Below are positions 1-64,000 of a DNA stretch of 64,000 bases, piece after piece; the stretch's first letter is position 1, and each line of letters begins with the position of its first letter. The position numbers and the translations under genes are program-made. The notes beneath the pieces are model-generated. The model ran no database searches, was not told the origin of the DNA, and worked only from the letters and a program-made list of their open reading frames with translations. Location: IMG/VR virus record IMGVR_UViG_3300023435_000009, one strand, 5' to 3'. Origin of the DNA: a virus (Duplodnaviria; Caudoviricetes).

Positions 1-2
1 TT

Positions 3-236
3 TCTACCTCTACCTTCGAGCAGTCCACCTACGCCTCCCGGTTGGTGGGTCCGCTGGTCCCTATCGTATACCAACCGAACGACGCCCTGTACTTCTCCCT
101 CCGGGGTTGGTGGACGAATGAAGACGAGGCCACCCTTTCCGGGGCTGCCTATGCTCCGAACGCCACTGCTGGCTTTGTCGCCCAGGTCCCAAAGGCGAGT
201 AATAATTTTTATATTGGGATTCAGACACTCTTGTAG
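3..236 (+). CDS. 3' end of a gene entering from the left edge (probable virion protein)
   Basis: Frame is open from position 3 (STSTFEQSTYASRLVGPLVP...) to TAG at 234-236; same strand as the following operon. Confidence 0.7.
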   Translation, partial: STSTFEQSTYASRLVGPLVPIVYQPNDALYFSLRGWWTNEDEATLSGAAYAPNATAGFVAQVPKASNNFYIGIQTLL

Positions 237-288
237 ATGGCGGGTACAGTAGAGGCGGTACCTGATCTGCCAGAAGCAGGAGGAGTTT

Positions 289-1287
289 ATGGAGATCCAA
301 TTTGTCGCTGGTGAGTTTCAGCAGTTCCGAGTGTTGCACAAGGTCCATCTGGGACAATTTTCGTTAGACATCCCCGAAGAAGCAGTGGTCGAGTTTGACG
401 GGATGACTGTCAAGTGGGGGGGCAAGGACTACGCTGTCCCAGCGTTGCGGGGGGCGATCCGAGCCGATTGGTTGGTGCCGGTGGCGGACACCACCACGAC
501 GACCTTCGCACCTAAGGCCGCAGGGGTTCAGGTCCGGCCTGCTACGACAACGGGGCGGGATAGAGGCGAAGCTTTCTCGGTCACAGCCGTAGACGAGGAT
601 GAGCAGGTCGTTGGGTCTGTCCAAGATTCGAAGGACAAGACTGAAACGGCCCGTAAGGTAGCAGCAGCGGTGGCGACACCACACAGGCCCGCAGCACCCC
701 AGTCGGTGGAGGCGTCACCTCAGGTAACCCCCGAACCTGCGCCAGCACCTGGAAAGATGCAGGTGATAGACACTGAGGATGACCAGGGCGCTGTCACCGT
801 CGCAACGATAGGTAGCCCCACAAAGTCCTCCTTCGTCTCAGGTGACGAGCATGAGGCTGCCGAAGCTCCGCGTCGTGTGGAGTCCCGTAAAGGGAACATC
901 AAGAGGGTGCCGGTGCCCAGCGCTGTCAATGCCGATGCCGAGGGTGGAACACCCATCACGGAGACCCTGGCGGGTGGTGCTACGGGAGATGTTGCTGTTG
1001 CCACCGAAGGGGATACTCTCGAAGAGCTGCTCCCCAACGCTGTCTCTACGGGAACACCCCCCGCTACCAAGCCCCCCGAGAAGGCCAAGGCGAAGAAGGT
1101 TCCGACAGAAGTTCCCCAGGTAGGCGGAGAGGACTTCAACTGGAGCAAGAAGGGTCACTGGCGTGACAGGGTACAGAGGGCGCTGGTCTACAAGGACAAC
1201 CCCGAGGCTCTTGCCGCCATCAAGGCCATTGAGATCAAGTCTGTGGTCAAGCAGCTTGGCGTAGAGTTGCGGAAGCTCTCTCGTTAG
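289..1287 (+). CDS. hypothetical protein with Pro/Ala/Thr-rich low-complexity middle
   Basis: 332-aa ORF; AGGAGGAG RBS before ATG 289. Confidence 0.8.
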   Translation: MEIQFVAGEFQQFRVLHKVHLGQFSLDIPEEAVVEFDGMTVKWGGKDYAVPALRGAIRADWLVPVADTTTTTFAPKAAGVQVRPATTTGRDRGEAFSVTAVDEDEQVVGSVQDSKDKTETARKVAAAVATPHRPAAPQSVEASPQVTPEPAPAPGKMQVIDTEDDQGAVTVATIGSPTKSSFVSGDEHEAAEAPRRVESRKGNIKRVPVPSAVNADAEGGTPITETLAGGATGDVAVATEGDTLEELLPNAVSTGTPPATKPPEKAKAKKVPTEVPQVGGEDFNWSKKGHWRDRVQRALVYKDNPEALAAIKAIEIKSVVKQLGVELRKLSR

Positions 1288-1357
1288 TTCCCAACCTTTC
1301 CCGCTAGTCAGTCTATCAGGCCACCCCCAGTAGGTACGGCTTTATCCGGGGGCATGA

Positions 1358-1756
1358 ATGAAACAGACGACAGCAAGCAGCCAAGCGGCCTGGGCACTCC
1401 TGACTGAGGGTGTGACCAACGCACGGGTAGAGGCCCATCGGTTGCAGCATCTGATAGGTCGGGCTACGGCCCTGGTAGAGGGTTCCGACGAGAAGGAGCA
1501 TCTCTACCAAGTGGCAGGGGACATTATTGTAGCCATGCCACAGAGACTCGACCAACTGCTTCGGGCACTGGACCGTACAGGGTTGGCTCTCTCCAAGATG
1601 GGTGAGGAATTCCTGAGTTCACGATTGCCGCTGTCAGACAAGACAATGGTGGAGGAGGCGGTAGCATCTGCCTTTGGGAAGGGCCAACCCCGCCACTCAG
1701 AGGCCCGACGCCTGGCCCAGAGATACCTCCAGAAGCAAGCGGAGTCCCAGGAGTGA
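1358..1756 (+). CDS. hypothetical protein with C-terminal ARRLAQRYL motif (putative head-internal protein)
   Basis: 132-aa ORF; stop overlaps next start (GTGA); function is inference. Confidence 0.7.
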   Translation: MKQTTASSQAAWALLTEGVTNARVEAHRLQHLIGRATALVEGSDEKEHLYQVAGDIIVAMPQRLDQLLRALDRTGLALSKMGEEFLSSRLPLSDKTMVEEAVASAFGKGQPRHSEARRLAQRYLQKQAESQE

Positions 1757-3843
1757 AACTGAAAGCCGACTCGTTGGTAGCAGGGTACAGGCCCCCGATG
1801 GAGGAGCTTACGGGGTGGAAGACCTTTACTCCGTCCACAGACGGCACCAGGCCGCCCGCTACGTCCCCCAAGGACCAGGCCCTGCCCTCACCCCCCAACA
1901 GTCGGAGTAAGCCCATAGGGAAGCCCTCCCTCAACGCACCACCCTCTTCTGAGGATGCACTCGATGGAAGGCCCTTGCACACGGACCGAGTTCGGACTTT
2001 GGCTATCCCAGGTGAGTACAGCCCTCATCCGAACCCTGAACCTCGGACGACGCCTGTCCGGCGACAGAATCTGGCAGCGAGAAGGAAGGTGGCTGGGGGC
2101 TATTATGATCTGAAGCCCCAAACACCTGTGTCTGAGGTTCTTAAGCGGTGGGTGGGTGATGGGGCCAAAGCCTACGATGACTCCATGCCTCAGTTCTACT
2201 CCGCTCAGGAGTTGTGGCCCTACCGTGAGTTTACCCGGAAACGGGAGACTGCTCTCAGGGGATTTGCACGTGTCCGTGGGAAGATGGTAGAGCTTCCGGG
2301 GTTTGTCAAATGGGACGTCCTCAAACAGGACATGCAGAAACGAGGGTGGGATCTTAACAGTCCGTTGCTTCTGTTTGTGGGAAGGAACGGGTCGGCCAAG
2401 ATAGGGGAAGGGAACCATCGTCTTGCGATAGCCAAGGAGTTGGGGCTTAAGCGGATCCCTGTGCGGTTCCTATTTGACCAGAGGGTGGTCAAGGAAAAGC
2501 CCCCTACAGTGTCTCCTCAGGCAGTGAAAAAGGTCGTGGAGAAAGAGGTCCAGAAGCCGCTCTCTGATAAAGACCGGGTTCAGATCGAGGGCCTCATGCA
2601 GCAGATGGAGGACATGGGAATCCTGGCTGCAATGAAGGGTCCGACTTTTCCTGGGATGAACAGGCAGCGCAAGCAGTACGGGGACGCCAAGCGTTATCAG
2701 AAGCAGTACTACCTGAAAAACCGGAACAAGATCCATCAGCGAATGACTCGTTGGTACCGAAAGTACAAGTCCAACCCGTTGTTGAAGAGGGACAAAAAAC
2801 GTCGTCAGGATTACCCCAATCGTTTCAAGAGGTTCCCTGGGGGATTCGGGTCCAACAGTGAACGAGGGAAAGACTGGCGGGAGAAGCAGAAGAAGGCAAC
2901 CTGGGAGGTCGGTGTCCCGATCTGGTATCTACCCTGGGATGAAGAGGGTCACTTGATGTCCGTGGACACTGCTACGGGGACAGTGCTGGTACGAACGCCT
3001 AGCGGGTCAGAGACCCTAACCCTTCCCGAGATGTTCGAGTCCATTGTGTTCGAGTCCGAAGAAGACATGGAGAAGGTGTTCGCTTTCCTGGACGAGGCGT
3101 TGGGGTACGCCCCCGGTGAGGACGATCCTGAGGATCCCAACCAGGAGTCGTTGATCGATCAGTGGTACTTTCCTACGGAGAAGCTGGGCTGGTTCATGGA
3201 AAAAGGTCCAGCAGATAGTTCCGTTGAGTACTACAACAGAGGTACGGACAAGAAGCCTGAGGAGCACCAACCTCTGGAGGGCTTTGAGCCGTATGACCAC
3301 CCGGTTATGGACAATCCTGGATCCGCCAAGGTGATACCCTGGAACTCTGATCTGGTCAACAATAAGGCTGCTGCTCGTATCGCTGAGATTCAGGAGGGGT
3401 GTTCCACAAAGCTAATGGAACAGGCCAAGGGTTTGATCCCCCAGAGAGTTCGGTACAGCCCCCGGAACAAGATGTGGTTGTTCGACGTGCCTGGCTCGAA
3501 GGGGGCTTACCGAGTCCGTGTGAAGGTGTTGCCCAAAGGGAACACCACGACCGTCTCCAAGATGGATGTTTTAGTTTCGTGTTCCTGTCCGTATTGGCGG
3601 TGGCAGGGTCCTGAGCACTGGGCGAAGGTAAATGATTACTTGTATGGACGCTCCCAAGGGACAGCAGCCAAACCTTCGATGAAGGATCCTGATGGTACGC
3701 ACAGAGCCTGTAAGCACGTACTTGCTTGTTTTGAAGCAATGAAGAATTATGCGTTAATTAAGCGGCGTAACAAAAAAACAGCGGCAAGGGCCACAGCCAT
3801 TGCCCATCGGTATTTGGGACAGGCAAACTGGAGGCAGTGTTGA
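1753..3843 (+). CDS. multidomain protein with ParB/Srx-like domain and C-terminal SWIM-type zinc finger
   Basis: IGEGNHRLAIAKELGLKRIPV resembles the ParB-N DGxHR motif; SCSCPYW...RACKHVLA fits the SWIM CxC...CxH pattern. Confidence 0.7.
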   Translation: MKLKADSLVAGYRPPMEELTGWKTFTPSTDGTRPPATSPKDQALPSPPNSRSKPIGKPSLNAPPSSEDALDGRPLHTDRVRTLAIPGEYSPHPNPEPRTTPVRRQNLAARRKVAGGYYDLKPQTPVSEVLKRWVGDGAKAYDDSMPQFYSAQELWPYREFTRKRETALRGFARVRGKMVELPGFVKWDVLKQDMQKRGWDLNSPLLLFVGRNGSAKIGEGNHRLAIAKELGLKRIPVRFLFDQRVVKEKPPTVSPQAVKKVVEKEVQKPLSDKDRVQIEGLMQQMEDMGILAAMKGPTFPGMNRQRKQYGDAKRYQKQYYLKNRNKIHQRMTRWYRKYKSNPLLKRDKKRRQDYPNRFKRFPGGFGSNSERGKDWREKQKKATWEVGVPIWYLPWDEEGHLMSVDTATGTVLVRTPSGSETLTLPEMFESIVFESEEDMEKVFAFLDEALGYAPGEDDPEDPNQESLIDQWYFPTEKLGWFMEKGPADSSVEYYNRGTDKKPEEHQPLEGFEPYDHPVMDNPGSAKVIPWNSDLVNNKAAARIAEIQEGCSTKLMEQAKGLIPQRVRYSPRNKMWLFDVPGSKGAYRVRVKVLPKGNTTTVSKMDVLVSCSCPYWRWQGPEHWAKVNDYLYGRSQGTAAKPSMKDPDGTHRACKHVLACFEAMKNYALIKRRNKKTAARATAIAHRYLGQANWRQC

Positions 3844-4595
3844 GAGAGAATCGACTCATACTTCAGTGTCCAAGGTGCAGAAAATTCTTCCCACGTAAAG
3901 CAAGTATTGTTCGGGAACTGCGCAAGCGCAACCCACAGGTTCAAATGTGCTGCGGAACTCAGTGTGCAAGTAGCTTGAAACGACGGGTGGTGAAGATAGA
4001 GGACAGGAAGATTTTTGAGTATCTTATTGGGGTGGTGTTGGGTGACGGGCATGTGGGTGATAGAGCCGTTCGGGTTGCTGTCGGATTACAGGATGAGGAA
4101 TATGTTGAAGTCCTGAGTTCACTGTTCCAATTGGGGGTAGGTACAGCACCTACGATTCAAAGAAATGTAATGGCTCGTTCATATCAGGTTGTGTTGTGTT
4201 TCTTGGCGGGGGCAGAGTTGTTCCAACCCTATAAGTATTTAGGGGGCTGTGAGTGGTCATTAAAAGGGATCAAACATCCTGGGTTTGTTTTGGGTGGGCT
4301 CTGCGATACGGACGGTGGTTGGGAAATCAAGAAAGGACGCCGGATTGCCTTCACCATAACCCAAAAGGATAACGGAAATTTGGAACGAACTCTTCCCCTT
4401 TGGAAGAGTCTCGGGATAATTGTCACTTTGCGTCATTATGCTGTTGACCGAGCGGTGTTGAGAGTGCCCTCAACATCCCAGGAACGATTCCAGAAAAAGG
4501 TGATGTTATTTCATCCCCGGAAAAAGTTCGCTACTCCTGATTGGTATCCTGTACGTGCAGGGGAAAAAAGGAGCAGTCAAAATGCCGACCTATGA
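3837..4595 (+). CDS. LAGLIDADG homing endonuclease (two motifs) with N-terminal Cys cluster
   Basis: YLIGVVLGDG and FVLGGLCDTDG motifs; AT-richer than flanks; GGAGG RBS (start GTG 3837 or TTG 3840). Confidence 0.85.
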   Translation: MLRENRLILQCPRCRKFFPRKASIVRELRKRNPQVQMCCGTQCASSLKRRVVKIEDRKIFEYLIGVVLGDGHVGDRAVRVAVGLQDEEYVEVLSSLFQLGVGTAPTIQRNVMARSYQVVLCFLAGAELFQPYKYLGGCEWSLKGIKHPGFVLGGLCDTDGGWEIKKGRRIAFTITQKDNGNLERTLPLWKSLGIIVTLRHYAVDRAVLRVPSTSQERFQKKVMLFHPRKKFATPDWYPVRAGEKRSSQNADL

Positions 4596-4959
4596 GTTCC
4601 AGTGTAAGTCGTGCGAAGCGGGGTTCGAGAAGATCCTCCGCCTCTCAGAATACAACGATCCACAGGTGTGCCCTGAGTGCAAGAGCACCGATACCCAAAG
4701 GATTGTTTCAGCATGTGCCTTCGTTCTTGTGGGGGATGGGTGGCCCAGCAAGGATCTCCGTTGCAAGGGCCAGATGACCCGTAAAAACGCCCGGATGGGC
4801 AAAAAGATGAAGGACCATGTCTCCCCCGGCGAGACCCTGGCCCCCAATGTAAACGGGGAAGAGACCAAGTCCTGGGCTGATGCCCAGAAGTTGGCAAAAG
4901 ACAAGGGTAAGAATGCTGCCAGCTACGAACCGATGGTTCAAAAGGAAAAACGAGGTTGA
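4582..4959 (+). CDS. FmdB-family zinc-ribbon protein
   Basis: MPTYEFQCKSC...FE...CPEC; ATG 4582 follows AAGGAG. Confidence 0.85.
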   Translation: MPTYEFQCKSCEAGFEKILRLSEYNDPQVCPECKSTDTQRIVSACAFVLVGDGWPSKDLRCKGQMTRKNARMGKKMKDHVSPGETLAPNVNGEETKSWADAQKLAKDKGKNAASYEPMVQKEKRG

Positions 4960-4967
4960 AGTGTTGC

Positions 4968-4995
4968 TTGATACTTAGGCAATCGCAGTTATACT
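4968..4995 (+). promoter_or_regulatory. sigma70-like promoter upstream of tnpB #1
   Basis: TTGATA (4968-73) - N16 - TATACT (4990-95). Confidence 0.6.
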
Positions 4996-5065
4996 AGTCC
5001 TTATGAGCAGGGCTTGCACCATAGGGTGGTTTGCTACGTGCATCAGAAAATAAGGAGTTAGGATT

Positions 5066-6457
5066 TTGAGAGTCACCCGCATTCTTCAGGCAGATGTCCC
5101 ACCCACCTTGTTGCAGATATGTAAGGTTACAGGGTTTCTTCGTGCAGACATCTGGCGCAGATATGGCGCTCTGAAGAATGTAAGTAAAAGTGCGTTGGAC
5201 ATCCGTAAGGAAATCGTAGCAGGTGGTTTTTACGCCTCTCTCGACGTAGACGGAACCATACGTAATGAAACGACCAAAGACGTCGTGAACGACATCCTAC
5301 TCTATAAAGCAGCGGCAAAGGGAAAGGTTCGCAAAGCAATTGCGCTGCGAACTGACGACAAGACAGAACGTAAACGACTCTACACACTCTTGAAGTCCGA
5401 TAAATGGCTGGAGGATTCCTTTCTCCATCGTCAAATGCGTAAGCATTTCAAGCACGGTGTCTCACACACGAAAAATCAGTTTGTCGTGAGATCCGACCAA
5501 TTCAAAATAAAACACGTTGCTGGTTACCTAACTATCACTATTCGAATCGCTCGTAAATATGGTGACAATATAGTTCTGACGACAACTTCAAATGGTACAA
5601 ACGTAGACCTGAGTGGTTGTAACCTTCGTGTTATTGTGAAGGATGATGTAACTGAAATCCATTACAGTATGGACAAGGGTGAGGGACGTACGCACGGTAG
5701 CCAGACGTTGGGCGTTGATAAGGGCTATACCGAAGCATTCGTTGATTCGGATGGTGAACATCATGGTGAGCAGTTCGGTGCTGTGATGACTGAGTACAGC
5801 GATAAGGTCAGTAAGACTGGTTCAGCTAGGAACAAGTTACATGCTCTGGAGAAAAAACACCGTCAGGGTGGAAACCTCAAAAAAGCTGACAACATCAGGA
5901 CTCACAATCTTGGGCGTAAAAAGATTGATGCCCGCAGGCAACTAGCTCAAACACAACTACGAGGTATTGCCTTCAAGGCTACCCATACCATTGTGGATAA
6001 GGCAGCAGTAGTTGTATCAGAGGATCTAACCTCTCCGATCGCAAAAAAACGACCTTGGAAAAGGTTTAATAGAAGAATGAGTGGCTGGGCAAAGGGAGCA
6101 CTTGCTGAGGCCCTCGATTCGGTTTGTACGCAGCGTGAGGCCAGTCACGAACTGGTCAACTGTGCCTACACATCGCAGATGGACTCTGTAACAGGTTTGC
6201 TGCAAGGTAAACGTGTTGGGGACAAGTTTCACCGTATTAACGGGGATGTTATTCAGGCCGATCACAATGCTGCATTGAACGTGTTAGTCCGGTTGTCTGA
6301 CAAGGACATCGGGCGTTTCACCTCCTATCAAGAGGTGAGGCGCATCTTGTTGGCACGTTCTCCGGCGGAACTGACCGTCAAGAGGCACGAGTTGCAGTCG
6401 AAAGGCTATCAACCGTGTGCGGATAAACCCTCACGATCAGAAGTGATCAACTTCTAA
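5066..6457 (+). CDS. tnpB: IS200/IS605-family TnpB-like RNA-guided nuclease, no adjacent transposase
   Basis: RuvC-I LGVDKG, RuvC-II VVSEDL, VNCAYTSQ, RuvC-III QADHNAALN; TTG start after AAGGAG. Confidence 0.85.
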   Translation: MRVTRILQADVPPTLLQICKVTGFLRADIWRRYGALKNVSKSALDIRKEIVAGGFYASLDVDGTIRNETTKDVVNDILLYKAAAKGKVRKAIALRTDDKTERKRLYTLLKSDKWLEDSFLHRQMRKHFKHGVSHTKNQFVVRSDQFKIKHVAGYLTITIRIARKYGDNIVLTTTSNGTNVDLSGCNLRVIVKDDVTEIHYSMDKGEGRTHGSQTLGVDKGYTEAFVDSDGEHHGEQFGAVMTEYSDKVSKTGSARNKLHALEKKHRQGGNLKKADNIRTHNLGRKKIDARRQLAQTQLRGIAFKATHTIVDKAAVVVSEDLTSPIAKKRPWKRFNRRMSGWAKGALAEALDSVCTQREASHELVNCAYTSQMDSVTGLLQGKRVGDKFHRINGDVIQADHNAALNVLVRLSDKDIGRFTSYQEVRRILLARSPAELTVKRHELQSKGYQPCADKPSRSEVINF

Positions 6458-6471
6458 GGGACAGGTAACTC

Positions 6472-7272
6472 ATGAGCGACACATTTGGCCCCTTCAACGT
6501 TCGCCCCGGTGTGCTGCAACGCTCTACCAACTTTCAGGATCTGGTGTTGCGTCACCGTGAAGGGACAACGGCGTATCGCCTTTGGGTGTCCGACTCGATT
6601 GAGAACGCCTATGGGACGTTGGCCAACTCAGGTCTCGCTGGTACTGGCGGCACAATGATGCTGGAGGTTGCCAAGGGAAGCTTGGGGATGACCGCTGGAC
6701 CTCGTGTGCGTGGTTGGCGTGTAGAGGAGAGCAGGAGGGGGCAGACCAGCTTTTTGGTAGATCCCAGGGATGTGCCTCTTTCCGATAACGTGGTGGTTTA
6801 CCATCGGGTGCAGGAGCAGCGGATGGGCAACTGGCTCGCCGTGCCTGCTGGTGCTATTCTCAACCCCAATAACCCTATTGGGGGACCAACTCTTGTTGTG
6901 CCTCCTGCTCCCTTTTTTGCAGCCTCCGCCAGTGTCCTGAGTCTTCAGTCCCTGGCCCCATTGATGACGGGTTGTGCCGGGGGGGTTCTCCCAGTCGTGG
7001 ACGAGACACTCCAGACGCCTACACCGATGCATCTGGTGTTCCCCCGTCCGGCGAGCACCATTATCGTCCGGAACCTCTCTGTGGGGGACACATTGTTGGT
7101 CTCCTTCAGTTTGGGGATGCCTATGATCGAGGTGGCTCCTGGTGAAGCTACAATCCCCACGGGTGGTGGTTATGCCCTCCCCGGAGTCCGGGAAATTGTG
7201 GTTGCTTCGTGGGTGCAGGGGCAAGATGCCGTCCCCTTCTCCGTAGAAGCTACGATTGGAATGCAAGTTTAA
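6472..7272 (+). CDS. hypothetical protein (probable virion structural protein)
   Basis: 266-aa ORF in the structural cluster; no recognised motif. Confidence 0.7.
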   Translation: MSDTFGPFNVRPGVLQRSTNFQDLVLRHREGTTAYRLWVSDSIENAYGTLANSGLAGTGGTMMLEVAKGSLGMTAGPRVRGWRVEESRRGQTSFLVDPRDVPLSDNVVVYHRVQEQRMGNWLAVPAGAILNPNNPIGGPTLVVPPAPFFAASASVLSLQSLAPLMTGCAGGVLPVVDETLQTPTPMHLVFPRPASTIIVRNLSVGDTLLVSFSLGMPMIEVAPGEATIPTGGGYALPGVREIVVASWVQGQDAVPFSVEATIGMQV

Positions 7273-7365
7273 CTCCCACTCAGATCGGCCTGAATAGATC
7301 CCTTATAACTGCCGCTGGATGACTGACTAGGGTGCCCCGGTGCCCACAACGTATAGAGGTGTAAG

Positions 7366-9690
7366 ATGCCGTACATCTGTCTCGCCCGAGATGATATCCC
7401 CAACGGTGTGGTTCAGGTTCTGGATCTTCAGCCCAACGCTTCCCAGCCCCCTCCGGGCACCCCTACGGCACAGTCACGTTACGTCAATCGGCCCTTGGCG
7501 GCTCCGGTGTCCGTGACTGCTGCCGGTGGTCTGGCTGCGGACGGTTTTGGCCTCGCAGCTTATTTGATGGACCGGGTTGAGCCTGGTGGTTTGGAGGTGG
7601 CTGCGGCTACCCTAACGGCAACCAGTCCTCTCCACGGGGACACAGTCACGGTGGCGGGCGTCGCTTTGACGGCCATCGCCAACTTAGCAACCGGAACCGC
7701 TCAGATGGTGGGTCCGACTGCTGCTGACACGGTCACGGTGGGAGTTACACCCTTCACCTGTGTGGAAGCCGTCGCAACCGGAACCGCTCAGATGGTGGAT
7801 CCGGTGGATGCCGACACCATCGACATCAAGACGGTCCCCTTCCTTTGTGTCGAGAACTACGCCGTTGGGACAGCGACGGTTGGCGGTGCAACTGCCGCTG
7901 GTGATACTCTTGTTATCAAGGGCGTCATCTTCACAGCGGTCAACCCTGGTCCCGGTGTTCCTGCCAACCAGACGTTCACCGATGTGGCTGGCTCAGGTAG
8001 TGCCATCCTCACGGCTGACTCTCTGGTGGCGACGATTAACGATCCTGCATCTCAGGTCCTGATTTTGGCTGCGGCTCCGGCGGGGATCACGGGAGTCGTT
8101 GCTGACAATGTCGGGGGTACCTCCGCAGTTGTCACCCTCACGGCGGATCACCTGGGTCTCCAGGGGGAACTCAGCCTGGTCCAGACTGGTGGAAACATCG
8201 TTGTGTCTGGGGCAGCGATGGTTGCTGTGGTTCCGGATCCCGCTGTTCAAGAGTTCGCTGGACTCCTCCAGGCGGTCGGTGGGACCAACATCGCAGTGGC
8301 CACCTCCTTGGCCCTGGCCGTCAACGACCCCGCTTCCCAGGCGCTTATCCTTGCGGCTGTCGCTCCCGCTGGTGGTGCCGTGTGTGCCGCAGCGACAGGT
8401 GGAACGGATACAGTGACCCTCACGGCGGATCTTCCCGGAGCACAGGGCGACTTTGCACTGGCTGAGAGCACCGCTGGAGCACGGGTGACCATTTCTGGTG
8501 CTGCCTTGGTCCATGTGGACGCTGACCCGGCGACTCAGGAGTTCAATTCACTTGCCCACTACGCCCCAGCGGGAACCAACGTAGCTGTGGCCACAAGCCT
8601 CGTGCTGGCCCTCAACGACGTAGCGAATCCTGAACCAGTGGGCGCTGACAACGCTGGAGGCACCCTCGACACCGTCACAATCACGGCGGGCAACAGGGGC
8701 CTGGTTGGGGAACTGGCGTTGGCAGAGAGTACCGTTGGAGCACGGGTGACCATCTCTGGTGCGACCCTGGTAGCGATCCTGCCGGTAGCGGCGACCCAGG
8801 AGTTTGCAGCTCTGGCGGCGGTAGCGAACAACGACGCTGTCGCCACCTCCTTCCGTACCACCCTCGTGGACGGAGCTACCATTGCCCTCATGCAGATCGT
8901 GACAGGTGGTCCTTATGTATCGGCGGTAGCGCCGGGTGCGGCAATCGTTACTATGACAGCACTGGATGCTTTGGCGGCGGCGCTCATCGGTCCCACCGGG
9001 AACATGCAGTTCATCACCTCCAACGATACACGGCTGGTGCAGGATGCGGTGGCAGCGGTGACGAGCACTCTGAACCGTGCTCACCAGACCTGGACGGGGG
9101 CCTTCCAGGTTGCCACGGCGGCAGCCCTCCAGGCACGAGTGGACGCTGGGACAGCAATGGCGCTGGCGGATCTCGATACGGTTCTGCTGGCTCAGGGTGG
9201 TGGCGAACTGACGGTACTCGGTGGAAGCAATTCGACCGGCACGGTGGTGGACGTCCTGTCCATCCTGGCGGGTCGGGGCTACAGGGCACCCACCAACAAC
9301 GATCAGACGGGAGCCGTCAACATCTACATGACGGGAGCCGCCACATGGAACCCGGTCACGCTTGGTGGGTTCACCGAACTGGTCCGGGAGTTCAGCGCCA
9401 ACTGGGGTCACGGAGAGATCCGTTCCATGGCCATCGGTGGTGACTGGGTGGCTCGGGAGATCACCCCAATCCGTCACACGGTGGACACGGATGCCCTTCA
9501 GATCTCACTGGCACATGGTACTCTGGCTGTGTTTGGAGCGGTTGCTGGACAGCCTCCGGTCACGCTCTGGCCGGACAGTGACTTCCAGCCCTTCTACCCC
9601 TGGACCTATCAGAAGACCCTGGGGTTCCCTACGGTCAACAACGCCCGGCTTTTGACCATTTATGATGACACAGGCGCTGTCCTGGCATAA
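7366..9690 (+). CDS. Ala/Gly/Thr/Val-rich virion protein, paralog 1, with four nested repeat domains
   Basis: 774 aa; shares YIxLxRxDI...LDLQPN N-terminus and YDxTGAV C-terminus with the next two genes; GAGGT RBS. Confidence 0.8.
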   Translation: MPYICLARDDIPNGVVQVLDLQPNASQPPPGTPTAQSRYVNRPLAAPVSVTAAGGLAADGFGLAAYLMDRVEPGGLEVAAATLTATSPLHGDTVTVAGVALTAIANLATGTAQMVGPTAADTVTVGVTPFTCVEAVATGTAQMVDPVDADTIDIKTVPFLCVENYAVGTATVGGATAAGDTLVIKGVIFTAVNPGPGVPANQTFTDVAGSGSAILTADSLVATINDPASQVLILAAAPAGITGVVADNVGGTSAVVTLTADHLGLQGELSLVQTGGNIVVSGAAMVAVVPDPAVQEFAGLLQAVGGTNIAVATSLALAVNDPASQALILAAVAPAGGAVCAAATGGTDTVTLTADLPGAQGDFALAESTAGARVTISGAALVHVDADPATQEFNSLAHYAPAGTNVAVATSLVLALNDVANPEPVGADNAGGTLDTVTITAGNRGLVGELALAESTVGARVTISGATLVAILPVAATQEFAALAAVANNDAVATSFRTTLVDGATIALMQIVTGGPYVSAVAPGAAIVTMTALDALAAALIGPTGNMQFITSNDTRLVQDAVAAVTSTLNRAHQTWTGAFQVATAAALQARVDAGTAMALADLDTVLLAQGGGELTVLGGSNSTGTVVDVLSILAGRGYRAPTNNDQTGAVNIYMTGAATWNPVTLGGFTELVREFSANWGHGEIRSMAIGGDWVAREITPIRHTVDTDALQISLAHGTLAVFGAVAGQPPVTLWPDSDFQPFYPWTYQKTLGFPTVNNARLLTIYDDTGAVLA

Positions 9691-9702
9691 CGGAGGATCC
9701 TA

Positions 9703-10500
9703 ATGGCACGTGCGTACATTGCTCTGGTTCGTGGAGACATTGACGACAACATGCTGCAGATCCTCGATCTCCAGCCCAACAGTTCCCAGCGGAACTCGGT
9801 CTACGACGGCGCAGGGCAGACCGGCTACATGGCGTGGACGCCCCAGCACGACGTCGTGGTCACCGCCGTCCCGGTAGCGAATACCCAGATGGTGGCGGAT
9901 TCCTATGGCCTGGCAGCCTACCTGGTGGACAACGTCGAGGACAACGACAACGCAAACATCATCCTCACGGATGCCCGTGCCAACGCAGTCGCTACAGGCA
10001 TCCTGAATGCTGTGGTTGCAGGGACGGCAGTCACTCTGGCAGCTATTGATGCTCTCATCGCAATTGCTACGGGTGGTGCTACGTCCGGTCTCGCCACGGC
10101 GGACTCTACCGGGACGGTAGAGGAAGTTCTCCGTATCCTCGGCGGCGAGGTTTACAAGGTGGCTGCGGCGGCGACCCTGTCAGGCGCTGCGGCAGCCTTT
10201 GTCGGTCCCGTACACGTTCCCGCTGGCGGGTTCGTAGTGCCCGTAACGGTCAATGGAATCGTGACGTACCCCTCCGACTGGCGGAACGTTCGCACGTTCA
10301 TGGACAACGGTTATTTGCACCTGTCCCGGCTTGCCGGAAATCTGTCACAGGTTGCAGCGGCGACCTACGTGTGGGACAACCCGGCGCTCACCTACGGGGC
10401 AGCGGGTACGGCCCTCTTTGTGGACGCCACCCAGATGCTTACCACGATTTCCAGGGCGCTAGTGGTGTACGACGCTACGGGTGCCGTGATCACCACTTAA
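9703..10500 (+). CDS. virion protein paralog 2 (core only)
   Basis: 265 aa; GGAGG RBS; 5' DNA nearly identical to the gene at 10513. Confidence 0.8.
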   Translation: MARAYIALVRGDIDDNMLQILDLQPNSSQRNSVYDGAGQTGYMAWTPQHDVVVTAVPVANTQMVADSYGLAAYLVDNVEDNDNANIILTDARANAVATGILNAVVAGTAVTLAAIDALIAIATGGATSGLATADSTGTVEEVLRILGGEVYKVAAAATLSGAAAAFVGPVHVPAGGFVVPVTVNGIVTYPSDWRNVRTFMDNGYLHLSRLAGNLSQVAAATYVWDNPALTYGAAGTALFVDATQMLTTISRALVVYDATGAVITT

Positions 10501-10512
10501 GGGAGGATTCCG

Positions 10513-11685
10513 ATGGCACGTGCGTACATTGCTCTGGCTCGGGGAGACATTGACGATAACATGTTGCAGATCCTCGATCTGCAACCCAACAGTTCCCTTC
10601 GTAACCCAATCTACGAGGGTGCAGGACAGACCGGCTACATGGCGTGGACGGCCCAGAACGAGACAATTGCCCACACGAACGTAGGTGGTTTTCTCCAAGC
10701 GACTGCCACCTACGTCGGCCTGGCAACCTACATCGGTGCAAGGGTCGATGACATCACGGGCGGTGGTAACAACTGCGTGGTGGCGCTGGAAGCCAACAGG
10801 GCAGCGCAGGCTATCCTTGCTCGGGTTCGTCAGGGTCAGGCTCTGACTCTGGCCGGGATCAATGCAGCAATCCAGTCCGTGCCCGGTTTGGCCACCTCCG
10901 GTATCGTCGGAACAGGTACATCAACCGCAACGGTGGCGGAAATCCTTCGCATCGTGGGCGGGGAAGTGTTCCAAATCGCTGCCGCCATCCCCTTCTCAGG
11001 TGCTGCTGGGATCTTCCTCGGCACGGCAGGAGCCTTCATTGTCCCCGTGGTGGTCAACGGAATCACAACGTATCCGGCAGCTTGGCGACACGTCCGCCCG
11101 TTCATCGACACCGGCTCGCTGCATCAGTCCCGCTTCACGGGTGCCCTGTCTCAGCTTGCCGCTGCGACCTATGTGTGGAACAACCCGGCACTCACCTATG
11201 CCCCGGCCAACACCGCTACGGGTACAGCGCTCGTCATCGCAGGTTTGGTAGCGGGTGACACCTTCACCCTCAAGGACATCCCCTTCACCTGTGTCAATGG
11301 TGTGCCCAACCCGGCGGTCCAGGAGTACCGGGACATCGCCGGATCAGGAAGTGCCGTGGCCTCGGCTACGACCCTGGCGGCAGCGATCAACGACCCCGCC
11401 ACCCAGGTGCTCATCGCAGCAGTCGCCCTGGCTGGGCCGACTTGTGCGGCAACAAATGTGGGTGGCACCTCCGCCACGGTGACCATCCTCGCTTCCGTCA
11501 TGGGCGCTCAGGGGCAGTTCACAATGCTTCAGACGGGTGCCCACCTCACCCTCTCCGGTGCTGCACTGGTTGCAGCCGCAGACGCCAGCGATCAGGGCTA
11601 CTGGGTAGACGCCACGCCCCTGACATCTACGACCAGCCTGGCGCTGACGGTGTACGATGCAACCGGAGCCGTGATCCTCAACTGA
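10513..11685 (+). CDS. virion protein paralog 3 (core plus one inserted repeat domain)
   Basis: 390 aa; GGAGG RBS; insert at about 11210-11580 resembles the repeats of 7366..9690. Confidence 0.8.
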   Translation: MARAYIALARGDIDDNMLQILDLQPNSSLRNPIYEGAGQTGYMAWTAQNETIAHTNVGGFLQATATYVGLATYIGARVDDITGGGNNCVVALEANRAAQAILARVRQGQALTLAGINAAIQSVPGLATSGIVGTGTSTATVAEILRIVGGEVFQIAAAIPFSGAAGIFLGTAGAFIVPVVVNGITTYPAAWRHVRPFIDTGSLHQSRFTGALSQLAAATYVWNNPALTYAPANTATGTALVIAGLVAGDTFTLKDIPFTCVNGVPNPAVQEYRDIAGSGSAVASATTLAAAINDPATQVLIAAVALAGPTCAATNVGGTSATVTILASVMGAQGQFTMLQTGAHLTLSGAALVAAADASDQGYWVDATPLTSTTSLALTVYDATGAVILN

Positions 11686-11689
11686 TCCC

Positions 11690-11725
11690 AGGCAGGGTGG
11701 TCCCGCTCACAGGACCACCCTGCCT
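11690..11725 (+). terminator. 14-bp perfect hairpin after the paralog operon (terminator or processing site)
   Basis: AGGCAGGGTGGTCC - 8-nt loop - GGACCACCCTGCCT; no U-tract. Confidence 0.5.
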
Positions 11726-11796
11726 CACCAATCCTCCGCCTATAAGCCCCCTCAGAGTAGTACCCTCCGTCAGTCGGAGTGGAAGGATGGAGCACT

Positions 11797-12045
11797 ATGA
11801 CAGACACGACACAGAACACGTACAGAACGTCGGATCTCTATTATGCCGCCTACCTCAAAGTAGCCGGTGTGCCCTTTGTGGAAACAGTGCGGGATAAAGT
11901 CCGGCTGTACTTCCACTTTGAGGTTACGGACGGGATGCGAGAGTTGAAGAATGCGTTCTACAACCGCACGGCGAAGGTTCCCGCTCTCAGTTATGCAGAC
12001 GAGATCCGAACGATGAAGGCCCTCACCCACTCCGAGGACGAGTGA
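11797..12045 (+). CDS. small DUF5659-like protein
   Basis: YRTSDLYYAAYL...YFHF...VPALSYADEIRTMK pattern; GGAG before ATG 11797. Confidence 0.6.
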   Translation: MTDTTQNTYRTSDLYYAAYLKVAGVPFVETVRDKVRLYFHFEVTDGMRELKNAFYNRTAKVPALSYADEIRTMKALTHSEDE

Positions 12046-12062
12046 CCACCTGAGGAAGAGCG

Positions 12063-12398
12063 ATGGCTGCATTACAGCACGCACTCCCACCTTGGCAGAT
12101 CCTACTGGCCATCTACGGGCTGGCCTATCTCCTCAGGCATAAGTGTATCTTCCTGATGGGACGGGCACGGTGGCTCGATTGGATGCTCGAATGCACCTTC
12201 TGTGTAGGAGGGCACGCCGGATGGCTTGTGTGGTTGCTTGCAGTGGCCATCAACGGGGGCTGGCCCCTGACTACTTGGTGGGGAAATAGCTGTTCCTTTG
12301 TGCTCTGGGTTTTCATCGGCGCAGGATGGGTCTGCATAGTCGATCCGGTGGTAAGGTGCTTTGACAGTAGGAGCGAGGAAGGCACCGATGGATATTGA
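12063..12398 (+). CDS. membrane protein, DUF1360-like
   Basis: Hydrophobic segments around the MLECTFCVG CxxC motif. Confidence 0.6.
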   Translation: MAALQHALPPWQILLAIYGLAYLLRHKCIFLMGRARWLDWMLECTFCVGGHAGWLVWLLAVAINGGWPLTTWWGNSCSFVLWVFIGAGWVCIVDPVVRCFDSRSEEGTDGY

Positions 12399-12657
12399 GT
12401 ACAACGGGGACAGTTGCAACATCGTCGTCCCCACGAAGCAGAAGGTCGGCACCTTCGTGAATGCCTTTAGAGTACTCCCCGACGTGGGGGACGAAGTGCT
12501 CCTGGATTTCTGCATTTACTCACAGCAGGAGCAGGAAGCAAACGTCGTTGCCCGACTCCGTGTCCATCGAGAGTTCCTCGTCCAGATCCGTGACCGCCTG
12601 AACCTGACCATGCAGGAGATCCCCGTCGAAACCGTAAGCAATGAGTTGGTACATTAG
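12388..12657 (+). CDS. hypothetical protein
   Basis: ATG 12388 after GAGGAAGG; overlaps the previous stop. Confidence 0.65.
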   Translation: MDIEYNGDSCNIVVPTKQKVGTFVNAFRVLPDVGDEVLLDFCIYSQQEQEANVVARLRVHREFLVQIRDRLNLTMQEIPVETVSNELVH

Positions 12658-12668
12658 GGGAGGCGGAC

Positions 12669-13559
12669 ATGGCTTTCAGTCCAGGACAGAATATCGGGCG
12701 TGGGGATTTGGATATCTTCCTTGTGGACGCCCATGGCAACCCCACCCAGGCAGCGGAGATCTACTACGCCCTGTTCTATGTCGATCCAGGACCACCTGAG
12801 GTTGAGGTACTGATCGGATCCGCCCAGCGGACACCCGTGAACCCACAGATCGGTGAGTACTACGCAGCCCTCCAGATTCCCGGCCTCGCCACCCTGGGGA
12901 ACTACCGTATCCGATGGTACTTCCGAGAGTACGTGTCCCAGGCGCTCACCGAAGTCGTGCAGCAGTTCGAGGTCGTGGAACCCGCTGCAATAGGTGTCGT
13001 ACACTACTCGGCAGACCAATGGTCGATGATCAATAAGCTCCGATTATTACTCCGAGATCAGAATCCTGATAAATTTTATAAATTCCGTCCTCCGGAACAC
13101 GAAGGGGCAATCGGAAAGTATAACAGGGTCTTCGGACAGATCTGGGAGGACGCTGAACTGCTGGAGTACCTCGAACGGTCCCTGGACTGGTTCAACATGT
13201 TCCCACCACTCAGCCAAGGGATCAGCACCATCGATATGTTGGTCAACGCAATGCCCGCCTGGAGAACCGCTATCCTGTGGGGAGCTATCACCCACGCCTG
13301 TTTCGCTATGGCGATGAATTGGGTGGCCGACGAGTTCGATTATAGCATAGGTGGGGTTAGCCTTACCATTGAGAAGTCCTCGAAATATGAGAGCTTGAAA
13401 CAGAACTCTGAAACCATGTTTGATAAGGCCACCGAGTCCAAACAACGGACGGTCAAGTTCATCCGTGGTTTGCAGCAGCCACGATTCGGAATGGGCGTTC
13501 GCTCATCTTTCGGACCTTTTGTAGGTCGAGGGGTCCTGAGCCCGAGATCTTTCGTCTAA
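12669..13559 (+). CDS. putative neck / head-tail adaptor protein
   Basis: 296 aa; helical C-terminal half (KLRLLLRD...WEDAELLEYL...DYSIGGVSL) resembles adaptor proteins; position supports the call; function is inference. Confidence 0.5.
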   Translation: MAFSPGQNIGRGDLDIFLVDAHGNPTQAAEIYYALFYVDPGPPEVEVLIGSAQRTPVNPQIGEYYAALQIPGLATLGNYRIRWYFREYVSQALTEVVQQFEVVEPAAIGVVHYSADQWSMINKLRLLLRDQNPDKFYKFRPPEHEGAIGKYNRVFGQIWEDAELLEYLERSLDWFNMFPPLSQGISTIDMLVNAMPAWRTAILWGAITHACFAMAMNWVADEFDYSIGGVSLTIEKSSKYESLKQNSETMFDKATESKQRTVKFIRGLQQPRFGMGVRSSFGPFVGRGVLSPRSFV

Positions 13560-13585
13560 TTTTTTCAAAGGGTTACACCTATTCC

Positions 13586-13615
13586 TTGACAATGCTAGTT
13601 AAGTATCGGCATACT
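13586..13615 (+). promoter_or_regulatory. sigma70-like promoter of the endonuclease gene
   Basis: TTGACA (13586-91) - N18 - CATACT (13610-15). Confidence 0.5.
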
Positions 13616-13643
13616 ACCCGAGGCGCAACCCTCGGAGGCTCCA

Positions 13644-15017
13644 ATGTCCAACAAAGTGAAATGTCCTGCATGCGGAAAAGAGATCGCTGTTAAGGGTGTC
13701 CCTGGGCACACGAACGGCTGTCCCAAGTGGAATGGTTTTTCCAAGCTCCCTCCTTCTGAGTTTGACTTCGACCGCTACTACCGCCGGAAGCTGTGGGCTG
13801 ACGGGATGGTAGAGGGAGAGGACTATGTGTCCTGCTTCCTGTGTGGGGGGGACCACCGGGCGAGGAGGCTGGCGGATCATCTGAAGGTGAAACATCAAAT
13901 GACCACGGAGGCGTACCGGGAGGTCTTTGATGGTGTCCTTGTGGTTGCCAAGGGGAGTCTCCGGCAGCGGGCGGCTACGGTACGGGAACGGTACGGAGTG
14001 GACAACGTGGCTCAGGCTGTGGAGATCCGGCAGAAGCTGGTTGAAAACAGCCGGGCTGCAGATCCAGACGTGGTAGCCAAACGGAAGGCAACCAACGTGG
14101 CCCGCTATGGGCACGAGAACCCGTTTGGAGGGGAGGGTGGTAGTGAACGGGCACGTCGGGGGATGAAGGCCAAGTACGGGGCCGAGAACCCCCAGCAAGT
14201 GCCTGAGATCCGGGAAAGGACTATCAAAACGACGGAGGAGAGGCACGGTGCCCCCTCGACGTTTGAGACTGAGGGGTACAGGGAGCGGTTCCGAAAGATC
14301 AGCCAGGAGCGGTTCGGGGCGGACCACCCAATGCAGTCCGAAGAGGGGAAGAGGCGTTGTTTCCGCACCATTCAGGCTCACCATGGGGTGGATACTGTGT
14401 TTGCTCTGCCGGAAGTCCAGGCCCGTGCCTACGCCTCCAACCTTGCCAACCACGGGGGCCGTCACTCTCAGCAGTGCCCCGAGGTGTTGGCCAAGGCACG
14501 GGAAACCTGGATGGAGAAGTACGGGGTAGATAACCCGTCCAAGTGCGAGGAGATCAAGGCCCGGATCAAGGAAGTCTGGATGGGGAAGTACGGGGTGCCT
14601 TTCCCGCCTCAGAGCATGTGGTTTAACCGTGAGCAGAGTTGTCCCAACAAGCTGGAGCAGGCTGTTCAGAAGATGCTCCCTGCCTATGTTGTGTTTGCAG
14701 GGGATGGGTCCTACTGGGTGCGTTGTGCTGGGGCGTCACGGGCAAGGAACCCAGACTTCGTGGTGTTGACCCATGACCAGCTTGAGGCGTACAAGGCGGG
14801 TGCAGCTCTGAATGGTCTCAGGACGTGGCGCATCATCGAGGCGTTTGGTGATTATTGGCATGGACCCCTAAAGACGGGAGTAGACCGACAGACGCATAAA
14901 CTAGATGTTATTGATTATTACACGAAGGCCGGGATCCAGTGCCTCATCCTGTGGGAATCTGAAATCAAAAAGCATCCTCGTCAGACGGCGGAGCGGTTGA
15001 GATCCTTCCTGGGATGA
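13644..15017 (+). CDS. free-standing homing-endonuclease-like protein (Zn fingers, KYGVDNP repeats, Vsr/PD-(D/E)xK-like C-terminus)
   Basis: CPACG and CFLCG...HLKVKH fingers; repeated RYGVDN/KYGAENP/KYGVDNPS; RNPDF...IEAFGDYWHG...ILWESEI. Confidence 0.75.
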   Translation: MSNKVKCPACGKEIAVKGVPGHTNGCPKWNGFSKLPPSEFDFDRYYRRKLWADGMVEGEDYVSCFLCGGDHRARRLADHLKVKHQMTTEAYREVFDGVLVVAKGSLRQRAATVRERYGVDNVAQAVEIRQKLVENSRAADPDVVAKRKATNVARYGHENPFGGEGGSERARRGMKAKYGAENPQQVPEIRERTIKTTEERHGAPSTFETEGYRERFRKISQERFGADHPMQSEEGKRRCFRTIQAHHGVDTVFALPEVQARAYASNLANHGGRHSQQCPEVLAKARETWMEKYGVDNPSKCEEIKARIKEVWMGKYGVPFPPQSMWFNREQSCPNKLEQAVQKMLPAYVVFAGDGSYWVRCAGASRARNPDFVVLTHDQLEAYKAGAALNGLRTWRIIEAFGDYWHGPLKTGVDRQTHKLDVIDYYTKAGIQCLILWESEIKKHPRQTAERLRSFLG

Positions 15018-15041
15018 TCATCAGGGCTGCGGTTGGAGTAG
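15016..15041 (+). promoter_or_regulatory. GATCATC-N13-GAGTAG motif, copy 1
   Basis: Same spacing as three other intergenic copies; upstream of gene 15085. Confidence 0.65.
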
Positions 15042-15084
15042 ACCAGGTGAATGTACTGGGACGTTTGCCCTTGGAGGTACCAAC

Positions 15085-15318
15085 ATGGGACTTTTTATCT
15101 TTTGGATTGTGATGATGTTTCTGGGTGCCTGGATAGGGAGCGGTAAGAACCGGAGCGGTGAGGGGTTTGCATGGGCCTTTTTCTTCGGGCCTCTGGGAGT
15201 TCTTATTATTGCCCTGCGGTCTGAGCACTTCGACTATGTGTGCCCTATGTGTAAACTTGGCATCCGTCAGGGCGCTACCATATGTCCTCATTGCCGTAGT
15301 GGTCCAGGCAAGGAATAG
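15085..15318 (+). CDS. small membrane protein with C-terminal double-CxxC zinc ribbon
   Basis: Two hydrophobic helices, then CPMC...CPHC; GGAGGT RBS. Confidence 0.7.
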   Translation: MGLFIFWIVMMFLGAWIGSGKNRSGEGFAWAFFFGPLGVLIIALRSEHFDYVCPMCKLGIRQGATICPHCRSGPGKE

Positions 15319-15365
15319 GTGTTAAGGGGCCGGGGTCGTTGAGAAGCGTTGTGCTGGAGTAGACC

Positions 15366-15983
15366 ATGGTACGGAGGCACCCGATGAGTGATCCTATTCT
15401 GTTGTCTGTCCACGGGGAGCGGGGTCCGGTCAAGGACGACTCTTTGGTGTTCACCTTTGAGATACGTCGGGACTCCTACGAGCCCTTCTCGTATGTCTTC
15501 ACGGCTGAGGAGAAGCTGCTCCAGAAGAGGGTCAAGAGCCTCGTCTGGAGGCTGGCAGGCCACGTTATAGAGGTTTGCGACGAGAAGTCACTGGACCTGA
15601 TGCATCCTGGGGATGATGGTGTTGTGGAGCGTGTAGGTAGCGTCGGCACCCAGGTGATGCTGATCTTCTCAGATGCCTCCGAGAGGTTTCAGGCCCTCAA
15701 TGAGGTACTGAACGAAGCTGTTCGTCGTTTGTGGGTGGCTACGGTGGGGTGTGTCTCAGTCTCCGTTTTTGGAGTCACCCCTCAGGTTGCTGCCTTCTGT
15801 CACGGAAACCTTCATGCCACTCTGGAGGAGTCGGGGGAGTACGCCCTGACGGGAGCCTGGGGTCAGCAGTACCTGAAGAACATCGCAGGGGATCATCCTA
15901 GCCAACCTCTGAGTAGATCGTGTAACTGCCCCATGGTGGGTTGCCAACAGCTTCATTTTTCAGGGACATTCCGCCTCCTTTAG
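15366..15983 (+). CDS. hypothetical protein
   Basis: 205-aa ORF; GGAG before 15366 and GGAGG before alternative ATG 15384. Confidence 0.7.
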   Translation: MVRRHPMSDPILLSVHGERGPVKDDSLVFTFEIRRDSYEPFSYVFTAEEKLLQKRVKSLVWRLAGHVIEVCDEKSLDLMHPGDDGVVERVGSVGTQVMLIFSDASERFQALNEVLNEAVRRLWVATVGCVSVSVFGVTPQVAAFCHGNLHATLEESGEYALTGAWGQQYLKNIAGDHPSQPLSRSCNCPMVGCQQLHFSGTFRLL

Positions 15984-16012
15984 GTTCAATTGAGCCCCTC
16001 TTCTTTTTCCGG

Positions 16013-16041
16013 TTGACACAGTCTTTCCTTTTTTGTATAAT
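16013..16041 (+). promoter_or_regulatory. consensus sigma70 promoter, probably producing a leaderless tnpB mRNA
   Basis: TTGACA (16013-18) - N17 - TATAAT (16036-41); ATG 6 nt downstream with no RBS. Confidence 0.8.
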
Positions 16042-16047
16042 CCAATC

Positions 16048-17280
16048 ATGAAGGTGATTCGCTCCACCAAGTGTACTCTTAAGTTCTCCACAGCAGCTAA
16101 ATTGGCTACCCTGGAGATGGTCCTTGCAGAGTATGGGCAGGTTACCAACTTTTTCATCCAGTACTTATGGGTTCTCCCCAAGGTACCTTCCAAGAGCGCA
16201 CTGCTCAAACCCATCGTAGACCTTCCCAAAACGTGGCTCAGTGCCCGCTTACGTAAAGTAGCCGCTAGGGAAGCTATTTCGATGATTGTTGCCGCAAAGC
16301 GACGATGGAAGGACAAGGCCGTACAACCAACGCATAACGGTAAGTCGATGTACGTTTCATCGACGATTGCTGAGTTGCACGAAGCGCAGGACGCCACGGA
16401 ATTCGATTACTGGCTTAAGTTGTGGTCTATTGGTAGAGGGATTATCTTCCATCTCCCAATCCGACTCCACCAGCATTACCATAAGTTGGCTGCCCGAGGC
16501 AAGCGTCTCAACAGCTATGTTATTACCGCTGAGTCCGTTACCTTTGCTTTTGAAACAGACACTGGCCTTAAACGAACAGAAGGTCATCCACTTGGTGTTG
16601 ATACAGGAATTAAAGCGCTTGCGACCACGTCGGATGGTTTGCAGCTTGGTACCGATATCCAACCAATGATCGAGCGGATTAATCGTTGCAAGCATGGGTC
16701 GAAGGGACAGAAGACTGCCCGCAGGGCCTTGAAACAACGGATGGATGAGGTTGCCAGGGATCTTTTAGAAATTCCTGACATTAAGATAATAGTGGTTGAG
16801 AACCTTCGGGGTCTCAATCACAAGAGTCGTGTCAAACGTCGCTTGACCAAAAATATGCGGCGATCTCTTGGTTCGTGGGCTTATCGTTATTGGTTGGGTC
16901 GGGTTCAGGGTCGTTGCGAGGACAACCGTGTTGTCTTCAAAGCGGTGAACCCAGCGTATACTTCTCAACGATGTCCTGAATGTGGTTACACCGAGAGGGG
17001 GAATCGAAACGGAGAGGTGTTCAAGTGTCGGAAGTGTGGTCACACCGACAACGCAGATGTTAATGCTGCCAGGAACATTTTGACTCGATTTCGCTGGGGA
17101 CCTTACGGTGCCCCATTCAAACCTAGCGTCAAAGTCATGAAAGGGACGGTTGTCCCCGATAGTTTTGTGTTAGGAACGGTACAGTCCCCACATGGCAGGA
17201 TTCGTCTACATTGTTCAGGCCGAGGACACCTATCGTTTCAAGGTGGGTCAAACGGTGAATCTTCCTCAGCGGATGCGTAA
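16048..17280 (+). CDS. tnpB: IS200/IS605-family TnpB RNA-guided nuclease, no adjacent transposase
   Basis: LGVDTG, IVVENL, YTSQRCPECG...CRKCG...NADVNAARNI; catalytic D/E/D and zinc finger all present. Confidence 0.9.
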   Translation: MKVIRSTKCTLKFSTAAKLATLEMVLAEYGQVTNFFIQYLWVLPKVPSKSALLKPIVDLPKTWLSARLRKVAAREAISMIVAAKRRWKDKAVQPTHNGKSMYVSSTIAELHEAQDATEFDYWLKLWSIGRGIIFHLPIRLHQHYHKLAARGKRLNSYVITAESVTFAFETDTGLKRTEGHPLGVDTGIKALATTSDGLQLGTDIQPMIERINRCKHGSKGQKTARRALKQRMDEVARDLLEIPDIKIIVVENLRGLNHKSRVKRRLTKNMRRSLGSWAYRYWLGRVQGRCEDNRVVFKAVNPAYTSQRCPECGYTERGNRNGEVFKCRKCGHTDNADVNAARNILTRFRWGPYGAPFKPSVKVMKGTVVPDSFVLGTVQSPHGRIRLHCSGRGHLSFQGGSNGESSSADA

Positions 17281-17815
17281 CCTTCAATTGGGGTCACCTG
17301 TTCCTCTTCATCTGGTGGGTTGGTTCCGTGTGGACAACCCTCAGCGGGAGGAGGCGGAGTGGCACCATCGTCTGGGTATCAATAGGCGGCATGGGGAGTG
17401 GTTCGATCTGTCCTTGGAGAACCTCACCAAGATCCTGGGGGTTTGTGATTACTTTGGGAGGACGGTGCCTCCTGAAGGCCCTCATATCTTCGACGGGGAT
17501 CGGCCCTACTATGTGTCCTGGGGTGAGGGGTTCATCTTCCCTGTGACCGTGGATGATCGTGATGGGGAGGATCCAGCCCTCGTGTACTTCACACCACGGA
17601 TGAACCACAACGGGCTGGTCGAACACGCATGGCCACCGGGTTGGGTTGCGGACCCTTGCACTTTGCCCGAGGCCGTTTACGAGTGGCAGATCAGTGCTGA
17701 TCCCCGAGGTGCTCTGCTTCACCATGGGATTGACTCAGATAACACGGAAGCTGATCACTTCCACGTCCTGTGTTACCAAGCGATGCGGGACGCCAGGGCA
17801 GTCAGGGGGATTTAA
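17192..17815 (+). CDS. GIY-YIG (T5orf172/MUG113-like) domain protein
   Basis: FVYIVQ...FKVGQT...RMRNLQLGSP...E..WH..L...RRHGEWFDL. Confidence 0.8.
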   Translation: MAGFVYIVQAEDTYRFKVGQTVNLPQRMRNLQLGSPVPLHLVGWFRVDNPQREEAEWHHRLGINRRHGEWFDLSLENLTKILGVCDYFGRTVPPEGPHIFDGDRPYYVSWGEGFIFPVTVDDRDGEDPALVYFTPRMNHNGLVEHAWPPGWVADPCTLPEAVYEWQISADPRGALLHHGIDSDNTEADHFHVLCYQAMRDARAVRGI

Positions 17816-18411
17816 TGAAGCCTAGCTTGTGGTCAGATGAGGGTCTACAGGGGATCCTGGATGTTTTGGGTGGACCGGAGTCGGTGGCTGATCAGGTAGG
17901 ACCGGCGGATGACTCAGTGGAGACCCTTGTTGTCCCTGCCGAACCCTCCTGGTCCTGCCTCCAGGCGGCAGCTTTTCTGAATGCCAACATCCAGAAGGGC
18001 ACGCATTGTCCAGCGTGCCGTCAGAATGTGAAACTTTACAAACGGTCTTTGAATGCCAACATGGTGCGCTTTCTGTTGGACCTGATTCGTTTGGCTGCCC
18101 AGAGAGGTGTGCCGTGGGTCCATCACCGAGATTGCACATATACGGGACGGGACTATTCCTACCTTGCTTCTTGGGGGTTGGCGGTCACTCAGGCGGAGGT
18201 TGAGGGGGGCACTAAGCGGACCTCCGGGATGTGGCGGGCAACGGCTAAGGGTGTGGCTTTTGCAGAGGGAAAAATCAAATGTCCTGCTCATGCTCTCATG
18301 TACAATAGGCGGGTGTTCGAGTACCAGGGTGACCCCGTATCCATCACGGACGCTCTGGGTACGAGGTTCGATTACAGCAAACTGATGCAACCTGCATCGT
18401 TGGACAAGTAA
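17815..18411 (+). CDS. hypothetical protein with CPAC motif (possibly DNA-binding)
   Basis: TAATG coupling with the previous gene; about 198 aa. Confidence 0.7.
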   Translation: MKPSLWSDEGLQGILDVLGGPESVADQVGPADDSVETLVVPAEPSWSCLQAAAFLNANIQKGTHCPACRQNVKLYKRSLNANMVRFLLDLIRLAAQRGVPWVHHRDCTYTGRDYSYLASWGLAVTQAEVEGGTKRTSGMWRATAKGVAFAEGKIKCPAHALMYNRRVFEYQGDPVSITDALGTRFDYSKLMQPASLDK

Positions 18412-18429
18412 CCCTCTTCAGTCTATAAT
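18401..18429 (+). promoter_or_regulatory. sigma70-like promoter
   Basis: TGGACA (18401-06) - N17 - TATAAT (18424-29). Confidence 0.55.
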
Positions 18430-18465
18430 CCTCAGTGCCCACATACTACGGGCGGTGAGGTTGCG

Positions 18466-18792
18466 ATGAACACCCGAAACCAAGTTCAGAAGTTGCTTGA
18501 GGGATGCCCTGACTTCCCGACCCTCCAGGATGTGGCTGCTGAGACCGAGCCTGAGGTGTTCCTCCCCAGGACGGATGCCGAGGATGCCTGCAGGGCGGTT
18601 CTGCCCGGTGATAGCTTGGAGGGGCACGTCTTTGAGGACACCCTGGAGCCGAACCCCTACCTGGGAGTCCCAGCTTCTGATCTGCGAGGGATGCTTGAGT
18701 GGATGGAGGGTGACGAGCGGCGTGAGGTTGAGCGTGCCCTGGTACTTAAGCAGTTGCAGCACTCTGACGGGAAGATGCCGATGAAGCGCTGA
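18466..18792 (+). CDS. hypothetical protein
   Basis: 108 aa; GAGGT RBS. Confidence 0.65.
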   Translation: MNTRNQVQKLLEGCPDFPTLQDVAAETEPEVFLPRTDAEDACRAVLPGDSLEGHVFEDTLEPNPYLGVPASDLRGMLEWMEGDERREVERALVLKQLQHSDGKMPMKR

Positions 18793-18799
18793 CCCCTAG

Positions 18800-19846
18800 C
18801 TAGTAGATCCTCACACCAATCCTGAATTTCATCGCTCGGAGTGCCGGGTATTTCGGGATACGCTTCCGGCAAGGGGAGATACCCCTGCGGAGGCGTTCCT
18901 TTCGTGCTGCCGCCAAGCTGACATGCATTCGGGATGCCGCTATCCTGTCCGGGACTTTTCCGAGTTCAGCCTTCACCCAGGGATCAGGTTTGACCTTTTT
19001 GACTTTCGCTGGCTTGGGAGTCTTGTAGCTCGGGATCCCTCGTTTCACCCGTTGCAATCTCACAACGTAGGCCCCTACTCCCAGTTGACGGGCGAGAACC
19101 GCATCCTTCATTTGTCCGAGGGGTTGCTTGTCCCAGTAGGTGTTTTGGGGTGCGACATAGTTCGGGATTCCTCGTTTTATTCTCTGCCGCCGGAGACCAC
19201 CGGGGTCAACACCCAGTTGACGGGCGAGGTGTCCGTCTAGCATTTGGCCGAGGGGTTGTTTGTCCCAGTCAATGCCCTTTGACCCTCTGTTGACGCCAGG
19301 GGTGAGAGAGGGTATGCCGAACCTGTGGCGGGCGAGAGTGGCTGCGCTTGGGGCACAACCCATACGGCGAGCGATCTCACAGTCTGATAGGACACCAAAC
19401 AAGGAAACGTCCCAGATGTAGGGCTCATTCGTGGGTGGGATGTTTCGTTCCCGTCTTGCCTTTTTGACGACGTTGGTGGGACAGCCCATCTGTGTGGCGA
19501 TGACCTTGTCCGACTTCCGTCCCAGGGGCACGTCAGTCCAGTCCAGATGCGCCCAAGGGTCAAAGGCAGCGATGCCCCTCTTGAGCCTTTGGCTCCGCAC
19601 GGTGAGGCGGGCGAGTCCTGTTGCACGGGCCAGGGCAGCGTCGGAGCAGAGGCCCAGGAATTGGCCCCAGTAGTTCCAGTTTGTGTCCTTGCGGTCCTTG
19701 TCACCGTATCCTGTGTAGGCTGCGATGCCGAGGGCTGTCCTGTGTTCCCATACGGCGGTGGCTGAGGTGCCGACCATGTGGGCAATCGTGGGGTCAGGAT
19801 AGGTTCCCAGCCATTTGTCCCAGAGGGTCCAGTCAATGGCGTTCAC
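18800..19846 (-). CDS. protein made of seven tandem HTH-like repeats
   Basis: Seven units of the form WxxxxLGxxxDxxLAxxxGxxxxxVxxxRxxxGIP; stop/start overlap with the upstream gene. Confidence 0.75.
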   Translation of the reverse strand: MNAIDWTLWDKWLGTYPDPTIAHMVGTSATAVWEHRTALGIAAYTGYGDKDRKDTNWNYWGQFLGLCSDAALARATGLARLTVRSQRLKRGIAAFDPWAHLDWTDVPLGRKSDKVIATQMGCPTNVVKKARRERNIPPTNEPYIWDVSLFGVLSDCEIARRMGCAPSAATLARHRFGIPSLTPGVNRGSKGIDWDKQPLGQMLDGHLARQLGVDPGGLRRQRIKRGIPNYVAPQNTYWDKQPLGQMKDAVLARQLGVGAYVVRLQRVKRGIPSYKTPKPAKVKKVKPDPWVKAELGKVPDRIAASRMHVSLAAARKERLRRGISPCRKRIPKYPALRAMKFRIGVRIY

Positions 19847-20154
19847 AGGGCACCCCCTGCGGCGGCGTTCCGTCTGGCGGCAGTGGCGAGGAGAGCGGGG
19901 AGCTTCCCCTTGGCGTCCTTGAGGGTGTCGAACCGGCGGTTCATGTAGTGAGGGTAGTGGATGTGTTCCTCATCCTGGAATTGCCATTTGAAGCCACCTT
20001 CGAAGTGGCCTAAGTATCCGGCGCACCAGCGTCCGGCACCCATTTCGTACCCCTTGTAGAGGTAGCCTTGGACGACTCCGTCGACTGCAACCTTGTATAC
20101 GTTGGCTCCGCTTTCCTTGTCTCCGGTCTTCGTGAACGTGACCATCGGGTCCAT
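19843..20154 (-). CDS. hypothetical protein
   Basis: 103 aa; AAGGAG RBS on the minus strand. Confidence 0.7.
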   Translation of the reverse strand: MDPMVTFTKTGDKESGANVYKVAVDGVVQGYLYKGYEMGAGRWCAGYLGHFEGGFKWQFQDEEHIHYPHYMNRRFDTLKDAKGKLPALLATAARRNAAAGGAL

Positions 20155-20194
20155 GGTGGGTCTCCTTTACGGGGTCATTTGCCCCTCACCTTAA

Positions 20195-20220
20195 CTACTC
20201 TGGCCTGTGGTAAGATGATC
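20195..20220 (-). promoter_or_regulatory. GATCATC-N13-GAGTAG motif, copy 2
   Basis: Reverse complement of CTACTC (20195-200) - N13 - GATGATC (20214-20); upstream of gene 20154. Confidence 0.65.
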
Positions 20221-20222
20221 CC

Positions 20223-20654
20223 ATGAAACGAAGAAGACGCAGGAAGTCATCGAAGCCGTTCCCCGCCAAGCTCTTCAGGGAAGCCTACTCTGAGCCGCCC
20301 TGTAAGTTTTGGCATGTCTATGTTATTCAGTCTCTGACGGTCCTGACGAAGAAGGGGGTCGGATACACCTACGTGGGAGCCACAAACAACCCACGTCGCC
20401 GTTTACGCCAGCACAACGGCGACCTTTCCGGTGGTGCCCGGAGTACGTTCAGGGGGCGACCCTGGATACCTCGTGCCTTGTTCGGACCTTATCAGGACAG
20501 AAGGGAGGCTATGCGGGCTGAGTACGCCTTGAAGCATGGGAAGCGTGGAGAGAACCGTTGTCGCTGGGCCTCGACTGATTCGAAATGGTGTAGGGGTGCT
20601 GGTCCGGACCATCCCTGGGTTGCAGATCCCACTGTTGCGGTAGAGCCTCTATAA
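20223..20654 (+). CDS. SLX1-like GIY-YIG structure-specific endonuclease
   Basis: VYVIQS...TYVGATNNPRRRLRQHNG...GGA..T..GRPW...A..AEYALK. Confidence 0.8.
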   Translation: MKRRRRRKSSKPFPAKLFREAYSEPPCKFWHVYVIQSLTVLTKKGVGYTYVGATNNPRRRLRQHNGDLSGGARSTFRGRPWIPRALFGPYQDRREAMRAEYALKHGKRGENRCRWASTDSKWCRGAGPDHPWVADPTVAVEPL

Positions 20655-20696
20655 ACCTCTGAGGATGTGACAGAAGGGTCTAACTGGAGGTTTTCG

Positions 20697-22340
20697 ATGA
20701 GTACCCGAATGGCCACGGAGTTCCCCTCAGAAGAGGCCCTGAAGAAGTACCTTAAGGAACATCCTAAGGCTGACCCGAAAAAGCACTCGGTGGCGGAATC
20801 TGGTGGGGAGTCCGAAAAGAAGGAACCGGAGGGGAAACAGCCCCAGAAGAGATACAGGTACCCTAGTGCCCTGATGAGTAAAGGTAACCTTTATTTCACT
20901 GACGCCGATGAGGTCGAGGCGTTTGCCAAGAAGACTAAATCCCTGTCGGGAGATAAGCAGACAGATGCCCAGGTCATGAAGAAGTTTTTGGCTGGGGCCT
21001 CACCAGGGACTAAAAAGAAAGTGGAGACTATGACTCCTGCTGAGTTCATGGGGCTTGTCAAAGCTCTTTTGGAGAATAAGGGGTTTAAGGATTCCCCCAT
21101 GTATAAGTCCCCGGCAGCGAAGCCTGATGCGAAGGAGCCAAAGAAAAAGGAGCCAAAGAAAAAGGAGCCAAAGAAAAAGGAGCAGACTGCCCCTAGTGGT
21201 TCACTGCCCTCTCCTGAGGCTTTGCGGATGAAGTCGTTCAAAGTTCCAGAGAAGCTTTCGCAGGCAGCCGTAGATAACCCTGTTGATATGCTGAAGTATC
21301 TGAGTAAGAAGGAAGGCAAAGACGATCTTCCCATTTGGGATGTTCCGAAGAAGTTTGCTGACGCTTTCCTTGCCGTTTTAGATGGGGCACCGGACGATGC
21401 TGCTAAGAAGAAAGCGGTCTTTAAGGTGGTGGAAAAGGCCACGCCACTTCAACTTGAATGGATCTGGTCCGAACTAGGATCTTGGAACTACGAGGGTCTG
21501 GCATCGGAACTAGCACATCGTTATGATGTGGGTCGTGATGGGGACTTGGAGCTTGCTGCTGTAGAGTACCTCCGAACATATAACGAAAAGATGCTTAAGA
21601 CTCTGGACCGGGGTTTTCACGCCGGAGACTGGGGGGCAGAAGCTAAAAAGAACCCTCGTTGGTGGAATGACTACGGTATCGAATGGGACATGGGAAAAAA
21701 GAAGAAGGCTATGGCCAACTCAGCAACAAGGATTGCTGCCCGTTACCTCGACATGGTGGCCTGCGATTGCGGTGACGAACTGTTCGCCGGGCGTGAGCAC
21801 GGTGAGGGGGGCAAGGGCTACGGTGAGTCTGGTCCCGATGTCCGAGGTCCCGGTAAGTGGCAACCCAAGCCGAAGGGTAAGTGCTACTACGAGACCGGCG
21901 ACGAGAAGGACCGCTGTTACGTTACGCAACATGGTGGCCCAGGCGGGCAGAAAAAGCCCGGCCCTGCTACGAAGCCTGGCGACTGGAAGACCTACGAGAA
22001 GCAGCGTTGGAAGGGGGCTGCTCTGTCACACCCCGAGGACGAAGAGGGGGCGCTGAAGGCGCTGAAGGTCTTCGCTAAGAAGGCTGAGTTGCCTTTCGCC
22101 ATCCAGGGTATAGAGAACCGGGAGTATCCGGTGAAGAGCCCCAAGGGGTTTGGGTCCCTGTTCGATAAGCTCTACATCAGCGTGGAGTGGTGGCAACCCT
22201 CATGGTGTAAGATTCAGTGGGGCTACACCCACCCCTCTGGTGGTTCCAACGGGTTGAACATTGGATCTGTCGGATGGGATGTTGATAAGGAGAAGTGGTA
22301 CTGGAAGTTGGATACCGGCAAGTACGGTTGGATCAACTAG
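20697..22340 (+). CDS. Lys-rich multi-module protein (putative head-internal protein)
   Basis: GGAGG before ATG 20697; contains ATRIAARYL and EPKKK repeats; function is inference. Confidence 0.7.
   Translation: MSTRMATEFPSEEALKKYLKEHPKADPKKHSVAESGGESEKKEPEGKQPQKRYRYPSALMSKGNLYFTDADEVEAFAKKTKSLSGDKQTDAQVMKKFLAGASPGTKKKVETMTPAEFMGLVKALLENKGFKDSPMYKSPAAKPDAKEPKKKEPKKKEPKKKEQTAPSGSLPSPEALRMKSFKVPEKLSQAAVDNPVDMLKYLSKKEGKDDLPIWDVPKKFADAFLAVLDGAPDDAAKKKAVFKVVEKATPLQLEWIWSELGSWNYEGLASELAHRYDVGRDGDLELAAVEYLRTYNEKMLKTLDRGFHAGDWGAEAKKNPRWWNDYGIEWDMGKKKKAMANSATRIAARYLDMVACDCGDELFAGREHGEGGKGYGESGPDVRGPGKWQPKPKGKCYYETGDEKDRCYVTQHGGPGGQKKPGPATKPGDWKTYEKQRWKGAALSHPEDEEGALKALKVFAKKAELPFAIQGIENREYPVKSPKGFGSLFDKLYISVEWWQPSWCKIQWGYTHPSGGSNGLNIGSVGWDVDKEKWYWKLDTGKYGWIN
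21132..21183 (+). repeat. 15-bp in-frame tandem repeat, about 3.5 copies (KEPKK)
   Basis: AAGGAGCCAAAGAAA repeated perfectly. Confidence 0.9.
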
Positions 22341-22843
22341 GTTCTTTGTGCCTCCAGCACGTCCAGCACCATCCCTAACGCCTCCTCCACGATCTGCTGT
22401 TTGGCCTTTGTCCGAGACAGCTTGGCGTCTACGTACACGAAGCAGGTGATCGCTTTGTTCCCCAGTGCCGCCACACCTATGTAGGCGATTCCCACATCTG
22501 AGCGGGGGTTGGCGGGGTCTTCCCGTGACAGGGTGCCTGTGACACCCACCCCGATGTCAGCCATTTCCGCCCCCATTTCCGCCAAGTCGGCGGCGATTTC
22601 GGGGCTGTAGACACCGTGACTTTGAATGAGTCGGGCGACGTGTCCCTCACGACCCAGGCGGTGATCCAGACGTTCCTTGGCTGCGTTGCCGTAGACCACG
22701 GAACCCTCCCGGAAAACCTCGCTGGCTCCGGGGATATTCGTGATGGCAGATGCCAGCGCTCCGCCTGTACAGGACTCCACTGTGTAGATGTGGACCCCCA
22801 TTTTGTCGAGTTCGGCTACCAGTTTCTCCGCAATGTCAGTCAT
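22337..22843 (-). CDS. pncC: CinA C-terminal domain / PncC-like NMN deamidase
   Basis: VESCTGG, ITNIPGASEVF, VYGNAAK, GVYS, GVTG motifs; AAGGAG RBS. Confidence 0.85.
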   Translation of the reverse strand: MTDIAEKLVAELDKMGVHIYTVESCTGGALASAITNIPGASEVFREGSVVYGNAAKERLDHRLGREGHVARLIQSHGVYSPEIAADLAEMGAEMADIGVGVTGTLSREDPANPRSDVGIAYIGVAALGNKAITCFVYVDAKLSRTKAKQQIVEEALGMVLDVLEAQRT

Positions 22844-22858
22844 GGTAATCTCCTTCCC

Positions 22859-23035
22859 TTACCAGGAGGCAGCGACCTGCATCATCAGGCCCGATCCGAG
22901 GATCGCTTCGCCCCAGAAAACAGGCCAGCCGTTGTTGGCCGCTTTTACCTTGATGCAGTTGTTGTCCCATTCCGGGTAGGACTTGGAACTCGCCATGAGC
23001 GCCTTGACACCTTCCACCGTGGTCAAATCGGACAT
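22859..23035 (-). CDS. 58-aa small protein missing from the ORF track
   Basis: AGGAGGT then 4 nt then ATG; MSDLTTVEGVKALMASSKSYPEWDNNCIKVKAANNGWPVFWGEAILGSGLMMQVAASW-TAA; next RBS follows the stop directly. Confidence 0.75.
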   Translation of the reverse strand: MSDLTTVEGVKALMASSKSYPEWDNNCIKVKAANNGWPVFWGEAILGSGLMMQVAASW

Positions 23036-23055
23036 TGGTCACCTCCTACAAGGGT

Positions 23056-23081
23056 CTACTCCAACAGCGCCGGAGATGATC
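23056..23081 (-). promoter_or_regulatory. GATCATC-N13-GAGTAG motif, copy 3
   Basis: Minus strand reads GATCATC tccggcgctgttg GAGTAG ACC, then RBS and ATG 23035. Confidence 0.7.
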
Positions 23082-23125
23082 CCGTTGGGTTCTCGTTGGG
23101 GTAGACGGGGGTATGCCTGACAGGG

Positions 23126-23151
23126 GATCATCCTACCGATCCGCTGAGTAG
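23126..23151 (+). promoter_or_regulatory. GATCATC-N13-GAGTAG motif, copy 4 (divergent from copy 3)
   Basis: GATCATC ctaccgatccgct GAGTAG, then AGGAGG and ATG 23172. Confidence 0.7.
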
Positions 23152-23171
23152 TTGTGGTGTAGGAGGACAAG

Positions 23172-23363
23172 ATGAGCGACGTCACTTTCAAGCCAGGGGA
23201 CAGCGTGATCGTTGCCCACCCTGTTTCCGCAATGGAGCGGGGTCTTTTGGGTGTGACCTTCACCGTGAAACGGCTGGCCCTGACACCATCCCTCAGAGTT
23301 GTCTGTAAGGACGACTGGGGCTCCTGGCACATCCATCCTGAGGCTTTGGAACATGTCTCGTAG
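23172..23363 (+). CDS. small hypothetical protein (possibly SH3-like)
   Basis: 63 aa; AGGAGG RBS. Confidence 0.7.
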   Translation: MSDVTFKPGDSVIVAHPVSAMERGLLGVTFTVKRLALTPSLRVVCKDDWGSWHIHPEALEHVS

Positions 23364-23790
23364 GGTTGCTAACAGTAGGTCAAAACAGCCTTTTAATGAG
23401 GACACCAGTCGGGAAGGGACTCAAAAGTCCTTGACTTGGTCATCCCTCATTCCTATCGTATTTAGCGTAAAGGTGATAGCCAAGCTCTTCAAACTGTTCT
23501 TTGGGATTTTGGATTTGGTGGTTGGTGAGGAAAGACCTCACCGTAAAATCCAAATCGTTGAAGAACTTAGCAGTCTTAACGATTGTGAATGACCGGGAGT
23601 TCCTCGGTTACAGCCTGCTGTCCTGGAAGCTCTGGCTTGATTCATTTGAATCAAGTGAAACTACTGGTTGGGCAGGAACCTAACTTCAATCAAGGCTTGT
23701 CCTCGATTGAGTCAGTTTAGGAGAACGGACTCTAAGCGACTGACCATCATCCGTGCAGCTTTACAAAGCGGGCGGTAACTCCCGCCGGGT
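23364..23790 (+). ncRNA. candidate large structured non-coding RNA (about 430 nt), family unassigned
   Basis: No RBS-supported ORF; at least eight complementary segment pairs; G-T wobble pairs favour the + strand. Confidence 0.6.
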
Positions 23791-23903
23791 CGGGTCTGCT
23801 ATATCACCATCAGACATAACGCCATAGTCTGACACACCGTGTGACATCCTGTCTGATCCGTTTTGCCGCCTATACGATCACCCTGATGACACTGGAGTCG
23901 CTA

Positions 23904-24125
23904 ATGGATAAGACCACAGGTACCACCCGGATTTACGAGTACATCGCAGATGACGGAACCATCTACTGGTCCTTGAAAAAGAGCGCCCAGATAGTATCAC
24001 CCCCGACCCGCCTTCTCCTCCAGGAGAAGAAGGGGACGATAGTGGGGCAGTTTATTGCCCAACTTCGGATACGTGCCTTGGCGCTACAAAAGCCCAATGG
24101 GAGTGGCAGTACAACGGTACAGTAG
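23904..24125 (+). CDS. hypothetical protein
   Basis: GGAG before ATG 23904; in frame with track ORF 23841. Confidence 0.65.
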   Translation: MDKTTGTTRIYEYIADDGTIYWSLKKSAQIVSPPTRLLLQEKKGTIVGQFIAQLRIRALALQKPNGSGSTTVQ

Positions 24126-24153
24126 CGGAAGGTTTTAACCGGAGGAGCAAGGA

Positions 24154-24546
24154 ATGAAAGACAACGACTTGAAAGTGGTGGATGACAAGGGGACCGAAGA
24201 GGTCACCCCCGAGATTGCAATGGTGGAGACCCTGGAGGATCCTCCTGAGGTGGCCGGGGAGGCCCCGCAGGATCCTGACATCGCTGGTGTGTTGACCCCC
24301 GAGGAGCAGAGTCAGTTGCAGATGCTCCGCCAGAAGGGTGGTCAGCTTACGATGGAGATCGGCCAACTGGAGCTTCGGAAGGCCCGTGTCCTGGGGACCA
24401 TCTCGGACGTCGAGGCCCAGGGGCAGAATCTGCTGAAAGTCGCTGCGAAGCGGATGGGGATCCCTGATGGGCAGCCCTGGCAGGTGCTCCCGGACGGCAG
24501 GGCACGGCTCGTGACGCAAACGCCAGAGGGGATGCCCCAGGGCTAA
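24154..24546 (+). CDS. acidic / coiled-coil hypothetical protein
   Basis: 130 aa; GGAGGAG and AAGGA upstream. Confidence 0.75.
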   Translation: MKDNDLKVVDDKGTEEVTPEIAMVETLEDPPEVAGEAPQDPDIAGVLTPEEQSQLQMLRQKGGQLTMEIGQLELRKARVLGTISDVEAQGQNLLKVAAKRMGIPDGQPWQVLPDGRARLVTQTPEGMPQG

Positions 24547-24556
24547 AGGATGAAGT

Positions 24557-25969
24557 ATGGCTCACGGATGGGATCCAGACCCCACAGCGCAACCAATACC
24601 GCCGCAGAACGGTCAGGTTATTACGCCGTTCGAGCGGGGGGTGTTGGATGTGCGGTGGGACAATCCAGCGCTGCTGGCGGGGAACACCCTGTACACAGTG
24701 ATTGGGGTGAATGTCTATCGGTCTGATGTTTCCGACCGTGGCCCCTACTTCCGAGTCAACGAATACCCCATTGGTGGTGCCTATTTTCGGGACAGGACGG
24801 AGAACGTCTTCATCTCCCGTGAGCCGGTACTGTGGAACCAGTCCTGGTTGTTCAAGGGGAACGCCCCAAACGACCGTCGATGGGTGTTAAAAACTCACAG
24901 CCCTATCGCCAAGAAGATCCCTCAGGGTCCATTCCAAACGGCAACGGCAGCCAACGCCCCTTCGGACGTGACAGTCTATGTGGATGGGGTTGAAGTTCCT
25001 GTTGATGACGTGTTTGGTCCCTCTGGGGAGGTGACTCTCATCAACCAGGCCACCTTCGATTCGTTGACGGAGAAGAACGAGACGGCGATCCTCCCATCTG
25101 AGACTAGCGTCGTGGAAATCTCCTACTGGGTAACCAGGAACCACGTCCGGTCAGGTCTGGATGCCAATCTTTTCTATCGATTGACGACGGTGGTTTTGGA
25201 TGCCACCACGCCCAGCGGATACAAGGAGACGGCCCTTTCCTATTGTCCAGCGCTGACCCTCAACGATGTAGAGACCATGGACTACATCTGGCGGGAAGCC
25301 GTCAGGCGGAATCACTGGATTCTGCAACAGGGTGGGGAGCGGGTGAAACTGTTTATCCGGCGACAGTCTGGTGTGCCCTGTTCTTGTGAGTTGGACGACC
25401 GCATGAGGGAATACTCGAAGCAGCCCTCCAACCGTTGCACAATCTGCTACGGGACAGGTTTCATCGGGGGTTATGAAGGACCATACTCGATCATCATCGT
25501 CCCTGATGATGCGGAACGACGGATCTCCCAACTGGCTCAGGGGCGACGTAAAGAACACACCTACGAGATCTGGACGGGACCGTCTCCCGTCGTGACCCAG
25601 CGGGACTTTATAGCCAAGCAGACTAACGAGCGTTATTCTGTGGGTCCGGTACGTCGGCCCTCTAACAGGGGTAACAGGCTCCAACAACATTTCAACATCG
25701 CCTACTTCGATGAGCAGGACATTCGGTACTCTGTGCCTATTGATGGGACAGCATCCTTCCCGTGGCCCGAGACCCGTTATGGTCAACTCTCTTACCCGCC
25801 GATGCCAGTGGACGGCGAGTTGAAGCCTCCGCAGTGGGCACAGCCTGATATACCCCCGTACCCTGAGGGAGAGAGTGCCCAGATCCCGATGGAAACGGAG
25901 AAGGATAGTACCCCGAACGAGAAGGAACAGCGAGGCCGCACTCCGGTCTGGGAAAACACTTCGTACTAA
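24557..25969 (+). CDS. putative neck / head-closure protein with Cys-rich motif
   Basis: PCSC...RCTICYGTGFIGGY followed by a beta-rich domain; position before tail genes; function is inference. Confidence 0.55.
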   Translation: MAHGWDPDPTAQPIPPQNGQVITPFERGVLDVRWDNPALLAGNTLYTVIGVNVYRSDVSDRGPYFRVNEYPIGGAYFRDRTENVFISREPVLWNQSWLFKGNAPNDRRWVLKTHSPIAKKIPQGPFQTATAANAPSDVTVYVDGVEVPVDDVFGPSGEVTLINQATFDSLTEKNETAILPSETSVVEISYWVTRNHVRSGLDANLFYRLTTVVLDATTPSGYKETALSYCPALTLNDVETMDYIWREAVRRNHWILQQGGERVKLFIRRQSGVPCSCELDDRMREYSKQPSNRCTICYGTGFIGGYEGPYSIIIVPDDAERRISQLAQGRRKEHTYEIWTGPSPVVTQRDFIAKQTNERYSVGPVRRPSNRGNRLQQHFNIAYFDEQDIRYSVPIDGTASFPWPETRYGQLSYPPMPVDGELKPPQWAQPDIPPYPEGESAQIPMETEKDSTPNEKEQRGRTPVWENTSY

Positions 25970-25978
25970 GAGGAGCCC

Positions 25979-26947
25979 GTGAAGTTTTTAGGGGACTGTC
26001 GAGTTTGTGGGCGGCTGGTTCCAACTTACCGTTCACTGGGCCAACATTTACGTCACGCCACAGATCCATCTCATGCTCGTTTGCGTAAGAAATGGGACAC
26101 CTGGCGGGCCGAGTACCGAGCAACTCTTTGTTGTCGCAAATGTGGGCAACTTTGGGAGATCTCAGACATAGGGGCCAAGGACTCTAAACGATGCCCTAAG
26201 TGCGAGAAACTCCGCCGGTCTATGAGTAAACGGCAATACGAAAAGCTGACGTTTAATAAACTACCTGATCCTCGCCAAGTCATGAGCCCCTCAGGGTCTA
26301 AAGCTAAGTGGGATGGTCTTTCAAGCCGACATCTTGTCTGGACCCCTGGGGATTTAATCTATCGCCAAGTCGTAGCAGGAGTTAAGGGGGGAGAACACCT
26401 AAATGCCCTCAGGGTTCGGCTGGGGATTTCCTACAAGGTACTTCGGGCAGTGGCGGTACATGCCTTTGGGGCAGAGGTTGTTCGGCAGTTGATGAGGCAA
26501 CGGAAAGTTGAGTCTGCCCGCCGGATGGTGAAAAAGGCCCAAACCCGCAGTGGACTAGAGGATCGTTTTGTTGCCGACCTGCAAGTTGCAGGTGTTCCCG
26601 TGGTGTCTCGGAATGACTGGTTGACATTAGAGGTGGCAGGCGTCCGCACGCATCGGGAAGCAGACATTAAGGTGGGCCTCCCCAAAGGGCGGAAGTTGGT
26701 GGTGCTTTGTGATGGGGAGGTTTTCCACGGGCCAAACACCTTATATGGGGATCCCCAGACTCGTATTGCAGACGACGTGGCAACAGCATGGGCTTTTTTC
26801 TCTTTGGGTTATTCCGTCTGTAGATACTCTGAGTCTGAGATCGGGTCCGGCCAAGCCTTGTCCCATTTGCAGAGGGTGCTCCCCGCACTACAGGGGGATG
26901 ACCGGATCCTCCGTCTTTGGTTTCCTCCGACAGAGGAGTTCCACTGA
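25979..26947 (+). CDS. homing-endonuclease-like protein (Zn fingers plus Vsr/DUF559-like nuclease)
   Basis: CRVC..HL, CRKC, CPKC; READI...LVVLCDGEVFHG...GYSVCRYSESEI; AGGAG before GTG start. Confidence 0.7.
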   Translation: MKFLGDCRVCGRLVPTYRSLGQHLRHATDPSHARLRKKWDTWRAEYRATLCCRKCGQLWEISDIGAKDSKRCPKCEKLRRSMSKRQYEKLTFNKLPDPRQVMSPSGSKAKWDGLSSRHLVWTPGDLIYRQVVAGVKGGEHLNALRVRLGISYKVLRAVAVHAFGAEVVRQLMRQRKVESARRMVKKAQTRSGLEDRFVADLQVAGVPVVSRNDWLTLEVAGVRTHREADIKVGLPKGRKLVVLCDGEVFHGPNTLYGDPQTRIADDVATAWAFFSLGYSVCRYSESEIGSGQALSHLQRVLPALQGDDRILRLWFPPTEEFH

Positions 26948-27558
26948 TGGCCGAGTCAGCCAAGAGAGTCCGAGCTATCCTGGGTGGTCCCTTGGCAAAG
27001 ATGACGGGGCTTCCCGTCACGCCTAAGCTGCTCATGAAGGTGGGTAAGTGCCTGACGGATGCTCTGGCTGAGGAGTCCAAAAAGTACTTCAGCAAAAGAG
27101 GTTGGTCCGGCAGAGACCCAATGGGAGGTCCCGCCATATGGGATTCCTACTCATGTCGATTACGGGGTAAGAGTACCTTGGAGATCACATCTTCCTTTTA
27201 TGGGATGAATGTTCTAGCAAGGGGGGACATCCCTGAACGGAAGATGACCTGGCTCACCCAGGAGGCGAAGGACAGGCAACCCACCAAGTATAAGCTGACG
27301 GACCAGGAGAAGCGGTTGGGGATGAAGCAGACGGGTCGGGTGTCCAAGGGTACCCGAATGCCCCTGATCGTGCCCATCACGACTGATGGCGGTACAGTAG
27401 AGCTACGGCGAGCGCCGCTTCAGCTTGGGAACGCTTGGATTCATCCGGGGATCGCAAAGTTCACGTTCTTCGAGACTGCAGTGCGGAAATGGAAAGCTCG
27501 TTGTGGACAGATCATCGTGGATGAGTTCATCCGAATTGCCACTGGAGGCAAGCCGTGA
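26947..27558 (+). CDS. putative tail-completion / HK97-gp10-like protein
   Basis: TGATG coupling; WIHPGIAKFTFFETA resembles the HPG..A..F motif. Confidence 0.45.
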   Translation: MAESAKRVRAILGGPLAKMTGLPVTPKLLMKVGKCLTDALAEESKKYFSKRGWSGRDPMGGPAIWDSYSCRLRGKSTLEITSSFYGMNVLARGDIPERKMTWLTQEAKDRQPTKYKLTDQEKRLGMKQTGRVSKGTRMPLIVPITTDGGTVELRRAPLQLGNAWIHPGIAKFTFFETAVRKWKARCGQIIVDEFIRIATGGKP

Positions 27559-28136
27559 GAGAAGCCCGCATCAAATGTCTTTGTCGGTCGTTGCGGCTGC
27601 CTGACCTCAAAATCATTCTTGTGAAAGGGCAGGAGGTGTCCATCGCAGAGGGGATCGCAATCGCTTCGGGGGATCTGGCGACCGCTGTGCGGATCAAAGC
27701 GGTGCGGGTCCGGTACGTGACCGTTTGTACTACGCAACGGGAGGCCCCTGACACTACCTTGAGGGTTGGGAAGCTCCGTCCCCCAGTGCTCCGTCCGAAA
27801 ACACCACTGAAGGCACCCCAGGCGCTCCCAGAGCCCCCTCCGGCTACCCTGACGACCCAGGTCGTGAAGGTTGATGTGGACACAGGGGCGATAGTGCAAG
27901 AAATCACGGACAAACTGCTGGCAAAGCTGGCCACACTGCCTCTCGGTAGTGTGGCGTTGGGTGCCCAACAGGGTATTGTAGATGAGCCCCTTCATTTCAT
28001 CCCCTCAGGGATGGTGCCTGAAGGGACTGAGGATTCCGTCCAGGTGACGGCTGAGGAGTCCAATGACGAGGCGGTGGCAAAAGCTACTGCTGCCCTTAGA
28101 AAGAGAAAGGGTCTGAAGACGGGGAAGAAAACATGA
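27555..28136 (+). CDS. hypothetical protein
   Basis: 193 aa; GTGA overlap with the previous stop. Confidence 0.7.
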   Translation: MREARIKCLCRSLRLPDLKIILVKGQEVSIAEGIAIASGDLATAVRIKAVRVRYVTVCTTQREAPDTTLRVGKLRPPVLRPKTPLKAPQALPEPPPATLTTQVVKVDVDTGAIVQEITDKLLAKLATLPLGSVALGAQQGIVDEPLHFIPSGMVPEGTEDSVQVTAEESNDEAVAKATAALRKRKGLKTGKKT

Positions 28137-29167
28137 CGAAGGTTGAGACAGAAAAAAAATCTAAGGTGCCTTTGGGTTGTTCCATCGACATAGGGACTAT
28201 GAATTTGGTGTCTGCCCGGCGGACAGTCAAGGGTGTTGAGACCAAGCGGATGCGGGATGTTTTCCTGGACTTGTCCCCCAGTGCCAAGAAGATGCTGAAG
28301 CTCTCCGGGAAGTCCTTTGTGGATCGTGGGGACGACGTCCTCATCCTTGGGGATGCAGCGATGGAGATTGCCAATGTGTTCGGGCGGGAACCCCGCAGGC
28401 CCCTGTCTTCGGGCATTGTGTCTCCCAGCGAGGCATCGAGCCTGGAGGTTCTGGGTCTGCTGATCAAGAACGTGCTGGGTGAGCCTCAGGTTCCTAATGA
28501 GGTCTGCTACTACTCGGTCCCGGCAGCACCGCTGGATCAGCCGGATCGAGACGTGATTTACCACCAGGGTGTTTTCCAACGTATCGTGAAGGAGTGTGGG
28601 TACACCCCATACGCAGGTAACGAGGCGATGGCAATCATTTACAGCGAAGCTGCAGCGGATGATTTCTCAGGACTTTCCTTGTCCTTTGGGTCAGGTATGG
28701 TGAATGTCGCTCTGGCTATTAACACCATCGAGGGTCTAACCTTTTCAGTTGGCAGGGGTGGCGATTGGATTGACAAGGGTGCTTCCTCATCCGTAGGAGC
28801 TACCCAGGCCCGGATGTGTGCCGTTAAGGAGGCAGGATTTGATCTGAACAAGCCGGACGGTCGCTACCAGGAGGCTTTGGCCTTTTACTACCGGGCGATG
28901 GTAGAGTACGTCTTCGATCAGATCGTGGCCCGTTTTAAGCTGATCGAGGGTCAGTTTGCTCTTGCCCGTCCAATCCCTCTCATCGTGTCCGGTGGCACGA
29001 GCATGGCGGGGGGTTTCATGGAGTTCTTCACCAAGGTGTTCGAGGAGCGACGGAAGAAGTTCCCGATTGAGATCTTGGACATCCGGCAGGCTAAGGAGCC
29101 TTTGAACTGTGTGGCCTACGGTCTGCTTGTCCAGGCCATTCAGGAACAGGAAGGAGATGACGAATGA
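28133..29167 (+). CDS. actin-like ATPase (MreB/ParM/FtsA superfamily)
   Basis: Phosphate-1 IDIGTMN, connect-1 NEAMA, phosphate-2 SFGSGMVN, GGDWID, adenosine IVSGGTS, connect-2 PLNCVAYG. Confidence 0.85.
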   Translation: MTKVETEKKSKVPLGCSIDIGTMNLVSARRTVKGVETKRMRDVFLDLSPSAKKMLKLSGKSFVDRGDDVLILGDAAMEIANVFGREPRRPLSSGIVSPSEASSLEVLGLLIKNVLGEPQVPNEVCYYSVPAAPLDQPDRDVIYHQGVFQRIVKECGYTPYAGNEAMAIIYSEAAADDFSGLSLSFGSGMVNVALAINTIEGLTFSVGRGGDWIDKGASSSVGATQARMCAVKEAGFDLNKPDGRYQEALAFYYRAMVEYVFDQIVARFKLIEGQFALARPIPLIVSGGTSMAGGFMEFFTKVFEERRKKFPIEILDIRQAKEPLNCVAYGLLVQAIQEQEGDDE

Positions 29168-30318
29168 ATGGGATTTCCGCTACGCCGCACACGACCGGCT
29201 GGACCAAGCCCACTAGGGGCCTCCAGTGCATCCACCCCGTGGTGTACCACTGCACGGATCAGAACAGTTTTTTCCGGGCTCTCATGTACTACCGGAAGAA
29301 ACCCCGTACCCCTTACGAGATTTCCGAGGAGCGAAGTGTCCCTGGAGGGACCGCTCCAGTCCGTGCCATAGGCTTTTTGGTTGAGGACGGGTTGACAAAT
29401 GAAGCCTATCAGGTGGACCTGTACAACGTGGACGTTCCGACACTGGACCAGGACATCCAAGATGTCTTCGGAGAATGGGACAAGGCGGAGTCGTTGGAGA
29501 TGTTCCTGTTGGGGGACATCTGGGAAGCGTCCTGGGCTTCTAAGGCTAACGTGGATGAGGTCGAAGCGATGGAGGAGTCCCTTCGGACCCAACGGCACGA
29601 ACGTCCGCAGAAGACCATCTCTGAGGACAAGGTTCAGGAGTATCGGGACCAGGCCCCTGATGAGATGCCCAGTTGCCATGATTTCCCCGTGCTCACAGAC
29701 TCACCACGGTCCCTTTCTAGGCTGAGGGTGCCGGAGGTCTCACAGGGTCCTTTCCTCTTCTCCGAGGAGCGAGAGTATGCACGGTGCCATCTTGAGGCGA
29801 TGGCTATGGTCGAGGAGGCAGAGGTTCCCTTCCAGGACATCCCCTGGTCACCCATCGTCACAACCCGCCCGTGCGTGTCCTTGGTTGACTGGTTGATTCA
29901 GTTGGCGCTGGCACAGAAGGCGGGGCACAATCTTGCCGTGTGTGATGATCTCAGAACGAGGCCGCTCGGGTTCATTGATGACGAGACGGATGAGTGGGTT
30001 TGTCTGGATCTGGCCCACCTGCACATAGGAGACCCCATTCCTGAGACCGTGGCCAAATCTCTTGGTAGGACGTCTCAGGAGATCAAACAGCTTCTCAATA
30101 CGGAAGAGGGTCGTACCCTTCTGATCACGGGGGCGCTCCCTGAGGCTCCGCCTGCGTCCGATGAGCGTCTGGATGAACTCAGTGCCACTTGGTGTGCCGA
30201 GGCTGAAGCTGACAAACCCGTGGACGTGGGAGTACATCAGCTTGTGCGCCCGAGTCCCCAGGACCCCCCCGTGCTGTCGGAAACGTCAGGGCGAGGGAAG
30301 GCAAAGGACGACGAATGA
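29164..30318 (+). CDS. hypothetical protein, paralog A
   Basis: 384 aa; C-terminal about 150 aa align by eye with 30315..31034. Confidence 0.75.
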   Translation: MNGISATPHTTGWTKPTRGLQCIHPVVYHCTDQNSFFRALMYYRKKPRTPYEISEERSVPGGTAPVRAIGFLVEDGLTNEAYQVDLYNVDVPTLDQDIQDVFGEWDKAESLEMFLLGDIWEASWASKANVDEVEAMEESLRTQRHERPQKTISEDKVQEYRDQAPDEMPSCHDFPVLTDSPRSLSRLRVPEVSQGPFLFSEEREYARCHLEAMAMVEEAEVPFQDIPWSPIVTTRPCVSLVDWLIQLALAQKAGHNLAVCDDLRTRPLGFIDDETDEWVCLDLAHLHIGDPIPETVAKSLGRTSQEIKQLLNTEEGRTLLITGALPEAPPASDERLDELSATWCAEAEADKPVDVGVHQLVRPSPQDPPVLSETSGRGKAKDDE

Positions 30319-31034
30319 GCACCGTGAAGACGTTCGAGGTCATCACACGCACGACCGTGGAGTTGCCTGACGGTACGATGCAGACGTCTGACAAGACCTT
30401 TAAGCTGGACCCTGACTCCGTCAATATCCATAGCCATGGAGATGCAGGGATGGGGCACTTCCTGTCCCTTTCCGGGATGACCATCCCAGACCCCCTCCGG
30501 CGGCGAGAGATTGTTCCCGGTACAGGAGAGGAGGTGGTGGAGAATGCTCGTCGCCACGTTGGTGCCAGGGCTGTGATAGAGGAGGCTGAGGCTCCTTTCC
30601 GGGCGGTCTCCTGGCCCCCTGTCGTTACACCTCGTCCGTGCGAGTCCTTGACGGACTGGCTGCTTCAGTTGGTGCAGGCAAAGGAAGCGGGGCACGATCT
30701 TGCCGTGTGTGAGGATCCCAAAGCGAGGATGTTCGGGTTCATCGAGGATGAGACGGATGAGTGGGTTTGCCTGAAGCTGGTTTGCCTACATATCGGAGAT
30801 CCTATTCCTGAGGTCGTGGCTAAGGGTTTGGGCTTGCCCGCTGAGGAGATCAAGCAGCTTCTCCATACGGGGGAGGGTCGTACCCTTTTGATTCGGGGGG
30901 CCTTGCCTATTGCACCGCCTGCGTCTGATGAGAAGCTGGCGGAACTCAGTGCCACTTGGTGTGCCGAGGCTGTGGCCGACAAACCCATGGACGTGGGGGA
31001 GCATCATCTTGTGCGGCCAGGGCTGCCTGGATGA
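30315..31034 (+). CDS. hypothetical protein, paralog B
   Basis: 239 aa; ATGA overlap; shares DETDEWVCL and ELSATWCAEA blocks with paralog A. Confidence 0.75.
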   Translation: MSTVKTFEVITRTTVELPDGTMQTSDKTFKLDPDSVNIHSHGDAGMGHFLSLSGMTIPDPLRRREIVPGTGEEVVENARRHVGARAVIEEAEAPFRAVSWPPVVTPRPCESLTDWLLQLVQAKEAGHDLAVCEDPKARMFGFIEDETDEWVCLKLVCLHIGDPIPEVVAKGLGLPAEEIKQLLHTGEGRTLLIRGALPIAPPASDEKLAELSATWCAEAVADKPMDVGEHHLVRPGLPG

Positions 31035-31333
31035 AAGAGATTCGTCTGACTTTGGTTGAGGATGATGGGTCGGAGATGACCTACGTGGTTATGACCACTA
31101 CCTTCGAGATGTCTCAGTCAGCGAACATTGTACCAGTCCGCACCACGGGTATTCCAAGTCCGGTCGCCTACGTTCGGGGTGTCACCCCACCAGCGGAGAT
31201 CAGTTTCAAGGGCTTTGTGCTAAACACAGTCAAGACGGAACTGGACCCCCCCATTGTGGCCACCGTGGTAGAGGAAGAGCCTCCTGGAGCCTTCCGAGAG
31301 TTTCTGGAGGGGAGCCCCTCCGCCCCCCATTGA
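31031..31333 (+). CDS. small hypothetical protein
   Basis: ATG 31031 overlaps the previous TGA; 100 aa. Confidence 0.6.
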   Translation: MKEIRLTLVEDDGSEMTYVVMTTTFEMSQSANIVPVRTTGIPSPVAYVRGVTPPAEISFKGFVLNTVKTELDPPIVATVVEEEPPGAFREFLEGSPSAPH

Positions 31334-31399
31334 CGTTAAAACACTGATAATTTCCGTTGGCTGATGGGTAAAGTATTCAGTTGTTGACGGAGGTGTCCC

Positions 31400-32599
31400 A
31401 TTTATTTCAGATTAACAGCGGCCCTCAAAAGACGCTTCATTCTAGAGTTGCGGAAGTACTGGCAGTATCACCCCCGGTACAGGGATCTGGTGGACAACAT
31501 CCAGGGGAAGTATTCCTTCAAGGAACGACCCCAGCATAGCATCGTCGTTAAGACAGGTGGTGGTAGTCGGGTTGACCTCTCGGCGGACAACTACATTGGC
31601 ATCGTTACCAGCTACGTCTACCTGACCCGAGTGCAGAACTACCCTGGGACCGCTTTGGAGTGGGTCCGGGAGGACTCTGTAGCCATCCAGAACAACAGTG
31701 GGCGTTTCCCTTCCTCGCCGGGGGTCTACTTCATCGAGTTGACGGGGGACACGGAGTTCTACGTTGATCAGCTTTTGGACGTCTACAGGGAAGCCGTCAC
31801 AGCAGTCAGTACCACGCACTGGCAGCTTCAACAGCCGCCTGTGACGGGAACCCTCCGCCTCTTCGAAATGCCTGCTGGATTCCAGCTTGTGGAGGAGGTC
31901 AACTACACCCTCACCCTGGACGGTTCAGGTAAACCTACGGGTGAGATCGTGCTGACTGAGGCCCTCACAGGAGGCCGGTCTCTGGTGGCTGATTACCGTT
32001 CTCCGGGCGAGACTACGGGACCACACACAATCGTTCCCGACAGGGCGGACAACAGTACGATCCCAGGGGTCGTGTTGGCGTTTGGCAGGCGAAATGAGAA
32101 GGGCGACCGACTCGCCGTTGTTGTTGACAGCCTCCGTCGTCCGGCGGCGTTGGAGTACGGTGGTAAGTGGGATCTGTCCCTGGACTTCGATGTGTCCTCC
32201 CGTGACGTTTATGTTCAACAGGAGATTGCGGATCAGACTGTTGTGTACCTCTGGGGTGTGTTGCGTCCGTTCCTGTCGTCTGAGGGTATGGAGATGATCG
32301 ACCTGTCCCTGGGTGGGGAGGCCGAAGAGCCCTACGATGAGAACGGGGACGACTACTTCTACACGTCGAACTTTTCCATGACGGTGGAGACAGATTGGTC
32401 TATCCATGTGCCCCTTGGTGTGTTCCTCCGCCAAGCGGCCCCCCTTACGGTGGAACAGGCTCGGTTGGTGGCACAGATGACGGACGAGCAGCTTGACGGC
32501 TGGCAGGGGAACATCCAGATGTTGGAGAGCCTGGGATTGGAGACGATCACGGATCCATTCTTCTCAGGACGGAACAGTACATACGAGACTATTCGCTAA
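31400..32599 (+). CDS. putative tail terminator / completion protein, probable ATT start
   Basis: GGAGGT (31389-94), 5 nt, then ATT in frame with the 383-aa track ORF; in-frame TGA at 31385; located just before the sheath. Confidence 0.6.
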   Translation: MYFRLTAALKRRFILELRKYWQYHPRYRDLVDNIQGKYSFKERPQHSIVVKTGGGSRVDLSADNYIGIVTSYVYLTRVQNYPGTALEWVREDSVAIQNNSGRFPSSPGVYFIELTGDTEFYVDQLLDVYREAVTAVSTTHWQLQQPPVTGTLRLFEMPAGFQLVEEVNYTLTLDGSGKPTGEIVLTEALTGGRSLVADYRSPGETTGPHTIVPDRADNSTIPGVVLAFGRRNEKGDRLAVVVDSLRRPAALEYGGKWDLSLDFDVSSRDVYVQQEIADQTVVYLWGVLRPFLSSEGMEMIDLSLGGEAEEPYDENGDDYFYTSNFSMTVETDWSIHVPLGVFLRQAAPLTVEQARLVAQMTDEQLDGWQGNIQMLESLGLETITDPFFSGRNSTYETIR

Positions 32600-32609
32600 G
32601 AGGTGCGCT

Positions 32610-33047
32610 TTGCCCCTTTACACCTATCAGTGCCAGTGTGGAATTCAATTCGAGGGTCACGCTTCGGTGAAGCACCGCCTGCTCCCCAAGAAGTGTCAGT
32701 GTGGGGAGGAGGCGGAGCGGATGATCCCCGAGGACGTGACCGGCAGCTTCCATCAGGATGTGAGTGGCCCGGTCCCACAAAATACGGGTGTCTCGCAGTA
32801 CGATCTAGAAGCCGACCGAGCTATTGGAGCTTCCGCCCAGCAAGGGTGGGAGGTTGCAGACCAGCGGTTGCAGGAGAAACGAACCATCCTTGGTCATCAC
32901 CCTGAGGCTTCCGGGTATGACCTCTCCCGGAATCCTGATGGGACGTACCGGGTGCTGACCGCTGAGGAGCGGGCTGTTCATGACCGAGCGCTTGCCATCA
33001 ATGACAAAGCGATGAACCAGGACAAGGAAGAAGAACCTCCCAAGTAG
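32610..33047 (+). CDS. FmdB-family zinc-ribbon protein, TTG start
   Basis: GAGGT then TTG CCC CTT TAC = (M)PLYTYQCQCG...FE...KCQCG. Confidence 0.75.
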   Translation: MPLYTYQCQCGIQFEGHASVKHRLLPKKCQCGEEAERMIPEDVTGSFHQDVSGPVPQNTGVSQYDLEADRAIGASAQQGWEVADQRLQEKRTILGHHPEASGYDLSRNPDGTYRVLTAEERAVHDRALAINDKAMNQDKEEEPPK

Positions 33048-33191
33048 CCTTCTCTTTTCTCAGTGCCATCCCGTTTTTGCTTCAATAACCAGGACTCATT
33101 AGAAAGGGCATAAGCCATTCCCGGTTTTGACCGTGGCTAAATGTGTCGATTTTTTGGGCTGAACATTGAAGAGAACATGTGAGGTGGACAG

Positions 33192-36100
33192 ATGCCATTT
33201 CCTGGTCAAAATTATGCTCCTCCGGGCGTTTTCACGACGACACTATTTGAAAACCCTTTGGCATCGGCTCTGGAGAGCCTCAAGATTCCCATCATCATTG
33301 GTGAGGGAAATGAGAACCTCATCCAGCAAGACCTGGAGATCGTCCGTGGTTCCTCTTCCACGGTGGATCAGCGGGTTGTCGGTGAGGACGAGTCTCTTCG
33401 TGCTGTCGTGGTTGAGTCTGCCACAGGTCAGATCACCCTGGGTGCCTGGGACGGAGTCCTGGACAAGCTCCAGGTGGTAAACTACCCCATCGTCACTGGT
33501 GACGGTACGGGCACTACGACCACAAGCCGCACTGACGTGACCGTGACCATCAATAACGAGGTCATCGCCGTCCGTTCCGTGGCCGGGTCCACCGGACTTG
33601 TACAGCTTGCAACCGTTCCCTCGCCCGGAGACGTCGTCCGCTGTACCTACTACTTCGATCGCACGGACACCCTGCTGACCGATGACGTGTCGGAACAGGT
33701 GCCCAACCGTCTGGCGACCGTGAAGGCTCTCTCGGGTCTCGCAGACGTGGACGCCCCGAACTCCACCAGTGCCGTCCTGGACATCCACGGCGATATCACG
33801 GTGGGTGGTGTGGTTGTGGATGCGGCCAACAACGTTGTCAACCTGGTGGTTGACAGTGTGGCCCGTTCCATTGCCCTTCCGGCACGCAGCACCTACACGA
33901 TGGCTCAGATTGCAGCAGCGATCACAGCGGCCCGTGCGGGGACGCTGACGGCCACCACCTTCGTGAACAGCTACGGACACTCTACGCTGTCCCTGCTGGC
34001 CACCTATAGCGTGTCTGTAGCGGATGGGAGTGCCAACGGGCTGCTCGGCCTCATCGCTGGGCTGGCTGATAACCGGGTCTCCACCTTCTACACCTTCCAA
34101 GGTCCCATCGTGGACGGTTCCGGCGGTGGTGTGACCACGACCGACCCCTCCCACGTTGTGGTGCGGGTGGATGGTGTCCAGGTCATCCCCTCGTCCGTGG
34201 ACGGTGCCTCCCGTGCAGTGACCCTGTCTCGGGCACCCAAAGCGGGTGCGGTGATGTCCATCCAGTACTACTGGAACACCTGGCAGGATACGTTCGATTA
34301 CCTGGCTCACATCGCCGTCACATCGGTGACTCAGTGCGGTTCGGTGCCAGGCGTCAGCGACTACACCCAGGGTGCCGACTTCATCCTTGAGGATGATCGC
34401 ATCATGTGGGGCACGGCAGCCACGGTGATTGCGGGGATCAATACGGTCGGATCGGAGCCGTTCGATGACACCCAGATCGGTCTGTCCCTGGTGGACAACC
34501 GGACCTTCCTCGGGGCATGCACCCCGGTGGTGTCCGCTGCTGGTGGTGTGTCCACGGACTCCCGCCTCAGCTTCCAGCTTCCCGTGAGTCCTACGCTGGG
34601 AAACGGGCGGGATACACCGCTCGGTCAGAGCCTCTACCAGACCATCAGCAACAATCGGATCGACGTGGCAACCAACCGTCCTGATGTCGTGTGGGCCTAC
34701 TGGGGCTACGACGTCCAGGATGCGATGGCACGGGGCAAGGTTGAAGTGCTGAAGGTTGAAGGTTCCGTCCTCACCTTGGCGGAGGCCGTTCCTCCGGGTG
34801 CCTCGGTGTGGGCAACCGTGTACTACAACGTTCTCACCGACGCCACCTACACCATCGCCAACGAGGCAGCGGGTGCCTCGGGTGTTGGTCAGTACGCCGT
34901 GAAGAACGCCCTGGGCGCTTCCATCTTCGGTGCCTCAATCACCGCAGGGAGTAAGGGTGCGGCTCTTGTAGGAGTCACTGTGGAATTCCCCTCCGGTTCC
35001 GAGTTGAACCCGGACTTCCACTATGAGTCCGTGAGTGGCGACTTCTTCACGGGGCCTGTTGACGAGATCGTTACGGTCCAGTTTGCAGCCCGGAAGGCAT
35101 CCCCGGCCAAGTATGGCCTCTCCGGTGCCGGACCCTATGCCTTCATCGATGGTCAGTCCGACCACCTCCGTGTCCAGGTACATGGGATTGAGGCAACCTC
35201 GACGGCGGGCCTCGATCTGGCATCCCCCTCGGCGGTCCTCACCCACACGGGTGGCTTCTTCGCCTCCCTCGTCGGAACTGAACTGGCATACGAAGGCGGC
35301 GTTGGTTCCGTGGAGGGTGAGAGCGTTACGATCACGGCGGATGAGACCCTCACACTGATTGTGGACGACGTCAGCATCCCGGTGGTGTTGCCCCCGGCGA
35401 CTGCCGTGGATGCCACCTACTTTGCAGACCGTATTAATGAGCATGCCAGCGGGCACGGCGGGCTGGCTCAGGGTGGATCCATTGCAAGTACCCTCGTGTT
35501 GAGCGCTACCGCTACGCCCCCCGCAGCGGCGACCTCGGACGACTACTACAACGGCTGGGTCATTGTAGTCGGCAACGGTGGTGCAGGCACCGCCGGTCAG
35601 GCTGTGACCGTGACGGACTACGACGGCGTCACCCAGACGGCGACGGTGACCCCCGTATGGGCCGCAGCGTCTCCGATTGTCACGGATCCCTACTTCATCT
35701 ACAACCCCAACACGGTGGCGCTCTATACAGGAGCCACCAAGTTCGACGGTCCCGTCACACTGGCGGTTGGCCTGCATGATAAGATGCGTATGGTCTACAC
35801 AGGCGACGTGTCCGGTGCGCTGGTGTTTACCGCTGGCAACACGGTGGATCTGGGTGATGGCCCCTTCGCCACGGCAGCGCTTCTCGCCGCCGAGGTCACC
35901 TCACAGACCGCTGTTCAGGTCACAGCCCTCGCCTCGGTAGCGCACGCAGGACTGATCATTACCTGTGCAGCGAACGCCGATGGGCAGTTGCAGTTCAGCA
36001 TGCAGCTTCCGGGCGTGGACACTGCCGGATCTTTGCAGTTCCTCGACGCAGCAACCGCCGCTGAGGACTTCGCAATCCTGGCGGGTCTTGACACAGGGGC

Positions 36101-38501
36101 TGCCGCTGCCGGTGGTCAGGCTGCCCTGGTACAGGGTCCGATTGCTCGGGCCTACGAGTGCCCCGTGACCGGCGAGTACAAGCCCTATGACCGGATCATC
36201 CTCCGCAACCGCTTCCTGCCAGGTGGTGGCGGAAGCATGGCTGCCGACTTCGTGGTGTCCCAGACCGAATTGGGGGTCCAGGTCGGAAACGACATCGTTG
36301 GGCTGGCTACGGGAGACACCGGATACGCCGGGTCCGCCGCTGTTGTTCACCCCGCTACGATGTACGGGAACGTGGGCATCATTGGTGGTCAGGATGCAGT
36401 CACGGCAGAGCCTGCGGTTCTGTTCTATGACGGTACGGGCACCCAGGGAGCGAACGACGACTTCCTCTTTGAGTTGGACGGTACCCCGGTAGAGGTGAAC
36501 TTCACCGCTACCCCCACGGGAACGTCCACGGCGCTGGGTCCGATCACGGCTGTCGCCTCGGTTCTCGGTCAGATCGTTGCAGCGATGGCAGCCGTTCCGG
36601 GCGCACCCTGGGGCAACGCAGCCGCAGTCATCGCTGCCGGGCTGGTTATCCAGGAAGGTGCAGGCACCCGCCTCAAGGGTGTCCTGACGAACGAGCAGGC
36701 CAAGATCGTTATCGGGTCTGGGAACGCCAACGGCTCCATCGGGTTCGGTTCCGGTGCCGCAGCATTCCGCTCCCTGGTGGAGACCAAGAAACTGGCATCT
36801 GCTCTGATGAGTCACCAGATTGCCACTTTCAACGACTGGACTTTGGATCCCACCGCCGTCCCCGGTGGTGGAACCCACACCTTCGTCCGTTATGGATTCG
36901 CTACGGTGGTCCTGGACGAGACCGACGCTGAGTTCCTGTACATCCAGGACGCTCCGGCACTGACGGCTTCCTTGGGGAGCGCATCCAGCGTGACCGTCAG
37001 GGATCCCAGCCCGAACGTGCAGAGCGCTCTGTTCTACGGCACGGGCCTCACCTCCGAGGACGGCGACGGTGCGGTGGGTGACCCGGCACTGGATGGCTAC
37101 TTCGTCATTTCCAGCAACAGCGCTGGGTCCGGTTCCGTTGCCACCTCGGTGCTCAACAACGGTACGGGCCAGGACGGTGTGGTCGGACAGACCTACATCG
37201 ATGACGTGACCGGCCTGACCTTCACGATCCTCCCGAGGAACTGGAGCACGGATAAGGTCGGTCCCTGGATCAGCTATCCCACGGGTGCCACGGCAATCTT
37301 CCGGGTCGCCTGTTCCACGACGTTCACCTGTGACGCCAACATCCCGGTCCGGGTTATTCCCGGTGTGGAGATGAAGGTGGCCAACACTGTGAACGTGGCT
37401 GTCGATGATACGGCGACGGTGAAGACCTACGAGCGTGCGGGCAACGAGCCCTCCATCGGTGACCTGTACTACGCCAGCTACATCTACACGAAGCAGGACT
37501 TCACGACTCAGTTCTACACCAAGATGTCCTCGGTGGAGGCAGCCTACGGCTCCCCCATCCCGGACAACCCGGTGTCCCTCGCCACCTACCTGGCGATGTT
37601 GAATGGTGCGGTCCTGGTCGGAGTGAAGCAGGTCCAGAAGGAAGGGACTGGTGAGCAGGCCAGTGTCGCCTCCTACACCGCAGCGATTGCGGAGATGGAA
37701 GGTGTGCTGCCCGGCTTCGTGACCCCCGATATCATCACGCCGATGCGGGGTGATTCGACGGACATGTACCAGATCCTCCGTCGCTCCTGTGACAAGATGA
37801 GCAGCATCCGGTACAAGTCCGAACGGACGGCCATCGTCGGTACGGTCTCGGGAACGCTTCCCACGGATGCAATCTCGCTGGCCCAGACCCTGGGTAGCAC
37901 CCGTATGCGGCTGGTGTACCCGGACATGGCAACCCTCACCGTTCAGGACAACCTGAACAATGTGCGGGAGTATCTGGTGGACGGACCCTTCCTGGCCGCA
38001 GCTCTTGCAGGCTCGGTTGTGTCCCCGAACCTTGATGTGGCGACTCCCTGGACGGGGCGTCGGCTGACCGGGTTCACCCAGCTTGCCCGCCTGCTCGACC
38101 CGGTCGAGGCCAATCAGGTGGCACAGAAGGGTGTGACGATCCTCGAAGACAAGCCTCCGTTCCTGCGGGTGCGGCACGGTCTGACCACGGACATGTCCAA
38201 CATCCTGACCAAGCTGCCGACGATCATCATGATCGCAGACGAGGTGCAGCGGCAGGCCCGGAACGTCCTGGAGAACTTCGTTGGGATCAAGTTCCTGCCC
38301 GGTGTCGTGAGCCAGATCGAGGGTCGGTTGGCGATGATGCTCAAGCGGCTCGTTGCCGCCCAGATCATCAGTGCCTACACCGGAGTCAAGGCCAACATCT
38401 CAGCCGACGATCCCACAATCGCAGAGATAGAGGCGTACTATTCCCCAGTATTCCCACTATTATACCTAATTCTCACCTTTCATTTGAGGTCAAGTTTGTA
38501 G
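33192..38501 (+). CDS. contractile tail sheath protein (1769 aa)
   Basis: N-terminal YAPPGVF; C-terminal RTAIVG...FLAAALAG...NQVAQKGVTILE...VRHGLTT...IADEVQRQ...PVFPLLY sheath core. Confidence 0.9.
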   Translation: MPFPGQNYAPPGVFTTTLFENPLASALESLKIPIIIGEGNENLIQQDLEIVRGSSSTVDQRVVGEDESLRAVVVESATGQITLGAWDGVLDKLQVVNYPIVTGDGTGTTTTSRTDVTVTINNEVIAVRSVAGSTGLVQLATVPSPGDVVRCTYYFDRTDTLLTDDVSEQVPNRLATVKALSGLADVDAPNSTSAVLDIHGDITVGGVVVDAANNVVNLVVDSVARSIALPARSTYTMAQIAAAITAARAGTLTATTFVNSYGHSTLSLLATYSVSVADGSANGLLGLIAGLADNRVSTFYTFQGPIVDGSGGGVTTTDPSHVVVRVDGVQVIPSSVDGASRAVTLSRAPKAGAVMSIQYYWNTWQDTFDYLAHIAVTSVTQCGSVPGVSDYTQGADFILEDDRIMWGTAATVIAGINTVGSEPFDDTQIGLSLVDNRTFLGACTPVVSAAGGVSTDSRLSFQLPVSPTLGNGRDTPLGQSLYQTISNNRIDVATNRPDVVWAYWGYDVQDAMARGKVEVLKVEGSVLTLAEAVPPGASVWATVYYNVLTDATYTIANEAAGASGVGQYAVKNALGASIFGASITAGSKGAALVGVTVEFPSGSELNPDFHYESVSGDFFTGPVDEIVTVQFAARKASPAKYGLSGAGPYAFIDGQSDHLRVQVHGIEATSTAGLDLASPSAVLTHTGGFFASLVGTELAYEGGVGSVEGESVTITADETLTLIVDDVSIPVVLPPATAVDATYFADRINEHASGHGGLAQGGSIASTLVLSATATPPAAATSDDYYNGWVIVVGNGGAGTAGQAVTVTDYDGVTQTATVTPVWAAASPIVTDPYFIYNPNTVALYTGATKFDGPVTLAVGLHDKMRMVYTGDVSGALVFTAGNTVDLGDGPFATAALLAAEVTSQTAVQVTALASVAHAGLIITCAANADGQLQFSMQLPGVDTAGSLQFLDAATAAEDFAILAGLDTGAAAAGGQAALVQGPIARAYECPVTGEYKPYDRIILRNRFLPGGGGSMAADFVVSQTELGVQVGNDIVGLATGDTGYAGSAAVVHPATMYGNVGIIGGQDAVTAEPAVLFYDGTGTQGANDDFLFELDGTPVEVNFTATPTGTSTALGPITAVASVLGQIVAAMAAVPGAPWGNAAAVIAAGLVIQEGAGTRLKGVLTNEQAKIVIGSGNANGSIGFGSGAAAFRSLVETKKLASALMSHQIATFNDWTLDPTAVPGGGTHTFVRYGFATVVLDETDAEFLYIQDAPALTASLGSASSVTVRDPSPNVQSALFYGTGLTSEDGDGAVGDPALDGYFVISSNSAGSGSVATSVLNNGTGQDGVVGQTYIDDVTGLTFTILPRNWSTDKVGPWISYPTGATAIFRVACSTTFTCDANIPVRVIPGVEMKVANTVNVAVDDTATVKTYERAGNEPSIGDLYYASYIYTKQDFTTQFYTKMSSVEAAYGSPIPDNPVSLATYLAMLNGAVLVGVKQVQKEGTGEQASVASYTAAIAEMEGVLPGFVTPDIITPMRGDSTDMYQILRRSCDKMSSIRYKSERTAIVGTVSGTLPTDAISLAQTLGSTRMRLVYPDMATLTVQDNLNNVREYLVDGPFLAAALAGSVVSPNLDVATPWTGRRLTGFTQLARLLDPVEANQVAQKGVTILEDKPPFLRVRHGLTTDMSNILTKLPTIIMIADEVQRQARNVLENFVGIKFLPGVVSQIEGRLAMMLKRLVAAQIISAYTGVKANISADDPTIAEIEAYYSPVFPLLYLILTFHLRSSL

Positions 38502-38538
38502 GGCAGCCACTATTCAGCGTAAAAGAGCCTAGTAATCC

Positions 38539-38567
38539 TTGACGACCTCCTGATTTCCCGGTATCGT
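38539..38567 (+). promoter_or_regulatory. sigma70-like promoter of the endonuclease gene
   Basis: TTGACG (38539-44) - N17 - TATCGT (38562-67); AGGAGG, then ATG 38587. Confidence 0.65.
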
Positions 38568-38586
38568 GGATTTAGGAGGTGGCTCA

Positions 38587-40557
38587 ATGGGTGGACCAAG
38601 ATCTAAAGCAACTCAGGAAGAAATCCTAGACCCTTTTGCGACGACGGAGCCTTTCAAAGCTGTTGCTCGTCGTTTGGGCATGAGTCCCAACACTTTACGA
38701 GTTAAATGGAAGGCCGCTTTTGGGGAAGATGCCTTTGTCGCACGTGGCAAAAAGCTCCAGGCTGCTGCGGCTGCCAAAACATGTCGGGCTACGGCTAACT
38801 CTCGTGTGTACAAGGACGTTACAGTGGCATGTTCAAAGTGTCATAGTCCTGTCGTTCTGAAAGCTAATCAGACGGCACACATGGAGTTAACAACTTTCGT
38901 CTGTGAAAATTGCCGTTGTGATCGTGCTTGTCCTGTGTGTGGCTTACAGGTAGTTGGGGAAGGGGGTCTGGCGGGACATTTCGGACGTCGTAGAAAGGCG
39001 GGGGACGAGGCGCACATTCGTTATCAGGATGCCCAAAGGGAAGCCCGTTGGGCTAGTGTCACACAGGGGGTTGACTACGTCGTCTGCCTTGTCTGTGGTC
39101 ATCGTTCGAAGTCTTTGGCTCGACATTTGAAAGCGGCACATGGGATTACGGCGGATCAGTACCGTGCTCAGTATGGTCGAGATGTTCAGATTCGTTCCCT
39201 AAAGGTTGAACGGGCAATGTCTGACGCTGCTAGGACTAGGGATGGTGGACATGGTACAGGCGAGGTTAAGTCCGTCACCTGTCCGGGGTGTGGTACGCCC
39301 CATGACGTTTCCAAGTTTTTGGGTTGGATGCATGACAGTCGTTGTCCCTCCTGCCAACAGAAAGCCGAGGATACCAGATGGGCTGACAAGTTCGAACCTG
39401 AGGATTACGTGACTTGTTTAGAGTGTGGGTACAGAGCGGAGAACCTAACTAGCCACATACAGAACGCTCATCCTGGGTACCGACAGCAACACCCAAAAGC
39501 CTTAATGGTAGCTTTGTCATCAGCAATACGGGACAAGTCTGTATTACGAGGGCGACGACTGTCGGATGAAACCCGACAGAAGATGTCCGAGAATGCCGGG
39601 CGTTGGAACAAGGGACTAACCAAGGAGGACCATCCGAGCATCGCCCGGAGTTCCAAAAAAATGTTAGGACGGCCTTCTTGGAGTAAAGGATTGACAGCAG
39701 CAGAGGATCCTCGTTTGGCGGAAACTGCCCGGAAGTTGAAATTCTATACTGGAGAGAACCGTCCTTGGGATAATGGGTTGGCTGCTAATTTAACCCTGAA
39801 GGATTTCGAACCCTTTATGGATGCTGATGGCTGTGTTGATCATCATCGGGTGACGGAAGTTACGGGGGTCTCTTGGATCACTGTGCGAAAGTATATCGTG
39901 GACCTGGGGTTGGCTCAGACTCGGCGGTACGTCAGGAACGCTGCTGATGACCGGACGATCCGGTTGGATAAGGCATTACTGGAACAGTTCAAACTGAAGA
40001 ACGGGAAGGTTTCCATTGGTAAAGCGATGTCCGTGACGGGGCATCATTACCCCGTTATCAAGAGGGAGTGTGACCGGCATGGCCTGCCTACCTTTCATCG
40101 GCATATCCGACAAATTCTTTGTTTGGACGCTGTTAGTAAGGCTTTGGGTGACGTGCCCTATGAGATGGAATGGTCCTCCATGAGATATACCAACCCTCCG
40201 ACTGGACGTCGTTTCCGTTTCGATGGTCATTTCCTTCTCCCTGACGCTACCCACCTAATAGTTGAATTCCAGGGTCATCAGCATTACACGTTCCCTAACG
40301 CTTTTATGATTGACGAGTCCTATTTGCCTGAATATGAGGCACTACGGGAGCGTGACCGGATTAAGCGGGAGATGGTCCAGGCTTCGTCCGGATTCCATTA
40401 CCTGGAGGTTACTGAGGATGAGCCCTACCGAGACGTGTCCTATCTACAGGGACGGTTAGTTTCCCTCGGTGTTCTTGAAGCGAAGGCACAGGGTCTTTGG
40501 TTAGGGACGAGGTTGATTTGTCCCGCTCAGGATCAAACTGAGATTAGCCGACCTTGA
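38587..40557 (+). CDS. homing-endonuclease-like protein (MucR/C2H2-type fingers, NUMOD3-like motif, PD-(D/E)xK nuclease)
   Basis: CLVCG...LARHLKAAHGITADQYR; LSDETRQKMSE...WNKGLTK; FRFDGHF...IVEFQGHQHY...RDRIKRE. Confidence 0.75.
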   Translation: MGGPRSKATQEEILDPFATTEPFKAVARRLGMSPNTLRVKWKAAFGEDAFVARGKKLQAAAAAKTCRATANSRVYKDVTVACSKCHSPVVLKANQTAHMELTTFVCENCRCDRACPVCGLQVVGEGGLAGHFGRRRKAGDEAHIRYQDAQREARWASVTQGVDYVVCLVCGHRSKSLARHLKAAHGITADQYRAQYGRDVQIRSLKVERAMSDAARTRDGGHGTGEVKSVTCPGCGTPHDVSKFLGWMHDSRCPSCQQKAEDTRWADKFEPEDYVTCLECGYRAENLTSHIQNAHPGYRQQHPKALMVALSSAIRDKSVLRGRRLSDETRQKMSENAGRWNKGLTKEDHPSIARSSKKMLGRPSWSKGLTAAEDPRLAETARKLKFYTGENRPWDNGLAANLTLKDFEPFMDADGCVDHHRVTEVTGVSWITVRKYIVDLGLAQTRRYVRNAADDRTIRLDKALLEQFKLKNGKVSIGKAMSVTGHHYPVIKRECDRHGLPTFHRHIRQILCLDAVSKALGDVPYEMEWSSMRYTNPPTGRRFRFDGHFLLPDATHLIVEFQGHQHYTFPNAFMIDESYLPEYEALRERDRIKREMVQASSGFHYLEVTEDEPYRDVSYLQGRLVSLGVLEAKAQGLWLGTRLICPAQDQTEISRP

Positions 40558-40960
40558 TGTCGACGGGCTGGACCTTGGCGGTCTTCCTGAAGGGGATCCT
40601 CACGGTCAGGACACCGTTCACACACTTGGCGTCGATCTTGGCCGTGTCGTACTTCTCATCGAGCAGTACACTGGCGGAGAAGGTGTGTTCCTTGCCGCCT
40701 TGTATGAGAGGGAGCTTGTAGGTGACGTCGATCTGAAGCGACCCCTTCTCGACCTTGATGGTCACATCCTCACGGGTGGCTCCGGGGATGAGCGCCTGGT
40801 ACGTGGACCCCGTGTCATCGTGGACGATCCCATGTACTCCTACCTCGGTGCTTTTCCACTCGGGGGTGTCCTTCCCGAAGAGATCGTCCAGTTTCCTGAA
40901 CATCTCATCGAACCGGGGGCCGAAGATGTTGTCCCCATCGAATCCGCATCTGTCCTTCAT
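40544..40960 (-). CDS. small heat-shock protein (Hsp20 / alpha-crystallin)
   Basis: ALIPG..REDVTIKVEKGSLQI...IDAKCVNGVLTVRIP; AGGAGG RBS. Confidence 0.9.
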   Translation of the reverse strand: MKDRCGFDGDNIFGPRFDEMFRKLDDLFGKDTPEWKSTEVGVHGIVHDDTGSTYQALIPGATREDVTIKVEKGSLQIDVTYKLPLIQGGKEHTFSASVLLDEKYDTAKIDAKCVNGVLTVRIPFRKTAKVQPVDIKVG

Positions 40961-41012
40961 TGTGGCCTCCTTTTGCTGCCTACAACCCTGAAGGTAACAG
41001 GGCTATGCCTCC

Positions 41013-41080
41013 TGTCAAGATGAAACCTCTGAAAAATCTTTTTTGACAAACTTGACAGCGGGAAGTTGACAGCCTACTCT
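41013..41080. promoter_or_regulatory. divergent promoter region with four TTGACA elements
   Basis: TGTCAA 41013-18 (minus-strand TTGACA); TTGACA at 41043, 41052 and 41066; TTGACA (41052-57) - N17 - TACTCT (41075-80). Confidence 0.55.
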
Positions 41081-41103
41081 AGCGAGCAAGGACGGGGGTA
41101 GGA

Positions 41104-41829
41104 ATGCAGCACTACATCTATTTTTTAGAGGACGCAAAAAATGAGGCCATTAAGATAGGGACATCCACAAACCCTCGGGACCGAGCATCTGCTATTCAGG
41201 TGTCCACACCGTCTAATGTGGTTCTTTTGCGTTATGTCCCGGTCAAGGCTCCCTATGATGTGGAGGAGTTTCTGCACCGGCAGTTTCAACATCTTTATAT
41301 CAGGGGGGAGTGGTTTCGGAATGTCCCGGAACTCAAGGAGTTCGCTCTGAGGGGGGACGTTCCGCAGTTTGTTCCTCAGGGTCAAAGGTCATCTTGTGCA
41401 GTAGCCTTGGACACGGATGACAAATGGTCTCTGCCCCAACTCTCAGAATTGGTGGGGGTCTCCGCCCGAACTATCAGGTACTACATCTCCATTTACCTTT
41501 TGCCTGGTCCTTGTCGTTCTGGACCGGGGGCCTACTACACCGAAAAACATCGGGTGATGCTTCTTTTTATCTCTGAGAAGAGGGCACAGCGGCTGAGTCT
41601 CACTGAGATCCGCTCTTTGTTGGAAAAGTCACTGCCCACAGAAACCAGATCTTTACCCCAAACTCCGGCTCAAAAGGAGATCGTGTATGCTGTTTCCGAT
41701 GATGTGATTGTACGCATTCCAGAGAGACTTTCCCCTTGGAGAAAAAACCGCATCCTTTCTGGTTTGGCTCAGTTTGAGCGAGACATTCAAAAGATCCCGG
41801 ATATTGCAGACGAAAACGAGGAGATTTGA
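41104..41829 (+). CDS. GIY-YIG (T5orf172-like) domain fused to a MerR-type HTH
   Basis: YIYF...IKIGTS...GEWF, then WSLPQLSELVGVSARTIRYYIS..LLPGP...YYT..H...LSLTEIR. Confidence 0.8.
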   Translation: MQHYIYFLEDAKNEAIKIGTSTNPRDRASAIQVSTPSNVVLLRYVPVKAPYDVEEFLHRQFQHLYIRGEWFRNVPELKEFALRGDVPQFVPQGQRSSCAVALDTDDKWSLPQLSELVGVSARTIRYYISIYLLPGPCRSGPGAYYTEKHRVMLLFISEKRAQRLSLTEIRSLLEKSLPTETRSLPQTPAQKEIVYAVSDDVIVRIPERLSPWRKNRILSGLAQFERDIQKIPDIADENEEI

Positions 41830-41831
41830 CG

Positions 41832-44414
41832 ATGAGAGGCATGGCACAGGAACTCGGAAACGTATTGGTGAATCCGCACACGCACGTCCCAGTGCCCCTG
41901 GCGATGGAGAAGATGGAGATGACAGGTCAGGTCACTCCTGCGGGTGGGTTGATGACCATCGTCCACAGCTTCAAGTGCGCCGGGGACCAGCCCATGGAGG
42001 CGCTGTACATCTTCCAGCTTCCCCGTGGTGGGGCCGTCCGGCGGTACAAGGTGAAGGGAAAGGACTTCGAGGTGGACTCCCAGCTTACCCCGAGGGAGGA
42101 CGCCCGGAAGGAGTACGAGGCTGGCGTGGAGGCCGGTCACCTGTCCACCCTGGCGGAGACTAGCCTGGACGGGGTCGTAACCATCATGGTGGGACAGGTC
42201 CAGCCCGATGAGACGGTCACGGTCGCTGTTGATGTGATCGGTGGGGTGGAACTGCAGGACGGGCGGTACCGCTTCCGGTTCCCCTTTACCCTGGCCCCCA
42301 GCTATCACAGCATTGCCCGCATCACGCCCACTTCTGGTGGTTCCAAGATGGAATTGCCTCAGGACATCTTCGATGAGTTGGTCCTGCCCGAGTGGAAGGA
42401 CAACGCCGAGGAGTTGCACGAGATCAGTTTCAGGCTTCACCTGGAGGCCGCTGGTTTGGTCGGTACCGTGTCCTCCCCCTCTCACAACGTGACGATGCAG
42501 CAGAACATCAATGGTTCCGCTGACGTTTGGCTGGCGGGCCTCTCCTCGTCCCCGGATCGGGATCTGGTCATCGACGTGTCCACCCGTGAGGTGGCCCCGG
42601 TGGTGTTTGCCGATCAGTCCATAGTGAAGGGGAAGCCATCTAAGGGCAAAAAAGGTCATCCCCGGTGGATGGTCGCCCTCCCCTCCGAACTCGTCCCACA
42701 GGCCACCCAGGTGCCCAGGAAGGTGATTTTCATGGTGGATCGCTCCGGCTCCATGCGGGGGAAGAGGATCGAGCAGGCCCTGGTGTCCGTGAAGGCGTGT
42801 CTTTCCGGGTTGGCTCCGGAGGATCAGTTTGGTCTGCTCCGGTTCGACAGTATGACGGAGACCTTCCATAAGAGCTTGGCGCAGGCTACCGATGACAATC
42901 GTGCTCGTGCGGCCCGCTGGTTGCAGGGGACACACTCTCAGGGTGGGACGCAGTTGGCTACGGCCTTGTCGGAGGCTCTGACGATCCTGGATGGTGATGG
43001 AGACATTTTCCTGATCACGGACGGTGAGGTGTGGGAGACCGGCCCCATCGTGGAGTCCATGGCTGCTTCCGGGAGCCGTGTCCATGTGCTGGGGATCGGG
43101 GGTGCTGCCCAGGATCGCTTCCTGGCCCAGCTTGCCCGGCGTACCGGCGGCGTCCAGAAGATGCTGAACCCCTCGGAGAACGTGCTCGCAGGGGCTATGG
43201 AACTGTTCAACGCCGTCAAGTGCCCCCGTCATTCCGACGTGAAGGTGCTGGTGGAGATGAACGGTTCGGCCAAGCCTCAGATGCACGAGGTCGGGGACGT
43301 GTGGGACGGTCGGCCTGTGTTCATCACGGACAACGGTGGGTCCAAGAACGGTTCCTACCCCGTCAGGATGGGCCTTGTTGGGATGAGTGTGGTGGTGGAC
43401 GTACCCACCCAGCGGGAGCTTTCAGAGGGTGCTGTGAGCCTTTTGTGGGCTGGGCGGCAGGTTGAGGATCTGGAAACCGCCATCGATATGGCTGGGAGTG
43501 GCCCGGCTCGGGTGGCAATGGAGACCAGCCTTAAGAAGATCTCGGTCGATTTTGGTATCGCCAGTCGGGTGATGTCCCTTTGTGCTATCGTCAAACGGGT
43601 CGGGGATCAGGCCGGGGTGACCCCGGAGCAGCGGGTGGTACCCACGGGTGTCCCCTACGACAAGGTGTTGGGCAGCGTACTTCGGAGTGCCAGCCCCAAC
43701 GACATCATGGTGAACCATTGTTTCGCTGCCTCCGCAGCATCTCACGAGCCCCCTACGTTTGGCGGTGTCCTCCATGCGATGTCCCCGGACACCTACGGGT
43801 CCACCGGGATGAATATCCGTCGTTCCTCTGTGAGGGGTTCGTCCATTGGTGCCTCCACGAAGGGATCTTCTGGCACTTGGGCAGATAGTTCTGGCACCTG
43901 GGCGGATAGTTCTGGCACCTGGGCGGATGATGTGGGAGTCGCCACTACGGGGGACAAGGACTACGGCTCGGACGGTTTGGGAGTGGAACTGCTCTTCGAT
44001 CAGGATCCGGGTGAGACTACCCCTTCGGTGAACACCTTGGGCCAGTCCCCTGTTGTATCCAGTACCCTGGGTGCCATTGTGCAGCATATGACCCTGCTGG
44101 CCCAGATCCAGTCCGATGGTGGATTGCCTGGGGCAACCCACGAGATCAGGGTGGCCAAGACTTTGCTCCTGGCACTCAAGTTGCTCCAGACTACGGTGCT
44201 GACGCAGACGAGCATGTATAAGGCGCACCTCACCCGGATGGCTGATTTCCTGGAGGCGGTGGGGTCGATTTACGACTTCCTGCCCCCTCTGGCCAAGAGG
44301 CTCAGGGCTGCATCTTCCCAGGTGCCGGGGGAGTGGGTACCGCAGGGTAACCTGGACGGTGCGGCGGCTCAGGCCACTATCGCTTCCGTCCAGATGGCCT
44401 TCCTTTCCAGGTGA
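41832..44414 (+). CDS. VIT plus von Willebrand A domain protein
   Basis: N-terminal VIT-like EALYIFQLP..GAV; MIDAS motif VDRSGSM...GGTQL...ITDGEV; start ambiguous (41826/41832/41841). Confidence 0.85.
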   Translation: MRGMAQELGNVLVNPHTHVPVPLAMEKMEMTGQVTPAGGLMTIVHSFKCAGDQPMEALYIFQLPRGGAVRRYKVKGKDFEVDSQLTPREDARKEYEAGVEAGHLSTLAETSLDGVVTIMVGQVQPDETVTVAVDVIGGVELQDGRYRFRFPFTLAPSYHSIARITPTSGGSKMELPQDIFDELVLPEWKDNAEELHEISFRLHLEAAGLVGTVSSPSHNVTMQQNINGSADVWLAGLSSSPDRDLVIDVSTREVAPVVFADQSIVKGKPSKGKKGHPRWMVALPSELVPQATQVPRKVIFMVDRSGSMRGKRIEQALVSVKACLSGLAPEDQFGLLRFDSMTETFHKSLAQATDDNRARAARWLQGTHSQGGTQLATALSEALTILDGDGDIFLITDGEVWETGPIVESMAASGSRVHVLGIGGAAQDRFLAQLARRTGGVQKMLNPSENVLAGAMELFNAVKCPRHSDVKVLVEMNGSAKPQMHEVGDVWDGRPVFITDNGGSKNGSYPVRMGLVGMSVVVDVPTQRELSEGAVSLLWAGRQVEDLETAIDMAGSGPARVAMETSLKKISVDFGIASRVMSLCAIVKRVGDQAGVTPEQRVVPTGVPYDKVLGSVLRSASPNDIMVNHCFAASAASHEPPTFGGVLHAMSPDTYGSTGMNIRRSSVRGSSIGASTKGSSGTWADSSGTWADSSGTWADDVGVATTGDKDYGSDGLGVELLFDQDPGETTPSVNTLGQSPVVSSTLGAIVQHMTLLAQIQSDGGLPGATHEIRVAKTLLLALKLLQTTVLTQTSMYKAHLTRMADFLEAVGSIYDFLPPLAKRLRAASSQVPGEWVPQGNLDGAAAQATIASVQMAFLSR
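43869..43931 (+). repeat. 21-bp in-frame tandem repeat x3 (SGTWADS)
   Basis: TCTGGCAC(T/C)TGGGC(A/G)GAT(AGT/GAT). Confidence 0.9.
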
Positions 44415-44603
44415 CTCTTAGGGGGCCTTTCCGGTAAAGTGATTTAATGGAGGTGCCCCATGCCCGAGTGTCCGCCTCTACCACGAAACAGTCTCTGATC
44501 CTCCTTTAGGCCAGCCGCAGACCCTCATCGTTTTTCCGGTTATATTAGACTCTGAGTGAGGACGGATACCGTCTTACGACCTCGTGTGTAACGGGAGGAG
44601 CGC

Positions 44604-53969: not shown

Positions 53970-56900
53970 ATGGGCTTAATGCACAGACCTTATGTTGGCA
54001 CCTGGAGGTTGGGCCAGCGCAAAGTTGTCCAGCACACACCTGATGCCCTCGTGTACATCAACGGGGACATCTCTCTTCCTGGTTGCCAGAAGTGCCATAG
54101 CGCAATCAACATCCAGCAGTTTGTGACATCGGTGTCAGTGGACGCTGGTTGTGACGCAGCGGGGGCGTCAGGTAACTTTACATTGAGCGTTCCGGTCCAC
54201 CACATAGATTCGTTCGCTCGTGATGCCCAGTTCCTCCTGCACCCAGGGTTGGAGGTTCACATCTACATGCGGGGGTACTTCCCTGTGAAGGGGCTGTATT
54301 CCAATCTGGGAACAGCCATGAACAACCCCGAGATCACGTTTGAAGCCTCGGGTGAGTCTAACATCGACTACAGCAACACCACGTACAGCGGGCACATGGA
54401 GTCCACCCTGGGCGAGACACCGATCCTCATTCCTGGGGTGGACCTGAAAAAGAATGTCCAACTGGAGGCTTACGCAGCGCAGTTGGATCAACTGTGGGCC
54501 TTGGAGGGGCCTCAGACAATCCAAGATTTTCCTCGGGAACGGGTTCTCTACATTGCGATGGCAGCGTCCGAGGAAACGGGGGTTCCCCTAGAGTGGCTGC
54601 TGGGCAATCTGATGCGGGAGAGCAAAATCCTGCCAGCGGGTCGGAATCAAGAGAAGAAGGATTCGGAAACGGAACCGGACACTAACACGGCTTTCGGGTC
54701 CACTCAGGTTTTAAGTAAGTGGTTTGACAACTTTGCCGAAGATCCCCGGATCACTTGGGAACATTCCGATTTGATTGACCCCCGGTTGGCTACCTGGACG
54801 ATGGCTTACACATACCAGAACGCCATGAAGGGCAAGGATTCTGACACGTTGACGGATCTGTGGGCTGGGGAGTTGTGGAGGGGGAAAAACGTCGGTCTTG
54901 ATGGTTCCAATGCACCCGCAGAACAGCGTGCTAAAACTATTGGGGAGTTTAAGGATCACCTGGCATACTGGAAGGGCGAGGCAGCAGGGGTGACTACTGA
55001 CGATTATGCACCGGGTTCTGAGCCGGTCTCAGCCCCTGTTGTGACACCCACACCGGGGTCCACCGTCAACCCCTCGGATGTGTCGTGGGGTGACTCTTTG
55101 GTGAACGAGGCCGGATTGTCCGGGGTTGAGCTTGAGAACATGTTGGCCTACCCCTACTACCACACCTTCCACGGGGTGGTGACGTCGGTGGCACACTCCT
55201 GGAGCGCTGGATCACAGAACATCACCATCCAGTGCGCCTCAATGCTCCATTTCTGGCAGTATCACCAGATGAGCACCAATGCTTCCCTCTTCGGGGCACG
55301 CCCTCAAAACTCTAAAGCCCGTGTGTCCATGGTTGGGCACAATTTCACGGGGATGCACCCCTACGAGATCATGTACACGCTGCACAATGACACCGCTGGG
55401 GCGGCTGGTGGTGTCGCCTATGCTTTGTCCAAGAAGACGAACCAGACTGCTCGTTCACCAATTACGGGGGAGAGCCTTTTCAGTTTGAACCTGAGATACT
55501 GGCAGCACCGTTTCAATCAGCGGGAAACGAAGCTCCGTCTCCACGGTGCTTCAGGGTCGTTGTTCAACTCGGCACAGGCCACCTTCCTGAGTCGTCTTAA
55601 GGGTTCAGAGCTTACCCGGTTACTGAAAAGTCGCTTCCAGGACAAGGGTACAAGTCGGTCGGGTGACATTTTTTCTGCTGCATTGACATTAGGGCTGCTG
55701 AGACCTTCTAGCGAGGACCGCCGGAAGCAGATGATTGAGGCCCTGAAGTTCGCACGATCGAACCCGAACAACCCTGATTCTCCTACTCCGTCATTCGAGT
55801 TGAACCTGGCCGAAATGATTGCTTTCGTGAACAACATCTCCCAATGGGGCCAGGTGCAGCTTTTCGAGAGCACCTACGAGTCCAAACTGGACATCGCACA
55901 GAAGGTGTGTGAGGTCACGGGGTTCGAGTTCTACCAGGATGTGGATGGGGACTTCGTCTTCAAGCCCCCAATGTACAATCTGGACACCTCCGGCAGTCGT
56001 GTGTACCGGCTGGAGGACATCGACATCATCTCCATCAACTTTGACGAGAAGGAACCCCAGGTCACCTACATGACCGTGAAGGGGACGTTCACCAAAAACA
56101 TCGTGGGGCATGGGGTCGAGGGGGAGTGGGGGGTTCAGGGCCAGTATATCGACTACCGTTTGGTCGCACAATTTGGGTGGCGTCCAGGAAATTATGAAAC
56201 GGCGTATTTCAATGACACCAAGTCGATGTTCTTCTCCGCCATCAACCGCATGGACATAATGAACGCTCCTGCCAACTCCGCTTCGGTAACGATCCCGATG
56301 CGTCCTGAGTTGCGTCCTGGGTATCCCGTGTACATCCCCTATCTGGACTGTTTCTACTACTGCAACAGTTTCGCTCACGCCTATCAGGTGGGTGGCCAGT
56401 GTACCACCACGCTACAACTTATTGGGAAGCGGGCCAAGTTCTATGCTCCGGGGGATCCAGCGCAAGTGGAGACCCTGGGGACGAACCCCGTGTTGTCCGG
56501 CATCGATGCTATTAAGTTGGATTATCCAGCCTTCCCACCCACTCCGCTTGAGGTACAGGGAAAGGACGGGAGACCACAGTTGTCGGGGTTCCCCAACGTG
56601 GTGATGGCCCTTGACCCGGAACAGTTCAATCCGTTGTTCTTCCTTGTTGGATCCGATATCGACTCCTTGGACTCCTACCAGTCTCTCTTTGGGCTTCTCA
56701 AGATGGGGGTGGATCTCAACATCCTCACGGTGACGGATAAGGGAAATCCAGGACCGCTGTTCACGATGTCCGCTGATGATGGGAACACAATCAGTTTCTG
56801 GTACCCCACGGACCCGTCGCAACCAAATGAGCTGGGGGGGATCCCCATCAAGGTGGTTGCTGCAATGTATCAGGACAGGCAGGCAAAGTTCACAATAAAC

Positions 56901-59015
56901 CAGGTACAATTGCGGAAGGACTTTGAAAAAGCCAACAGGGCACTGGGAGTGGCCCAAAATAAACAGTCTGATTTGAACAAAAACGATGTGCAGTCCACTG
57001 CGAAGGACAAAACAAAGGCACAGGCAGCGGTGACTGCGGCTGAGGCCAAGGTTGCTAAAGTCAGAGCCCAGTTCGACTCAGCAATAACTGCCTTTGATGA
57101 AAGCCTGGGGGACTCATCCGACACCGCCTCGGTAGGCTATTTCGTGGAGCTTATCCGAAGGACAGGGAATCGGTTCCTCAAGGACGCACAGTTCGGGACA
57201 GCCTACAAGGATCCCAACGCCACCACGACCCTCCTGGACCTGTTGGGGGACAAGAAGGCGTCTCTTTCCAATGGTTCACTGCCTGGGATGTACCGTTACT
57301 ACTCGGCGTCACATCCTCAGAAAGAGTACCAAGGGCAACCCGTAAAGAAGATCAAAAAAACGGACACCGGAACTAGCAGCGATACACTGACGCCCAATGA
57401 CATGGCGGGGAAAACACTGCCCGTGCCGACGTTCCTGCCCTCCAATGAGATCGAGATCCAGCCTAATGGGGTACTGCCCCAGGCGCAGTTGGGGGCACGA
57501 GTTCCCATCTGGGGGATCAAGGTGTTGACCAACAGGATAGCGGGGGGTGAGTTCGTTCCTACCAACGAGATCCGGGAGATGATGTTTAGTCCCGTAGAGG
57601 TCACATTGTCACGGGGGAAGTCCAAGACTATAAAGCGTTCCTGGAGTTTGGAGTTTGGGGGCGGGTTCCTTTCCAAGGTGGAAAGTCAGATTGTGACCCT
57701 GGCTGCCAAAGCGACTCTGGAGCAAACACCGCAAAGCCTGTTCTCGGTGTGGTTGACCCTATTCAATAGTACGGGTCTCGTGCTGGCTGCTCTTGCAGCA
57801 AACGCTCATGGCACAGCGCCGATTGCAGATCTTTCCACATTTGTTGTGATTCCCGACGCTTTTTATGCCTTTGGTGCCGTGTGGCCAAGTACCACCCCAC
57901 TCAGCACCTACAAACTGGCGGACAACCCCAGTGCCTCCAAGAAATTGTTTCGGGGTTCCTCTACCAGGAATTCCATCGATGTGTGGAAGAACGTGGCTCA
58001 GTGGTTCGCTGGGAATGTGCAGGAGCAGGTGCGAGCCATTAAGGACCAGTGGTTGGAGAGCACCGTAGCCCAAGAAACCAGCCACCAGACCACAATGGAG
58101 AGATTGGACCTTTTTGTGAAAACTTTGGCCGGTCCCTACGGTGACACGGTCCCCAAGAAGTTTTCTGAATCATGGACGGTCAGGACACCCATCACGGTGT
58201 TAGCGTACCCTCCTGTGTTCCCCGTGTCCGACGCTCGTGGCTACACCGTGATCGGCTCCTATCGTTACGGGCGGGACGTGGACACAGACCCCGGTGGTGT
58301 CCTGGATCAGTTGACCAGGCAGGACCCTCTCTCCCTGTTGAGCCAAGATCTGGTGGAGGACATTGTAGACGTCATCACCCTGGGTAAAGGTGATGATTCC
58401 GTGAAGGAGGTTGAGCGCAAGGTTTTGCAAAGCCTCCGAGACAACTTGACGGATGAGCAGATCCTGGACCTGGGGTTGGCCCGAACGACTGGTGACCCCA
58501 CGGAGCTACAGATCAATCTTATCAACTTCCTGACGGACAAGGCCAAGGATGGGGTCCACAAGATCCCGTTGGTGAATGCTGGGTATTCACTGGCTGAACT
58601 GACATCAGGACTCAAGACGACGACCTGCACCTGTAAGGCAGCGGAGGCTGACATCCTGTTGGACATTGCGGGGCATGCTGATTTTATCCAGGTGGACACT
58701 CCCGGATCCCCGACTAGTTCCCCGTTGCCGTTGGCCTTGGGGGAACAGGGACTGGATGATGTGACCAGATTGCTGATGTCCTCATCGATGGGTCCGGCCT
58801 TGGATTGGGAGATGTCCCAGGAGGCTCTGCGGGGTTCCCTTCCGGACATGAAGCCCAGCAGTGTCGTGAGGACCATCAAGGATCTTAAAAAGACCTATGA
58901 GGACTTCGCCGCCCAGCAGAAGGCAGCGGCGGACAACCTGAAAAGCACTAGCAAAAACGTCATCGGTCAGGCCAACGAGGGCGTAGTAGACGCTTTCACG
59001 GGTGAGGAGAACTAA
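53970..59015 (+). CDS. baseplate hub (gp27-like) with inserted lytic transglycosylase-like domain
   Basis: LHPGLEVHIYMRGY, FHGVVTSVAH, GFEFYQDVDGDFVFKPP and IPMRPELRPGYPV hub patterns; NLMRES...FGSTQV...LIDP SLT-like insert. Confidence 0.75.
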   Translation: MGLMHRPYVGTWRLGQRKVVQHTPDALVYINGDISLPGCQKCHSAINIQQFVTSVSVDAGCDAAGASGNFTLSVPVHHIDSFARDAQFLLHPGLEVHIYMRGYFPVKGLYSNLGTAMNNPEITFEASGESNIDYSNTTYSGHMESTLGETPILIPGVDLKKNVQLEAYAAQLDQLWALEGPQTIQDFPRERVLYIAMAASEETGVPLEWLLGNLMRESKILPAGRNQEKKDSETEPDTNTAFGSTQVLSKWFDNFAEDPRITWEHSDLIDPRLATWTMAYTYQNAMKGKDSDTLTDLWAGELWRGKNVGLDGSNAPAEQRAKTIGEFKDHLAYWKGEAAGVTTDDYAPGSEPVSAPVVTPTPGSTVNPSDVSWGDSLVNEAGLSGVELENMLAYPYYHTFHGVVTSVAHSWSAGSQNITIQCASMLHFWQYHQMSTNASLFGARPQNSKARVSMVGHNFTGMHPYEIMYTLHNDTAGAAGGVAYALSKKTNQTARSPITGESLFSLNLRYWQHRFNQRETKLRLHGASGSLFNSAQATFLSRLKGSELTRLLKSRFQDKGTSRSGDIFSAALTLGLLRPSSEDRRKQMIEALKFARSNPNNPDSPTPSFELNLAEMIAFVNNISQWGQVQLFESTYESKLDIAQKVCEVTGFEFYQDVDGDFVFKPPMYNLDTSGSRVYRLEDIDIISINFDEKEPQVTYMTVKGTFTKNIVGHGVEGEWGVQGQYIDYRLVAQFGWRPGNYETAYFNDTKSMFFSAINRMDIMNAPANSASVTIPMRPELRPGYPVYIPYLDCFYYCNSFAHAYQVGGQCTTTLQLIGKRAKFYAPGDPAQVETLGTNPVLSGIDAIKLDYPAFPPTPLEVQGKDGRPQLSGFPNVVMALDPEQFNPLFFLVGSDIDSLDSYQSLFGLLKMGVDLNILTVTDKGNPGPLFTMSADDGNTISFWYPTDPSQPNELGGIPIKVVAAMYQDRQAKFTINQVQLRKDFEKANRALGVAQNKQSDLNKNDVQSTAKDKTKAQAAVTAAEAKVAKVRAQFDSAITAFDESLGDSSDTASVGYFVELIRRTGNRFLKDAQFGTAYKDPNATTTLLDLLGDKKASLSNGSLPGMYRYYSASHPQKEYQGQPVKKIKKTDTGTSSDTLTPNDMAGKTLPVPTFLPSNEIEIQPNGVLPQAQLGARVPIWGIKVLTNRIAGGEFVPTNEIREMMFSPVEVTLSRGKSKTIKRSWSLEFGGGFLSKVESQIVTLAAKATLEQTPQSLFSVWLTLFNSTGLVLAALAANAHGTAPIADLSTFVVIPDAFYAFGAVWPSTTPLSTYKLADNPSASKKLFRGSSTRNSIDVWKNVAQWFAGNVQEQVRAIKDQWLESTVAQETSHQTTMERLDLFVKTLAGPYGDTVPKKFSESWTVRTPITVLAYPPVFPVSDARGYTVIGSYRYGRDVDTDPGGVLDQLTRQDPLSLLSQDLVEDIVDVITLGKGDDSVKEVERKVLQSLRDNLTDEQILDLGLARTTGDPTELQINLINFLTDKAKDGVHKIPLVNAGYSLAELTSGLKTTTCTCKAAEADILLDIAGHADFIQVDTPGSPTSSPLPLALGEQGLDDVTRLLMSSSMGPALDWEMSQEALRGSLPDMKPSSVVRTIKDLKKTYEDFAAQQKAAADNLKSTSKNVIGQANEGVVDAFTGEEN

Positions 59016-61444
59016 TGGCCCCATCAGACACCAGTTCCAGACGTCCAGGTGGTGCCCCCTCTGTTACCCGTGGGCAGATGCGGTCCACAACCACGAAGGC
59101 CCAGCAGGATCTGAAGAAGGCTTCCCCTGACCAGAATTACGGGTTGGGGATCGCCAAGGTCACTAACTTGGACTACGAGGGCCACCTCGCTACGCTCCGT
59201 ACCGTAGCGGGTGCCTCGGGCACCTATGAGCGTGTGCCTGTTCCCCTTACCTTCCCAGGGGCCGGTGCCCGCCACTTCCTCGGGGCGATGCCCCAGATCG
59301 GGGATTTCTGCATCATCGGTTGGATGGTGCAGGAGAGTGCCACATCGGACGTGGGGGAGAGTACCAAGACTCCTGTGATTCTGGGTTGGATGGTTCCGGG
59401 CATCTGGCCAGGCCGGAACTGGGTAACAACGGCGGAAACGACCGCCGACGAATACGAACTGGGACCGGGAGAAGAGAAATTCTGGGAGGGTTCCTATGAT
59501 CGCACCCGGCACAAGCTCCGGCACATCCAACCCGGCAACATCGTAGGCTCCTCTGCCCAGGGTTCAGACCTTGTGCTGGATGAGAGTGTGACACTGTCCA
59601 ACAGGCGGGGGAACGAGTTCCGCCTACGGGACCAGGACCAGGCTGCCGTACTCCGGGCGTTGCAGAGTTTCCAAGCGCTGGCTGGTGCCCGTGTCTACGC
59701 CGGGATGGTGCAGCGGGATGCCACATTCCTTCCTCCCACCATGGTGTCCGATGGAAAGATCTGGGATGATGGACTTCAGGCGGGGCTGGGACGCCCACTG
59801 ACGGACAAGTCACTCCCCTCAAGTCTGAGTGAAACCCAGGGGTTCCTGACACCATCAGCGAACTTGGCTAAGAGCACTGAGGATTCGACGCTCACTCGAA
59901 GCTATCTTGCCCCGGACCCGTACCTGGATCCCCTCCAGTTTCTTCGGTACGGGGGTTTCATCAACGAATTCGGGCAGGTCGTAGATGATAAGCATAAAAC
60001 CGATGCAATCTACGGGGCGAAGTCCCTGTTCCGTGTGTCCAATCAGAGCAAGGGAAATGCTGTCACCAACCCGGATGCCCGGACGTTGACGGAGTACCGT
60101 ATTGAGGTTACCCACACCTCGGATGGGATTTTGCCCGTCACCGAGCAGACGGACATGCTCGATGTAGACCGGATCCCGGAGAACGACCCGAAGACGGGGT
60201 CCACGACACCGAACGTCAACGCTCCGTACATAGAGTGGGTGCTGGGATCCGTGGTCGGGAACGACCCTTTCTCAATTGCCGGGAGGAAGAGCTACGGGCT
60301 TCCTCTGGTGGCCTCCGTTTTTGACGGGGACACTCCCGCACCAGGGATAGAACCTGCCAACATTACATTCGTTGGGGGTGGGGCCAGTTCAACCCCCATC
60401 TTGGAGCAAGCCGCTACGCTGTTCCGGTTGACACCCCCTACTGGAGGTGTGTCCGAGACGTTCGTGTCCTACAACAAGCAAGGGCAACTCAGGGCCAGCA
60501 TCGGAGGCGACCCGAAAGGCAACGCAGTGGAAGCGTTCCTGAGGGGTGGCCTCAAATTGGGCGTTGCAGGAAAGTTCCAACTGCTGCTCGATGGGCACAC
60601 CGAGTTCGGAACCACTGGAACGAACAGCCTGGCCTTCACGGCGCAGGAGGGCTCAGTTCGCATTTTCGGTGGGGGACCTATCAAGTCACACGAAGCTGAG
60701 ATGGAGGCCGTGTTGGGCACGGGGCGGGGCGCAGGGGACGTTCCTGCGGTAGACATTGAGGCCCGAACCAACCTTCGCCTCCTTGCGGGCAAAAAGGTGC
60801 TCATCCATGGGCACCAGACCGAGGTCAGTGCGACCTCCGTGCAGATCACTGGGCATGAGGATTTGAGCCTCGACGGAGTCAAGAGGACATCCATTTCCTC
60901 CGAAAACTTCCAGATCACTGTGGGTGGGAAATGCCAGGAGTCCTACGGTGGTCCCAAGTACGGTCTCCCCACGAATTTCCCCCTCCACGAGCGGACTTAC
61001 GCCCCTACGGTGCCAGGTTTCGTCTGTGAGAAGGTGACCTATGTGGCGGGGGATCGTGAGGAAACCTTCAACCTGGGGAATCACAAGACTTCCATCAAAG
61101 TCGGTAACATGACCTATGAGACCCTGGTGGGTGTGTGGAAGGCCAAGGCTGCTACCAGCACCTTGACGATGAGCCCTGCTGGGATCAACGCCACGGCAAG
61201 TGTTGGCCCCCTCTCCCTTACGGCCTCGGCGGGCACGGCAACAATGACAGGCACGGCGGCTGCTTTCCTTGTAGCGACTGCGGGGGTGGCGACTGTGAGA
61301 GGATCCTCGGGCGTGTTGCTGGCAGGGCCGATTTTTGGAACGGACAGTGGCCCAATTCTCTGCGCCGGTTCTCTGGAACCCTTCACGGGGCTGCCGTTCG
61401 GAACTTGGGGTATCGGGGCCAAGGGCCATCTGATCGCTAGTTAG
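59015..61444 (+). CDS. baseplate central spike (gp5/VgrG-like OB fold with beta-rich C-terminus)
   Basis: GIAKVTNLDY...MPQIGDFCIIGW OB-fold pattern; repetitive beta-strand C-terminus; TAATG coupling. Confidence 0.7.
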   Translation: MAPSDTSSRRPGGAPSVTRGQMRSTTTKAQQDLKKASPDQNYGLGIAKVTNLDYEGHLATLRTVAGASGTYERVPVPLTFPGAGARHFLGAMPQIGDFCIIGWMVQESATSDVGESTKTPVILGWMVPGIWPGRNWVTTAETTADEYELGPGEEKFWEGSYDRTRHKLRHIQPGNIVGSSAQGSDLVLDESVTLSNRRGNEFRLRDQDQAAVLRALQSFQALAGARVYAGMVQRDATFLPPTMVSDGKIWDDGLQAGLGRPLTDKSLPSSLSETQGFLTPSANLAKSTEDSTLTRSYLAPDPYLDPLQFLRYGGFINEFGQVVDDKHKTDAIYGAKSLFRVSNQSKGNAVTNPDARTLTEYRIEVTHTSDGILPVTEQTDMLDVDRIPENDPKTGSTTPNVNAPYIEWVLGSVVGNDPFSIAGRKSYGLPLVASVFDGDTPAPGIEPANITFVGGGASSTPILEQAATLFRLTPPTGGVSETFVSYNKQGQLRASIGGDPKGNAVEAFLRGGLKLGVAGKFQLLLDGHTEFGTTGTNSLAFTAQEGSVRIFGGGPIKSHEAEMEAVLGTGRGAGDVPAVDIEARTNLRLLAGKKVLIHGHQTEVSATSVQITGHEDLSLDGVKRTSISSENFQITVGGKCQESYGGPKYGLPTNFPLHERTYAPTVPGFVCEKVTYVAGDREETFNLGNHKTSIKVGNMTYETLVGVWKAKAATSTLTMSPAGINATASVGPLSLTASAGTATMTGTAAAFLVATAGVATVRGSSGVLLAGPIFGTDSGPILCAGSLEPFTGLPFGTWGIGAKGHLIAS

Positions 61445-61449
61445 CCTAT

Positions 61450-61478
61450 TTGTCCTTCTGGTATAGGGAAGATAGGGT
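61450..61478 (+). promoter_or_regulatory. possible sigma70-like promoter of the HNH gene
   Basis: TTGTCC (61450-55) - N17 - TAGGGT (61473-78). Confidence 0.4.
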
Positions 61479-61489
61479 TGGGGGCGGAA

Positions 61490-62269
61490 ATGCCAAAGCG
61501 AGCAACTTTCCAAGTCGGTCAGCGGTACGGGCGTTTGGTGATCACTGGTGATGCCCCTCGTGCCCCCCATGGGCAAACTCAGGTGCAATGCCTCTGCGAC
61601 TGTGGCACCGTCGTGGTCAAAGTCCTGCACAAAATGATGTCGGGACACACCCGTAGTTGCGGGTGTCTTCGGGGGGTTTCACACGGGGTTACTTCCGAAA
61701 CGTCTATGTTGGGACAAAGGTTTGGGCGACTCACTGTGACCGGCAGAAACAGGAACAATACACGGGAGGGTGGTACTCAATGGGACTGCCTCTGTGATTG
61801 TGGTCACCCCACCACTGTGCCACTGAATCGCCTTCGTACTGGCATCACACGTAGTTGTGGTTGTCTTCACCACGATAATGCCGTTTCCATGGGGAAGTCG
61901 AACAAAGGCAAACGGGCGCACAACTGGAAAGGTGTCGGTGAAATTTCCGGTTGTTTTTGGAAGCAAATCCTGGCAGGGGCGGAGCAACGAGGATTGTCCG
62001 TCACTGTCACACACCAGGAGATTTGGCAGCTTTATCAGAGGCAAAACGGAAGATGTGCCCTAACGGGATTTGCACTGACCTTTGACAGGATTGGCGTTCG
62101 GTCAAGCGGGAATGCATCGCTTGACCGCATCGACAGCACTAAGGGTTACGAGATAGATAACATCCAATGGGTAGAGAAACGGGTGCAACAGATGAAGTGG
62201 GATATGGCCCAGGCTGAATTGGTTTTCTTGTGTAAAGCTGTTGTAACGCACAGTGCCCGAAGGGACTGA
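61490..62269 (+). CDS. HNH-type homing endonuclease with duplicated N-terminal GQRFGRL/CDCG/SCGC module
   Basis: Two GQR(Y/F)GRL...CLCDCG...TRSCGCL units; CALTG...SLDRIDSTKGY..DNIQWV. Confidence 0.85.
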   Translation: MPKRATFQVGQRYGRLVITGDAPRAPHGQTQVQCLCDCGTVVVKVLHKMMSGHTRSCGCLRGVSHGVTSETSMLGQRFGRLTVTGRNRNNTREGGTQWDCLCDCGHPTTVPLNRLRTGITRSCGCLHHDNAVSMGKSNKGKRAHNWKGVGEISGCFWKQILAGAEQRGLSVTVTHQEIWQLYQRQNGRCALTGFALTFDRIGVRSSGNASLDRIDSTKGYEIDNIQWVEKRVQQMKWDMAQAELVFLCKAVVTHSARRD

Positions 62270-62270
62270 T

Positions 62271-62888
62271 ATGGCCCTGACCCCAAACCAGCTCTACCAG
62301 ACCCTGGCCCAGAATAGGGCTTCGGGTGGTTTCCCCTTCGGGGGTGTTCCTTATGATGGTCTCGCACAGGGGATTGCTTCGGGCGTGATCCAGTGGGGCA
62401 TCAACCAACCGACGAACTTGGCGCTCAAAGGGGTGGCTACGGGACAGCCCGGTATGGGTGTGATCGAGGCTGCGAGCAGCAAACTGGTCGTTCCTCCGAC
62501 TGTGGACGTGGTGGTATCTGCCCTATCAGGAGCGGGGATGCAGGGGCCTTTGTCCCTCTCTCTGGCGACGGCGGTGACCATGGGGATCTCGCAAGGATTT
62601 AGCAGTTATGGACAGTATTCCGGTGTCGCTGCTGGGATTAGCGTGGGGCAGGATGTCTCTAAGGTCATCGTGGCGAACGGTCCTGCTCTGGTGGGTATCT
62701 TACAGGGTACCTTAAGGGCCTCGCTTGGTGCTGGAGCGGCACTTTCGATGATGGCTCAAGGTCTTGGGATCGGGATAGCCTCGTTGCTTCTGTTGGGAGT
62801 CGGGACGGCCTCTGTGACGCTGCCTGCGACTCCCCCCGTTGTGGCGGGAGTTCCTGTCCCTGGCACTACGAACTCGGTGGTGGTGTAA
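62271..62888 (+). CDS. Gly/Ala-rich baseplate-associated protein
   Basis: ATG 62271 after AGGGA; 205 aa; follows the spike gene. Confidence 0.6.
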   Translation: MALTPNQLYQTLAQNRASGGFPFGGVPYDGLAQGIASGVIQWGINQPTNLALKGVATGQPGMGVIEAASSKLVVPPTVDVVVSALSGAGMQGPLSLSLATAVTMGISQGFSSYGQYSGVAAGISVGQDVSKVIVANGPALVGILQGTLRASLGAGAALSMMAQGLGIGIASLLLLGVGTASVTLPATPPVVAGVPVPGTTNSVVV

Positions 62889-64000
62889 TGGGTTTCAGTT
62901 TCGACGGTCATGTATTGCGGGGGGCACGGATCGCTCCCAGTAACGCTGTTACCTCAGGGGAGCCCGTCACGGGGGTCATCCGTGATCCACGCTCTGTCCC
63001 CACGGCATACACATTAAAGGTCGGGTCACCCCTGGGTGAGCCTCCGACCTTTGTGGACGCAGCGGCTGATAAGTACAGGGCCGGAATCCTAGATGCACCG
63101 GGCACAACTCCGGTTGAGTATCTGGTATGGGCGCAGAACACGGCATCCCTGTCATGGGTGGATGACCCATCTTGGTGGCTGGAAACGGGAACAGCGACAT
63201 ACCCCACGGGTACCCTGAGCGTGACCGACGTCGTAGCGGGTGAGACTTGGACGGATGGGGCAGCCCACCTTGTGGTTACGGACGAGGGGAACAGGAGCCT
63301 CAGTCGCATCCTGGCGGTTGTTGTCGCTCGGGGCGATCAGGACTACGACGATGACGGTTGGATCGATCCTGACGATGTGAACCCAGCCAACCATCCGGGG
63401 GGCCAGCCCCGTAAGGGCAACGCCCCCTACGTCACCCTCTATTTCGAGGCCGACGAGCAGAGTCCGACCCTTGGGATGGCCTATCTCACGGACGTACAGC
63501 AGACCGCTCTCGCCGGGGGCCTGTCCCTTCGCAGAGGGGACTACGTGGTGGCCGTCCACTACACACTGGCGTCGTCCCGCTTCTGGTGGACGAGGAACGA
63601 CCGCTACGAGACCCGGTTCGGGTGGGACGGACAGGCTCGGCGTTGGGCACCATACAAGGGCACGGCAGTCAAGAATCTGGGTGCAATGGTGCTAGACCTG
63701 GATTACACGATGAGCCCTAAGGTCAACAACCTGCCCGTGGGGACCTTCCTACCGGGTTCTTCGGCAGCCCCTGACCAGTACTCGATGATCCGGGTGGGGT
63801 CCGTACCGGGGGCCACAGGGACGCCTGTGGGGTCTGTCCGTGTGGTGGCAGACAGTGACTTCGAGGACTATGACTTCGCAGCAAACCCTTGCAATGCTGT
63901 AATGGGTCAGACGGGTGGGAAGCTCGCTTTTAACCCGGAATTTGCGACGGCCCATGCTGGTGAGACCATCTGGTACTCCTACAAGGGCTACAGCCCAACC
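62888..64000 (+). CDS. 5' part of a large baseplate/tail gene running off the right edge
   Basis: TAATG coupling; MGFSFDGHVLRGARIAPSN... stays open for 371 codons to the window end. Confidence 0.75.
   Translation, partial: MGFSFDGHVLRGARIAPSNAVTSGEPVTGVIRDPRSVPTAYTLKVGSPLGEPPTFVDAAADKYRAGILDAPGTTPVEYLVWAQNTASLSWVDDPSWWLETGTATYPTGTLSVTDVVAGETWTDGAAHLVVTDEGNRSLSRILAVVVARGDQDYDDDGWIDPDDVNPANHPGGQPRKGNAPYVTLYFEADEQSPTLGMAYLTDVQQTALAGGLSLRRGDYVVAVHYTLASSRFWWTRNDRYETRFGWDGQARRWAPYKGTAVKNLGAMVLDLDYTMSPKVNNLPVGTFLPGSSAAPDQYSMIRVGSVPGATGTPVGSVRVVADSDFEDYDFAANPCNAVMGQTGGKLAFNPEFATAHAGETIWYSYKGYSPT

Follow-up and report, generated by a model that had tools for sequence, protein, structure and literature searches.

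The gene at the start of the sequence shown, in a window of 64,000 nucleotides (the whole stretch of viral DNA analysed), encodes a protein, P0001, whose predicted structure is probably that of one domain of ~125 residues nested in itself four deep, in a loop of a base protein. Four N-halves of 29-30 residues each (aa 76-192) are followed by four C-halves of 88-96 residues (aa 193-566), an order N N N N C C C C in place of the contiguous (NC)(NC)... order of ordinary tandem-repeat proteins. An ordinary tandem-repeat protein is ruled out, P0001 and all its homologs being ordered N^k C^k, where k is the number of units. The features are collected in Table 1.

Table 1. Features of P0001, its paralogs and the neighbouring gene (window coordinates)
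Feature	Position	Strand	Basis or remark
Gene P0001 (774 aa), base protein probably bearing a four-deep nest	7366..9690	+	ORF translation; homologs
Base N-terminal part, aa 1-75, common to P0002 and P0003	7366..7590	+	aa 3-72 align with P0002 aa 5-79
N1, aa 76-104, N-half of outermost unit, most diverged	7591..7677	+	Shuffle test, HMM
N2, aa 105-133, three beta strands; partner of C2 in the model	7678..7764	+	Shuffle test, HMM, AlphaFold2
N3, aa 134-162; partner of C3 in the model	7765..7851	+	Shuffle test, HMM, AlphaFold2
N4, aa 163-192, innermost N-half, abuts C4	7852..7941	+	Model 163-288 against single domains, Z up to 10.4
C4, aa 193-288, innermost C-half: short strand, two helices, four strands	7942..8229	+	HMM, model, templates
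C3, aa 289-384	8230..8517	+	HMM; templates span 134/135-384
C2, aa 385-472	8518..8781	+	HMM; templates span 104/105/106-471
C1, aa 473-566, outermost C-half, most diverged	8782..9063	+	HMM i-E 6e-21
Base C-terminal part, aa 567-774	9064..9687	+	Alignments; AFDB relative of the aa 567-774 part
Paralog P0002 (265 aa), base alone, k = 0	9703..10500	+	AF2 pLDDT 89, pTM 0.88
Paralog P0003 (390 aa), base plus one unit, site differs from that in P0001	10513..11685	+	HMM, alignment
Single contiguous unit of P0003, aa 232-356	11206..11580	+	HMM, alignment with P0002
P0004 (266 aa), unrelated neighbour	6472..7272	+	Ortholog in 402-kb relative bears one unit

Anatomy of the repeats

The N-halves end at aa 104 (LTAI), 133 (FTCV), 162 (FLCV) and 192 (FTAV), and the P..Q.F motif starts at aa 199, 292 and 388, the fourth C-half being a diverged variant. 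Compared with shuffled sequences, the similarities between repeats far exceed chance (N2-N3, z = 14; C3-C2, z = 26; C4 against the single copy of gene 10513-11685, z = 25), with N1 and C1 the most diverged halves at z of about 2-5. With HMMs made from the halves, four N and four C are detected in P0001 and one of each in gene 10513-11685, and no other N- or C-half elsewhere in the 64,000-nt window. Translation, motif positions and HMMs thus bear out the anatomy given in an earlier note on this DNA, which described four N-halves followed by four C-halves of which the last is more diverged, and one intact copy in gene 10513, here recovered by HMM as one contiguous N+C unit. The nucleotide identities that it listed are exact: 7687-7711 equals 7774-7798 over 25/25 positions between N2 and N3, and 8475-8501 matches 8736-8762 in 26/27 between the middle C-halves. 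Its use of these identities in support of nesting is not discriminating, since the similarity among the middle N-halves and among the middle C-halves is mirror-symmetric and alone unable to separate nested from parallel pairing. Of its statement that the innermost pair most resembles the single copy, the part on the C-half stands, C4 being the closest, whereas among the N-halves N4 has no clear lead (score 59, with N2 at 63).

Predicted structure

The topology of the AF2 model of P0001 (pLDDT 92.4, pTM 0.71) was read off from where each template superposition begins and ends along the chain. Templates that are contiguous single domains of 100-120 residues align on pairs of halves in the model, with ~85-97 residues aligned at an rmsd of 2.4-3.2 Å on the model ranges. 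Template 8kee fits model range 163-288 (N4+C4, Z 10.4); 9yh1 (Z 6.4), 9ygu and 6x80 fit range 134/135-384 (N3+C3); and 9m67, 9m6h, 8erm and 7kh1 fit a range that starts at 104-106 and ends at 471 (N2+C2), while FliD D3 with its return strand spans model residues 104-484. Among the superposed PDB single-domain templates none spans N1+C1. Host and inserted copies are homologous, their halves being mutually similar and N4+C4, N3+C3 and N2+C2 fitting the same templates, and host copies are split over more than two levels in the predicted model; homologs have N^k C^k order at k up to 7. The outcome named in the earlier note as refuting its reading, N-halves folding together apart from the C-halves, is not what the model shows: it has N_i..C_i ranges for i = 4, 3 and 2.

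Copy number across relatives

The searches gave 31 close homologs and 236 cluster representatives, and tblastn against 50,697 phage records returned a single weak match, in a 485-kb uncultured phage. The comparison of nesting depth in homologs that the earlier note had proposed gives depths of 0 to 7 with N count equal to C count. In 175 family members the N/C counts are 0/0 in 72, 1/1 in 39, 2/2 in 14, 3/3 in 19, 4/4 in 6, 5/5 in 2 and 7/7 in 1, and the 81 balanced relatives with k = 1-7 have the order N^k C^k without exception. The remaining 22/175, which are unbalanced, are incomplete fragments or have one half below threshold or undetected at its expected place; no clearly unbalanced full-length protein is present among the 175. 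On a tree built from the base part only (86 full-length proteins), the minimum is 32 changes of k, of which 22 fall among tips with k >= 1, against 48.9 +/- 2.1 changes for shuffled labels. So many changes (at least 22-32) without a clear imbalance imply that the numbers of N- and C-halves changed together many times.

Pairing of the halves

The nested reading, in which N1 pairs with the last C-half and N4 with the first, is supported by the AlphaFold2 model, the equal N and C counts, covariation and block duplications. Covariation was measured as the summed top-20 APC-corrected mutual information between N and C columns, which amounts to 4.83 for mirrored pairs, 2.95 for parallel pairs and 2.20 +/- 0.10 for random pairs, the same order being repeated within k=2, k=3 and k>=4; at the level of sequence, covariation favours mirrored pairing. 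Two further measures do not discriminate: a model trained on 39 k=1 proteins only did not recover the mirrored pairing reliably, placing the nested pairing best in 7/14 k=2 and 8/19 k=3 proteins, and a noisy cross-protein mapping of gaps gave nested in 30 cases, parallel in 4, both in 12 and neither in 41. In the homolog P0013 (k=7) the N-half duplicate pairs are N(2,5), (3,6) and (4,7) and the C-half pairs, numbered in sequence order, are C(1,4), (3,6) and, more weakly, (2,5); in P0036 (k=5) they are N(2,4), with 100% amino acid identity, and N(3,5), and C(2,4), with 84%, and C(1,3). In both proteins the halves left unpaired are N1 and the last C, which under nesting would form the outermost unit, and these block duplications favour mirrored pairing.

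The same observations weigh on two other ways of folding such a chain. The halves could be two independent tandem arrays, the N-halves forming a beta-meander stalk and the C-halves autonomous domains, with one bead per segment. The N-halves do succeed one another via 2-residue turns and are all-beta, and ordinary tandem duplication of each array would yield a sequence identical to the block insertions observed; yet the single-domain templates cover N_i and C_i jointly, starting in N_i and ending in C_i, the 29-aa N-half of k=1 proteins is unable to form a domain of its own, the changes of k have left no clear imbalance, and covariation sides with mirrored pairs, so that we hold two arrays to be improbable. 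Slightly less probable still is that N_i pairs with the i-th C-half, or with that of another subunit in a domain-swapped oligomer. Exchange of secondary-structure elements is known for the recursively inserted HABAS domains of Si3 (PMC11515920), and the mirror-symmetric similarities of the middle repeats of P0001 fit both pairings. Against parallel or swapped pairing, N_k is joined covalently to the first C-half, just as within the single unit, the nest is closed with confidence in the AF2 monomer, the mutual information is higher for nested than for parallel pairs, and the unpaired halves of P0013 and P0036 are N1 and the last C.

Fold of the unit and of the base

The modelled unit has the fold of the outer domains of phage tail-sheath proteins and of flagellin and FliD. 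The best PDB match of one unit is 8kee (rmsd 2.4 Å over 96 of about 126 residues), one of 14 chains at Z >= 8; the typical best background Z of the superposition search being 7-8, its Z of 10.4 represents a moderate margin. Searched against every PDB sequence, a profile made from 72 units returned a single chain at E = 0.75, hence no profile relationship, and Pfam gave no consistent family for the same 72 units. Outer domains of sheath proteins (cyanophage A-1(L) 8kee, PhiTE, Mu and Milano) and of T7-like nozzle are the best matches of the unit (Z 8-10.4, rmsd 1.9-3.0 Å, 79-97 residues, 13-28% identity), and they are surface-exposed accessory insertions. The likening to sheath proteins made in the earlier note is apt, because the best structural match of the unit is a sheath outer domain. 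The sheath protein gp18 of T4 is the classic example of nested domains; its domains differ in fold, unlike those of P0001, and no sheath core is recognised in the base.

With FliD D3 and flagellin D2/D3 the unit superposes at Z 5.4-7.7 and rmsd 2.6-3.0 Å over about 90 residues, and long flagellins align over several P0001 units. FliD D3 is itself a loop insertion of D2 (PMC8533109), and P0001 resembles flagellar axial proteins in its out-and-back hairpin chain and its domain within a domain. It differs from them in having no detectable sequence relationship and a base unrelated to the D0/D1 helices, and the described flagellar examples are two or three levels deep and form no regular repeat.

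Scans of P0001-P0004 and neighbouring ORFs with Pfam and PHROG gave no family for the three paralogs; Foldseek with the whole P0001 model against PDB found no match at E <= 1e-3, and the Atlas search with the same model only matches of TM < 0.5. For the P0002 model, which represents the base, no match in PDB, BFVD or Atlas is convincing: in PDB the highest VIA-align Z is 4.7, with an unrelated lyase, and Foldseek stays at E > 6. No sheath chain is present among the listed matches of the P0002 model. Language-model look-alike searches with P0002, P0004 and ORF 289-1287 returned nothing informative. Leads towards decoration or cement proteins are weak: a cement-protein cluster at TM 0.44 and an AFDB entry named gpD, with a unit-like domain at E 9e-4.

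Insertion sites and neighbouring genes

The whole insert of P0003 corresponds to aa 236-363, where P0002 has one residue in its place, so the two ends of the unit must be adjacent. The unit is inserted at several sites within the base family, and the P0004 ortholog of the 402-kb relative, L001, contains one unit by HMM (N i-E 4e-8, C i-E 2e-25). Because further sites and a neighbouring protein of unrelated sequence also carry it, the unit is, as far as sequence tells, a mobile plug-in module. Relatives of 402 kb, 518 kb and 104 kb keep the gene block in synteny; a search for the HK97 capsid family in the 104-kb IMG/VR record, ~20% complete, was negative.

A proposed model of the nest and its possible role as an arm

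We propose that in P0001, encoded in the late region of a huge salt-lake phage, a portable insertion domain of ~125 residues would occupy one surface loop of the base, between aa 75 and 567, and would have been placed into itself three further times. Each unit would comprise a three-stranded N-half and a C-half made of a short strand, two helices and four strands. As each N|C junction would receive the next unit precisely and without a linker, the chain would run outward through N1-N2-N3-N4, turn, and come back through C4-C3-C2-C1. N_i and C_i would close up together as a compact domain, and the four domains would line up like beads in a rod, the chain passing twice through each. The nest may grow or shrink when several whole units around the centre are copied as a block into the innermost junction, or by an equivalent pair of matched out-of-register recombinations, balanced products alone surviving in either case.

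By analogy with its structural relatives, we give an even chance to the rod being a solvent-exposed virion arm of adjustable length, probably of the head or neck, whose distal unit interacts. What the unit matches in sheath, nozzle, flagellin and FliD proteins is an accessory domain on the outside, and the 0 to 7 copies of the relatives make the nest look like a surface arm that can be extended. On phage heads, tandem Ig-like decoration proteins such as T4 Hoc likewise project from the virion as a string of small domains of variable number. Their repeats are contiguous on a one-way chain, whereas the P0001 units would be split except the innermost, with both ends returning to the base. The nested fold could also be right and the protein be no external arm, being instead, for example, a late protein with an internal, scaffolding or non-structural role and neutral drift in its number of repeats. 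This is the less likely role, though it deserves serious weight: the base is without a family or fold match in the Pfam, PHROG and structure searches, and the FliD outer domains of the same fold are dispensable for function (PMC8533109), while the unit has its structural relatives among accessory domains exposed on virion and flagellar proteins, the order of the gene block is kept across distant huge phages and balance is kept through many changes of k. If the exposed arm is correct, a speculative and rather doubtful extension is that it is tunable or 'telescopic', a distal loop of the unit, whose termini are adjacent, taking up another copy, copying of the central block changing its reach in single steps, the outermost unit being specialised for its seat on the base and a fast-evolving innermost unit serving as binding tip.

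Probable recursive self-insertion in a virus

The earlier note held self-nesting of one repeat to be unusual; the architecture is indeed rare, but it has a published precedent in Si3 of the cyanobacterial RNA polymerase. There, recursive insertions of HABAS / sandwich-barrel-hybrid-motif (SBHM) domains into the beta' subunit are described (PMC11515920; PMC10895346), and six-level nesting has been reported (PMC13114784). In both systems one fold lies inside its own copies over several levels, host copies are split and an elongated appendage arises from one loop. The P0001 unit probably belongs to another fold and sequence family: Pfam gave no hit for the 72 units, no HABAS or SBHM chain occurs among its listed structural matches, and it contains two helices, unlike the all-beta SBHM. 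Si3 is irregular, some copies being continuous and some swapped in a branching nest whose depth is essentially fixed within cyanobacteria, whereas the P0001 family has strict N^k C^k order, linker-free junctions and depths of 0 to 7 among close relatives.

Recursive self-insertion, already known from the HABAS/SBHM domains of Si3 and hitherto documented mainly in that polymerase, is thus probably extended by P0001 to viruses and to a different fold, in a clean natural series from k = 0 to 7 of linker-free self-insertion in strict N^k C^k order. Since outer units can close only after the inner ones have been synthesised, the series would be a tractable model for the folding of discontinuous domains. 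For protein design it would offer a natural scaffold whose length is set by nesting depth and whose two ends are kept together. The series may reveal by what steps such architectures expand while avoiding unbalanced dead ends, and how phages tune the length of a surface appendage.

Repeat organization of P0001 and its homologs

The N-terminal ~75 and C-terminal ~200 residues of P0001 are common to P0002 and P0003, the paralogs encoded just downstream, and form the base of the protein. Between them lie four N-halves of 29-30 residues each, followed by four C-halves of 88-96 residues, named C4 to C1 along the chain. In P0003 a single N-half is directly joined to a single C-half (aa 232-356), the two together making a unit of ~125 residues. 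Measured against shuffled sequences, the repeat similarities are far above chance (z = 14 for N2-N3, z = 26 for C3-C2 and z = 25 for C4 with the single copy of P0003), N1 and C1 being the most diverged halves.

Coordinates of the P0001 gene, its paralogs and the half-domains of P0001
Feature	Position	Strand	Remarks
P0001 gene	7366-9690	+	774 aa ORF
P0002	9703-10500		paralog of P0001, 265 aa
P0003	10513-11685		paralog of P0001, 390 aa
P0001 N1	aa 76-104		ends LTAI
P0001 N2	aa 105-133		ends FTCV
P0001 N3	aa 134-162		ends FLCV
P0001 N4	aa 163-192		ends FTAV
P0001 C4	aa 193-288		
P0001 C3	aa 289-384		
P0001 C2	aa 385-472		
P0001 C1	aa 473-566		

A word-indexed search gave 31 relatives of P0001, and an exhaustive HMMER search (E <= 1e-3) gave 236 related cluster representatives. 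N-half and C-half HMMs, iterated on the family, were then used to scan 175 sequences. Neither half was found in 72 of them; one of each was present in 39, two in 14, three in 19, four in six, five in two and seven in one, and in every case all N-halves precede the C-halves. The 22 unbalanced cases are contig-end fragments or have one half below threshold or undetected where expected, and no clearly unbalanced full-length protein occurs among the 175. Comparison of depth in homologs, as proposed in the earlier note, therefore gives a number of units per protein (k) from 0 to 7 with equal N and C counts. On a maximum-likelihood tree of 86 full-length proteins, built from the base only with the units removed, the minimum number of changes in k is 32, of which 22 or more fall among tips with k >= 1, as compared with 48.9 +/- 2.1 changes when the k labels are shuffled; the clade of P0001 itself contains k = 2, 3, 4 and 7. 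Nesting depth is thus very labile, and the numbers of N- and C-halves changed jointly each time.

Pairing of the half-domains

Two arrangements have to be weighed: a mirrored one, in which each N_i closes with the (k+1-i)th C-half so that the units are nested, and a parallel one, in which halves pair in sequence order. The DNA identities cited in the earlier note, between N2 and N3 and between the two middle C-halves, are both exact (they are also repeat families D5 and D7). They do not favour nesting as had been argued, since the likeness of the middle N-halves and that of the middle C-halves are mirror-symmetric and fit both pairings equally. The resemblance of N4-C4 to the single copy holds for C4, the closest C-half; among the N-halves, N4 does not clearly stand nearest to it.

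Covariation does discriminate. With 126 N and C halves from proteins of k >= 2, aligned by HMM, summing the 20 highest APC-corrected mutual information values over N-C column pairs gives 4.83 for mirrored pairing, against 2.95 when the halves are paired in parallel and 2.20 +/- 0.10 when they are paired at random within proteins. The excess of mirrored over parallel is also seen for k = 2, k = 3 and k >= 4 taken separately, and position-type effects, being the same for both pairings at fixed k, cannot account for it. A model trained on the 39 single units only did not reliably recover the pairing. Mapping of gaps across proteins, which is noisy, gave 30 nested, four parallel, 12 both and 41 neither.

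Two deep nests carry internal copies that bear on the same question. In P0013 (k = 7) the N-half twins are N2 and N5 (62%), N3 and N6 (48%) and N4 and N7 (46%), and the C-half twins, numbered in sequence order, are C1 and C4 (54%), C3 and C6 (52%) and C2 and C5 (38%). In P0036 (k = 5; L003:6001-8766) N2 equals N4 (100% aa, 93% nt) and N3 resembles N5; among its C-halves, again in sequence order, C2 resembles C4 (84% aa, 80% nt) and C1 resembles C3. In each of the two proteins, only N1 and the last C lack a twin. If the units are nested, these two halves would constitute the outermost unit, the inner units having been copied as a block (2-4 to 5-7; 2-3 to 4-5), whereas under parallel pairing the partner of N1 would be a C-half that has a twin. 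In P0036 the DNA of N2 and N4 is 93% identical and that of the partner C-halves 80%, a gap which suggests recent gene conversion of the N-halves or unequal rates after one block duplication.

The junctions can be read in the same sense. The P0003 insert, aa 236-363, stands in place of one P0002 residue, so the two ends of a unit must be adjacent. As N_k is bonded to the first C-half just as in a single unit, the end of N_(k-1) meets the start of the second C-half as the N-C junction requires.

Predicted structure and fold relatives

The AlphaFold2 model of P0001, from an 85-sequence alignment, has a mean pLDDT of 92.4 and a pTM of 0.71, with no segment below 50. In it the N-half forms three strands and the C-half a short strand, two helices and four strands. 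The topology was read from the ranges of the model on which solved structures superpose. Contiguous single domains of 100-120 residues align ~85-97 residues, at rmsd 2.4-3.2 Å, to three ranges of the model. The range 163-288 (N4+C4) is matched by many chains, the best being the cyanophage A-1(L) sheath 8kee (Z 10.4, rmsd 2.4 Å, 96 residues); 134/135-384 (N3+C3) by Helicobacter pylori FlaB 9yh1 (Z 6.4) and FlaA 9ygu and Campylobacter jejuni flagellin 6x80; and 104/105/106-471 (N2+C2) by FliD 9m67 and 9m6h, Pseudomonas aeruginosa FliC D2/D3 8erm and the XM1 sheath 7kh1. The FliD proteins of Escherichia coli, Salmonella and Serratia, through D3 and the strand returning into D2, cover 104-484, that is, unit 2 and the first C1 strand. 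No template covering N1+C1, the most diverged unit, was present among the superpositions. A ~90-residue, ~3 Å superposition running from the first residue of N_i to the last of C_i must skip the intervening 125 or 251 residues; hence N_i and C_i are predicted to close into a single domain that shares the fold of the innermost, contiguous unit. In these superpositions the N-halves do not fold together apart from the C-halves.

Structural relatives of the unit are exposed accessory domains of contractile-tail sheaths (A-1(L), PhiTE, Mu, Milano, Sf14), of T7-like nozzles, and of flagellins and FliD. In the AlphaFold DB the relatives extend to flagellins of 547-847 aa, which align across several units, to a 'tail protein' and to an entry with the name head decoration protein D. 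At the sequence level, a profile of 72 contiguous units found nothing significant in PDB sequences or Pfam. Its sole PDB match, the 126-aa 'putative coat protein' 6mnt_A (E 0.75, not significant), has in common with the N-half a G-D-x-x-T-I-x-G-V strand motif. For the model of the base alone (P0002; pLDDT 89, pTM 0.88) no structural match was convincing: the PDB gave Z 4.7 at best, and BFVD and the Atlas gave nothing.

Growth and mobility of the unit

The alternating N..C N..C order expected from simple tandem duplication of whole units is never seen in the family. We propose that the nest would grow by copying a block spanning its centre into the innermost junction or, equivalently, by two out-of-register recombinations, one per array, matched in size; either route yields the products that are observed. 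Given that no full-length gene is clearly unbalanced, the changes would be simultaneous, or selection against orphan halves strong.

Besides the nesting site at about residue 75-90, the unit occurs in the base family at ~232 (P0003), ~180 (homologs P0118 and P0173), ~107 and ~131. P0004 (6472-7272), the upstream neighbour and unrelated to the three paralogs, has in a 402-kb relative an ortholog (L001 8709-9896) 130 aa longer; the extra residues make up a whole unit (N i-E 4e-8, C i-E 2e-25), of which the P0004 of the window has none. The module thus moves between host proteins. Several base sites and a different host describe a plug-in domain landing in surface loops, and recursion is possible because the unit's own N-C junction is one such loop.

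Genomic context and possible role

The block order polyprotein, P0004-like protein, k >= 1 protein and one or two short paralogs is conserved in three contigs: the 402-kb one (k = 3), one of 518 kb from groundwater (k = 5) and one of 104 kb from IMG/VR (k = 1). In the window (7366-11685) as in L001 (10001-13837), L003 (6001-10648) and L004 (10001-12064), one or two short paralogs built on the same base come after the long nested gene, of 265/390 aa in the window, 299/311 in L001, 300/312 in L003 and 264 alone in L004; a hetero-oligomer of long and short proteins is conceivable. The window is rich in homing endonuclease and TnpB genes. A LAGLIDADG endonuclease, two TnpB-like genes and another homing-endonuclease-like gene (3837-4595, 5066-6457, 13644-15017, 16033-17280) break up the late-gene block around the paralogs, and the syntenic blocks of the three relatives are free of most such insertions. 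Also encoded in the late region is a protein of 862 aa that has a VIT and a von Willebrand A domain (41826-44414); L001 has an 829-aa VWA protein at the corresponding position.

Where the gene block lies, the exposure of all structural relatives of the unit and the out-and-back topology, which in the model would bring both chain ends back to the base, lead us to infer, with roughly even chances of being right, that the nest forms an arm on the outside of the virion whose length can be adjusted. Between P0001 and its k = 4 orthologs P0008 and P0009 conservation is lowest in the innermost C-half (36-41% identity vs 48-70% for the middle ones), a thin hint of what might be a fast-evolving distal interacting tip.

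Relation to known nested proteins

That the nested architecture of P0001 is real is well supported, on the structural side by prediction. A documented case of a fold inserted recursively into itself is that of the HABAS/SBHM domains of Si3, a region of cyanobacterial RNA polymerase β′, where SBHM-2 to SBHM-5 are assembled from distant sequence segments (PMC10895346), and in a survey of 2.7 million domains the six-level Si3 nest is the extreme case (PMC13114784). The D3 domain of FliD is inserted in a loop of D2 (PMC8533109). In contrast to Si3, the P0001 family is viral and has a different fold, its halves keep to a strict N^k C^k order without linkers, its depth varies from 0 to 7 with fast turnover among close relatives, and its module moves to further sites and hosts as well. 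Self-insertion of one fold being already known from Si3, what is new here is a viral case with a different fold, regular in its N^k C^k order, variable in depth and mobile.

What the first reader, a model, noticed from the sequence alone, without database searches (positions are those of the whole stretch)
23364..23790. About 430-nt gene-free, densely base-paired region: candidate new large phage ncRNA
This is the longest intergenic stretch in the window, it is visibly AT-richer than neighbouring genes, and it is tiled by complementary segments. These are: AATGAGG (23395-401) / CCTCATT (23445-51), enclosing GGACT-CAAA-AGTCC (23417-30); GTTCTT (23496-501) / AAGAAC (23561-66), enclosing GATTTGG (23512-18) / CCAAATC (23550-56) and GGTGAGG / CCTCACC (23524-42); a competing GGATTTT (23504-10) / AAAATCC (23545-51) register; CCTGC (23614-18) / GCAGG (23672-76), enclosing CTTGATTCA-TT-TGAATCAAG (23636-55); AATCAAGG / CCTCGATT; GTCAGT (23711-16) / ACTGAC (23739-44); and GCGGG / CCCGC (23768-85). 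G-T wobble pairs favour the + strand. I could not assign it to tRNA, tmRNA, RNase P or a group I/II intron. Large ornate RNAs (GOLLD, ROOL) are known from phages, so this may be a new class, possibly transcribed from the GATCATC promoter at 23126.
Basis: partly seen in the sequence, partly recalled or inferred. Interest (0 to 1): 0.8.

Follow-up and report, generated by a model that had tools for sequence, protein, structure and literature searches.

The report
Orphan TnpB guide RNA mini-transposon
The "gene-free, densely paired" stretch is a roughly 370-base protein-less remnant of an IS607-type transposon in a salt-lake phage that still carries an intact guide RNA (omegaRNA) for a TnpB nuclease, so it is a real RNA gene of an already known kind rather than a new class of large RNA.

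Summary
The stretch is non-coding-looking, 45% G+C against 57% for the window, and all listed hairpins are at the stated coordinates. It folds better than shuffles on both strands (z -3.9 and -4.9).

The interpretation as a new large RNA class does not hold.
- Window 23586-23728 (+) is the scaffold of a TnpB omegaRNA (reRNA). A covariance model built only from 19 homologous 3' ends of tnpB genes in other metagenomes hits it at 130.5 bits, E 4e-29, full length, with every pair canonical.
- On 27 distinct sequences the structure is 95.6% paired, and 21 of 32 pairs show compensatory changes.
- The family travels with serine-recombinase tnpA, so it is IS607-type. Its conservation stops exactly after GGAGAACGG (23720-23728), so the guide starts at 23729.
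- No tnpB lies next to it, and no cognate tnpB or tnpA is in the 64 kb.
- Contigs from the same salt-lake metagenomes match from about 23357 and up to exactly 23728, with other flanks. The roughly 370-nt unit is therefore multi-copy and MITE-like.

The 5' 220 nt, with two long hairpins, remain unexplained. Protein-less IS derivatives that carry omegaRNAs are already described. Unchecked notes of this scan report other miniatures in the same genome. This is a new member of a known kind.

The parts
23126..23151 (+). Promoter-like motif GATCATC-N13-GAGTAG upstream of the 63-aa ORF. It is a possible source of read-through transcripts into the element. It is context, not part of the element.
   Evidence: A 31-nt repeat with 15886-15916 at 87% identity. 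GGGGATCATCCTA occurs exactly twice in the window. Function was not tested.
23172..23363 (+). 63-aa ORF of unknown function. Its stop codon TAG (23361-23363) sits at the left junction of the element.
   Evidence: no Pfam match; no PHROG match. Also called as a gene in strain variant L205.
23357..23380 (+). Left junction and left end: CTCGTA-GGG-TTGCTAACAGTAGG. The boundary is ambiguous between 23357 and 23365. The GG(G) at 23363-23365 is the likely IS607 core dinucleotide and part of a G-rich TAM.
   Evidence: Contigs in three runs match from 23357 onward with a different sequence before it (table 7). 23364-23378 resembles the left end GGGTTGACAACTGTA of the L002/L067 IS by eye in 12 of 15 bases, but local alignment of the whole 5' module against the left ends is not above shuffles. 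The GG core and G-rich TAMs of IS607 come from 10.1101/2023.11.20.567912 and PMC11061315.
23364..23585 (+). 5' module of the mini-element. It holds hairpin A (23395-23451, enclosing 23417-23430) and the long hairpin B (23496-23566). Its role is unknown. It stands where tnpA/tnpB would be in a full element.
   Evidence: Fold z -2.4 (+) and -3.7 (-). No tnpA or tnpB remnant. No DNA homologue in 200 loci or in the phage records. Another copy keeps 23464-23640 but has 23394-23463 diverged.
23586..23728 (+). omegaRNA scaffold.
- P1: 23592-23597 with 23603-23608, loop AGUUC.
- P2 outer: 23614-23619 with 23671-23676.
- P2 middle: 23623-23626 with 23664-23667, and 23628-23629 with 23661-23662.
- P2c hairpin: 23635-23643 with 23648-23656.
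- P3 closing helix: 23679-23683 with 23717-23721.
- P3 inner hairpin: 23687-23695 with 23701-23709.
- 3' tail: AGAACGG.
- Candidate pseudoknot: 23599-23602 with 23723-23726.
   Evidence: Model R1, built without the window, gives 130.5 bits, E 4.4e-29, model positions 1-143 of 143, with no non-canonical pair. The pseudoknot is 91% paired but has only one pair with a compensatory change.
23589..23720 (+). Vestigial reading frame of the TnpB C-terminal tail (MTGSSSVTACCPGSSG...). It is kept because the RNA sequence is kept. It is not a gene.
   Evidence: tblastn gives 62-66% identity to the last roughly 40 residues of family TnpBs, E 7e-7 to 4e-9. No Pfam match.
23720..23728 (+). Right end of the element, GGAGAACGG. 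Its final GG is the core dinucleotide.
   Evidence: Near-identical IS copies (L002, L039, L057, L067, L070; L053, L083, L102) diverge right after this motif. In the salt-lake runs at least three different sequences follow 23728 (table 7; L206).
23729..23748 (+). Predicted guide, ACTCTAAGCGACTGACCATC. A length of 16-20 nt is assumed.
   Evidence: This is an inference from the rule that the TnpB guide is the flank just beyond the right end (PMC8612924; 10.1101/2023.11.20.567912). There is no second match in the window or in viral contigs.

Best explanation
The stretch holds a protein-less, non-autonomous derivative of an IS607-type TnpB transposon, a miniature comparable to a MITE or PATE. It spans about 23357/23364 to 23728 and sits at the stop codon of a small phage gene.

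Its 3' 143 nt (23586-23728, + strand) are a complete omegaRNA scaffold. The next 16-20 nt (from 23729) are the guide.

Shown:
- homology and covarying structure shared with omegaRNAs that end tnpB genes elsewhere;
- the exact right end;
- absence of tnpB and tnpA beside it;
- further copies with other flanks in the same metagenomes.

Inferred:
- The RNA is transcribed on the + strand, by read-through from the 63-aa gene or from a promoter inside the element.
- It is bound in trans by a cognate TnpB encoded elsewhere in this TnpB-rich phage or in its host.
- It directs cleavage of copies of this site that lack the element (G-rich TAM within TCGTAGG, then ACTCTAAGCG...), so that recombination repair re-installs the element.
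- Movement to new sites would need a serine-recombinase TnpA in trans.

The 5' 220 nt, with two long hairpins, are the left end plus sequence of unknown role.
For: (1) A blastn match of 23590-23688 to a 485-kb uncultured phage falls on the 3' end of a gene with Pfam OrfB_IS605 (2e-25) and Cas12f1-like_TNB (2e-22).

(2) A pattern scan found about 22 distinct relatives. Nearly all lie directly after the TnpB motif DRDLNAAxNLK. L002 and L058 have a Resolvase-domain tnpA upstream.

(3) The model built without the window scores it at 130.5 bits, E 4e-29, within the range of tnpB-linked members (86-150 bits).

(4) Covariation: 95.6% of cells are paired, against 80.3% in shuffles and 26-49% in slid registers. 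21 of 32 pairs and 133 cells carry double changes, and 0 of 500 shuffles reach this.

(5) The right end is defined by copies that diverge after GGAGAACGG. The same holds for the window's own element in the salt-lake runs, where at least three different sequences follow 23728 and a different left flank precedes 23357.

(6) No tnpB or tnpA remnant is present in 23364-23588.

(7) Other tnpB-less copies of the same RNA family exist: L022, L096, and the 196-nt mini in L053/L083.

(8) The literature describes protein-less IS elements that encode omegaRNAs for use in trans (10.1101/2023.03.14.532601). It also gives the IS607 rules: a GG core, G-rich TAMs, and a scaffold that ends ...CGG (10.1101/2023.11.20.567912; PMC11061315).
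Against: - No cognate TnpB or TnpA_S is in the 64-kb window. The two TnpB-like ORFs present are only 24% identical to the family (16033-17280) or barely alignable to it (5066-6457). Use in trans is therefore unproven.
- Expression is unknown.
- The similarity of the left end to family left ends is weak and not above shuffles.
- The left boundary is ambiguous by 7 nt. A boundary at 23357 would lack the GG expected for IS607.
- Two related phages carry other cargo at this slot, so no clean empty site was found.
- Some short metagenome contigs that define the other copies could be chimeric across the repeat.
- The element is not more conserved than its surroundings between two strains.
Confidence: 0.8

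Rival explanations
1. Dead relic. An IS607/TnpB element suffered an internal deletion. The surviving right end is no longer transcribed or used, and it looks intact only because the deletion is recent.
For: No nuclease or transposase lies beside it or in the window. It is no more conserved than its neighbourhood between two strains. All three substitutions seen in the 5' module are unconstrained as protein, and one breaks hairpin A.
Against: The scaffold has no broken pair and scores like tnpB-linked members. The deletion breakpoint spares the whole scaffold, here and in the independent orphan L096. The unit is present at several sites with different flanks. The variant L206 shows a whole-helix compensatory swap, CUGG/CUGG to GAGGA/UCCUC, which points to continued structural constraint in close relatives.
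Confidence: 0.15
2. One reading: the whole roughly 430 nt is one new large structured phage RNA (GOLLD/ROOL-like), unrelated to known classes.
For: The fold is significantly better than shuffles. No Rfam family matched. The 5' hairpins are unexplained.
Against: The 3' third is a member of the TnpB omegaRNA class by homology, covariation and linkage to tnpB. The 5' part has no homologues in about 200 loci or in the phage records. It is partly replaced in another copy. The minus strand folds as well or better, as expected of DNA palindromes.
Confidence: 0.03
3. Mini-IStron. The 5' module is a reduced group I intron fused to the omegaRNA, as in IS607 IStrons, and it splices the element out of the mRNA.
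For: Another reader of this scan saw group-I-like elements in the same stretch. IS607 IStrons exist, and their splice sites coincide with the transposon ends (10.1101/2023.11.20.567912). The element ends in G.
Against: No match to Rfam group I intron models even at E 10. The 5' module is only about 220 nt and consists of two simple hairpins, whereas the Clostridium mini-IStron construct used 581 bp of the left end, where the intron lies (same paper). The element sits at or after a stop codon, so splicing would restore nothing.
Confidence: 0.02
4. The 5' module encodes a small 79-aa protein (23353-23592) with a hydrophobic middle, so the region is not gene-free.
For: An ORF with an ATG and a GAGG 9 nt upstream is present. 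Gene callers call it on two ENA contigs.
Against: The only homologues among 5.8 billion proteins are two near-identical copies of the same locus. There is no Pfam or PHROG match. All three substitutions seen are non-synonymous. It has low G+C, unlike the phage genes, and it coincides with long hairpins.
Confidence: 0.07

Closest known systems
TnpB omegaRNA / reRNA of IS200/IS605 and IS607 elements (Karvelis 2021, PMC8612924; Altae-Tran 2021, cited from memory)
   Same: In the relatives, the structured scaffold is encoded at the 3' end of tnpB and runs to the transposon's right end. The guide is the flank just outside. The strand is that of tnpB. The layout has several stem-loops and a candidate pseudoknot next to the guide.
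   Different: Here no tnpB precedes it. The scaffold family is not in Rfam 15.
RAGATH-18-derived reRNA of IS607 TnpB (Ren 2024, PMC11061315)
   Same: It is an IS607-type system with serine-recombinase tnpA and a G-rich TAM. In that study 36% of RAGATH-18 RNAs were not next to a TnpB, so orphan copies are common.
   Different: There was no hit to RAGATH-18 even at E 10. In this family the scaffold overlaps the last roughly 40 codons of tnpB, whereas the RAGATH-18 reRNA is reported to be independent of the coding sequence.
CboIStron IS607 omegaRNA and TnpA_S rules (Zedaveinyte 2023, 10.1101/2023.11.20.567912)
   Same: The scaffold ends in ...CGG (here AACGG, there UCGG). A GG dinucleotide sits at the junctions. 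The sequence before the left end is G-rich (here TAGGG, there TGGG). There are no inverted repeats and no target duplication. Short ends suffice for excision, so a mini-element could in principle be mobilised.
   Different: No group I intron was detected here, and there are no protein genes. The TAM of this family has not been measured.
PATE-like protein-less IS200/IS605 derivatives that encode omegaRNAs (Meers 2023, 10.1101/2023.03.14.532601)
   Same: It is a miniature element with a left end and a right end and no gene. It carries an omegaRNA that could be used only by a TnpB encoded elsewhere.
   Different: Those elements are IS605-type, with Y1 transposase, palindromic ends and T/A-rich TAMs, and they lie in a bacterial chromosome. 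This one is IS607-type and lies in a large phage genome.

Membership tests
TnpB omegaRNA (reRNA) | Sequence and secondary-structure homology to RNAs encoded at the 3' end of tnpB genes | tested here: met
   Model R1 was built from 19 tnpB-linked or related sequences without the window. It gives 130.5 bits, E 4e-29, full length. The homologues lie after ORFs with OrfB_IS605 and Cas12f1-like_TNB domains.
TnpB omegaRNA (reRNA) | Structure maintained by compensatory changes | tested here: met
   95.6% of cells paired, 21 of 32 pairs with double changes, 0 of 500 shuffles as high, slid registers 26-49%. The alignment was fitted to the model. The independent MAFFT alignment gives 88.9% against 78.5%.
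TnpB omegaRNA (reRNA) | Encoded within, or directly downstream of, a tnpB gene on the same strand | tested here: not met
   There is no TnpB-like coding sequence in 23364-23588. Only the last roughly 40 codons survive as RNA sequence. It is therefore filed as an orphan copy.
TnpB omegaRNA (reRNA) | The scaffold ends at the transposon's right end and the guide is the adjacent flank | tested here: met
   Conservation stops after GGAGAACGG in all family members and in the window's other copies.
TnpB omegaRNA (reRNA) | Transcribed, processed and bound by TnpB; guides TAM-dependent DNA cleavage | not testable with these tools
   This needs RNA-seq or Northern blotting, and co-expression with a cognate TnpB.
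IS607-family element (non-autonomous derivative) | Relatives carry a serine-recombinase TnpA next to tnpB | tested here: met
   L002 12976-13560 and L058 2804-3379 have the Pfam Resolvase N-terminal domain, 7e-18 and 5e-19.
IS607-family element (non-autonomous derivative) | GG core dinucleotide at both junctions, no inverted repeats, no target-site duplication | tested here: inconclusive
   The right junction is ...AACGG|A. The left junction has GGG at 23363-23365, but other copies also share the 6-7 nt before it, from 23357. No duplication of the flank was seen.
IS607-family element (non-autonomous derivative) | Several copies with the same ends in different flanks | tested here: met
   Contigs of four salt-lake or marine runs show one alternative left flank and at least three alternative right flanks. 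L206 has a different right flank. Caveat: these are short metagenome contigs.
IS607-family element (non-autonomous derivative) | Left end homologous to that of autonomous family members | tested here: inconclusive
   GGGTTGCTAACAGTA against GGGTTGACAACTGTA gives 12 of 15 by eye, but local alignment scores are not above shuffles.
Group I intron / IStron | Conserved P3-P9 catalytic core detectable by covariance model | tested here: not met
   No Rfam group I hit at E up to 10 in 23000-24100.
RAGATH-18 (Rfam) | Match to the Rfam covariance model | tested here: not met
   No hit at the gathering score over the window or at E up to 10 over 23000-24100.

The most novel reading that the evidence does not exclude
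Guide-only mini-elements like this one are not debris. They would be a working layer of a phage-borne OMEGA system: free-standing guides that borrow TnpB nucleases encoded elsewhere in the same huge phage. Each guide would drive homing of its own insertion, and of linked accessory genes, into co-infecting relatives that lack it. Together the guides would act as a dispersed, CRISPR-array-like repertoire in competition between phages. The mosaic L206 variant, with the same left half but a swapped scaffold helix and a different flank, would then reflect exchange of scaffold and guide modules between such elements.
Probability: 0.12. Interest if true: 0.75.

Novelty: new member of a known kind. 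Interest (0 to 1): 0.35.

Why it matters
The result turns an apparent new large phage RNA into something specific and testable: an orphan TnpB guide RNA on a miniature IS607-type element in a large salt-lake phage.

It adds an omegaRNA scaffold family with a well-supported secondary structure that Rfam 15 does not contain. It also shows that this family repeatedly gives rise to tnpB-less copies: the window, L022, L096, and the L053/L083 mini.

If the RNA is used in trans, it shows how guides can spread independently of their nuclease inside phage genomes. That bears on how TnpB systems persist, and on how multi-guide arrangements such as CRISPR arrays could begin.

For annotation, similar AT-rich hairpin-rich gaps in large phages should be screened for omegaRNAs before they are called new RNAs.

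Tried and rejected
- **Rfam and tRNA.** Rfam gave nothing at gathering scores over the whole window. At E up to 10 over 23000-24100 it gave only microRNA or sRNA noise of 15-18 bits. ARAGORN found no tRNA or tmRNA.
- **Own genome.** No whole genome is held for this window.
- **Homologues of the 5' module (23300-23600) and of the right flank.** Nothing was found in the phage records, in about 200 fetched loci, or within the window. Exact scans of viral contigs for the apex of hairpin B, for the left end and for the guide gave 0 hits.
- **Left-end similarity.** Smith-Waterman alignment of the 5' module against the left ends of L058, L086, L004 and L002 was not above shuffles.
- **tnpA and tnpB remnants.** tblastn with family TnpA and TnpB found only the tail at 23589-23708.
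- **Empty site.** Related phages L203 (80% aa identity in the 470-aa neighbour) and L204 have no omegaRNA. They carry different cargo between the CinA gene and the 73-aa gene, so no clean empty site could be read. The 63-aa ORF has no relatives in viral contigs.
- **Expression.** No RNA holder was listed for this stretch.
- **Strain comparison.** The element has 3 differences in 365 nt against L205, but divergence is patchy and 33% of windows are as low, so this is no evidence of selection.
- **The 79-aa ORF.** There is no Pfam or PHROG match, and the only homologues are near-identical.
- **Pseudoknot.** The pairing of the P1 loop with the 3' tail is 91% paired but has only one covarying pair, and both of its sequences come from one phage. 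It is kept as a candidate only.
- **Resident TnpB-like ORFs as partners.** ORFs 16033-17280 and 5066-6457 were rejected: the first is 24% identical to the family over the alignable part and the second is barely alignable, and no R1 hit lies at their 3' ends.

Full report
**Observation**

The stretch between the 63-aa ORF (23172-23363) and the next gene is real and unusual.

G+C is 45.2% for 23364-23728 against 56.8% for the window. Only 0.7% of equally long windows are as low, and the only other such place lies inside another TnpB-like gene.

The 437 nt fold better than dinucleotide shuffles on both strands, with z -3.86 (+) and -4.89 (-). By parts:
- 5' 222 nt: z -2.4 (+) and -3.7 (-)
- 23586-23748: z -2.3
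- flank 23749-23905: z +0.2

Homology with a related phage puts the start of the downstream gene at ATG 23904, so the gap is about 540 nt. Rfam and ARAGORN gave nothing.

**What the 3' part is**

A blastn search of phage records gave one significant match. Window 23590-23688 matches a 485-kb uncultured phage at 75.8% identity, E 4e-10. In that record the match lies on the last codons of an ORF with Pfam OrfB_IS605 (2e-25) and Cas12f1-like_TNB (2e-22), which is a TnpB. That position is where TnpB elements encode their guide RNA (omegaRNA or reRNA; PMC8612924).

I scanned the public collections for the 20-mer shared by both sequences. After filtering with a second conserved block, this gave about 22 distinct relatives. 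Nearly all follow the TnpB motif DRDLNAAxNLK directly. Two of them (L002, L058) carry a Resolvase-domain tnpA upstream of tnpB, so the family is IS607-type.

I built a covariance model from 19 of these sequences, leaving the window out. Its hand-drawn structure has these elements:
- P1 hairpin
- long-range P2, which encloses a variable hairpin
- P3 closing helix

The model hits window 23586-23728 on the + strand only, at 130.5 bits, E 4.4e-29. The hit is full length with no non-canonical pair. This lies inside the range of tnpB-linked members, 86-150 bits.

On the structural alignment of 27 distinct sequences, 95.6% of cells pair, against 80.3% in shuffles and 26-49% in slid registers. 21 of 32 pairs show compensatory changes, and 0 of 500 shuffles reach this. 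The untuned MAFFT alignment gives the same direction, 88.9% against 78.5%.

A pseudoknot between the P1 loop (GUUC) and the 3' tail (GAAC) is possible. It is 91% paired, and GUUA/UAAC occurs in two sequences, but it rests on one covarying pair only.

**Boundaries**

Near-identical IS copies in different contigs diverge immediately after GGAGAACGG. That motif is the right end. In the window it is 23720-23728, so the guide begins at 23729 (ACTCTAAGCGACTGACC...).

This fits published IS607 rules (10.1101/2023.11.20.567912; PMC11061315):
- the scaffold ends in ...CGG;
- a GG core dinucleotide sits at the junctions;
- TAMs are G-rich (TGGG, AGGAG, GAGGG);
- there are no inverted repeats and no target duplication.

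The guide has no other match in the window or in viral contigs.

**No nuclease beside it**

Upstream of 23589 there is no TnpB or TnpA coding remnant. Only the last roughly 40 codons of tnpB survive, as a vestigial 43-aa frame at 23589-23720, and they survive because they are the RNA.

The window has two other TnpB-like ORFs. ORF 16033-17280 has a TNB domain (3e-18) and is 24% identical to the family. ORF 5066-6457 is barely alignable to the family. Neither carries this scaffold. The RNA is therefore an orphan.

Orphans recur in this family:
- L022.
- L096, which lies about 195 nt downstream of tRNA-Ala in a tRNA cluster.
- A 196-nt mini with two or more flanks in L053/L083.

**A mobile miniature**

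The window comes from a phage found in many salt-lake metagenome runs. I laid the contigs of four runs on 22300-24600.
- Contigs in three runs match from 23357 onward and have a different sequence before that point.
- Contigs match up to exactly 23728 and are then followed by at least three different sequences.
- One alternative copy keeps 23357-23393 and 23464-23640 but has 23394-23463, which is hairpin A, replaced by unlike sequence of the same length.

The unit from about 23357/23364 to 23728 (365-372 nt) is therefore multi-copy. The 5' module and the omegaRNA travel together.

The start GGGTTGCTAACAGTA resembles the left end GGGTTGACAACTGTA of the L002/L067 IS by eye, but not significantly. 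The left boundary is uncertain by 7 nt. A GG core would place it at 23363-23365, yet two copies also share the preceding CTCGTA. Either way the stop codon of the 63-aa ORF is preserved.

Contig L206 has the same left half but a variant scaffold. In it the CUGG/CUGG helix is replaced by GAGGA/UCCUC, the P2c hairpin carries compensatory changes, and the right flank is different. This shows structural constraint among close relatives, although a chimeric assembly cannot be excluded.

**The 5' module (23364-23585)**

It has two strong hairpins, but I found no homologues and no Rfam match, including group I introns.

A 79-aa ORF (23353-23592) is called by gene finders, but nothing supports it as coding:
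- its only homologues are near-identical copies of the same locus;
- it has no Pfam or PHROG match;
- all three substitutions seen are non-synonymous.

I regard the module as the left end plus sequence of unknown role. It might hold a promoter: a 9-of-12 sigma-70-like site lies at 23431-23459, which is no more than expected by chance.

**Context**

Two related phages carry different cargo at this slot and have no omegaRNA, so no clean empty site was found. A strain variant (L205, 96.8% identical) has the element with 3 differences. Divergence along the region is patchy, so this says nothing about selection.

**Mechanism proposed**

Shown:
- an intact omegaRNA scaffold with its guide;
- an IS607-type lineage;
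- loss of tnpB and tnpA;
- multiple copies.

Inferred:
- The RNA is made on the + strand, by read-through from the 63-aa gene (promoter-like motif at 23126-23151) or from within the element.
- It is loaded by a cognate TnpB made elsewhere.
- It guides cleavage of element-free copies of this site, so that recombination restores the element. This is the homing and retention role shown for IS605 and IS607 TnpB (10.1101/2023.03.14.532601; 10.1101/2023.11.20.567912).
- Transposition would need TnpA_S in trans.

Protein-less IS derivatives that encode omegaRNAs for use in trans have been described for IS605 (10.1101/2023.03.14.532601). In addition, 36% of RAGATH-18 reRNAs are not next to a TnpB (PMC11061315). 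The kind is therefore known.

Unchecked notes of this scan report many TnpB and IscB elements and other miniatures elsewhere in the same genome. That makes a partner nuclease plausible, but I could not test it.

**Verdict**

This is a new member of a known kind, and its interest is moderate to low.

Noticed in passing
window 16033-17280 (+), right end about 17163-17172: A full TnpB-like gene (415 aa, Cas12f1-like_TNB 3e-18) with lower G+C than the phage. It is preceded at 15886-15916 by the same promoter-like motif as 23121-23151. Its 3' region ends in TTAGGAACGG, 19 nt before the ATG of a T5orf172-like gene. It is a different family from the orphan RNA (24% identity, no R1 hit).
   Followed up: partly
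window 5066-6457 (+): A 463-aa ORF in the most AT-rich part of the window. It has a sub-threshold Cas12f1-like_TNB match (21.9 bits, cutoff 26.3), so it is probably a very divergent TnpB-like protein.
   Followed up: partly
L206 1-568 (ENA contig), against window 23222-23728: The sequence is identical to the window up to 23617 except for one base. Then the omegaRNA core differs by a whole-helix compensatory swap (CUGG/CUGG to GAGGA/UCCUC). The P2c hairpin carries paired changes, and a different sequence follows GGAGAACGG. This is either recombination between two scaffold lineages or a chimeric assembly.
   Followed up: partly
L096 1270-1387 (-) and tRNA genes 1583-2104 (-): Another tnpB-less copy of the same omegaRNA family lies about 195 nt downstream of a tRNA-Glu/Gln/Ala cluster, in the same orientation. 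It has a shortened P2c hairpin.
   Followed up: partly
L053 4621-4766 and 5040-5235; L083 (two copies): A full tnpB element is followed about 300 nt later by a 196-nt mini copy, which holds the last roughly 45 nt of tnpB plus the omegaRNA. The mini has different left flanks in two contigs, so it is an independent miniature of the same family.
   Followed up: partly
L001 895-2331 and 2424-3134 (LR745208.1, 485-kb phage): Two unrelated TnpB genes lie head to tail. The second is N-terminally truncated (236 aa), as if one element had inserted into or beside another. The same phage has a second, full copy of the family next to a terminase-like gene (L004 1984-3285).
   Followed up: no
window 22852-23919, against L203 3592-4326 and L204: The slot between the CinA/PncC-like gene and the 73-aa gene holds different cargo in each related phage. 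L203 has a 193-aa ORF there. It is a variable accessory hot spot.
   Followed up: partly
window 23739-23744 with 23711-23716: The predicted guide (its positions 11-16) can pair with the scaffold tail GUCAGU, and the minimum-free-energy fold uses this pairing. The guide is not conserved in the family, so this is probably chance, although it could mask the guide.
   Followed up: no
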